DNA of 64,000 nt, taken from NCBI RefSeq assembly GCF_035084215.1, contig NW_027139666.1, positions 4,092,001-4,156,000 on the forward strand, written 5' to 3'. Shown here in pieces: positions 1 through 64,000 of the stretch. A program made the translations under genes and the position numbers. Origin of the DNA: Heptranchias perlo (Eukaryota). How positions within the stretch are numbered: the stretch's first letter is position 1; every line of letters starts with the position of its first letter. The notes under the pieces are model-generated. The model saw only the letters and a list, made by a program, of their open reading frames with translations, was not told the origin of the DNA and ran no database searches.

Positions 1-11580: not shown

Positions 11581-11944
11581 GGCCATAAGTGAGAACTGTA
11601 ACAGAGTGGAACAAATTCACATTATCTTCGTTGTTACAGATTCAGGACAATGCGCAATGTGAGGAAATAGTTTCTCTCTGTAACTTCTACTCTCGTATTT
11701 TTTCATATTTTGTCAGTGAAAAATTAGACAATTGATTCATAATAAAGTTTTTGTTTTGATCGTTTGAAAGTTGCCCCAGTATATTTCAGTATACATTGCT
11801 CAATATTTCTGTCTGATTTCTCAGGACACGATTTATATTAATTCAAATAAACCGAACTGAAACACAAATAAAAACCGAGCGCAAATCTGGAAGTTTCAAT
11901 GGCGTCCGTCAAAAGTGAAAGGGATAAAATATAGAAAAAAATGA

Positions 11945-12045
11945 AAACCGAAAATGCTGGAAAGACTCAGCAGGTCCGGCAGCATCTGTGGAGAAGGGAA
12001 GCTCGGGTTAACGGTTCAGGTCAATGACCCTTCTATAGATCAGAA
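11945..12045 (-). mobile_element. Degraded terminus of a second Penelope-like family (copy at 32022-32122)
   Basis: Reverse complement ...GAAGGGTCATTGACCTGAACCGTTAAC...CCACAGATGCTGCCGGACCTGCTGAG...CCAGCATTTTC has a broken hammerhead-like core. It resembles a common shark repeat end (recognised from memory, not searched). Confidence 0.5.
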
Positions 12046-12317
12046 AGGTTAATCCGACATAATTTAAATAAGGAACGGGAATCGGCAGAGGGAAAAACTT
12101 CAGAGAATCAATTAATTTCACTAATCCTGGCAATTGTGTCCTGTGTCCACCGTACAGATCAGGGCAAATAACAATACAAAGGAACAGAGTTAAATTCATC
12201 GTTATGAGGGAAGAAATACATTTTAGAAGTATTTTTTAATATAAATTAGACCCGTTTGGAAACATTATCGCTCTGAACATCATCAAATTCGGTTCCAGTC
12301 TTGGTGTTTCTGAATTC

Positions 12318-12388
12318 AGCGTGCTGGGATTCAAACCTGTTGGAATTAACTGTTTGGAAGGCAGCTATACTCACCATTATAGCCCCTT
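12318..12388 (-). pseudogene. Decayed tRNA-Gly(TCC)
   Basis: Reverse complement TATAATGGTGAGTATAGCTGCCTTCCAAACAGTT...GGTTTGAATCCCAGC. Flank is homologous to that of tRNA 767-838. Confidence 0.7.
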
Positions 12389-12419
12389 ATTTCACGAGGA
12401 GAGAGAAATAGAGTGTTTC

Positions 12420-13520
12420 TGTGGAATTTCGGACTGGGTTTCTGGCACTTTAATCACAGACAATAAATCGTTCCCAAACATCAGCCCCTGATCAGACACA
12501 ACAAGCTGGTGGAATTTCTCATTTATAGATATTAAATAAGAGGACGACAAAAGCGAATAGGAAGAGGTTAGGAAGAAGTCACAAAAACAATTACGGAAGA
12601 AAACAGGAACCACGAAATCAAATTATCAAGGAATGTAAAAAGTAAAAGTAAATTAGTCCACAGACACAAAAAATAACAAAAGGAAAATCAGAATATCTTG
12701 AGAGCCACTAAGGGATTCACAAGATAAACTCACAGGTAACGTCAGCGAAATGCCACAAATATTGAATTATTACTTTACCTTAGTATTTACCCGGGAGATT
12801 AACAGGGTGAATATATTAGAGGAAGAGGTCAATAAAGATATCAAGGCATTTAAGTTAGAAAGGGTGGTAGAACTCCTGGTCCAGATGGATTGCATCCGCA
12901 CATATTAAATGAAACAAGGGAAGAACAGCAGAGGCACTGTTACATATATAGGAAAAATCATTACCGAAAGGAATAGTGCCAGAGGACTGTATGACAGTTA
13001 ATGTGATTCTTATATTTTGAAACAGGAGATAGAACAAATCCAGGGAACTAAAGACCAGTTAACTAAAGGTCGGTGGTAGGAATGATCATGGAATCTTTTA
13101 CTCCATGATGCAATAGAAAAACATTTAGAAACCAAAAATATAATAAAGAATAGTCAGCACGGATTTCAGAAAGGGAAGGTTTAATAGTTTGGCAGAAGGT
13201 TTGACAGTTTAAATTTCAGTTCAACATAACTTATCTGCTTTTCAATTCTATTCCTCTAGAATGTTCTGTGTTTGCTTTTTATGGTCTTATCAACCTGTGT
13301 TGCTACTTTTAATGATTTGTCAATCTGTACTCCAAAATCCCTTTGCTCTTCCATCCCATTTAGACTTTTATTTTCCAAGCAGGATGTGGCCTCCTTATTC
13401 CCCCGAGCGAAATGCACCACCTCACACCTTTCAATATGGAAATTCAATGCCCATTTACAAGCCTTTCAGCAAGCTTATTAAACTCTTTTTTTATGTTGTT
13501 GTATTTTTCCTCAGTATAAG
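12420..13520. mobile_element. Old CR1 fragments (+ ~12420-13180, - ~13200-13520)
   Basis: Degenerate 'EILNYYF', 'GNYRPV', 'SQHGFQKGK' motifs; minus-strand 'NFHIERCEVVHF..EQRDFGVQI'. Confidence 0.75.
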
Positions 13521-13978
13521 CGATACCCACTAAATTAATTACAAACATTGAATACAGCATTTCAACTAATGCTTTGTCCAATAAAATGTTCACCATTCAC
13601 AGTTTTTCCGAATCCCACCCGTGCAATATAATGTGAAGAATGAGTTTATCTTCTGTCCCTCTCTCATCTGCAAACTTCAATGACCCGGGGTTTGTGGACA
13701 TCTACTGGCCGGAAGCAGAATTGCAACAGTTCGGAACAAATTTCTGAAACCGGACAATGTGCAGTCTGAGCGTGTTTGTGATAGGTGGCACGTATTAAAT
13801 CTGATTGGTTTCTTCAGATGTCCAATCAAATTGATAAAGGAAAAATATTGTGACATCAGTCCCAATCACAATCATTGCCTTCTCCCATCCCTCATTAGAA
13901 TAGGGCGGTGGGGCTGCCTATTTAATCCGAGCTCGGAGCGGATTTGGGTCATTTCTGAGTCGGAAATTGATTTTGAAA

Positions 13979-14353
13979 ATGCCTGAAGACAAGAAAGCAG
14001 CTCCCAAGAAGGGCGCCAAGAAAACCTTGAGTAAAGCACCAGCCAAGGGCGGCAAGAAGCGGAGAAAGTCGAGGAAGGAGAGTTACTCCATCTACGTCTA
14101 CAAAGTGATGAAGCAGGTTCACCCCGACACCGGCATCTCCTCCAAGGCCATGAGCATCATGAACTCCTTTGTGAACGATATTTTCGAGCGCATCGCGGGT
14201 GAGGCTTCCCGCCTGGCCCATTATAATAAACGCCGCACCATCAGCTCTCGGGAGATCCAGACCGCCGTCCGCCTGCTGCTGCCCGGGGAACTGGCCAAGC
14301 ACGCCGTGTCGGAAGGGACAAAGGCGGTGACCAAATACACCAGCTCCAAGTAA
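13979..14353 (+). CDS. H2B: Histone H2B (replication-dependent)
   Basis: [11 protein letters not shown]...[11 protein letters not shown]...TKYTSSK; stem-loop at 14388-14403. Confidence 0.97.
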
Positions 14354-14387
14354 AACTCCACAATGTACTGAAAAAAAAAAACACAAA

Positions 14388-14403
14388 GGCTCTTTTAAGA
14401 GCC
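14388..14403 (+). terminator. Histone 3' stem-loop (H2B)
   Basis: AAA-GGCTCT-TTTA-AGAGCC-ACCCA. Confidence 0.95.
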
Positions 14404-15141
14404 ACCCACAGTCTCTCTGAAGACGCTGTACCGATACCTCTGGATGGAATCATTTTACGGTAGATAAGATAGTTTGACACTAACTGTCTCTCTATAACTT
14501 GTCCTTTTGTGATTTCTCTTGATATCGGGAAGATTCTCACAATAACTGCTGGGTATAATCTGTGTGTCGATGTTCAATTTACAGCCAATAAACAAAAACG
14601 TGTCCCTGAACCTCTCATTTCAGTTCTTTTTCCGCACCTTCCCCCGCGTCTGACCCTTCAGAGCCGTTTTAAGGCGGTGGATTCGAGTTCGGTCATTTCT
14701 TTCTCCTTCTCACGTTTGTTTGTTAATTATTCGGGACAAAATGAGGCTTTATTCCCGCCCGATTGAAAGCGAACGGAGAATGAAGCGGGTTGAAACAGAT
14801 TCTGGAAGTTGTGACGAGAAATGTGGAATAACAGAGTAAAAGATGAGATGTTTAAATATTTGTTTTTACGCGACATTATTTACTAAATCCGCTTCTTGTG
14901 TTACAAATATATTGGCGGGCTTTTCACATTTCAAAAAAACGGTTCTGGTCTGTATTTTCCGCCCTTTTCTCATTGACGGCTATTGATTGGTGAATAAAAC
15001 AGCCCTCTGATTGGTTTAAGGAACAGCTCAATGAGGTTGAGAACACATGGACCAATCACTGCAGTCCTCCAGAAAGTATAAGAAGGGCGAGTGCGGGAGG
15101 ATTTCTTCATTCTTTGTGAAAGTGTTTGTGAGATTGTGGAA

Positions 15142-15513
<372 letters not shown>

Positions 15514-16111
15514 AGCGGACACGATTTGATCTGATAAACCCAAAGCTCTTTTCAGAGCCACCCACTGTATCTGTGAAAGGGCTGGTTACTGTCGAAGCGA
15601 GTCATGAATCAATTTAATAGGGACTTGATTCCGATCCGAGAAACTAACAATAATTTGTTCAATCCATATGATCCAGATCGGTCTGTTGCAGTACTCGCTT
15701 CCGGACAGCAGATGTCGCCAATCTCCCATAGATTGATCATTGCAGATTGTATGGTGAATGAGACAAAAAATAACAAAATCGTCAGAATTGTCAATTGGGC
15801 GGGTGGGATACAGAAATACCAGGGACGCACATGATTATTTTCTGTCTCATTCTCGGACAACACTGGCTCAGTCTGAGTTATTTTGCCCAGATTTGAACAG
15901 ATGCTGACTGATATGCTGATTATTGTGTCAGCGATTGCTGAATTGAGAATGTGAGTGCAATTTCTTTTTGGATGTGAGTGAGGGAATTATTCTGTACCTG
16001 TCCGTCCCACATCTGCTCCCTCCCTTTTATGCATTTCCCATTCAAACAAGTTTCTCACGGCCATGCGATTTCAACCCAGGCGATCACAGCTCTTTCCATC
16101 GCCGATTTGGT

Positions 16112-16127
16112 GGCTCTGAAAAGAGCC
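16112..16127 (-). terminator. Histone 3' stem-loop (H3)
   Basis: Reverse complement GGCTCTTTTCAGAGCC, followed by a purine-rich AAAGAGCTG element. Confidence 0.93.
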
Positions 16128-16160
16128 TTTGTTGCACTTGGTGCTGAAGCCGGGTCGGGT

Positions 16161-16805
<645 letters not shown>

Positions 16806-17430
16806 TTAATCATCAATTTCAAAAAGCCCGCCAATTTCAGAGCATCAAATAACAGTTTCAAGAAAATTTCATTTCCCTCCAGCAATTAAAGAATCTCTCT
16901 CTTTATAATCTCCATTATTTCCATCTCCTCAGCTCAAATCTCAGGCTGTTTCACATTCCGGTTCATTCTCTGATCTGTCTGTAAACGGGCGGGAATAAAT
17001 CCCCGGTCATTGCTTTCCGTAACGGGACAAAGTCCAGCTTCAATTTCAAAAATCCCGCCAGTTCCAGCCCGGTGAACCGCTCCTCAAACAGAAACTTCAC
17101 ATCGAACTGATAATTGAATGAGGGCAGGAAATAAACACCGAGCAGAGAGGACACAGCGGGAGAGGGAGTGAGGAGGGATTTTACTCTGAGCGGAGAAGGT
17201 AATGTCTGGGGAAAGACTCTGTATCACCGCCTGTTCATTTATACCGTGAAACCGGGAATTCCGCTCCTTCTCTCGGGACGGCCGAGAACCCGGGCCGTTG
17301 TTTCTGATCTCCCTGCACCGAGTTTTGGGGAATCTCCCCATACTAATTAAATATCGGAAACTGATTCCCCATCCTGAGATCTTTCCTCTCCCCGTTCCCA
17401 GGTCAGTGCTCTCTCTGTGAGGCGGTGGGT

Positions 17431-17446
17431 GGCTCTGAGAAGAGCC
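17431..17446 (-). terminator. Histone 3' stem-loop (H4)
   Basis: Reverse complement GGCTCTTCTCAGAGCC-ACCCA. Confidence 0.92.
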
Positions 17447-17481
17447 TTTGTTTTGTGTCCGGTTAGAAAGGGTCGAGTTGT

Positions 17482-17802
<321 letters not shown>

Positions 17803-18477
17803 TCACTCAAATCGCTGCTGAATGAACAGCAAACTGATGTTGGTTCCGTTTTTATGCAGCCTGCCCTGACCTGACTGAAACAGACACAGGGTGAGAGAGG
17901 GAGGGGAGGAGACAGAGATAAATATTAAACAGGGAGGGGAGGAGACAGAGTGTGATATTAAACAGGGAGGGGAGGAGACAATCAGAGAGACGGACAGAGC
18001 GGAGAGCGGCCTCTGATCTTCCAGCTCCACCTCCAGCTTTCTCCACCCGCCAATTTCAAACCGTTTATCGATAACTGAACCGAAACACAGCGCTCCGCAC
18101 ATACCCTTATAGACTCGGGCTTCATATTCAAGGATTTCCAGAAACTCGGAGCTTTTAAATAAGCCCCATTACAATTAAGAGTCAGTGATATTCCTGCCCA
18201 AATACAGTCCCTTCTATAACATATCTCCCCGTCTCCTTCCATTTCAGTGGCAGACCCGATTCTATCTCCCCACACATCCCCTCCCAGACCGGTTCAGCAG
18301 TTTACAAACACTTATTCCAGCTGATTTGGAGAATCTCATGTGTTGGGGTTTGAATTGTGATAGCGGCGGATCTCCGCCAGTTTTACCCTGTCACGGACTC
18401 TCGCCCTGAATCTGTGAGAAAAATGAACTGGGACTGGAGCCGAACACACGCCAGCTCGAGTGAGGCCCGGCCCGGAC

Positions 18478-18573
18478 ATATCGGAAACTGCTTCCCCAGC
18501 CCGAGATCTTTCCTCTCCCCGTTCCCAGGTCTGTGAGGCGGTGGGTGGCTCTTGGAAGAGCCTTTGTTTTGTG
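18478..18573 (-). other. Orphan copy of the H4 3' end including stem-loop (18547-18562)
   Basis: Matches 17352-17457 but has no H4 coding sequence. Confidence 0.8.
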
Positions 18574-18731
18574 CTCTCTCTATTTTATTTCAGACAGTGG
18601 GGGTGGGGCGTGGGTAGTGAGTCACCAGGACCCTGGATTTATTTTCAATGATTTCCATCTGAAATCTGAGCCCGGCCCCGGGACAGGAATCATCTGATTC
18701 CGGGGTCAGCTCTTTTCTGAGAGACGTGGGT

Positions 18732-18747
18732 GGCTCTGAGAAGAGCC
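18732..18747 (-). terminator. Histone 3' stem-loop (H1)
   Basis: Reverse complement GGCTCTTCTCAGAGCC-ACCCA. Confidence 0.92.
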
Positions 18748-18783
18748 GTTGGGTTCAGATGTTCACAAGTTGCACTTGATTTT

Positions 18784-19419
18784 TTACTTCTTTTTGCCCG
18801 CTGCTTTCTTGGGCTTTGCTGACTTCGGCTTGGGCTTGGCCCTCGCTTTTTCTACCTTCTTCGCCTTCACCGGCTTGGGGGTCTTGGGCTTCTTAGCCGC
18901 CGCTTTCTTCTTAATTGGTGATTTCGCCGCCTTTTTCGTGATCGATTTCTTGGCAACAGGTTTCTTGACCGCTGATTTCTTGGCGGCCGGTTTCTTGGCC
19001 GTTAATTTCTTGACGGCTGTTTTTTTGTTCGCTGGTTTCTTTCCGGGAGATTTATTGGTCACTTGTTTCTTCACCTTCTTTCCCACTTTTGCCTGAGTTT
19101 CCTTCTTAGCGACTCTGAAGGAGCCCGAGGCGCCCGTGCCCTTGATCTGCACCAGGGAGCCTTTTTCCACATTTCTCTTGATACTTAATTTAATCTGGGA
19201 CCGGTGCTTCTCCACATCCAGGCCTTTGGCAGCCAGAACCTTCTTTATCGCGGCCAGGGATATCCCCTTGCGATCCTTGCAATCCGCCACAATCTTGAGG
19301 ATCTGTTCGCCCAACGGGGGACCGGTGGGTCGGGGGACCGCCTTCTTCTTATTCGGAGCATTGGTTTGAGCGGCGGCGGCGGCAGGAGGAGCCGTTTCGG
19401 CGGCTGCAGTGTCTGTCAT
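18784..19419 (-). CDS. H1: Linker histone H1
   Basis: 211 aa: MTDTAAAETAP, globular domain (RKGISLAAIKK...QIKGTGASGSFRV), K/A/P-rich tail, stem-loop. Confidence 0.96.
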   Translation of the reverse strand: MTDTAAAETAPPAAAAAQTNAPNKKKAVPRPTGPPLGEQILKIVADCKDRKGISLAAIKKVLAAKGLDVEKHRSQIKLSIKRNVEKGSLVQIKGTGASGSFRVAKKETQAKVGKKVKKQVTNKSPGKKPANKKTAVKKLTAKKPAAKKSAVKKPVAKKSITKKAAKSPIKKKAAAKKPKTPKPVKAKKVEKARAKPKPKSAKPKKAAGKKK

Positions 19420-19494
19420 GTCCGGGACTCTGGAGAAAATCTCTCTGACAGTCAGAGCTGGGTCAGAAATGAAACGAGAGGCGGCGGCACAGAG

Positions 19495-19572
19495 CAACTT
19501 AAAGGCACAAAGCGGACGGGGCGGAGACACCCTGCTGTCAGCTCCCGGCCCCTCCAGCCTCTCTGTGTTTCT
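19495..19572 (-). promoter_or_regulatory. H1 promoter with H1 box
   Basis: AAACACA (reverse complement of 19564-19570), GC box near 19518, TTTAA TATA-like element near 19500. Confidence 0.7.
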
Positions 19573-22500
19573 CTCTCCTCTTAAACTCGTTGGTTACAAT
19601 TAAAAGCGGGCACTCCAGAGTCCCAGACTAGCCCCTTCCTATATCTCACACCGGAATGTTTGCTGTCGAAAAACTTTCACCGGAATTGAAAGCACCAGTT
19701 TCGATTTAAACCCGTTTCATTGCTGCACTGATCGCGCTCTCTCACCCGATCGCTGACAGGATCTCCGTTTTTCGTCTGAAATCTGGAATTGAACTCAAAC
19801 CTTACCTTAATTTTTCACTTCGGAGCTCGGCAGGGGAGGAGTGCGATCCTTTGAAAGGGATTTTTTAAAATTTTACTGAAAAGCGACCCGGAAATCCGGC
19901 GATGTGACCGGCCACACAAACACAGTGACATTAATCTAACCCGCCCGCCCCTTTAACACACTCTCTCTGACACAATGTTCACATCTTCACATTCACAGGA
20001 CAAACTGGTCGCCTGATTGACAATTCCCGGGACAGGCTTTCCTCCCCGCTCGGCCTGTTCTGCAGATTCTCGGGGGTTAGTTGTAGTTTCCCAGCTCAGA
20101 AACTGTTAAACACTCTGAGGCCGGCGCTCCTCACAGTGTCTGGTCCCCAGATTCAGGGGCAGGAGCCAATCACAGCTGTTGGTGTGATAATTCACATCTG
20201 GTTTTAAAATATTATACTGTTCGTACACAGAAATATGTTTGGTTAAGACGATAATACAAATTATCCGCTCTGGGCTCTTCCAGTCTCTCTGTGTTTCTCT
20301 CTCCTCCTAAACTGACTGACAGACAATAGGAACTGGTGTCCTATCCGTCCCATTATCAACACCCAGAGACGGCTAGTTACAGAATAAATTCAACACTAAC
20401 AGGCAGTCCAGTGTCAGGCCGTTGCAGGCTGTTTCTCCCCACCTTTCCTTATTGGACTGGAGACTGATAAATGCACCGTCAATCCGGCTCATACATAATA
20501 GAAGGGACAGTGACCGTCTCACCAACAGCACCGGAGGTCTGTTCACAAACACTGAATCAGTCTTTACCTTCCACCAGGGTGTCGATATTAAGCTCAGTAA
20601 CAGTATTTCGCTTTCATTCACAGCGCTGGAGAGAGAGAAAGACAGACCGACAGATAAACAGACAGATAGAGACACACACACAGACAATGTGTCAGTCTCA
20701 CACTTCCTATCAGTATGTCCGTTTCACGCTCAATAACAGTATCCCACATTCATATGCTGTGCAAAAGAGAGAGAGAGAAACTGACCTGTACTGTCCAGTT
20801 TTCACCCAGTAACAAATTAGAAAAATATTCCATTCCAATTGCTATTCCAAGGTGGAGTGACAGAAGATGCAGTCTCATCTCTCACTAAAATTATTTCAGA
20901 GACAGACACATTATTAATCCCATTCTCAGGGACAGTGTCACACATTTAACCCTCTCTTGCATGTTTCACCCTTTGTAATCTTGCAGCTCAGGCCCATTCA
21001 GTATTTCTCTCAGTGACCGAGAGTTTCATTCCGATTGAAATAATCTGGGACTGTTGCTGTCAGATGTTAATCCCACACGGTCGCAGCAAACATACGGACT
21101 CCCACTTTGCTCCGCTGTTTCTCCAGGATTGGTTTGAGAAATCCTCCCTCCAGTTTCGGAGTCACGCGTTGCTTTATCAGTCAGGGAGCCAAGAATGAAC
21201 AGAACCCATTGGCTCATTTCACAGCCGCCCATTTTATCTATGAAAGGCCTTTTACCATCAAAAGATACCGAGAGAAACAGCAGGGATGGAAACATCGAGT
21301 TTAATAGTTAGAGATTGTAAAGTCAGTCTGGATTCCAGCGTTAGGCACTGGTGAAATCCCATCTGTTTCCATTCTGGTGCCTGTTCCTGCACTGCCTGTG
21401 GACCCCATTCCCTCTGACCTTTCTGAGAGTGATAATACACATACTGTGTGTGAGAAGGAGTTGGCTGCACTGTTCCTTTGTCTCGGGGGGAGGAAACTTC
21501 ACATTCATTCTGGATCCTTCTCGGATTTGCTCAGACTCTGAAAAATTCCAATTGGGGAAAGTTTCCATCGATTTTTGTATTGCGAATTAAAACAGATATC
21601 TGCGCATGCGTGACCCAGCCCCGCCCCCAGCGCTGATTGTTGGTGAGCGGAAGAGCGCATGCGCGCTCCGCTCCCCCAGCTCGGCCTGTGGGCGCCATTC
21701 CCTCAGTGAGCGGAAGAAGATGGTTTAAAACAGCCGGGAATGGAGAGATCACGGCCCCCGGGGGAAGGGAGCAAAGAGCAGCCTCGTTACAGCAGCTCAT
21801 CGCTTCGGGACCGTGTCCGCAGATGGGCTCAGATCGCCATTGAGTCCGGGGGAAGGTCAGGGGGAGTCCGGGGGCTGTTTGTAAGAGGCGGAGTGGATCA
21901 GGAACTGGTCCCGGAACATGGAGTGAGAGGGGGAAGGGAGAGGTCATTCTCGGGCTGTGTGTGCACAGTGTGTGTCCAGGGGAAGGGAGAGAGAATGGGA
22001 AGAACCTGCTATTTAAAATCATTGCTGTTTTCTCTCCCCAAACCAGTAGTGAATGGTCCTGGTTTAGTTCCTATCTCACCCTGTTTATTGTTATTGGACA
22101 GTGAACAGTGGAAACAGAGCCGGACAGTAAGGATGTGGGGAGTTATGCAAAGAGCATCTATTGAAGGCACCAGGTGAGAAGTGTGAAGGACACATTTCAA
22201 ACAGCGGCTGTTTGCTTTCAGTTGAACGGTTAGTCCCATGGGAGAGGGGATCAGAAACCCGACCTGTACAAAGGTCACTGCCCCATCGGGTAGTCCCATT
22301 CATGGATCAGTGCAGGGGTTGCGTTTTGTCTGGATGTCAATAAATTGTTCTAAAACAGCCTAACACACCTGGTATGCTGAAGCTGAGTGCTGCAGTCCTG
22401 CAGTCGAGTCAGACACTGACACTGTATCACTGGTTTTCATTTGTCGAAGCACAAAATAATTATTAACAGAGCTATTAAACTGATCACTTTTGTATTTTCT

Positions 22501-23399
22501 ACCTCACCTGTTATTGAGTAACAAGAGATAATTTTCTTTCTGCAGGCAAATCCGAGAAGGATCCAGAATGAATGTGAAGTTTCCTCCACCCGAGACAAAG
22601 GAACAGTGCAGCCAACTCCTTCTCACACACAGTATGTATATTATCACTCTCAGAGCACAGAGACACAGACAGGTCATCAGTTCCACAGTCTCAGACAGCA
22701 GAAGTAGTCAGTTCCACACTGATCCCAAGTTCCAGAGACACATCTTCAATCCAACAGTCAAACAGAGCAGGTGAGGCAGACGCTGTTCCATTGCACCCGA
22801 ACTCAGTCCCGCTGACAGGTAGATACAAAAATCCCAGTCCAAAGTCACACTATCAGATTGTCAATTTCCAAGAAGTGCAGCATTAGCCATGAACTAAAAA
22901 CCAGATACCCCGAGATTCCAATTGAATACTAGCCCAGAACTCTCACACACACACGGGAGTTTAATACATGCAGTATCCATTCGAATAGTGTACCATTCGA
23001 ATACAAATTGCAAGTCCAAAAATCATGTACAATATCAGATTGAGAAATCCTGTGACAGTGTAACCTGAGAAACAAATTAGATACCAGTTTATAATACACT
23101 CATAGCATGAGATTGAAAGATACAGTATCAATTCCTTTACTGCAGGCTGATCGACACATTATATACCAATTCAAAAATGTCACCATATCAGTTTGAAAGA
23201 AATATTATCATTCACAATAGTACTCACAGAGATACTGATATGATACTCGTCCAAAAAACACAAATCTTCTGATTAAAACCTCCAGCATCAAATCCTAAAG
23301 TGTATCCATGTTTACAAATTAAATACTGGGAAAAACTGTTTAAACATTAAGATCGTAAAGCTACAGTATTGAACACCATAATGTAATCTGAGAGAATAA

Positions 23400-26300
23400 T
23401 TATATACAGATACAGAATGAATCTCACACTCAGATACAGTACAGAGACACACAGACACAGAATGAATCCCACACTCACATACAGTACTAGAGGTTGCCAG
23501 ACACAGAGTGAATCCAACACTCAAGTATGGTACTAGAGATGTCAGATACAGAATGTATCCCACACTGACATACAGTACCAAGGACTGACAGATAGCAAAA
23601 CCATCCCACACTCTCATAAAGCACTGGAGACTGAGAGATACAAAATAAATCCCAAACTCAAACACAGTACCTGAGATTGGCAGATACAGAATGAAGGCCA
23701 CACTCACGTACAGTACCAGAGTCTGACAGGGTACAGAATGAATCTCACACTCACACACAGCACCAGAGACTGACAGATACAGAATGAATCCCACACTCAC
23801 ACGCAGTACCTGAGATTGGCAGATACAGAATGAATCTCACACACAGCACCGGAGACTGACAGATACAGAATGAATCCCACACTCACACGCAGTACCTGAG
23901 TTTGGCAGATACAGAATGAATATCACACTCACACACAGTACCAGAGACTGACAGATACAGAATGAATCACACACTCACACACAGTACCTGAGATTGGCAG
24001 ATACAGAATGAATCTCACACACAGCACCAGAGACTGACAGATACAGAATGAATCCCACACTCATACACAGTACCAGAGACTGACAGATACAGAATGAATC
24101 CCACACTCACACGCAGTACCTGAGATTGGCAGATACAGAATGAATCTCACACTCACACACAGTACCAGAGACTGACAGATACAGTATGAATCTCACACCA
24201 ACATACATTATGAGAAACTGCATATATGGAAATAATTCAAGACCCACACACAGTACTAGAGAATCTATATGCAGAATGAATCCCACAGTCAAATAGAGTA
24301 CCAGAGAGTGACAGTTACAGCATGAATCCCACACTCACAATCAGTACCAGAGACTGAGAGATACAAAGTGAATCTCACAGTCACCTACATTAGTGCAGGC
24401 TGAGTTACACATTACATACCAGAGCAAAAATCTCACAGTCGCAGATCGAAAGATAACTCATCAATTCCATCAATGCTGGCTTAGTTACACATTACATACC
24501 AGTCCAAAAATCTCATAGTGTCAGTTTTAAAGGTGCAGTATCAATTCTATTAGCGCAGACTGAGCTACATATTAGATATATTGGTAAATACTCATGGAGT
24601 ATTATACTGAAATAAACAGTATCAATACCATTGGTACAGAATGAACTACACATTACATACGAGTCCAAAAACCTCATAAATGATCAGACTGGAAAATAGA
24701 GTTTCAATTCTATTAGCACTGCCTGAGCTGTACATTACATACCAGACTGGAAATCCCATAAAATATTAGACTAAAAGATGTAGTATCGATTTCATGAGTG
24801 CAGACTGAGCCACACATTATATAGCAGTCCAAGAATCTTATACCTTATCAGACTCAAAGATACAATATCAATTCCATTAGCACAGACTGAGCTACATGTT
24901 ACACACCAGTCCAAAAATCTCATACAGTTTAGACTGAGATACAGAATTAATCCCATTATTGCAGACAAAACTAAACATTACATACCAGTCCAATAATTTC
25001 ACCGGGAACAGATTGAAAGGTACATTACCATTCACAATAAAGTTCAGAGATTAAGATGTAATACTACTCCAAAACTCACACACATTGTTTGATTAAAGAA
25101 AATTGAAAAGTGTATCCATATTAACAAATTAAATACTCGATGAGGAACTGTATATAATTTAAAGTATTAAATCTACAGTTTCAAAAACGATACTGTAAAC
25201 TGAAATAAGAACACCGAATGAATCCAGACTTGCACATTGTATCAGAGACTGAATTACAGAATGAATCCCACACTGAGATAAAGTAGCAGAGAATGGCAGA
25301 TACAGAATGAATCCCACACACACAGATAGCACTAGAGACTGACAGATACAGAATGAATCCATCACTTATATATAATACCCCTGAGACTGAGAGATGCAGA
25401 ATATACCCCATGCTCACACTCAGTACCAGAGACTGACAGATATAGAATAAATCCTACAATCACATACAGTATCCGGAACAGAATGAATCTCACTCACGCA
25501 CAGTACCAGGGACTGACAGATACAGAATGAATCTCTCACTCAAAAAGTACCAGAGACTGACGGATACAGAATGAATGTCACAGTCACATTACTGCTGACT
25601 GAGTTACACTTTACAGACCAGTCCAAAGATCTCATAGTATCAGATTGAAAGATAGAGTATAAATTCCATTAGTGCAGACTGAGCTACATATTAGATATAT
25701 TGGTAAATACTCAGTATTATACAGATATAAATATTATCAATACCATTGGTGCAGACTGAGCTACACATTACATACGAGTCCAAAAATCACACCAATGATC
25801 AGACTGAAAGATATAGTTTAAATTGTTTTAGCACCGCCTGAGCTAAACATTATATAACAGTCCAACAATCTCATACAATGTTAGACTGAAAGTTACAGTA
25901 TCGATTTCATTAGTGCAGACTGAGCCACACATTATATAGCAATCCAAGAATCTCATACCTTATCAGACTCAAAGATATAATATCAATTCCATTAGCACAG
26001 ACTGAACTACATGTTACTCACCAGTCCAAAAACTTCATACAGGATAAGACTGATAGATACAGTATCAATTCCTTTAGTGCAGGATGAGCTACATATTACA
26101 TATCGTGTCCAAAAATCACATGTTGTGTTAGACTCAGATACAGAATTAATCCCATTATTGCAGACTGAGCTACTCATTACATACCAGTCCAATAATTTCA
26201 CCGGGAACAGATTGAAAGGTACATTATCATTCACAATACAGTTCAGAGATTAAGATACAATACTACTCCAAAACTCTCACACATTGTTTGAATAAAGAAA

Positions 26301-26750
26301 ATCGAAAAATGTATCCATATTAACAACGTAAATAATCGACGAAGAACTATATATAATTAAAGCATTAAAGATACAGTTTCAAATACGATACTGTAAGAAT
26401 ACAGTACGATAAGAATACGATACGATAAGAATACAGAATGAATCCAGACTTGCACATTGTCTCAGAGACTGAATGACAGATTGAATCCCTCACTGAGAAA
26501 AGTAGCAGAGAATGGCAGATACAGAATGAATCCCACACTCACATACAGCACCAGAAAATGACAGATACAGAATGAATCCATCACTTATATATAGTACCTG
26601 AGACTGAAAGATGCAGAACATACCCCATGCTCACATTCAGTACCAGAGATTGACAGATACTGAATGAATCCCAAACTCACGCACAGTACCAGAGACTGAC
26701 AATGACAGAATCAACCCCACTCTCATGTACAGTGCTGGAGACTGACATCT
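23400..26750 (+). repeat. Alternating 46-bp and 82-bp satellite arrays
   Basis: 46-mer at 23400-24385, 25250-25590 and 26470-26750; 82-mer at 24385-25030 and 25590-26230. Confidence 0.88.
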
Positions 26751-26764
26751 ACTGGCCGTAAGCG

Positions 26765-28017
26765 AGAATCATAGAATCATAGAAGAATCATTGAAGTTAC
26801 AACATGGAAACAGGCCCTTCGGCCCAACATGTCCATGTCGCCCAGTTTATACCACTAAGCTAGTCCCAATTGCCTGCACTTTGCCCATATCCCTCCATAC
26901 CCATCTTACCCATGTAACTGTCCAAATGCTTTTTAAAAGACAAAATTTTACCCGCCTCTACTACTGCCTCTGGCAGCTCGTTCCAGACACTCACCACCCT
27001 TTGAGTGAAAAAATTGCCACTCTGGACCCTTTTGTATCTCTCCCCTCTCACCTTAAATCTGTGCCCCCTCGTTATAGACTCCCCTACCTTTGGGAAAAGA
27101 TTTTGACTATCGACCTTATCTATGCCCCTCATTATTTTATAGACTTCTATAAGATCACCCCTTAACCTCCTACTCTCCAGGGAAAAAAGTCCCAGTCTGT
27201 CTAACCTCTCCCTGTAAGTCAAACCATCACGTCCCGGTAGCATCCTAGTAAATCTTTTCTGCACTCTTTCTAGTTTAATAATATCCTTTCTATAATAGGG
27301 TGACCAGAACTGTACACAGTACTCCAAGTGTGGCCTCACCAATGCCCTGTACAACTTCAACAAGACATCCCAACTCCTGCATTCAATGTTCTGACCAATG
27401 AAACCAAGCATGCTGAATGCCTTCTTCACCACCCTATCCACCTGTGACTCCACTTTCAAGGAGCTATGAATCTGTCCTCCCAGATCTCTTTGTTCTATAA
27501 CTCTCCCCAACGCCCTACCATTAACGGAGTAGGTCCTGGCCCGATTCGATCTACCAAAATGCATCACCTCACATTTATCTAAATTAAACTCCATCTGCCA
27601 TTCATCGGCCCACTGGCCCAATTTATCAAGATCCCGTTGCAATCCTAGATAACCTTCTTCACTGTCCACAATGCCACCAATCTTGGTGTCATCTGCAAAC
27701 TTACTAACCATGCCTCCTAAATTCTCATCCAAATCATTAATATAAATAACAAATAACAGCGGACCCAACACCGATCCCTGAGGCACACCGCTGGGCACAG
27801 GCATCCAGTTTGAAAAACAACCCTCTACAACCACCCTTTGTCTTCTGTCGTCAATCCAATTTTGTATCCAATTGGCTACCTCACCTTGGATCCCATGAGA
27901 TTTAAACTTATGTAACAACCTACCATGCGGTACCTTGTCAAATGCTTTGCTGAAGTCCATGTTGACCACGTCTACTGCACAGCCCTCATCTATCTTCTTG
28001 GTTACCCCTTCAAAAAA
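26765..28017 (-). mobile_element. Young 5'-truncated CR1 LINE with open RT C-terminal frame
   Basis: Uninterrupted FFEGVT..DFSKAFDKV..GVPQGSVLGP..FADDTK..GNWD and a (TCTATGAT)n tail. Absent from the paralogous site at ~8083. Confidence 0.95.
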
Positions 28018-29789
28018 CAAATTCACATTATCTGTCGTGGTTGCAGAAACAGGATAATGTGCAATGTGATGGAAGTTTCGGTCTGCAACTTTTACTCTCG
28101 TATTTTTGCACTTTTTGACGGTGAAAAATGAAGACAATTAATTCATAATAAAGTTTTTGTTTCTCTCATTCGATAGTTGTGAATTTACCCCAGTGTATTT
28201 CGCTTTACATTGCGAAGTATTTCTCGCTGATATCTCAGGATGATTTACATTGCACCTCTACCCCATTTAGACACTTATTTTCCATGCAGTATGTGGCCTC
28301 CTTATTCCCCCGAGCGAAATGCACCACCTCACACTTTTCTATATTGAAATTCAATGGCCATTTGCACGGCCGTTCTGCAAGTTTATTTTGTCCCAGTCTT
28401 CCTCAATATTGACTATACCCCCTAAATCGATTACAAGAATTTAACACAGCATTACAAGTAGTTTTTGGTCCAAAAAAAATGTACTTGCAGCTCGTCTCCA
28501 TTCCCAGTTTTTTCTAAATCCCACTCGTGCAATATAATGTGAAGAATGAGTTTATCTTCTGTCCCTCTCTCATCTGCAAACTTCAATGTCCCGGGGTTTG
28601 GGGACATCTACTGGCCGGAAGCAGAACTGCAACAGTTCGGAACAAATTGCTGAAACCGGACAATGTGCAGTGTGAGCGTGTTTGTGATTGGTGGCAGGTA
28701 CTAAATCTGATTTTTTAAACCTGCCCATTAACCTTTAGTGTTTGTTATTGAACAGTAAACAGAGCCGGACAGTAAGGATATGGGGAGTTATACAAAGAGC
28801 ATCTATTGCAGGCATCAGGTGAGAAGTGTGAAGGTCACATTTTAAACAGCGGCTGTTTTGTTTCGGTTGAACGGTTAGTCCCATGAGAAAGGGGAGTAGA
28901 AATCTGATATGTACAAAGGTCCCTGCCCAATCGGGTAGACCCATTCATGGATCAGTGCAGGGGTTGGGTTGTGTCTGGATGTCACTAAATTGTAAAATTG
29001 CCCAACACACCTGGTGTGCAGAAGCTGAGTGCTGCAGTACTGCAGTGGAATCAGACACTGACACTGTTTGTATCGCTGTTTTTCCTTTGTGGATATTACA
29101 ATGATTATTAACAGAGAGATTCAATTGATCACTTTTGGTTTTTTCTACCTCACCTGTTCTTGAGTTACAAGAGACAGTTTTTTTTCCATCAGTCAATTCG
29201 TTGAAGGACCCAGAATCAGTGTGATGTTTACTCCACCCGAGGCACAAGGAGCAGTCAGTGCAGCCAGCTCCTTCTCACACACAGTATGTACATTAACACT
29301 CAGAGCATAGAGACACAGACAGGTCATCAGTTCCACATTCTCAGATAGCAGAAATGGTCAATACCACACTGATCCCAATCCAACAGTCAAACAGAGCAGG
29401 AGAGACAGACGGAATTTCTATTTCACAATGACTCAGTACCGCTGAATGGCAAATAAATAATTCCCAGTCCAAAATCACACCCAGTTTCAGATTGAAAGGC
29501 ACTGTTTCAATTCTCACATTATTTCAGGCTTAGCTACAAATTAAATACCAGATAGAACTGACACATGGTACTGATTGATAGATACAGAGTGAATAACAAT
29601 AGCGTACTCCAAGATTAAAATTAAATACCAGCCCTCAATTCACACACATTTTGAGTTTAAAGGTGCAGTATTCATGCCAATAGTGCACCCTGAGATACAA
29701 ATTAGATACCAATTCAAATGTTACCCATATTTGACTCACATATATGTTCAAAAAGCTCATGGTGTCAGAATGAAATGTACAGTTTTAAT

Positions 29790-31650
29790 TCCTTTACTGC
29801 AGATTGAGGTACACGTTAGATACCAGTCCAAAATTCTCATACAGTATAAAACTGAAAGATATAGTATTGATTTGATTAGTACAGACTGACGTAGACATTA
29901 CATACCAGTACAAAAATCTCTCACAGTATGAGACTGAAAGATGCAGTATCATCCCATTCGTGCAGATTGAGCTACACATTATATACCAGTCCAAAAATCA
30001 CATTCAGATTCAAACTGAAAGGCACAGTATGAATTCCATTACAGCAGACTGAGCTACACATTATATACCAGTTCAAAAAACAGATTCAGGGTCATACCGA
30101 ATGATGCAGTATCAATCCCATTAGTGCAGAATGAGTTACACATTACACACCAGTCTAAATATATTCCGCAGCATCAGACTGAAAGATACAGTATCAATTC
30201 CATTATTGCAGACTGAGCTACACATTATATACAGTCCAAAATTCGCATGCAGTGTCGTACTGAAATATACAGTATGAATCCTATTAGTGTTGACTAAGCC
30301 ACACATTACAAACCAGTCCAAAAATCTCTCTCAGTGTCTGACTGAAAGCTAGAGTGTCAATTCCATTCGGACAGACTGAACTACACATTACATATCAGTC
30401 CAAAAATCACTTCAAGCTCATGCTGAAATGTACAGCATCAATTCCATTAGTGTTGACTGAACCACACATTGCATACTAGAACAAAAAAAATCACAGTGTC
30501 AGATTGACAGAAAACGAATCAATTCCATCAATGCTGAATGAGCAACAAATTACATACAACCCATAAATCTCATACAGTGTCAGACTGAAAGATACTTTAT
30601 CAATTGCATTAGTGCAGGCTGAGTTACACATTATATATAGTCCAAAATTTGCATAGTGTATCCTACTGAAAGATACAGTAACAATTCCTTTACTGCAAAC
30701 TGAGCTACACATTACCTACCAGTCCAAAAATCACATTCTTGGCCATGCTGAAAGATACAGTATCAATCCCATTAGTGCAGACTGAGCTACACCTTCCACA
30801 CCAGTCTAAATATATTACACAGTAGCAGAATAAAAGGTACAGCATCAATTCCATTAGTGCAGACTAAGCTACACATTACATACCAGTCCAAAAACCTCAC
30901 ACGGTATCGGACTGAAAGATACAGTATCATTCTTATTATAGCTGATTGAGCCCCAGTATCAATTTGATTTGTACAGACTGAGCTACACATTCCATACCAG
31001 TTCAAAAACCTCATACTTCATCTTTAAGTCTGTTACTGTATCAATTCCATTATAGCTGACTGAGCTACACCTTACAGACTAATCTAAATATATTACACAG
31101 AATCAGACTGAAAGATACAGTATCAATTCCATTAGCGCAGACTGAGCTGCACAAGAAATACCAGTCCAATAATTTCACAGTAAAAGATGAAATGTAAATT
31201 ATCATTTACAATAGTCTTCAGAGATTAAAGTGTAATCCTACATCAAAACTCACACACGTTGTTTGATTAAAACAAAATCCAAAAGTATATCCATAATTAC
31301 AAATTAATGCTGGACAAAAGATTGTGCATCCATTAACGAATTAAACATACAGTTTCAAGCAATATACTGTAACATGAAATAAGAATACAGAACGAATCCA
31401 GACTTGCACTTTGTCCCAGAGACGGAGTTACAGAATGAATCCCACACTCACACGCAGTACCAGAGACTGACAAGAATAGAATGAATCCTACATTCACATA
31501 AAGCACCAGAGACTGACAGATAAAGAATAAATCCCACACACACACATACACGCACACAGTACCAGAGACTGACAGACACAGAATGAATCTCACACTCACA
31601 GACAGTCCCAGAAACTGACAGAGAATGAATCCCAAACTCACATACAATCT
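29790..31650 (+). repeat. 82-bp array (29790-31200) then 46-bp array (31420-31650)
   Basis: Same monomers as 9870-11580. Confidence 0.85.
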
Positions 31651-32401
31651 GACATCTACTGGCTGTAAGGGAGAACTGTAACAGAGTGGAACAAATTCAC
31701 ATCATCTGTCGTTGATCCAGATTCAGGACAATGTAAAATGGGAGGAAATAGTTTCTCTCTCTAACTTCTGCTCTCGTATTTTTTCATATTTTGTCAGTGA
31801 AAATGAAGACAATTGATTCATAATAAAGTTCTTGTTTTGCTTATTCGAAAGTTGCCCCATTATATTTCACTCCACATTGCTCAATATTTCTGTCTGATTT
31901 CTCAGGACACGATTTATATTAATTCAGATAAACCGAACTGAAACACAAATAAAAACTGAGCGCAAATCTGGAAGTTCCAATGACCGTCAAAAGTGAAAGG
32001 GATAAAACATAGAAAAAATTAAAACCGAAAATGCTGGAAAGACTCAGCAGGTCCGGCAGCATCTGTGGAGAAGGGAAGCTCGGGTTAACGGTTCAGGTCA
32101 ATGACCCTTCTATAGATCAGAAAGGTTAATCCGACATAATTTAAATAAGGAACTGGAATCTGCAGAGGGAAAAACTTCAGAAAATCAATTAATTTCACTG
32201 AATCCGGGCAATTGTGTCCTGTATCCACCGTACAGATCAGGAGAAATAATAATACAAAGGAACAAAGTTAAATTCACCGTTGTGGGGGAAATAAATGAAT
32301 ATTTAAAAAAAAATTAATATAAATTAGACCCGTTTGTGTTTTGGAAACACTATCCCTCTGAACATCATCAAATTTGATTCCAGTCTTGGTGTTTCTGAAT
32401 T

Positions 32402-32472
32402 CAGCGTGCTGGGATTCAAACCTGTTGGAATTAACTGTTTGGAAGGCAGCAAAACTCACCATTATAGCACCT
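32402..32472 (-). pseudogene. Decayed tRNA-Gly(TCC), paralog of 12318-12388
   Basis: gctgggattcaaacctg...tttggaaggcagc...ctcaccattatagcacc. Confidence 0.65.
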
Positions 32473-32539
32473 TATTTCACGAGGAGAGAGAAGTCGAGTG
32501 TTTCTGTGGAGTTTCACACTGAATTGCGCCCTTTGGGTT

Positions 32540-33630
32540 TTTGGTACTTTAATCACAGACAATAAATCGTTCCCAAACATCAGCCCCTGATCAGACACAA
32601 CAAGCTGGTGGAATTTCTCATTCATAGATATTAAATAAAAGGATGACAAAAGCAAATAGGAAGAGGTTCGGAAGAAGTCACAAAAACAATTACGGAAGAA
32701 AACAGGAACCACGAAATCAAATTATCAAGGAATATGAAAAGAAATAATAAATTATTCGACAGACACAAAAATAACAAAATGAAAATCAGAATAGTTTGAG
32801 TGCCACTGAGGGATGCACAAGATAAACTCACAGGTAACGTCAGCGAAATGGCAGAAATATTGAATTATTACTTTGCTCAGTATTTACCCGGGAGATTAAC
32901 AGGGTGAACATGATATTAAAGGAAGAGGTCAATAAAGATATCAAGACATTTAAGTTAGAAAGGGTGGTTAAACTGGTCCTGATGGATTGTATCCGTGCAT
33001 ATTAAATGAAGCAAGGGAAGAGATAGCAGAGGCACTGTTACATATATAGACAAAATCATCACAAAGTGGAATAGTGCCAAAGGACTGGATGACAGCTAAT
33101 GGGATTGTTATATTTTAAAACAGGAGATAGAACAAGTGCAGGGAACTATAGACCAGTTAACGAAAGGTCGGTGGTGGGGATGATCATGGAATTCTTTACT
33201 CAATGATGCAGTAGATAAACATCTAGAAACCGAATATATAATAAAGAATAGTCAGCACGGATTTCAGAAAGGGAAGGTTTAATAGTTTGACAGAAGGTTT
33301 GACAGTTTAATTTACAGTTCAACAGAACGTATCTCCTTTTCAATTCTGTTCCATTAGAAATAAACCTCTGTGTTTGTTTTCTATGACATTATCAACCTGA
33401 GTTGCTACTTTAATGATTTGTCAATCTGTACCCCTAAATCCCTTTGCTCTTCGACCCCATTTAGACTCTTATTTTCCAAGCAGTGTGTGGCCTCCTTATT
33501 CACCCGAGCAAAATGCATCACGTCACAACTTTCTATATGGAAATTCAATGGCCATTTACACCGCCTTTCAGCAAGTTTATTAAAGTCTTCTTGAATTTTG
33601 TTACATTCTTCCTCAGAATAGGCTATACCC
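32540..33630. mobile_element. Old CR1 fragments, paralog of 12420-13520
   Basis: Same degenerate motifs; minus frame 'CNKIQEDFNKLAE..NFHIESCDVMHF..EQRDLGVQI'. Confidence 0.75.
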
Positions 33631-34087
33631 ACTAAATAATTACAAGCATTTCACACGACATTACAACAAATGTTTGCTCCAACAAAATTTTCTCCATTCC
33701 CAGTTTCTCTGAATCCCACTCGTGCAATATAATGTGAAGAATGAGTTTATCTTCTGTCCCTCTCTCATCTGCAAACTTCAATGACCCGGGGTTTGGGGAC
33801 ATCTACTGGCCGGAAGCAGAACTGCAACAGTTCGGAACAAATTGCTGAAACCGGAGAACGTGAAGTGTGAGCGTGTTTGTGATTGGTGGCAGATACTGAA
33901 TCTGATTGGATATCTGAAGAAACCTATGAGAGAGTGAAAGGAAAAGGTGACGTTTATCACTCCCAATGTCCCAATCACAATCATTGCCTTCCACCATCCC
34001 TTATTAGCATAGGGTTGTGGGGCTGCCTATTTAATCCGAGCTCGGAGTGGATTTGTGTCATTTCTGGGTCTGAAATTGAGTTTTGAG

Positions 34088-34462
34088 ATGCCTGAGGACA
34101 AGAAAGCAGCTCCCAAGAAGGGCGCCAAGAAAACCTTGAGTAAAGCACCAGCCAAGGGCGGCAAGAAGCGGAGAAAGTCGAGGAAGGAGAGTTACTCCAT
34201 CTACGTCTACAAAGTGATGAAGCAGGTTCACCCCGACACCGGCATCTCCTCAAAGGCCATGAGCATCATGAACTCCTTTGTGAACGATATTTTCGAGCGC
34301 ATCGCGGGTGAGGCTTCCCGCCTGGCCCATTATAATAAACGCCACACCATCAGCTCCCGGGAGATCCAGACCGCTGTGCGCCTGTTGCTGCCCGGAGAAC
34401 TGGCCAAACACGCCGTGTCGGAAGGGACAAAGGCGGTGACCAAGTACACCAGCTCCAAGTAA
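34088..34462 (+). CDS. H2B: Histone H2B
   Basis: Intact 124-aa ORF; stem-loop at 34498-34513; octamer-like ATTAGCAT at 34003-34010. Confidence 0.97.
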
Positions 34463-35431
34463 AACTCCACAATCAACTGAAAAAAAATAAACACAAAGGC
34501 TCTTTTAAGAGCCACCCACAGTCTCTCTGAAGACGCTGTGCCGACCCCTCTGTATGGAATCATTTTACTGTAGATAGTTTGATACTAACTGTCTCTCTAT
34601 AACTCTTGTGCTTTTCTAATTTCTCTTGAAATCTGGAAGATTCTCATAATCACTGCCAGGTATAATAATCTATGTGTCGCTTTCTGTTTAGTTCCAATAA
34701 CCAAAAACGTGTCCCTGATCCTCTCATTCCCGTTCATATTCCGCCCCTTCCCCCGCGTCTGCCCCTTCATTGCCGTCTTAAGGCGATGGATTAGACTTCA
34801 TTTCTTTCTCCTTTTCACGTTTGTTTGTTCATTATTCGGGAATATCACTTTGAGAACCGCAATCCTTTGAAATGCAGCAACCCTGAAAGGGACGTCACAC
34901 CGAGTACAGAAAAGTCGAAAGGCTCTGTCACTGTTCGACTTCTTACACCAGGAGTCTCGGCTCCGGTTTCGATCGCGCTGCAGCTCCTGTGAACAGGGAT
35001 CAATCCACAATCTGTGGTTTGTTACTTTTACAAAGATTGAGCTGGAATCTGTCCCGTTACAAAATGTTACTTTACTCCCGCCAGATTGAAAGCGAACGGT
35101 GAAGGGAGACGGATTTTAAACGGATTGTAAAAGATTCTGGAAGTTGTGACGGGAAATGTGCAATAACAGAGTAAAAGGAGAGAGATTTTTTAATCTTTGT
35201 CTTAAGGCGACATTATTTACTAAATCCGCTTCTTGTGTTACAAATATTTTGGCGGGATTTTCAAATTTCAAAAAAAACGGTTCAGTTCGGTATTTTCCGC
35301 CCTTTTCTCATTGCCGGCTATTGATTGGCGAATAAAACAGCTCTCTGATTGGGCTGTTCGCTAAACCAATGAGATTGACAACAGATTGACCAATTACAAG
35401 TGCCCCCACTTTATACCTCCAGAAGGTATAA

Positions 35432-35881
<450 letters not shown>

Positions 35882-36054
35882 ATCGGCCAAGATTTAATCT
35901 GATCAACCCAAAGGCTCTTTTCAGAGCCACCCACTGTATCTGTGAAAGGGCTGGTTACTGTCTGAAGAGACTGACCTATTGATCACAGTTATCCCCGGTC
36001 TACGTTGATATATTACATCACTATAGCGGTTGAAGGAATGGGAGCCAATGTAAG

Positions 36055-36385
36055 TCACCGAACACAAGGGTGACAGGTGAACGGGAGTTGGAGGGAGTTA
36101 GAATAGGGCAACGGAGATTTGTAGGAGTTCATGTTTACAGAGCGTGGAAGATCGGAGGCTGACCAGGAGAGCATTGGAATAGCCAAGTCTGGAGGTAACA
36201 AGGGAATGGATGAGTGTTTCAGCACCAGATCAGCTGAAGGAAGGGGCGGAGACGCGCGATGTTTCAAAGGTGGAATTAGGTCTTGGTGATGGAGCGGATA
36301 TGTGGTCGGATGCTCATCTCCGGGTCAGATAGGACACAAAGGTTGCGAACGGTCATATTCCGGCTCACACAGTGGCCAGGGTCAA
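36055..36385 (-). mobile_element. LINE2 RT C-terminal fragment
   Basis: Reverse complement conceptually gives VRNL..DPEMS.RPHIRSITKT..HL.NIARLRP..ETLIH..VTSRL.YSNALL, the L2 ORF2 signature. Confidence 0.75.
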
Positions 36386-36387
36386 GT

Positions 36388-37030
36388 CTCTGTCCATCCC
36401 GGTCCCTGAATCGATCCAGTCCCCAAACAGGACCTGGGTCTGTCCATCCCGACCACTGAATCTATCCAGTCCCCACACAGGACCTGGGTCTGTCCATCCC
36501 GGTCCCTGAATCTATCCAATTTCACACTGACTCCAGCTCTAATTCAATTCATAATAGCCACACATGACCAATCTCCATCCATTCCGGTCCCTGAATCTAT
36601 CCAGTCCTCAATGACCTCAGCTCTAATTAAACTCATTTTACCCACACAGGAACTGTCTCTGTCCATCCCGGTCCCTGAATATATGCAGTCCACACACAGG
36701 ACCTGGGTCTGTCCATCCAATACCTGAATCTATCCAGTCCCCACACAGGACCTGGGTCTGTCCATCCAATATCTGAATCTATCCAGTCCCCATACAGGAC
36801 CTGGGTCTGTCCATCCTGGTCCCTGAATCCATGCAGTCCCCATACAGGACCTGGGTCTGTCCATTCCGTTCCCTGATTCTGTCCAGTTCCCAATGACTTC
36901 AGCTCCAATAAACGCATTGTACCCACACAGTAACTGTCTCTGTCCATCCCAGGACCTGAATCTACCCAGTCCCCACACAGGATCATTCTCCATTCATCCC
37001 AGTGCCTGATTCCATCCAGTCCCAAACTGA
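36388..37030 (+). repeat. 50-bp minisatellite
   Basis: CTGTCCATCCCGGTCCCTGAATCTATCCAGTCCCCACACAGGACCTGGGT; period 50 (36391, 36441, 36491). Confidence 0.9.
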
Positions 37031-37549
37031 CCCAAGCACGGAAAGGTACAGATTGCCTTCCACACCGATTGATGTTTATTAAACTATTGGGCGCCTCCTG
37101 TCAGCTACAAATCTGAAACTAAAACTATCCCTCTTCCAACGGTTCCGTAGCGGCATTGATTGATTTTATTATGAAAGTGATTGTGTTGGAACTGTAGTGT
37201 GCCTCATTTATTGAATTTAAATTATATATTCCGCCTTTTTTTCTGGAAACCCTTGAATATCAAGCCGGAGTCTGTAAGGATTGTCTCTGAATTTGTATTT
37301 CCTATTTGATGCTGGTGAAAATTTTATAAAGGACGGTAACTAATTCCTGGAGGCGGAGCTTGAAGTTGCACGTCCGCTTGTCCGTCATTCTGAGCCAGTC
37401 TCCTCCTCTCCCGCACTTCATGCTCTGTCTTTCATTCAAACACTCCTCCCCGGACTCTCCGATAATGTGCATTTCTCAACCAGGTCGGGGCGGGCTTTAT
37501 AAATACAGAAGAAAGGCGAGAGTCTTTCATTCAGCAGCGATCTGAGTGA

Positions 37550-37870
<321 letters not shown>

Positions 37871-39217
37871 ACGACTCGACCCTTTCTAACCGGACACAAA
37901 CCAAAGGCTCTTCTAAGAGCCGCCCACCGCCTCACAGAGAGAGCACTGACCTGGGAACTGGTGCGGGGTTATATGGGGCTCGGGAATAGTTTTACAATTA
38001 AAGAGTTTTCTGTGACACACAGTACGGTGAGGTGGGATCGGCGGCGAGCTGCACCGGTTACTGAGAGGGAACTTTCCCTTATTGAGTGCACTGAATTGTC
38101 CAGGGAACGTTACAAGTGAGTTTACCCGGAGCTGAATTCCCCCCCCCCCCCCCCCCCCCCACCTCGCTGAAATGTTCCTTCACTCCATTCGCTCTGTTTT
38201 GGTTCTATTTATCAGTCAGATATTGTGATGTGGGACCGGGGGTTTCCATGGGAGAACAGGTTGAGCTGAGCCGCTGTGATAAGGGCCCAGCTTGTGATAT
38301 GGATTTTCCCTCTGACGGTTGTTTCTGACACTGATACTGAGAGGGTTTGTGAAATTGAACCGTTTGAGCTCAGTCATTGGGGACCTGGAATTACAACAGG
38401 CCCAACTGGCAAAGCCCGCTGGAAATAGAGGCTACCTCTCATTGGTTGCTTTGCTTGAAAACTAATTTCCTTAACCAATCGGAGAGACGACAATAAGAAA
38501 ACGGAGCAAATTGTTGGCCACAATTGACCGATTTTTTTAAATTTGAAAAAAGCCGCCAATTTCAGTGTATGAAATAAGTGAATTACTCGGACATGTCGTT
38601 TTTACACAAAGACTTAAAATCTCTTTGTAATAATGTTATTCCGTATTACACGTCCCAAATTCCGAGCGCTGTTTCAAAAACACATTGTCTATAACTTGCG
38701 GAATATAATCCCAATCATAGATTGCTGATATGGACAAATTTCACTTCTACCTGTAAAAATAACAAATTCCAGGCTATCAATTGATTCCGTTGCAGGGACT
38801 GAACAGGAACCGTGTGTCCTGAAAACGGAATCATGGACGAAGCCTGAAAATGAGCCAATTCTTTTCTCCAATCGTTCATTCTGGATTGTTACACTGCGGG
38901 GAACGTGCTGCTAATATGCGGGATATTAAGATCAGTAATTAATTATTTCAGAGATTGGCTCCACAGTGAGAAAGAGGAAGGAACTGAATTCTGATTCATA
39001 GCCCTGAAAGTGGTGGTTCACGGGAAAACCGGGGGCGGTGTAAATCTGAATGAGAGCGAGAGCAAAGCAAAAGGGAATTGAACGGACCCCGGCCCCGTGT
39101 TCACTTTATTGGGCAGTAAATTCGACAGAGACAAACATTAAAATGGAGTAGTTTCACTGACTTTCTTTCAATTTATCCACCAGATTCAAAGGATGATGAC
39201 CGAGTAAAGCAGCAACT

Positions 39218-40185
39218 CTGTATCTGTCAGTCTCTGGTCCCGTATGTGAGTCGGATTCATTCTGAATCTGTCAGTCTCTGGTACTGTATGTGAGTGTGGG
39301 ATTCATTCTGTATCTATCAGTCTCTAGTACTGTTTGTGAGTGTGGGATTCATTCTGTATCTTTCAGTCTCTAGTAATGTTTGTGAGTGTGGGATTCATTC
39401 TGTATCTATCAGTCTCTAGTACTGTGTGTGAGTGTGGGATTCATTCTGTATCTATCAGTCTCTAGTACTGTGTGTGAGTGTGGGATTCATTCTGTATCTA
39501 TCAGTCTCTGGTACTGTGTGTGAGTGTGGGATTTATTCTGTATCTGTCAGTCTCCAGTACTGTGTGTGAGTGTGGGATTCATTCTGTATCTGTCAGTCTC
39601 GGGTACTGTGTGTGAGTGTGGGATTCATTCGAGATCTGTCAGTCTCTGGAACTGTGTGCGAGTGTGGGATTCATTCTGTATCTGTCAGTCTCTGGTACTG
39701 TGTGTGAGTGTGGGAATCATCCGGTATCTGTCAGTCTCTGGTACTATGTGTGAGTGTGGGATTCATTCTGTATCTGTCAGTCTCTGGTACTGCATTTGAA
39801 TGTAGGATTCATTCTGTATCTGTCAGTCTCTTGGCCTGTGTGTGAGTGTGGGATTCATTCTGTATCTGTCAGTCTCTGGTACTGTATTTGAATGTAGGAT
39901 TCAATCTAAATCTGTCAGTCTCTTGTCCTGTGTGTGAGTGTGGGGTGCATTCTGTATTTGTAGTCTCTGGTACTGTGTGTGAATGTGGGATACATTCTGT
40001 ATCTGTCAGTCTCTGGTACTGTGTGTGAGTGAGTGATTTATTCTGTATCTGTCAGTCTCTGGTACTGTGTGTGAGTGTGGGATTCACTCTGTATCTGTCA
40101 GTCTCCAGTACTGTATGTGAGTTTCGGATTCCTTCTGCATGTCAGTCTCTGTATTGTATCTGAGTGTGAGATTCATTCTGTGTCT
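39218..40185 (-). repeat. 46-bp minisatellite array, inverted, ~21 units
   Basis: Repeated tgtgagtgtgggattcattctgtatctgtcagtctctggtactgtg. Confidence 0.92.
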
Positions 40186-40605
40186 ATATTTATTCTCTCA
40201 GATTACATTATGGTGTTCAATATTGTAGCTTTAATATCTTAATGTTTAAATAGTTTTTATCAATATGGATACACTTTAGGATTTGATGCTGGAGGTTTAA
40301 ATCAGATAATTTGTGTGCTTTTTGGACAACTATTAAATCTGTATCTCTGAGTAATATTGTGAATGATAATGATAATGTATCTTTCAAACTGACATTTTTG
40401 AATTGGTATATAATGTGCAGATCAGTCTGCACGAAATGAATTGATACTGCATCTTTAATTTTTGTTTTGTATGATTTTTGGACTTGTGTGTCTGTGATAC
40501 TGTGTCATTAAATCTCTTGATGTGGAGATGCCGGTGATGGACTGGGGTTGACAATTGTAAACAATTTTACAACACCAAGTTATAGTCCAGCAATTTTATT
40601 TTAAA

Positions 40606-40644
40606 TTCACAAGCTTTCGGAGATTTTCTCCTTCCTCAGGCAAA
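40606..40644 (-). ncRNA. Minimal hammerhead ribozyme motif
   Basis: Reverse complement TTTGC-CTGAGGA-A-GGAG-AAAAT-CTCC-GAAA-GC-TT-GTGAA. Confidence 0.7.
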
Positions 40645-40895
40645 TGTTTCAAGATCTCCTTGAAGCCTACGCATTTATACATATTGAACAATAATAAATG
40701 GTGTTTACAGACTGCCCCTGCAACTGCCCGTTGCCAAGGCAATCACCGTGTTCAGACAGAGAGGTGTTACCTGCAGAACCTCCGAATACACATTCAATAA
40801 AAAAACAAACAGGGAAAAAAAAACAGAGAAAAAAAAACACAGAGAGAGGCAGAAACATCCGGAAGGCAGAGAGAGCCAGCAAATGACCCATTATA

Positions 40896-41890
40896 TTAAA
40901 AACAGATAACATTTGTTCGCTGGTGGGGTAACGTGTAGCGTGACATGAACCCAAGATCCCGGTTGAGGCCGTCCTCATGGGTGCGGAACTTGGCTATCAA
41001 TTTCTGCTCGACGATTTTGCGTTGTCGTGTGTCTCGAAGGCCGCCTTGGAGTACGCTTACCCGAAGGTCGGTGGATGAATGTCCATGACTGCTGAAGTGT
41101 TCCCCGACTGGGAGGGAACCCTCCTGTTTGGCGATTGTTGCGCGGTGTCCGTTCATCCGTTGTCGCAGCGTCTGCATGGTCTCGCCAATGTACCATGCTC
41201 TGGGGCATCCTTTCCTGCAACGTATGAGGTAGACAACGTTGGCTGAGTCACAGGAGTATGAACCATGCACCTGGTGGGTGGTGTCATCTCGTGTGATGGT
41301 GGTATCTGTGTCGATGATCTGGCATGTCTTGCAGAGGTTACCGTGGCAGGGTTGTGTGGCGTCGTGGACGCTGTTCTCTTGAAAGCTAGGTAGTTTGCTG
41401 CGAACGATGGTCTGTTTGAGGTTGGGTGGCTGTTTAAAGGCGAGTAGTGGAGGTGTGGGGATGGCCATAGCGAGGTGTTTGTCCTCATTGATGACATGTT
41501 GAAGGCTGCGGAGAACATGGCGTAGTTTCTCCGCTCCGGGGAAGTACTGGACGACAAAGGGTACTCTGTTGGTTGCGTCCCGTGTTAGTCTCCTGAGGAG
41601 GTCTATGCGATTTTTTGCTGTGGCCCGTCGGAACTGTCGATCGATGAGTCGAGCGTCATATCCCGTTCTTACTAGGGCGTCTTTCAGCGTCTGTAGGTGT
41701 CCATCGCGTTCCTCCTCGTCTGAGCAGACCCTGTGTATTCGCAGGGCCTGTCCATAGGGGATGGCCTCTTTGACGTGGTTAGGGTGGAAGCTGGAAAAGT
41801 GGAGCATCGTGAGGTTGTCCGTGGGCTTGCGGTAGAGTGAGGTGCTGAGGTGCCCGTCTTTGATGGAGATTCGTGTGTCCAAGAAAGAAA
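40896..41890 (-). CDS. Penelope-like ORF fragment: RT C-terminus and GIY-YIG endonuclease (5'-truncated)
   Basis: FLDTRISIKDGHLSTSLYRKPTD...HP..K.AIPYGQALRIHRVCS...C..C..C...NVVYLIRC...WYIGET...R.R.NGH...GEHF...E..LI......GLN. Confidence 0.88.
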
Positions 41891-41891
41891 C

Positions 41892-42667
41892 TAAGAACGG
41901 GATATGACGCTCGACTCATCGATCGACAGTTCCGACGGGCCACAGCAAAAAATCGCATAGACCTCCTCAGGAGACTAACACGGGACGCAACCAACAGAGT
42001 ACCTTTTGTCGTCCAGTACTTCCCCGGAGCGGAGAAACTACGCCATGTTCTCCGCAGCCTTCAACATGTCATCAATGAGGACAAACACCTCGCTATGGCC
42101 ATCCCCACACCTCCACTACTCGCCTTTAAACAGCCACCCAACCTCAAACAGACCATCGTTCGCAGCAAACTACCTAGCTTTCAAGAGAACAGCGTCCACG
42201 ACGCCACACAACCCTGCCACGGTAACCTCTGCAAGACATGCCAGATCATCGACACAGATACCACCATCACACGAGATGACACCACCCACCAGGTGCATGG
42301 TTCATACTCCTGTGACTCAGCCAACGTTGTCTACCTCATACGTTGCAGGAAAGGATGCCCCAGAGCATGGTACATTGGCGAGACCATGCAGACGCTGCGA
42401 CAACGGATGAACGGACACCGCGCAACAATCGCCAAACAGGAGGGTTCCCTCCCAGTCGGGGAACACTTCAGCAGTCATGGACATTCATCCACCGACCTTC
42501 GGGTAAGCGTACTCCAAGGCGGCCTTCGAGACACACGACAACGCAAAATCGTCGAGCAGAAATTGATAGCCAAGTTCCGCACCCATGAGGACGGCCTCAA
42601 CCGGGATCTTGGGTTCATGTCACGCTACACGTTACCCCACCAGCGAACAAATGTTATCTGTTTTTAA
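41892..42667 (+). CDS. Inverted duplicate of the Penelope ORF 3' part (GIY-YIG domain), no true start
   Basis: Protein identical to the minus-strand frame from RTGYDARL onward. Confidence 0.8.
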
Positions 42668-42918
42668 TATAATGGGTCATTTGCTGGCTCTCTCTGCCTT
42701 CCGGATGTTTCTGCCTCTCTCTGTGTTTTTTTTTCTCTGTTTTTTTTTCCCTGTTTGTTTTTTTATTGAATGTGTATTCGGAGGTTCTGCAGGTAACACC
42801 TCTCTGTCTGAACACGGTGATTGCCTTGGCAACGGGCAGTTGCAGGGGCAGTCTGTAAACACCATTTATTATTGTTCAATATGTATAAATGCGTAGGCTT
42901 CAAGGAGATCTTGAAACA

Positions 42919-42957
42919 TTTGCCTGAGGAAGGAGAAAATCTCCGAAAGCTTGTGAA
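42919..42957 (+). ncRNA. Minimal hammerhead ribozyme motif
   Basis: TTTGC-CTGAGGA-A-GGAG-AAAAT-CTCC-GAAA-GC-TT-GTGAA. Confidence 0.7.
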
Positions 42958-44565
42958 TTTAAAATAAAATTGCTGGACTATAACTTGGTGTTGTAAAATT
43001 GTTTACAATTAAATCTCTTAACATGAGTATATTATAAACTGGTATCTAATGTGTTTCTCAGGTTATACTGTCACAGCATTTCTCAATCTGATATTGTACA
43101 TGAGTTTTGGACTTGCAATTTGTATCCGAATGATGCACTATTCGAATGAATAAGGCATGTATTGAACTCACGTGTGTGTGAGAGTTCTGGGCTAGTATTC
43201 AATTTGAATCTCGGGGTATCTGGTATTTAATTCACGGCTAATATTGCCATTTTGTGAAATTGACAATCTGAAAACGAGACTTTGGACTGGAATTTTTGTA
43301 TCTACCTGTCAGCGGGACTGAGTTCGGGAGAAATGGAACAGTGTCTGCCTCACCTCCTCTGTTTGGCTGTTGGATTGAAAATGTGTCTCTGGAACTTGGG
43401 ATCAGTGTGGGACTGACTACTTCTGCTGTCTGAGACTGTGGAACTGATGACCTGTCTGTGTCTCTGTGCTCTGAGAGTGATAATATACATACTGTGTGTG
43501 AGAAGGCGCTGGCTGCACTGTTCCTTTGCCTCGGGTGGAGGAAACGTCACATTCACTCTGGCTCGTTCAAGGGTTTGCCTGTAGAAAGAAACGTATCGCA
43601 TGTAACTCAAGAACAGGTGAGGTAGAAAATACGTAACTGTTAACCCATCAACACATCCAGTGGCACATTTGGACAGGGAAACTACTGGCAAACAGGTACA
43701 GAATGGTCTGATTACGATCCTACACTTTCACGTGAGGCATCTACACCCGCAGTGTCAATCTAACTCGGACATCGATACAGGGAGAGGCTCGGGCACGCGT
43801 GCAAAATACAAGAGATGCAAGTTTTCATTTCCGATATAGTATCAGCTTGGCACTGTTGGAAATATTTTCATCTCTAATGAACCAGACTCGGATCAAATAA
43901 AGTTTGTCTATTTTTCCTCTCCAGTTATTGTGACAGAGGCTGTTTCACTGTAACTCGCACGAATAGAACTTAAGTGTTTTCGCTCAGCGCTATAATCAGA
44001 AGCAGTGTAAAACTTAGTGTCACATTCACTGCGGTACTCGTCACTGACACAGGAACAGACTGACAGGGACAGAATAAATCCCTCACTCAGCCAATAACAG
44101 ACAAATTTCATTCACTGATTCAGCAATCGCTGACACAATAATCAACACATCCGTCACCTCCTGGCGGACAAATCTGGGTATTGGAAGTCAGACCGAGTCA
44201 GTGTTCTGGGAGGATGAGACTGTAAATAACACTTACAATAATGGCCGCAACACAATAGAGTGCCTCTTGTTGCCGATGATCAAACTCACCTGTTATTTCT
44301 GTATTCCACCCTCCCAGTTTAATGAACTGATTATTTTGTGCCTCATTTCCGATACAATCTGTAAATTTCAACCTATTGGAGGTTGGCGACATCTACTGTC
44401 CAGAAGCGAGTATTGAACAGATTATTTGTATTCAACAATATATCGTTAGTTTCTAACTAAGCGATTTATTATTAAATTAAGCTCTGACTCGCTTCAGCCC
44501 TTTCATAGATACAGTGGGTGGCTCTGAAAAGAGCCTTTGGGTTATCAGATTAAATCTTGACCGGT

Positions 44566-44984
<419 letters not shown>

Positions 44985-45888
44985 TTCCACAATCTCACAA
45001 ACACTTTCACAAAGAATGAAGAATGACGGCTGTATTCACCCTTTTTATTGACTGAAAGATCATCTGATTGGTTGGGCATTATTACACCTCATTTGCCTAT
45101 TTCAATAACCAATCAGATAGCTGGAAATTAGATGAGGGCGGGATTTAACGGCCTCAACGGACAGATCAGGAATTTTATGAATTTGAAAAAACCCGCCAGT
45201 GTCGTAAAGGACCGGATTTAGATCAATGTCGCCCTGAGCACAAGATTTTAAACCCGTTCAATTTATCTTGTCTTATTCAGCGCTACCCGTCACCAATCGC
45301 TGGCGCTGTTTTAAAATCTGCTTTAATTTATGGCTCATTCTATTATCGCTTACAAACTGTACCGGACGGGACTAAAGCCCCATTCACAGCATTCCGTGAA
45401 GTGACACGTTTCAATTCAGTCTTTCTGAAAGTGACACGTTATAGTTTGTTCCCTTCTCACAGAGCCGGGAGTGCTTCTATGAAACGAGGGACCCGGACGG
45501 AATTCTCATTCTGCCCCTATTCCGCTGTGTTTCTGCAAGGGGTGCGTTTGCTTTTAATATGGGGATTTTCACCTCAGACATTAAACATTTCTGAGATTGA
45601 ATTCATAGAGATAATGGAATTGCTCCCGGGGTCATTCAGGGTGTGTTCGTGGCTGGAATAGTAACGCTTTAAGAACAAAACGAATGGGAAGGAGCGGATC
45701 AGAAACTCGCGTTCAGTTTATGGGTCAGAAATTTCAACGGTGCAGTTACAGTATCAGTTTTGGATTGGAATAATATCGCGGTATTAAAAGATACTAAGCA
45801 ATTATATAGGAAATGCAGCTCTTTCAGAGAGGTTGTGGGTGGCTCTTAAAAGAGCCGTTGTGGTTTTTTTTCAGTACATTGTGGAGTT

Positions 45889-46263
45889 TTACTTGGAGCT
45901 GGTGTACTTGGTCACCGCCTTTGTCCCTTCCGACACAGCGTGCTTGGCCAGTTCCCCGGGCAGCAGCAGGCGCACGGCGGTCTGGATCTCCCGGGAGCTG
46001 ATGGTCGCCCGCTTGTTGTAATGGGCCAGGCGGGAAGCCTCACCCGCGATGCGCTCGAAAATATCGTTCACAAAGGAGTTCATGATGCCCATGGCCTTGG
46101 AGGAGATGCCGGTGTCGGGGTGAACCTGCTTCATCACTTTGTAGATATAGATGGAGTAACTCTCCTTCCTCGACTTTCTCCGCTTCTTGCCGCCCTTGGC
46201 TGGTGCTTTACTCAAGGTTTTCTTGGCGCCCTTCTTGGGAGCTGCTTTCTTGTCCTCAGGCAT
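45889..46263 (-). CDS. H2B: Histone H2B
   Basis: Intact ORF (YIYK, MGIMNS, KRATIS variant); stem-loop at 45841-45856. Confidence 0.97.
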
Positions 46264-47169
46264 TTTCAAACTCAATTTCAGACCCAGAAATGACCCAAAT
46301 CCGCTCCGAGCTCGGATTAAATAGGCAGCCCCACAACCCTATGGTAATGAGGGATGGGGGAAGGCAATGATTGTGATTGGGTCACTGAGAGTGATGTCGC
46401 AATAATTATTCACTGTAACTCTCTGATTGGATACCTGAAGAAACCAAACAGATTTAGAACCTGCCACCAATCACAAACACGCTCACACTGCACATTGTTC
46501 GGTTTCAGCAATTTGTTCCGAACTGTTGCAGTTCTGCTTCCGGCCAGTAGATGTCCCCAAACCCCGGGTCAATGAAGTTTGCCGATGAGAGAGGGACAGA
46601 AGATAAACTCATTCTTCACAATATTTTGCACGGGTGTGATTTAGAAAAACTGGGAATGGAGACGAGATGCAAATACATTTTGTTAGACCAAGCATTGGTT
46701 TTAATGCTGTGTTAAATTCTTGTAATTGATTTTGGGATTATAGCCAATACTTCGACAAAATATACTTGCAGAACGGCCGTGTAAATGTGTATTGAATTTC
46801 AATATAGAAAGTTGTGAGCTGGTGCATTTTGTTAGGGGGAATAAGGAGGCCACATACTGCTTGGAAAATATGAGTTTAAATGGGGTAGAGGAGCAATGTA
46901 AATCGTGTCCTGAGAAATCAGAGAGAAATACTGCGCAATGTAAGTGAAAAATAACGGGGTAAATTCACAACTATCGAATGAGTGAAACAAAAACTTTATT
47001 TTGAATCAATTGTCTTCATTTTGCAATCACGAAACGTGCAAAATTACGAGAGGAGAAGTGACAGACAGAAACTTTCCTCACATTGCACATTGTCCTGTTT
47101 CTGCAACCACGACAGATAATGTGAATTTGTTTTCCGCACTTTCACAGTTCTCGCCTACGTCCAGTAGAG

Positions 47170-50100
47170 GTCAGTCTCTTGTACTGTGTTTGAGAGCGGG
47201 ATTTCATCTGTATCTGTCAATCTCTGATACTGTGTGTGTGGGATTCATTCTGCATCTGTCATTCTCTGGTACTGAGTATGAGCATGGTATTTATTCTGTA
47301 TCTCTCAGTCTCTGGCACTACATATGAGTTTAGGATCGTTCTGCGTCTGCCAGTCTCTTTCACTGTATATGAGAGAGGGATTAATTCTGTATCTGCCAGT
47401 CTCAGGTACTGTGCATAAGTGTGGAATTAACTCTGTAACTGTCAGTCTCTGGTGCTATCTGTGAGTGTGGGATTCATTCTGCATCTGCCATTCTCAGCTA
47501 CTTTATCTCAGTGTGGCATTCATTCTGTAATTCAGTCCCTGAGACAAAGTGCAAATCTGGATTCACTCTGTATTCTTATTTCAGTTCCCAGTATTTTACT
47601 TGAAACTGTATCTTTAATACTTTAAAGTATATGCAGTTTTTCGTCAAGTATTTAATTTGTAAATATGGATATATTTTTCGATTTTCTTTAATCAAACAAA
47701 GTGTGTGGGTTTTGGAGTAGTATTACATCTTAATCTCTAAACTCATATGTGAATGATAATGTAACTTTCAATCTGTTCATGGTGAAATTATTGGACTGGT
47801 ATGTAATGTGTAGCTCAGATCTGCAATAATGTCTGTGAGTACTGTCTGTGAGTGTGGGATTCATTATGTTCCTGTCAGTTTCTGGTACTGTGTGTGAGTG
47901 AGCTTAATTTTGTATCTGTCAGTCTCTGGTGCTGTATGTGGGCGTGGGATTCATTCTGTATCTGTCAGTCTCTCGATCTGTATGTGAGTGTGGGATTCAT
48001 TCTGTATCTGTCAGTCTCTGGTACTGTGTGTGAGTGTGGGTTTCATTCTGTATCGATCAGTCTCTGGTATTGCATGTGAGTGTGAGATTCATTCTGTATA
48101 TGTCAGTCCCTGGTACTGAATGTGAGTGTGGGATTCATTCTGTATCTGTCAGTCCCTGGTACTGAATGTGAGTGTGGGAATCATTCAATATCTGTCAGTC
48201 CCTGGTACTGTGTGTGAATGAGGGTTTCATTCTGTTCCCCTCAGTGTCAGGCGATATATGTGAGGGAGTCATTCATTCTGCATCTATCAATTTCTAGTAC
48301 TGTTTGTGAGTGATATGAATGTTGTCTCCGTCAGTCCATGCTACACTGTGCGAGTGTGGGTTTCATTCTGTTTTTCAGTCTCTGGTACTGTGGAAGTGTG
48401 TGATTCATTCTATGTCTGTCAGTCCCTTGTACTGTGTGTGAGTGTCGGATTCATTCGGTATCTGTCAGTCACTGTTACATTGTGTGAGTGTAGGATTCAT
48501 TCTGTATCTGTCAGTCAATGTTACATTGTTTGAGTGCTGGTTTCAATCTGCATCTCAGTATCTGGCCCTCTATCTGAGTGTGAGATTCATTCTTTATCTG
48601 TATGTTATTTGCATCTCCGTTTACACTATGGTGGTCAAAACTATCTTTAATACCTCAATGTATCAATATTTTTTCCCAGTGTTTAATTGGTAGATAATGA
48701 TACATTTTAAAATGTAATGTTGTAGTTTATAATCAGAGAATGTGGGCACTTTTTGGACTTCAATTAAATCTGTATCGATGGGAAAACAATTGTGAATTCG
48801 TTTATCTTCCAAAATGATATGGTGACATTTTTGAACTTTTATATCATGTGGAGCTCAGTCTGCATGAATGGAACACAGTGTATTTCAGTCTGAATCCGTA
48901 TCAGTTTTTTGTAGTGGTTTATAATGTGTAGATCAGTCTGCACTAATGCAATTGATAATGTATCTTTCAATCTGACACTATGAGATTTTTGGACTGATAA
49001 GTATTGTGCAACTCAGACTGCATTAATGTGTGTGACTGTGAGATTCATTCTGTATCTGTCAGTCCCTAGTACTGTCTGTGAATGTGTGATTCATTCTGTA
49101 TCTGTCAGGCTCTGGTACTTTGGAAGTATGTGATTCATTCTATATCTGTCAGTCCCTTGTACTGTGTGTGAATTTTGGATTCATTCTGTATCTGTCAGTC
49201 ACTGTTACATTGTGTGAGCGCTGCTTTCCTTCAGTTTGTCAGTCTCTGGCCCTCTATCTGAGTGTGAGATTCATTCTTTATCTCTATGTAATTTGTATCT
49301 CCATTTACAGTATGATGTTCAAATCTGTATCTTCAATACCTCAATGTATGCATATTTTTCCCAGTGTTTAATTGGCTGATAATGAAATTCTGTAGAATAT
49401 AGTCAGAGAATGTGTGCACTTTTGAGAATACTATTAAATCGGTATCGATGTGAACACAATTGTGCATTAGTTTATCTTCCAAACTGATAACGTGACATTT
49501 TTGAACTTGTATATGACGTGTAGCTTAGTCTGCATGAATGGAATACTGTATATTTCAGAGTGAATTTGCATCAGTTTTTTGTCGTGGTTTATAATGTGCA
49601 GATCAGTCTGCACTAATGGAATTGATATTGTATCTTTCAATCTGATACTTCTTGGACTGCTAAGTAATGTGTTACTCAGCCTGCACTAATGTGTGATTCA
49701 TTTTGTATCTCCCAGTCTCTGGAACAGTGTGTGAGTGTGAGATTCATTCTGTATCTTGTCAGTAGTGTGTGTGAGTTTGTGATTTATTCCATATATGCAG
49801 TCTCTGATACTGTGAGTGTTGGATTTATTCTATGTCTTTCAGTCTCCAGTCTTGTATGTGGGTGTTGAATTCATTCTATATATGCAGCCTCTCAGACTGC
49901 ATGTTGGTGTGGGATGCATTCTCTATCTGTCAGTCTCTGGTACTTTGTTTGAGTGTGTGATTCATTCTCTATCTGTCAGACTCTGGTACTGTGTGAATGT
50001 GGGTGTCATTATTTATCTGTCAGTCTCTAGTACTTTATGAGAGTGAGTAATTAACCAGATATCTATCAGTCCTTGGTACTGTATGCCAGTGTGGGATTCA

Positions 50101-50550
50101 ATCTGTATCTGTCATCTCTGGTACCATGTGTGAGTGTAGGATTCGCTCTGTGTCTGTCAGTCTCTAGTATTGTATGTGAGTTTGGGATTCCTTCTGCATC
50201 TGTCAGTCTCTGGTACTGTATCTGAGTGTGAGATTCATTCTGTATTTGTATGTAATTATTCTCTCAGATTGCATTATTGCGTTCAAAATTGTAGCTTTAA
50301 TATCTTCATGTTTAGGTCATATTTCTCATTATTTAACTGGTAAATATGGGTACACTTTAGGATTTGACGCTGTAGGTTTTAATCAGATAATTTGTGTGCT
50401 TTTTGAACTACTATTAAATCTGTATCTCTGTAAGTACAATTGTGAATGATAATGTACATTTCAAATTGATATGGTGACACTTTTCAAATGGTATATAATG
50501 TGTAGCTCAGTCTGCACTAATAGAATTGATACTGTATCTATAAATCTCAT
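47170..50550 (-). repeat. Inverted 46-bp/82-bp satellite region with internal duplication (~48370-49030 / 49100-49690)
   Basis: Reverse-complement monomers of both satellites. Confidence 0.85.
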
Positions 50551-53500
50551 ACTATGAGTGTATTATAAACTGATATCTAATTTGTTTCTCAGGTTACACT
50601 GTCACAGCATTTCTCAATCTGATACTGTACATGAGTTTTGGACTGGTATGGAATTTGTATCACATGATACATGCAATATCCATTCGAATAGTGTATTAAA
50701 CTCACATGTGTGTGTGAGTTCTGGACTAGTATTCAATTGGAATCTCAGGGTACATTATTGGGATAGATTATGTACCTTCCAATCGGGTGCCATGTGTGAT
50801 TTCGATCTGTTATTTAATTCGTACCTAATGTTGCCCTATTGTGAGATTGACACAGTGCCTTTCAATCTGATAGTGTGAACTTGGACTGGGATTTTTGTAT
50901 CTGCCTGTCAACGGGACTCAGCTCGGGGGAAATGGAACAGCGTCTGCCTCACCTGCTCTGTTTGAACGTTGGATTGAAAAAGTGCCGGTGGAACTTGGGA
51001 TCAGTGTGGGACTGACTGCTTCTACTGTCTGAGACTGTGGAACTGATGACCTGTCTGTGTCTCTGTGCGCTGTGTGTGATAATGTACTTACTGTGTGGGA
51101 GAAGGAGTTGGCTGCACTGTTCCTTGTGCCTCGAGTGGAGGAAACATAACACTGATTCTGGGTCCTTCAAGGATTTGCCTGTCGGAAGAAATTTATCTCT
51201 TGTAACTCAAGAACCAGTGAGGCAGAAAATACAAAAGTGTTCGAATTAATACCCATGTCAACGATTATTTTGAATATCCACAAATGAAAACCAGTGATAC
51301 AAACAGTGTCAGTGTCTGACTCCACTGCAGTACTGCAGCACTCAGCTTCTGCACACCAGGTGTGTTGGGCAATTTTACAACAATTTAGTGACATCCAGAC
51401 ACAACCCAACCCCTGCACTGATCCATGAATGGGACAACCCGATGGGGCAGGGACCTTTGTACAGGTCAGGTTTCTAATCCCCTCTCCCATGGGACTTACC
51501 GTTCAAATGAAAGCAAACAGCCGTTGTTTAAAATGTGTCCTTCACACTTCCCACCTGGTGCCTGCAAGAGATGCTCTTTGTGTAACTCCCCACATCCTTA
51601 CTGTCCGGCTCTGTTTCCACTCTTCACTGTCCAATAACAACAAACAGGGTGAGACTGGAACGAAACCAGGAACATTCACTACTGGTTTGGGGAGAGAAAG
51701 CAGCAATGATTTTAAATAGCAGGTTCTTCCCATTCTCTCTCCGTTCCCCTGGACACACCCGGTACACACACAGCCCGAGAATGACCTCTCCCTTCCCCCG
51801 CTCACTCCATGTTCCGGGACCAGTTCCTGATCCACTCCGCCTCATACAAACAAACCCCCGGACTCCCCCTGAACTTCCCCCGGACTCAATGCCGATCTCT
51901 GAGTCCATCTGCGGACACGGTCCCGAAGCGATGAGCTGCTGTAACGAGGCTGCTCTTTGCTCCCTTCCCCCGGGGGCCGTGATCTCTCCATTCCCGGCTG
52001 TTTTAAACCATCTTCTTTCGCTCACTGAGGGAATGGCGCCCACAGGCCGAGCTGGGGGAGGGAACGCGCATGCGCTCTTCTGCTCACCAACAACCAGCCC
52101 TGGGGGCGGAGCTGAGTCACGCATGCGCAGATATCTGGTTTCAATCCCAATGCAAAAATCGATGGAAACTTTCCCCAATTGGAATTTTTCAGAGTCTGAG
52201 CAAAGGAAGTGGGTCTGGGGGAAAGGTCAGAGGGAATGGGGTCCACAGGCAGTGCAGGAACAGGCACCAGAATGGGAAAGAGATGGGATTCCACCAGTGC
52301 CTAACGCTGGAATCCAGACTGACTTTACAATCTCTAACTATGAAACTAGATGTTTCCATCCCTGCTGTTTCTCTCGGTATCTTTTGATGGTAAAGAGCCT
52401 TTCATGGATAAAGTGGGCGGCTGATAAATGGCTTTGATTCATTCTTGCACTCTTTACTGATAAAACTGAAGCGTGAGGAAGAAACTGGGGCGGTGGGAGG
52501 ATTTCTCAAACCAATCCTGGAGAAAAAAGGAGGAAAGAGTGAGTCGATGTGTTTGTTGGGATCGTGTAGGATTAATATCTGACAGCACTGGTCCCAGATT
52601 AATTTAATCAGAATGCAACTCTCGATTACTGAGAGTAATACTGAACGTCCCTGAGCTGCAAAACAGAATAAAGTACAACAGGCAAGAGAGGGTTAAATGT
52701 GGCCCATTGTTTTTGTCACTCTCTGAACTGAGTGTGGGATTAATGGTGTGTCTGCCTCTGGTGCAATATCAGTGAGAGATGAGATTGCATCTTTTGTCTC
52801 TCCAATGGGATCTTTCTGGATAAAACTAAACTTTACAGGTTAGTCTGCAACTGATACTGTGGCACTTTGTCTCTCCGTGTTCTCTCTCACCGTGTCTGTC
52901 TCCCTGTCTCCCTCTATCTGTCTCTCTCTGGTGCTGTATATGAATGTGGGATGCTGCTATTGAGCTTGATATGAACACACTGATAGGAAGTGTACGACTG
53001 TCAGTGTGTGTTTGTCTCTCTGTTGTGCTGGACATGAAGGTGGGATACTGTCTGACATAAAACAGAGAGAATGGGTTGTCCGGGCCGGGCCGCAGTGTAA
53101 CCGGGGATGTGTTCGGCTTCAGTCCCAGTTCATGGTCATTTCTTTTTCACAGATTCAGGGTGAGAGTCTCTGTGAGACGGTACCACTAGCGGAGAAACAT
53201 CGCGTCTCAACTCAAACCCCAACACATGAGATTCTCGAAATCAGCTAGAATAAAGTGTTTGTAAACTGCTGAACTCGTCCGGGAGGGGATGTGTGGGGAG
53301 ATAGAATCGGGGGAGTCTGGGACTGAAATGGAAGGAGGCGGGTTGACTTGTAATAGAAGGGACTGTATTTAGGCAGGAATATGACTGACTGTTAATTGTA
53401 ACGGGGCTTATTTAAAAGCTCCGGGTTTCTGGAAATCCTTGAATATGAAGTCCGAGTCTGTAAGGGTTTGTCCAGAGCGCTGTGTTTCGGTTCTATTATC

Positions 53501-54129
53501 GATAAACGGTTTGAAATTGGCGGGTGGAGAAAGCTGGAGGTGGAGCTGGAAGATCAGAGGCCGCTCTCTGCTCTGTCTGTCACTCTTTCACCTCCACTCC
53601 CGCCCTCTCTGTTTAATCCCTTACATGGAAGCAACGCGGGTAGTTGGACTCCAAGCACGGTTGACAAGTCAACAAGACGAAAGGCGAGTAATGTTTCTGA
53701 TCTCCTGGGCACCAGGTAATTCACTGTCATTTGTTTCTGTACAGAGTTACATTTCAGTGATTCCCCAGTGTGTTTGATGCGTTATTTAAATAATCCAACA
53801 AAATATAACAGAAACGGAGCGAAGCGCTGAATCCCAAAGATGTAGAAAGGTTAGTCGAACAGTTCTGGTGATGCCTTACGAGCCCAGCATGGCAACTATT
53901 TTCAATAAATACAAGAAATCTGGTGATGTTTGGACTGGGGTTCATAAGTCACCGTTTAAAGTACCGGACTGTGGTCGGTTCCCCGACTCCAGTCCCATTA
54001 ATACCCCATCTCGTCTACACCGAGACAAAAGAAGCTCAAAGTAACACTGGTCGCATGATATCAGCGTCTCCTTCAGTCAGTAACCAGTCTTTTTACACAT
54101 TCAGTGGGTGGATCTGAACATGAGCCTTT

Positions 54130-55325
54130 ACATCGAGTTACATCGAAACCAAGGTACAGAAACAGGCCATTCGGCCGAATTGGTCTGTGACGGTTTTCAT
54201 GCTCCACGTGAGCCTCCTCCTTCCTTACTTCATCGAACTCGATTAAAATACCCTTCTATTCCTTTCTCCCTCATGTCCTTGTCTATCTTCCCCTTAAATG
54301 CCCCTATGTTATTTTCCTCAACGAATCCTTGGGTAGCGAGTTCCACATTCGTCCCAATCTTTGGGTAAAGCAGTTTCTCCTGAATTCCCTATTGGATTTA
54401 TTAGCGACTATTTTATATTCATTACCTGAAGTGTTGGACTCCCCACAAGTGGAATCATTTTCCCTGCGTCTCCCCTTTCAAACCTTATCATTATCTTGAA
54501 GACTTCTATCATTTCAACCCTCAGCCTTCTCTTTTCTAGTGAAATGAGCCCCAGCCTGTTCAACATTTCCTGATAAGAATATCCTCTCATTTCTGGTATC
54601 ACCTTTGTGAATCTTTTTTGCACCTTCTCCAATCCCTCTCCGTCCTTTCTATAACATGGAGACCAGAACTGTGCACAATACTCCAAGTGTGGTCTAACCA
54701 AGGTCCCATACAATTTTAACATAACTTCTTTGTTTTCAAATCTATCCCTCTCGAAATGAATCTTAGTGTTTGATTTGTCTTTTATGACCTTATTGAGCTG
54801 CGTCGCTACTTCTTGTAATTTTTATATCTGTACCCCTAGATCCCTTTGCTCCTCTATCCCGTTTAGACTCCTATTATCCAAGCAGTGTGTGACCTTCTTA
54901 TTCTCCATTCTGCAAGTTTATTAATGTCCTCTTGCAATTTGCTACATTCTTCCTTTGTATTAAATACATCCCCCAATTTGGAGTCGTCGACACATTTTGA
55001 AATTGTACTTCCGATTCCCGTTTCAAAATTGTCAATGTAAATTGTGAAGAACAGTAGTCCCAGCAACTGGAACATCACTTCCCATCTTTTGCCAGTCTGA
55101 GTAGCGACTCTTAACCTCTATTCTCGTTTTTCTGCTTTGTCGCCAGCTTACGATCCATTCTACCACATGTCCCCTGACTCCACGTGCTCTGAAATTAGCC
55201 ATGAGTCTACAACGCGAAACCTTATCGAAGGCCTTCGGAAAATCCAAATATATTTAATCTAATGCTTTAAACTTGTATTCAATTTCTGTTCCTTCTTCAA
55301 AGATTTCAATAAGGTTGGTCCTGTC
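54130..55325 (-). mobile_element. Old CR1 RT-to-3'-end fragment
   Basis: Frames DFPKAFDKV..., SKCVDDSKLG..., LYGTLVRPHLEYCAQFWSP...; 3' UTR near 54140-54300. Confidence 0.85.
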
Positions 55326-55356
55326 CTTTGGGATATCAGATTAAATCTTTGCCGCT

Positions 55357-55740
55357 TTACTTGCTCTTGGAGCTGACAATGCTGGTTTTCTTCGGCAGCA
55401 GCACGGCCTGGATATCTGGCGACACCCTGAGCGATGGTCACCCGTCCCAGCAGCTTGTGGAGCTCCTCCTCGTTGTGGATGGCCAGCTGCAGGTGTCTGG
55501 AGATGATGCGGGTCTTCGTGTTGTCGTGGGCTACGTTGGCGGCCAGCTCGAGGATTTCAGCCGTCAGATACTCGAGCACAGCAGCCAGATAGAACGGGGC
55601 TCCGGCACCCACATTCAGCGGATTTCCACTTTCGCAGGAGCATTTGAACACGGCCCACAGGGAACTACAGTACCGGCCCGGGATGAGCGAGGCTTGGCCT
55701 TGGCCCGAGCTTTAACGCCGGTTTTTCCTCTTCCAGACAT
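55357..55740 (-). pseudogene. H2A: Histone H2A pseudogene (mirror of 1416-1802)
   Basis: Frameshifting deletions near 55420 and 55612; 3' UTR breaks at CCCAAAGG and joins CR1. Confidence 0.92.
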
Positions 55741-55839
55741 TTCCACAATCTCACAAATACGTTAATGCAGAATAAAGAACTCTCCTGCTCTCGCCCTTCT
55801 TATACCTTCTGGAGGAGTACAGTGGGGGCATTTGTAGTG

Positions 55840-56025
55840 GGTCTCTCTCAGATTGTTTACACTGCCCGCTCACCCTCACTGATATTCTATCTTTCAACTG
55901 CTGTAATATTGTCCTTTAGCAATATTGCTGCTCTCCCTCCTTTCCCTACTTCTCTGTCATTTCTAAAGATCTTATAGACTTGAATATTAAGCAGCCAGTC
56001 GTGCCCAGCTGGTAGTCCGGTCTCC
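55840..56025 (-). mobile_element. Degenerate CR1 endonuclease-region fragment (mirror of 1140-1320)
   Basis: Reverse-complement homology to 1140-1320. Confidence 0.65.
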
Positions 56026-56125
56026 GTAATCATTTAATGTAATTATTTAACCTCACGAAATGGATGATGCGGCCGAAAAACGTGACGGATTACTGGATAG
56101 TGTGTAATTTCCATTGGTTGGGGGG

Positions 56126-56162
56126 TTTGCGACATCTACTGGGCGGAGACGTGAACTACAAA
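56126..56162 (-). promoter_or_regulatory. Predicted CTCF site (right boundary, reverse)
   Basis: Reverse complement TTGTAGTTC-ACGTCT-CCGCCCAGTAGATGTCGC. Confidence 0.6.
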
Positions 56163-56276
56163 AGAGCGAGAAATGGTCAGTCGGAAACCGGTTCAAATGA
56201 AAAACAAAATCCAACCGCTTGCGGTGTCTGTTCAGGGTGTGATGTTTATCAACTATTTTATGATGATGGATGGTCA

Positions 56277-56348
56277 GCGATGGTGGTATAGTGGTGAGCA
56301 TAGTTGCCTTCTAAGCAATTGATTCGGGTTCGATTCCCGGCCATCGCA
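56277..56348 (+). tRNA. tRNA gene with Gly(TCC) body and TCT (Arg) anticodon; alloacceptor or young pseudogene
   Basis: GCGATGGTGGTATAGTGGTGAGCATAGTTGC-CT-TCT-AA-GCAATTGATTCGGGTTCGATTCCCGGCCATCGCA. Cloverleaf pairs and A/B boxes are intact. Confidence 0.85.
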
Positions 56349-56569
56349 ATTAAGTGTTCTCATTAGTTTATTTCCTTCAGAAACTCTTAAGTATTGAATT
56401 TGATGCAGTTCAGTTGGATATTGTTTCCAAAACATAAACGAGTGTAGGTATAGTAAAATGATTTCAGCCTTCATTTATTTTCCCTATAGAAGGAATAGAG
56501 GAAAAACATGCTGGAAATAGTGAGCTGCAAAGTGTCTGATGAGAGTTAGGATGGCAAATGAAATGGTAG

Positions 56570-57695
56570 CCTTTATTGTAAGGGTTTTGGAATATAAGAT
56601 TAAGGAGGTCTTGCTGCAATTGCAGTATGAGGAAATATTGTGTAAAATTGGCCTATATTCTGTGGAGATAGAAGAATGAGAGGTAATCTCATTGAAACGT
56701 ATAACATTCTTAGACGGCTTGACAGGGTAGATGCTGAGAGGCTGATTCCCCTCGCTGGAGAGTCAAGAACTGGAGCTCATAGTCACAAGATAAGGAGTCG
56801 GCCATTTAGGACCGATATGAGAAAAATTTCTGCACTCAAAGGGTTATGAAACTTTGGAATTCTCTACCCCTGAGGGCTGTGGATGCTCAGTCGTTGAGTA
56901 TATTCAAAGCTGAGATCGATAGATTTTTGGACTCTCGGGGAATCAAGGAATATGGGGATCGGGAGGGAAAGTGGAGTTGAGGTCGAAGATCAGCCCTGAT
57001 CTGATTGAATGGCAGAGAGGGCTCGTGGGGCCGTATGGCCTACTCCTGCTCCTATTTCTTACGTTCTTATGTAGAGAGCCTTATATCCAAGTGTGCTGAT
57101 GACACTAAGTTAGGTGGCACAATTAACATTATAGATTGGAGCAGAAAGTTGCAAAGGGAAATTGATAGATTAAGTGAGTGGGCAAAACTGTGGCAGATGG
57201 AGTTCAACGTGGGGAAGCGTGAGGTCATCCAATTTGGACCATAAAAAATAGATCAGAGTATTTTCTAAATGCGGAGAAGTTAGGAACTGTGGGGGAGGAG
57301 AGAGATTTGTGGACCAAATGCAGAATTCACTAAAAATGCAAAAAAAAGTTAAAATGGTAATGGAATTTTGATTTTTATCTCAAGTGATCCGGAATAAAAA
57401 GGAGTGGAATTTATGTCACAGTTATACGGAGCTCTGGTTAGACCTCATTTAAAGTATTGTATTCAGTTCTGCGCACCGCACCTCTGGCAGGATAAGAACA
57501 GATGAAATATGAGCAGCAGGTGGCCTTAGGGCCCTTCGAGCCTGCTCCGCCATTCAATAGATCATGGCTGATTTTGTACCTCCACACCACTTTACTGCCC
57601 GTTCCCCATATCCCTTGATTTCCTTGTCCAAAAATCAATCAAACTCAATCTTGAATACATTAAACGACTGAACATCCACAGCCCTCTGGGGTGGA
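56570..57695. mobile_element. Cluster of CR1 fragments (+ 56570-57070 3' end, + 57070-57490, - 57490-57695)
   Basis: CR1 3' UTR ...ggcctactcctgctcctatttcttacgttcttatg; frame SKCADDTKLGG..WAKLWQMEFNVGK. Confidence 0.8.
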
Positions 57696-57789
57696 GAGAA
57701 CAGCATCGAGGAAGATAAAGGGAATGAAGTGAATGTGTCGTACAGTTACATCTCGCTGCTCTGTCTGACCATTTTGATCACCACTTCCC

Positions 57790-58434
<645 letters not shown>

Positions 58435-58499
58435 TTCCTCATTGTACGGTCAATGTCTGTTCAGCAAACCGGCTCTGAATTCCTCAGTCTGTATTTCGA

Positions 58500-58830
58500 G
58501 AAAGGGTTCTGTGCGCGACGCGGGCAATATGAACGGTGACCGACGCACTGCCACTAATGGCGGCCGGAGGACCCACAATACCCGCGCCCCAGAAACCCCT
58601 CTATCTCTCCAAGGTGCTGATTTTCCGCTCAGACTGCGCATGCTCCCGAGGACCGCCGTGCATTCTGGGAACTCATCGCTGCTTTTGTTCGCGAGTCGGA
58701 CTCGGTGGAAACCGGAGAAGAAACCGGGAAGCGGCGGGTAGGACGGGGTAGGCGCTGGATGATGGGTGTAATGGACTCCCGGGACCCCCGCCCGCCCGAT
58801 CCCCCGGGCCCCCCGGCTCTGATTCAGGGC
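58500..58830 (+). promoter_or_regulatory. CpG-island promoter/first exon, probably of the downstream ZNF gene
   Basis: NRF1-like TGCGCATGCT at ~58635, ZNF143-like TGCATTCTGGGAA at ~58659, ETS-like CCGGAGA/CGGGAAG, candidate donors near 58738 and 58748. Confidence 0.6.
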
Positions 58831-59134
58831 CTGAGCCGCACTCGGTGTTGCTGAGACTCCGCTCAGTGGAAATGCATGTTGTTGTTGATCTGCTCCCGTT
58901 GGCCTCAGCTTTGCCGGACAGAATCAGCCAGGGACGGTGACTGTGCTGCTCCCCATGGTTGAAATGCCGGCAGCTCCCTGTACAGGCTCACAGGTGCAGA
59001 ATTCCCACTTGGCCGGGTACTGGACGGCAAACAGTGGCTGGGGTCGAAATCCAACATCACGCAGAACCTTCAGGAGCGAAAAGGAGGAAAAACAGATCCT
59101 GCGATGAATCTGGATTTCAAACAGCGAGGATATG

Positions 59135-59375
59135 TCACGGAGGGAGAGTGTGTGGGACGGGGGAATTCACAGCTTAATAGGGCAAGGAGGGAGAGTGTGG
59201 GACGGGGGATTTACAGCTCAATAGGGGCAAGGAGGGAGAGTGTGTGGGACGAGGGATTTACAGCTGATTATGGGCAAGGAGGGAGAATGTGTGTGACAGG
59301 GGATTTACAGCTGGTTATGGGCAAGGAGGGAGATTATGGGTTGGGGCATTCACAGCTTAGGATGGGCAAGGGAGA
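59135..59375 (+). repeat. ~43-45-bp G-rich minisatellite
   Basis: About five copies of gggcaaggagggagagtgtgtgggacggggatttacagct. Confidence 0.75.
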
Positions 59376-59464
59376 AAAGAATGTTCCAGAGAAACTAGAA
59401 CTGTGTGTTCTGAATTTATATCCTGTTTTTATGGTGATGAATTATGTAAATGATGAGCACAGAT

Positions 59465-59892
59465 GCATAGACTAGGCTTGTATTCTCTTGAATATACAAG
59501 ATTAAGGACTGATCTAATTGAGGTGTTTAAGATGATTAGAGGTTTTGATAGAGTAGATGGAGATAAACTATTTCCTCTGGTGGGAGAGTCCAGAACAAGG
59601 GGGAATCATCTTAAAATTAGAGCTCGGCCATTGAGGGGTGATGTCAGGAAGCAATTCTTCACACAAAGGGGAGTGGAAATCTGGAACTCTCTTCACTCCA
59701 AAAAGCTGTTGAGGCTGGGGGTCAATTGTAAATTTGAAAATTGAGTTTGATAGATTTTTGTTTGGCCAAAGTATTAAGGATTATTATACCAAGGAGGGTA
59801 AATAGACTTAAGATATAAATCAGCCATGATCGAATTGAATGGCGGAACCGGCTCGTGGGGCTTAATGGCCTACTCCTGTTCCAATGTTCCTA
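59465..59892 (+). mobile_element. CR1 3' fragment
   Basis: HRLGLYSLEYTRLRTDLIEVFK...FFTQRGVEIWNSL followed by CR1 3' UTR. Confidence 0.85.
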
Positions 59893-59979
59893 AATGCAGC
59901 CATCCGCAATAAGATTGTGGATGGCAAGGGCCTTGCTCACAAGTGAACGGACATCTGGAGGAAGATGCGGTGAGAGGAG

Positions 59980-61393
59980 GTGACTGGTCAGTGAGTGTCT
60001 GTAAATGAAGCAGAAATGATAACCGGTCAGGGAGTGTCTGTAAACGAAGGAGAAATGTGACAGATCAGGGAGTGTCTGTAAATAAAGTAGAAATGGGGAC
60101 GGTCAGGGAGCGTCTGTCAATGAAGGAGAAATGGTGATTGTTTAGGAAGTGTCTCTAAATGAAGTAGAAATGGGGACGTTCAGGGAGCGTCTTTCAATGA
60201 AGGAGAAATAGTGATTGGTCAGGAAGTGTCTCTCAATGAAGGAGAAATGGTGTCCGGTCATGGAGTGTCCGTAAATGAAGGAGAAATGATGTCTGTTCAT
60301 GGAGTGTCTTTAAATGAAGGAGAACTGGTGACAGGTCAAGGAGTGTCTATAAATGAAGGAGGAATGGTGACGGTCAGGGAGTGTCTGTAAATGAAGGAGA
60401 AATGCTGACTAGTTAGGGAGTGTCTTTAAATGAAGGAAAAATGGTGACTGGACAGGGATTGTCTCTAAATGAAGGATAAATGGTGCTGGGTGAGGAAGAG
60501 TCGACATTTGAATGAGAAACGGTGAAGGGTCAGGGAGTGTCTATAAATGAAAGAGAAATAGGAACGGGTCAGTGAATGTCTGCAAATGAAGAAGAAATGG
60601 TGATCGGTCAAGGAGTGTCTGTAAATGAAGGAAAAATTGTCTGATTAGGGAGTGTCTGTAAATGATGGAAAAATAGTGTCTGATTAAGGAGTGTCTATAA
60701 ATGAAATCGAAATAGTGACATGTCAGGGCGTGTCTATAAATGAAGGAGGAATTGTGACGGGTCAGGGAGTGTTTACAAATGCAGGTGAAATTGCATCTGG
60801 TAAGGGAGTATCTATAAATGGGAGAGGACATGGTGACAGGTCAGGGAGTGTCTATAAATGAAGGAGAAACGGTGACGGGATAGGGAGTTTCTATAAATGA
60901 CGGAGAAATGGTGACAGTTCAGGCAGAGTCTGTAAATGATGTAGAAATGGTGACTTGTCAGGCAGCGTTTGTAAATGAAGGAGAAATGGTGTTTGTTCTG
61001 GGAGTATTTGTTAATGAAGGAGAAATAGTAACTGGTCAAGGAGTGTCTGTCAATGAAGGAGGAACGGTGATTGGTCCGGGAGTGTCTGTGAATGCAGGAG
61101 AAATGTTGACAGGTCAGGTAATGTCTACAAATGAAGAAGAAATAGTGATGGGCCAGGGAGCGTCTATTAATGAAGGAAAATGCTGACTGGTGAGAAAGAG
61201 TTTGTAAATAAAGGAGAAATTGCGAAGGGTCAGGGAGCGTCTATAAATGAAGGAGAAATGGTGTTTGGTCAGGGAGTGTCTGTAAATGAAGGTGAAATAG
61301 TGACTGGTCAGGGAGTGTCTGCAAATAAAGGATAAATTGTAATAGGTCAGGGATAGTCTTTAAATGAAGGAGAAATGGTGACTGGTCAGGGAG
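59980..61393 (+). repeat. 39-bp minisatellite, ~36 units
   Basis: CAGGGAGTGTCTGTAAATGAAGGAGAAATGGTGACTGGT; period 39 (61270, 61309). Confidence 0.92.
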
Positions 61394-61496
61394 ATTCCGT
61401 CGCCAAATTTGGGAGATATTACATATGGACTGCTTACAGGCAGCTATAGGGAGGGACATAGTGTCGAAATGAGGGGCAGACCATATGCACACAGCA

Positions 61497-61760
61497 AGAG
61501 TGAGCATCTTCAGGAGAGGAGAGGGGATCCAGTGAATGTAGAACTGAATCCAACCAGAGTCAGCACCTTCAGGGGAGGAGAGGGAGGGGAACCAGTGAGT
61601 TTAGAACTCAATCCAGCCAGAGTCAGCACCTTCAGGGGAAGAGAGAGTGGGGGAGCAGTGAGTGTAGAACTGAACCTAGCCAGAGCAAGCAACTTCAGGG
61701 GAGGAGAGGGAATGGAACCAGTGAGTGTAGAACTGAAAACAGTCCGAGTCGGGATCTTCA
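61497..61760 (+). repeat. 63-bp minisatellite, ~4 units
   Basis: cagcaccttcaggggaggagaggg...ccagtgagtgtagaactgaa...cagagt (61561, 61624). Confidence 0.85.
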
Positions 61761-61945
61761 AGACAGAAAAAATAAATAGAAGGAAAATTGTTGCAAGTGG
61801 TGCGATGGGTTTGGGTTTCAGCAGACGGAGGAGGGTGAGTGTGCGGGACGGGGATTTACAGTCTGGAGGAATGAGCGGGTAGAATGTTCCATAGAAACTA
61901 GAATTGCCTGTTCTGAATTTCCAATCCGTATTCACAGTGAGGACT

Positions 61946-62419
61946 TATAGAATCATAGAATCATAGAATCATAGAAGTTACAACATGGAAACAGGCCCTT
62001 CGGCCCAACATGTCCATGTCGCCCAGTTTATACCACTAAGCTAGTCCCAATTGCCTGCACTTGGCCCATATCCCTCTATACCCATCTTACCCATGTAACT
62101 GTCCAAATGCTTTTTAAAAGACAAAATTGTACCCGCCTCTACTACTGCCTCTGGCAGCTCGTTCCAGACACTCATCACCCTTTGAGTGAAAAAATTGCCC
62201 CTCTGGACCCTTTTGGATCTCTCCCCTCTCACCTTAAATCTGTGCCCCCTCGTTATAGACTCCCCGACCTTTGGGAAAAGATTTTGACTATCGACCTTAT
62301 CTATGCCCCTCATTATTTTATAGACTTCTATAAGATCACCCCTTAACCTCCTACTCTCCAGGGAAAAAAGTCCCAGTCTGTCTAACCTCTCCCTGTAAGT
62401 CAAACCATCAAGTCCCGGT
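61946..62419 (-). mobile_element. Young CR1 3' end, same subfamily as 26765-28017
   Basis: Near-identical to 26770-27238; (TCTATGAT)n tail. Confidence 0.93.
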
Positions 62420-62793
62420 TACCTCCTTTTACAGGGTATTAGAAGGGGAAGATTTGTAGACGAGAAACTCAAACCAAACATCACGTCAAGATCTGGCAGT
62501 CACTCTATTCACCAGCACCTGAAGATTATCGGCCTTAACATATAGGAGAAATGTTGATCTGTTCCATCTGTGGGAAAAGATTTCAAACATCACTGGGACT
62601 GGAATAGCAGCGAGACACACACACCCGAGTGAGAGTGTTCCAGTGCACTGACTGTGGAAAGAATTTTAACCAGTTACACAGCCTGAAAAAACATCGTACC
62701 ATTCACAGTGGGGAGAAACCAGACAACTGTTCTCTGTGCAGACGAGACTTGTACTGATCGTCCAACCTGGAGAGACACGAGGACGCCCGCACC

Positions 62794-63804
62794 ATGGAGA
62801 AACCGTGGAAATGTGGGGACTGTGGGAGGGGATTCAGTTACTCGTCCCGGCTGGAAACTCATCGACACAGACACACTGGGGAGAGGCCGTTCACCTGCTC
62901 CGTTTGTGGGAAGGGATTCACTCAGTCATCCCACCTCATTGAACATCAACTTGTTCACACTGATAAGAGACTTTTAAAATGTTCTGTCTGTGAGAAGAGC
63001 TTTAAAAGAAAAAGTGATCTGCTGACACACCAACGTACTCACACTGGGGAGAGGCCGTTCACCTGCCCCGTGTGTGGGAGCGGATTCACTCAATCTTCCC
63101 ACCTCATTGAACATCAACTTGTTCACACTGATAAGTGTCTTTTTAAATGTTCTGTCTGTGAGAAGAGCTTTAAAAGAAAAAGTGATCTGCTGACACACCA
63201 ACGTACTCACACTGGGGAGAGGCCGTTCACCTGCTCCGTGTGTGGGAAGGGATTTACTCGCTCATCTAGCCTACTGACACACCAGCGAGTCCACACTGGG
63301 GAGATGCCGTTCACCTGCTCTGTGTGTGGGAAGCGATTCACTCGATCATCCCACCTCCTGAGACATCAGCAAGTTCATATCGGGGAGAGGCCATTCACCT
63401 GCTCCCTGTGCGGGAAGGGATTCGCTCAGTCATCCACCCTGCTGACACACCAGCGAGTTCACACTGGGGAGAGGCCGTTCACCTGCTCCGTTTGTGGGAA
63501 GAGCTTTACTCAGTCATCCACCCTGCTGACACACCAACGAGTTCACACTGGGGAGAGGCCATTCACCTGCTCTGTGTGTGGGAAGGAATTCACTTGTTCA
63601 TCCGGCCTCATTGAACACCAACTTGTTCACACTGATAAGAGACCCTTTAAATGTTCAAACTGTGAGAAGAGCTTAAAAAGAACATGGGATCTGATGAGAC
63701 ATGAACGTATTCACATTGAGGAGATTCCGATCACCTGTTCCGTGTGTGGGATGGGATTCACTCAGTCATCCCACCTGCTGAGTCACCAGCGAGTTCACAT
63801 GTGA
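62794..63804 (+). CDS. Tandem C2H2 zinc-finger protein, 12 fingers, no effector domain visible
   Basis: 336 aa with 12 CxxC...HxxxH units and TGERP linkers; ACCATGG Kozak context; acceptor ...ctccttttacag at ~62433; AATAAA at 63939. Confidence 0.9.
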
Positions 63805-64000
63805 CTGCAGGAGTTGGATTCTGCTGTTATTGCTGTATCCAGGACTAAACCACGTTCATTCTGACAGTTGGAAGTTTGTTTCTGATGTTAATGACTCCCT
63901 TTAACTGGGCTGGAGTTTAGTATTCTGTACAAGTGTCAAATAAATTAGCTTTCTTTTAAACACAGTATTTTTGACCTTCATATCTCGATGATAAAAGAAA

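What the first reader, a model, noticed from the sequence alone, without database searches (positions are those of the whole stretch)
56277..56348. Glycine-body tRNA with a UCU anticodon and a compensatory stem change
Seen: relative to its mirror paralog tRNA-Gly(TCC) at 767-838, the anticodon is TCT. The C28-G42 pair is replaced by T28-A42 (both partners changed), the T-stem keeps a T-G wobble, and the acceptor stem and A/B boxes are intact. Established: GlyRS reads the acceptor stem plus C35/C36, ArgRS typically uses A20 (absent here), and tRNA-Gly(UCU) decodes AGR as Gly in ascidian mitochondria. Inference: either a possible Arg-to-Gly mistranslating alloacceptor or a locus kept only as a TFIIIC site. 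Against function: all changes are transitions, and the nearby T4 terminator of the paralog is lost.
Basis: partly seen in the sequence, partly recalled or inferred. Interest (0 to 1): 0.7.

Follow-up and report, generated by a model that had tools for sequence, protein, structure and literature searches.

The report
Drifting glycine tRNA copy, arginine anticodon
This is one of more than 340 copies of a glycine tRNA gene in a histone and tRNA gene cluster; it has picked up a one-letter anticodon change to an arginine anticodon and is likely a poorly charged, decaying passenger, not a working code-changing tRNA.

Summary
The gene is real: a glycine-type body (67/72 to the family consensus, 44-45/72 to true tRNA-Arg) with a TCT anticodon. 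Three duplicates 2-3% apart carry TCT, so it is not a base-call error. It belongs to a family of at least 344 tRNA-Gly(TCC) copies, in which C36T arose at least twice and is no commoner than other single changes. The 'compensatory' T28-A42 pair is shared with six TCC sisters, so it predates the anticodon change. All 12 TCC sisters in its 15-copy clade have broken stems or boxes, and the neighbouring H2A is frameshifted. The lost-terminator argument fails. C36 is a GlyRS determinant, A20 is absent, and at least 26 true Arg(TCT) genes compete. Best reading: a near-neutral, poorly charged copy (0.72). Against it: this copy's stems and A/B boxes are intact, and the clade's rate does not differ from other copies. 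It resembles the classic E. coli AGA-to-Gly suppressor and known human anticodon variants. Read support and expression were not tested. A word search of earlier scan notes found no match.

The parts
56277..56348 (+). tRNA gene with a tRNA-Gly(TCC) body and TCT anticodon; 5 changes from the family consensus (C28T, C36T, G42A, C48T, C49T, Sprinzl numbering)
   Evidence: 67/72 identical to the Gly consensus, 44-45/72 to 3 Arg(TCT) genes of this genome
56310..56312 (+). Anticodon TCT; 56312 is the C36T change
   Evidence: same base in two sister loci, L002 and L003
56304..56318 (+). T28 (56304) and A42 (56318), the swapped anticodon-stem pair; shared by 9 loci, 6 with TCC
56323..56324 (+). T48 (partner of G15; off-pattern G15-U48) and T49 (new U49-G65 wobble); T48 marks the 15-copy clade
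   Evidence: pattern of the 15-48 pair from PMC9023262
56367..56373 (+). T3AT3 run at +19, a likely non-canonical Pol III terminator; first T4 at 56478-56481
   Evidence: motif class tested in PMC3141230
55393..55740 (-). Frameshifted histone H2A pseudogene, divergent from the tRNA, with no histone stem-loop; same frame breaks in the sister loci
   Evidence: tblastn in four pieces over three frames; no Histone3 match here
767..838 (-). Paralogous tRNA-Gly(TCC) with its own C32T change
50517..57450 (.). Repeat unit holding the H2A pseudogene and the tRNA; inverted, 80-86% identical in pieces to window 1-5564; 96-98% identical over 6.5-7.6 kb to three sister loci

Best explanation
The locus is a copy of tRNA-Gly(TCC), amplified inside a histone-cluster repeat unit, that has gained a C36T anticodon change and is likely a near-neutral, poorly aminoacylated passenger. 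Shown: its lineage gained U48 first, then the T28-A42 swap while the anticodon was still TCC, then C36T, and TCT now stands in three duplicates. Inferred: C36U removes a GlyRS determinant and the body lacks A20 for ArgRS, so any transcript would be charged poorly by either enzyme. G15-U48 would further weaken the core. Dozens of true Arg(UCU) genes would outcompete it at AGA/AGG codons, so Gly-for-Arg errors would be negligible and selection would barely see the copy.
For: Family size: 262 copies with the canonical 26-nt arm and any anticodon, of which 255 TCC, 3 TCT and 4 TTT; 344 at up to one mismatch. C36T is 3 of 89 one-mismatch copies, the per-site mean being 3.4 (P=0.67). C36T arose at least twice (trio and L016 in separate clades). 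T28-A42 maps to the stem of a 9-copy clade, 6 TCC. All 12 of 12 TCC members of the 15-copy U48 clade have a broken pair or a lost invariant base, against 12 of 56 other sampled copies (copies are not independent, and the sample was chosen for an intact 26-mer). The clade's tRNA rate is 19 changes against 22.3 expected at the flank rate. The adjacent H2A is frameshifted. 26 of 30 loci fetched with a true Arg(TCT) query are intron-containing Arg(TCT) genes, out of 173 candidates, and 29 of 29 Arg-body loci examined have A20. Literature passages: C35/C36 are Gly determinants in yeast, bacteria and an archaeon, and A20 with C35 is the Arg set in mammals (PMC9976931); E. coli anticodon-mutant tRNA-Gly accept glycine up to four orders of magnitude less well (PMC11212642); the 15-48 pair is G-C or A-U in the metazoan families surveyed (PMC9023262).
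Against: The three TCT copies are the only members of the clade with all stems and both boxes intact; 5 random transitions leave no such lesion in only 8% of draws. The clade's rate is not different from the other sampled copies (11 vs 36 changes on 46 sites, both 0.77 of the flank rate, P=0.55), so the rate test does not single it out as dead. A usable terminator is present. Anticodon changes are scarce in the family as a whole (3 of 89 against 10.3 expected, P=0.006), which implies that some are seen by selection. The flank mutation footprint of transcription is mixed: 0 changes in the inner 5' 20 nt (1.6 expected at background) but 5 in nt 21-40. [quoted passage not shown]
Confidence: 0.72

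Rival explanations
1. The gene is transcribed and weakly glycylated, and acts as a low-level natural missense suppressor that puts Gly at AGA/AGG codons, tolerated rather than selected.
For: Intact acceptor stem with G1-C72, C2-G71 and A73, intact A/B boxes, T3AT3 terminator. Three copies here plus one with an otherwise perfect body, L016. E. coli trpA36 suppressors work in vivo despite poor charging (PMC11212642). Only 1 further change in the trio against 2.4 expected (P=0.31).
Against: C36 lost; G15-U48 and U49-G65 added; at least 26 true Arg(TCT) genes; C36T not enriched; every TCC sister in the clade is damaged.
Confidence: 0.15
2. The transcript is charged with arginine through C35/U36 and behaves as a poor, harmless extra tRNA-Arg(UCU): an early alloacceptor shift.
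For: In yeast, position 20 is marginal and C35 plus U36/G36 are the main Arg determinants; A38 is listed for plants (PMC9976931). Alloacceptor shifts scale with tRNA gene redundancy (PMC3923123).
Against: A20 is absent, while 29 of 29 Arg-body loci examined have it; none of the other four changes creates A20; only 44-45/72 identity to Arg genes.
Confidence: 0.07
3. The locus is kept by selection as a TFIIIC/Pol III binding site or chromatin boundary in the histone cluster, whatever the RNA does.
For: A and B boxes are unchanged in L001-L004, and tRNA loci co-occur with histone clusters in elasmobranchs (bioRxiv 10.1101/2025.06.08.657570).
Against: 11 of the 12 TCC sisters have lost G15, A14 or G53, so the boxes are not protected in this clade; the neighbouring histone gene is dead.
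Confidence: 0.05
4. The T at 56312 is a sequencing or assembly error.
For: Read support was not obtained. The assembly does contain at least one exact duplication (C1317 pair, 0 mismatches in 9,001 nt).
Against: The same base stands in three loci whose flanks differ by 1.9-2.4% on two contigs.
Confidence: 0.01

Closest known systems
E. coli trpA36 missense suppressors (mutant tRNA-Gly inserting Gly at AGA); PMC11212642, passages read
   Same: Glycine tRNA whose altered anticodon reads the Arg codon AGA; GlyRS determinant hit, so charging is poor
   Different: Those were selected in the laboratory and shown to act. This is a nuclear vertebrate gene, one of hundreds, with four more changes and no evidence of activity
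Human tRNA-Gly-TCC-2-6 position-36 variants (TCC to TCG Arg, TCC to TCA stop; allele frequency 0.006); PMC6779403, passages and Table 2 read
   Same: Same tRNA family, same position, Gly body with an Arg anticodon
   Different: Rare alleles of one locus there; here TCT stands at several paralogous loci of one assembly
Anticodon/isotype-mismatched tRNA genes in repeat-rich genomes; tRNAscan-SE 2.0, PMC8450103, passages read
   Same: [quoted passage not shown]
   Different: The copy is part of a segmental histone-tRNA repeat, not a tRNA-derived SINE
Alloacceptor anticodon shifts in eukaryotic genomes; PMC3923123, passages read
   Same: Single-base anticodon change in a redundant family; shift numbers scale with tRNA gene number
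   Different: No covarying change at 37, 72 or 73 and no cross-species orthologue shown
Ascidian mitochondrial tRNA-Gly(UCU) (recalled; primary papers not held; only a reference title seen)
   Same: Gly tRNA with a UCU anticodon
   Different: There the codons are fully reassigned in an organelle. Here AGA/AGG are served by an expanded true Arg(TCT) family

Membership tests
tRNA-Gly(TCC)-derived gene | Body matches the Gly family, not the Arg family | tested here: met
   67/72 vs 44-45/72; homologous flanks
Functional cytosolic tRNA | Cloverleaf stems and A/B boxes intact | tested here: met
   No broken pair or lost invariant base among those scored; Rfam 60.5 bits
Functional cytosolic tRNA | 15-48 pair is G-C or A-U | tested here: not met
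   G15-U48; rule from PMC9023262
Functional cytosolic tRNA | Pol III terminator downstream | tested here: met
   T3AT3 at +19, T4 at +130; class active in vitro in PMC3141230
Functional cytosolic tRNA | Purifying selection relative to flanks | tested here: inconclusive
   Clade 19 vs 22.3 expected; other copies 36 vs 46.8; no difference; trio 1 vs 2.4
Functional cytosolic tRNA | Transcribed, processed and charged | not testable with these tools
   No tRNA-seq data; flank footprint mixed
GlyRS substrate | G1-C72, C2-G71, third pair, A73 | tested here: met
   Acceptor stem equals the consensus
GlyRS substrate | C35 and C36 | tested here: not met
   C35 kept, C36 is T; determinants from PMC9976931
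ArgRS substrate (vertebrate type) | A20 | tested here: not met
   U20 here; A20 in 29 of 29 Arg-body loci
ArgRS substrate (vertebrate type) | C35 with U36 or G36 | tested here: met
   Anticodon TCT
Gly-at-AGA missense suppressor | Gly inserted at AGA/AGG in vivo | not testable with these tools
   Needs a reporter or proteomics
Codon reassignment (ascidian mitochondrial type) | Cognate tRNA-Arg(UCU) lost | tested here: not met
   At least 26 Arg(TCT) genes
Evolutionary alloacceptor shift | Orthologous locus conserved across species with covarying identity changes | not tested
   No relatives' genomes are held; the stem swap predates the anticodon change

The most novel reading that the evidence does not exclude
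A shark-type genome carries a small, recurrently arising set of intact glycine-body tRNA genes with a UCU anticodon (this trio and a perfect-body copy on contig C1370) that are expressed and glycylated well enough to put measurable Gly at AGA/AGG codons: a natural nuclear counterpart of the E. coli AGA suppressor, tolerated in a vertebrate.
Probability: 0.12. Interest if true: 0.55.

Novelty: new member of a known kind. Interest (0 to 1): 0.15.

Why it matters
If the best reading holds, it matters little: it is one more anticodon-mutant copy in a hugely redundant tRNA family, and a caution that tRNA counts by anticodon in such genomes include mislabelled bodies. If the gene were charged with glycine and active, it would show that vertebrates tolerate mistranslation from a family whose synthetase reads the anticodon, where the known cases are mainly Ala, Ser and Leu. 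It would also give a natural test of how much C36 matters to vertebrate GlyRS, which the 2023 identity review lists as unknown for higher eukaryotes.

Tried and rejected
Read support for 56312: not obtained, so it stays open. Rate test meant to show that the clade is specially decayed: failed, as other copies gave the same 0.77 ratio (62 rows used, L052 and L054 dropped for distant flanks, L045 and L065 for indels, and 8 more of the 74 rows had failed the flank-homology cut). Flank footprint of transcription: canonical clades show 2.0-2.7x in the inner 5' flank, the nine-copy clade 0x there but 3.2x at nt 21-40; inconclusive. Energy folding: even the consensus does not fold as a full cloverleaf, so it is uninformative beyond a weaker cloverleaf energy (-16.2 vs -20.8 kcal/mol). 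Order of C36T and C40A within L001-L004: unresolved, because informative sites conflict, as gene conversion would give. My first Arg(TCT) motifs found only 3-4 genes and suggested little competition; a DNA search with a real copy overturned that. 'Lost terminator' and 'compensation for the new anticodon' were rejected as above. Papers on the human GlyRS-tRNA structure and on the ascidian tRNA were not held. One paper search for a shark Gly/TCT mismatch listed nothing on it; that single search does not show absence from print. No supplements were read.

Full report
Observation. A 72-nt tRNA lies at 56277-56348 (+) with anticodon TCT (Rfam 60.5 bits against 63.0 for the paralog). It differs from 767-838 (-) at six sites, all transitions. 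One of these, position 32, is a change in the paralog. Against the family consensus the gene has five changes in Sprinzl numbering: C28T, C36T, G42A, C48T and C49T. The body is glycine-type: 67/72 to the Gly consensus and 44-45/72 to three Arg(TCT) genes of the same genome, compared exon by exon.

Context. The window is a histone cluster: H1, H2A, H2B, H3 and H4 reading frames (named from their N-terminal sequences, by recall) and seven histone stem-loops, in a 3.25-Gb assembly. Earlier scan notes call the genome a shark (not checked by me). Co-occurring tRNA and histone clusters are described for elasmobranchs (bioRxiv 10.1101/2025.06.08.657570, passages). The tRNA sits in a repeat unit beside a divergent H2A. 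That H2A, at 55393-55740, is frameshifted and has no stem-loop, and so are those of the three closest sister loci as to frameshifts. The unit is 80-86% identical, inverted and in pieces, to window 1-5564 and 96-98% identical over 6.5-7.6 kb to three loci elsewhere.

Family census. 262 loci have the canonical 26-nt anticodon arm with any anticodon: 3 TCT, 4 TTT, none changed at 35 alone or 34 alone, hence 255 TCC. 344 match at up to one mismatch, so 89 carry one change, 3.4 per site. C36T, at 3, is average (P=0.67); the three anticodon sites together are under-represented (3 vs 10.3, P=0.006; copies are not independent). Two of those three TCT loci are an exact duplicate (0 mismatches in 9,001 nt) with a broken acceptor pair; the third, L016, has a perfect body. 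It falls in a different clade from the window's gene, so C36T arose at least twice. The expanded Arg(TCT) family likewise contains an anticodon mutant (L131, TTT).

Order of events. Nine loci share T28 and A42: three TCT (window, L002, L003) and six TCC. On a flank-only tree of 62 loci the pair maps to the stem of this nine-copy clade, and T48 to a 15-copy clade above it (bootstrap 100). C36T is confined to a four-copy subgroup whose flanks differ by 2.1-2.7%. The stem swap therefore happened in a TCC gene and is not an adaptation to the new anticodon. A compensated pair appears in 4-7% of draws of 4-5 random transitions. Whether C49T arose once above the 15-copy clade and reverted, or twice, is not resolved. 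Sites among L001-L004 conflict, as conversion would give, so the order of C36T and C40A is open too.

Signs of decay, and their limits. All 12 TCC members of the 15-copy clade have a broken stem pair or a lost invariant base (G53, G15, A14, pairs 3-70 and 30-40), against 12 of 56 other sampled copies. The sample was 60 of the 255 TCC loci, taken from the first 100 listed and conditioned on an exact 26-mer. The clade shows 19 tRNA changes against 22.3 expected at the flank rate. On the 46 unconditioned sites, however, the clade (11 vs 14.2) and the other copies (36 vs 46.8) have the same ratio (P=0.55); the other copies show constraint only on inner branches (10 vs 18.9). The whole family thus drifts at its tips, and this clade cannot be singled out by rate. 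The TCT trio are the only lesion-free members of their clade, which five random transitions give 8% of the time, and they gained 1 change against 2.4 expected (P=0.31). The flank footprint of transcription described in PMC6130373 (passages) is seen in the canonical clades (2.0-2.7x in the inner 5' flank) and is mixed in the nine-copy clade (0 changes vs 1.6 in nt 1-20; 5 vs 1.6 in nt 21-40).

Terminator. The first T4 is at +130, but 14 of 25 perfect copies also lack T4 within 100 nt and 22 of 25 have an interrupted T run within 30 nt. This gene has T3AT3 at +19, of a class that terminates human Pol III in vitro (PMC3141230, abstract and part 1 of section 14 read).

Mechanism (inferred). C35 and C36 are GlyRS determinants in E. 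coli, T. thermophilus, yeast and an archaeon, with no higher-eukaryote data listed; A20 with C35 is the Arg set in mammals, while yeast relies on C35 and U/G36 (PMC9976931, passages). E. coli anticodon-mutant tRNA-Gly suppress AGA yet accept glycine up to four orders of magnitude less well (PMC11212642, passages). The 15-48 pair is G-C or A-U in the metazoan families surveyed, with A-A as the one listed exception (PMC9023262, passages); this gene has G-U. True competitors are many: 26 of 30 loci fetched are intron-containing Arg(TCT) genes, from 40 scored of 173 candidates, and 29 of 29 Arg-body loci examined carry A20. A transcript would likely be poorly charged and heavily outnumbered. I put this at 0.72, a tolerated weak Gly-at-AGR suppressor at 0.15, weak Arg charging at 0.07, a kept TFIIIC site at 0.05 and a base-call error at 0.01.

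Comparison with what is known. It would work like the E. coli trpA36 suppressors if it worked at all. Position-36 variants of human tRNA-Gly-TCC-2-6, one to an Arg anticodon, are on record (PMC6779403, Table 2; also noted in PMC11415595, passages). [quoted passage not shown] The ascidian mitochondrial case is recalled only; it is a full reassignment, which the intact Arg(TCT) family rules out here. PMC4928997 and PMC4394434 were searched for passages and added nothing decisive.

Verdict. The feature is real and ordinary: a new member of a known kind, interest 0.15. Expression, charging, read support and cross-species conservation remain untested. If anyone tests the idea, L016 (G000:C1370:8207588-8207659), a perfect Gly body with only C36T and a T4 at +18, is the cleaner candidate.

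Noticed in passing
L016 = G000:C1370:8207588-8207659 (+): Perfect tRNA-Gly consensus body with only C36T (TCT) and a T4 at +18; a cleaner candidate for Gly-at-AGA misreading than the window's gene, though its neighbouring H2A has two stops.
   Followed up: partly
L061, L071, L074, L101, L104, L108 (tRNA-Gly-TCC copies on C360, C921, C1061, C1317, C1349): 6 of 60 sampled copies carry A4G with U69, giving a G4-U69 pair. From recall, eukaryotic AlaRS can mischarge tRNAs with G4-U69, so these may be better mistranslation candidates (Ala at Gly codons). Not checked against a paper.
   Followed up: no
G000:C1317, positions about 1.3-4.3 Mb and 5.3-8.3 Mb: tRNA loci recur at a fixed offset of 3,999,424 nt, and one 9,001-nt pair has 0 mismatches: a multi-megabase assembly duplication or a very recent tandem duplication; it inflates copy counts.
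   Followed up: partly
L045-L048 (C49 three copies, C922 one): Gly-body copies with a TTT (Lys) anticodon and an indel in the T arm.
   Followed up: partly
L123-L148 (C23 and several small contigs): Expanded intron-containing tRNA-Arg(TCT) subfamily (173 candidates); one copy, L131, has a TTT anticodon.
   Followed up: partly
window 40553-41671 and 41892-43010: Perfect 1,119-nt inverted repeat with a 220-nt spacer; very recent inversion-duplication or assembly artefact.
   Followed up: no
window 1416-1802, 15142-15510, 44569-44952, 55393-55740: H2A copies in different states of decay beside an intact one at 35492-35881: 88% identical without stem-loop, one with a stop, one 96% identical with no ATG frame listed, one frameshifted.
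   Followed up: partly
L063, L070, L091, L096: A12G copies turn the family's A12-C23 D-stem mismatch into a G-C pair (4 of 60; three also T16C).
   Followed up: no
window 839-860 region (5' flank of the paralog): The paralog at 767-838 has an 11-nt deletion in its inner 5' flank relative to the window's gene and other family copies.
   Followed up: no
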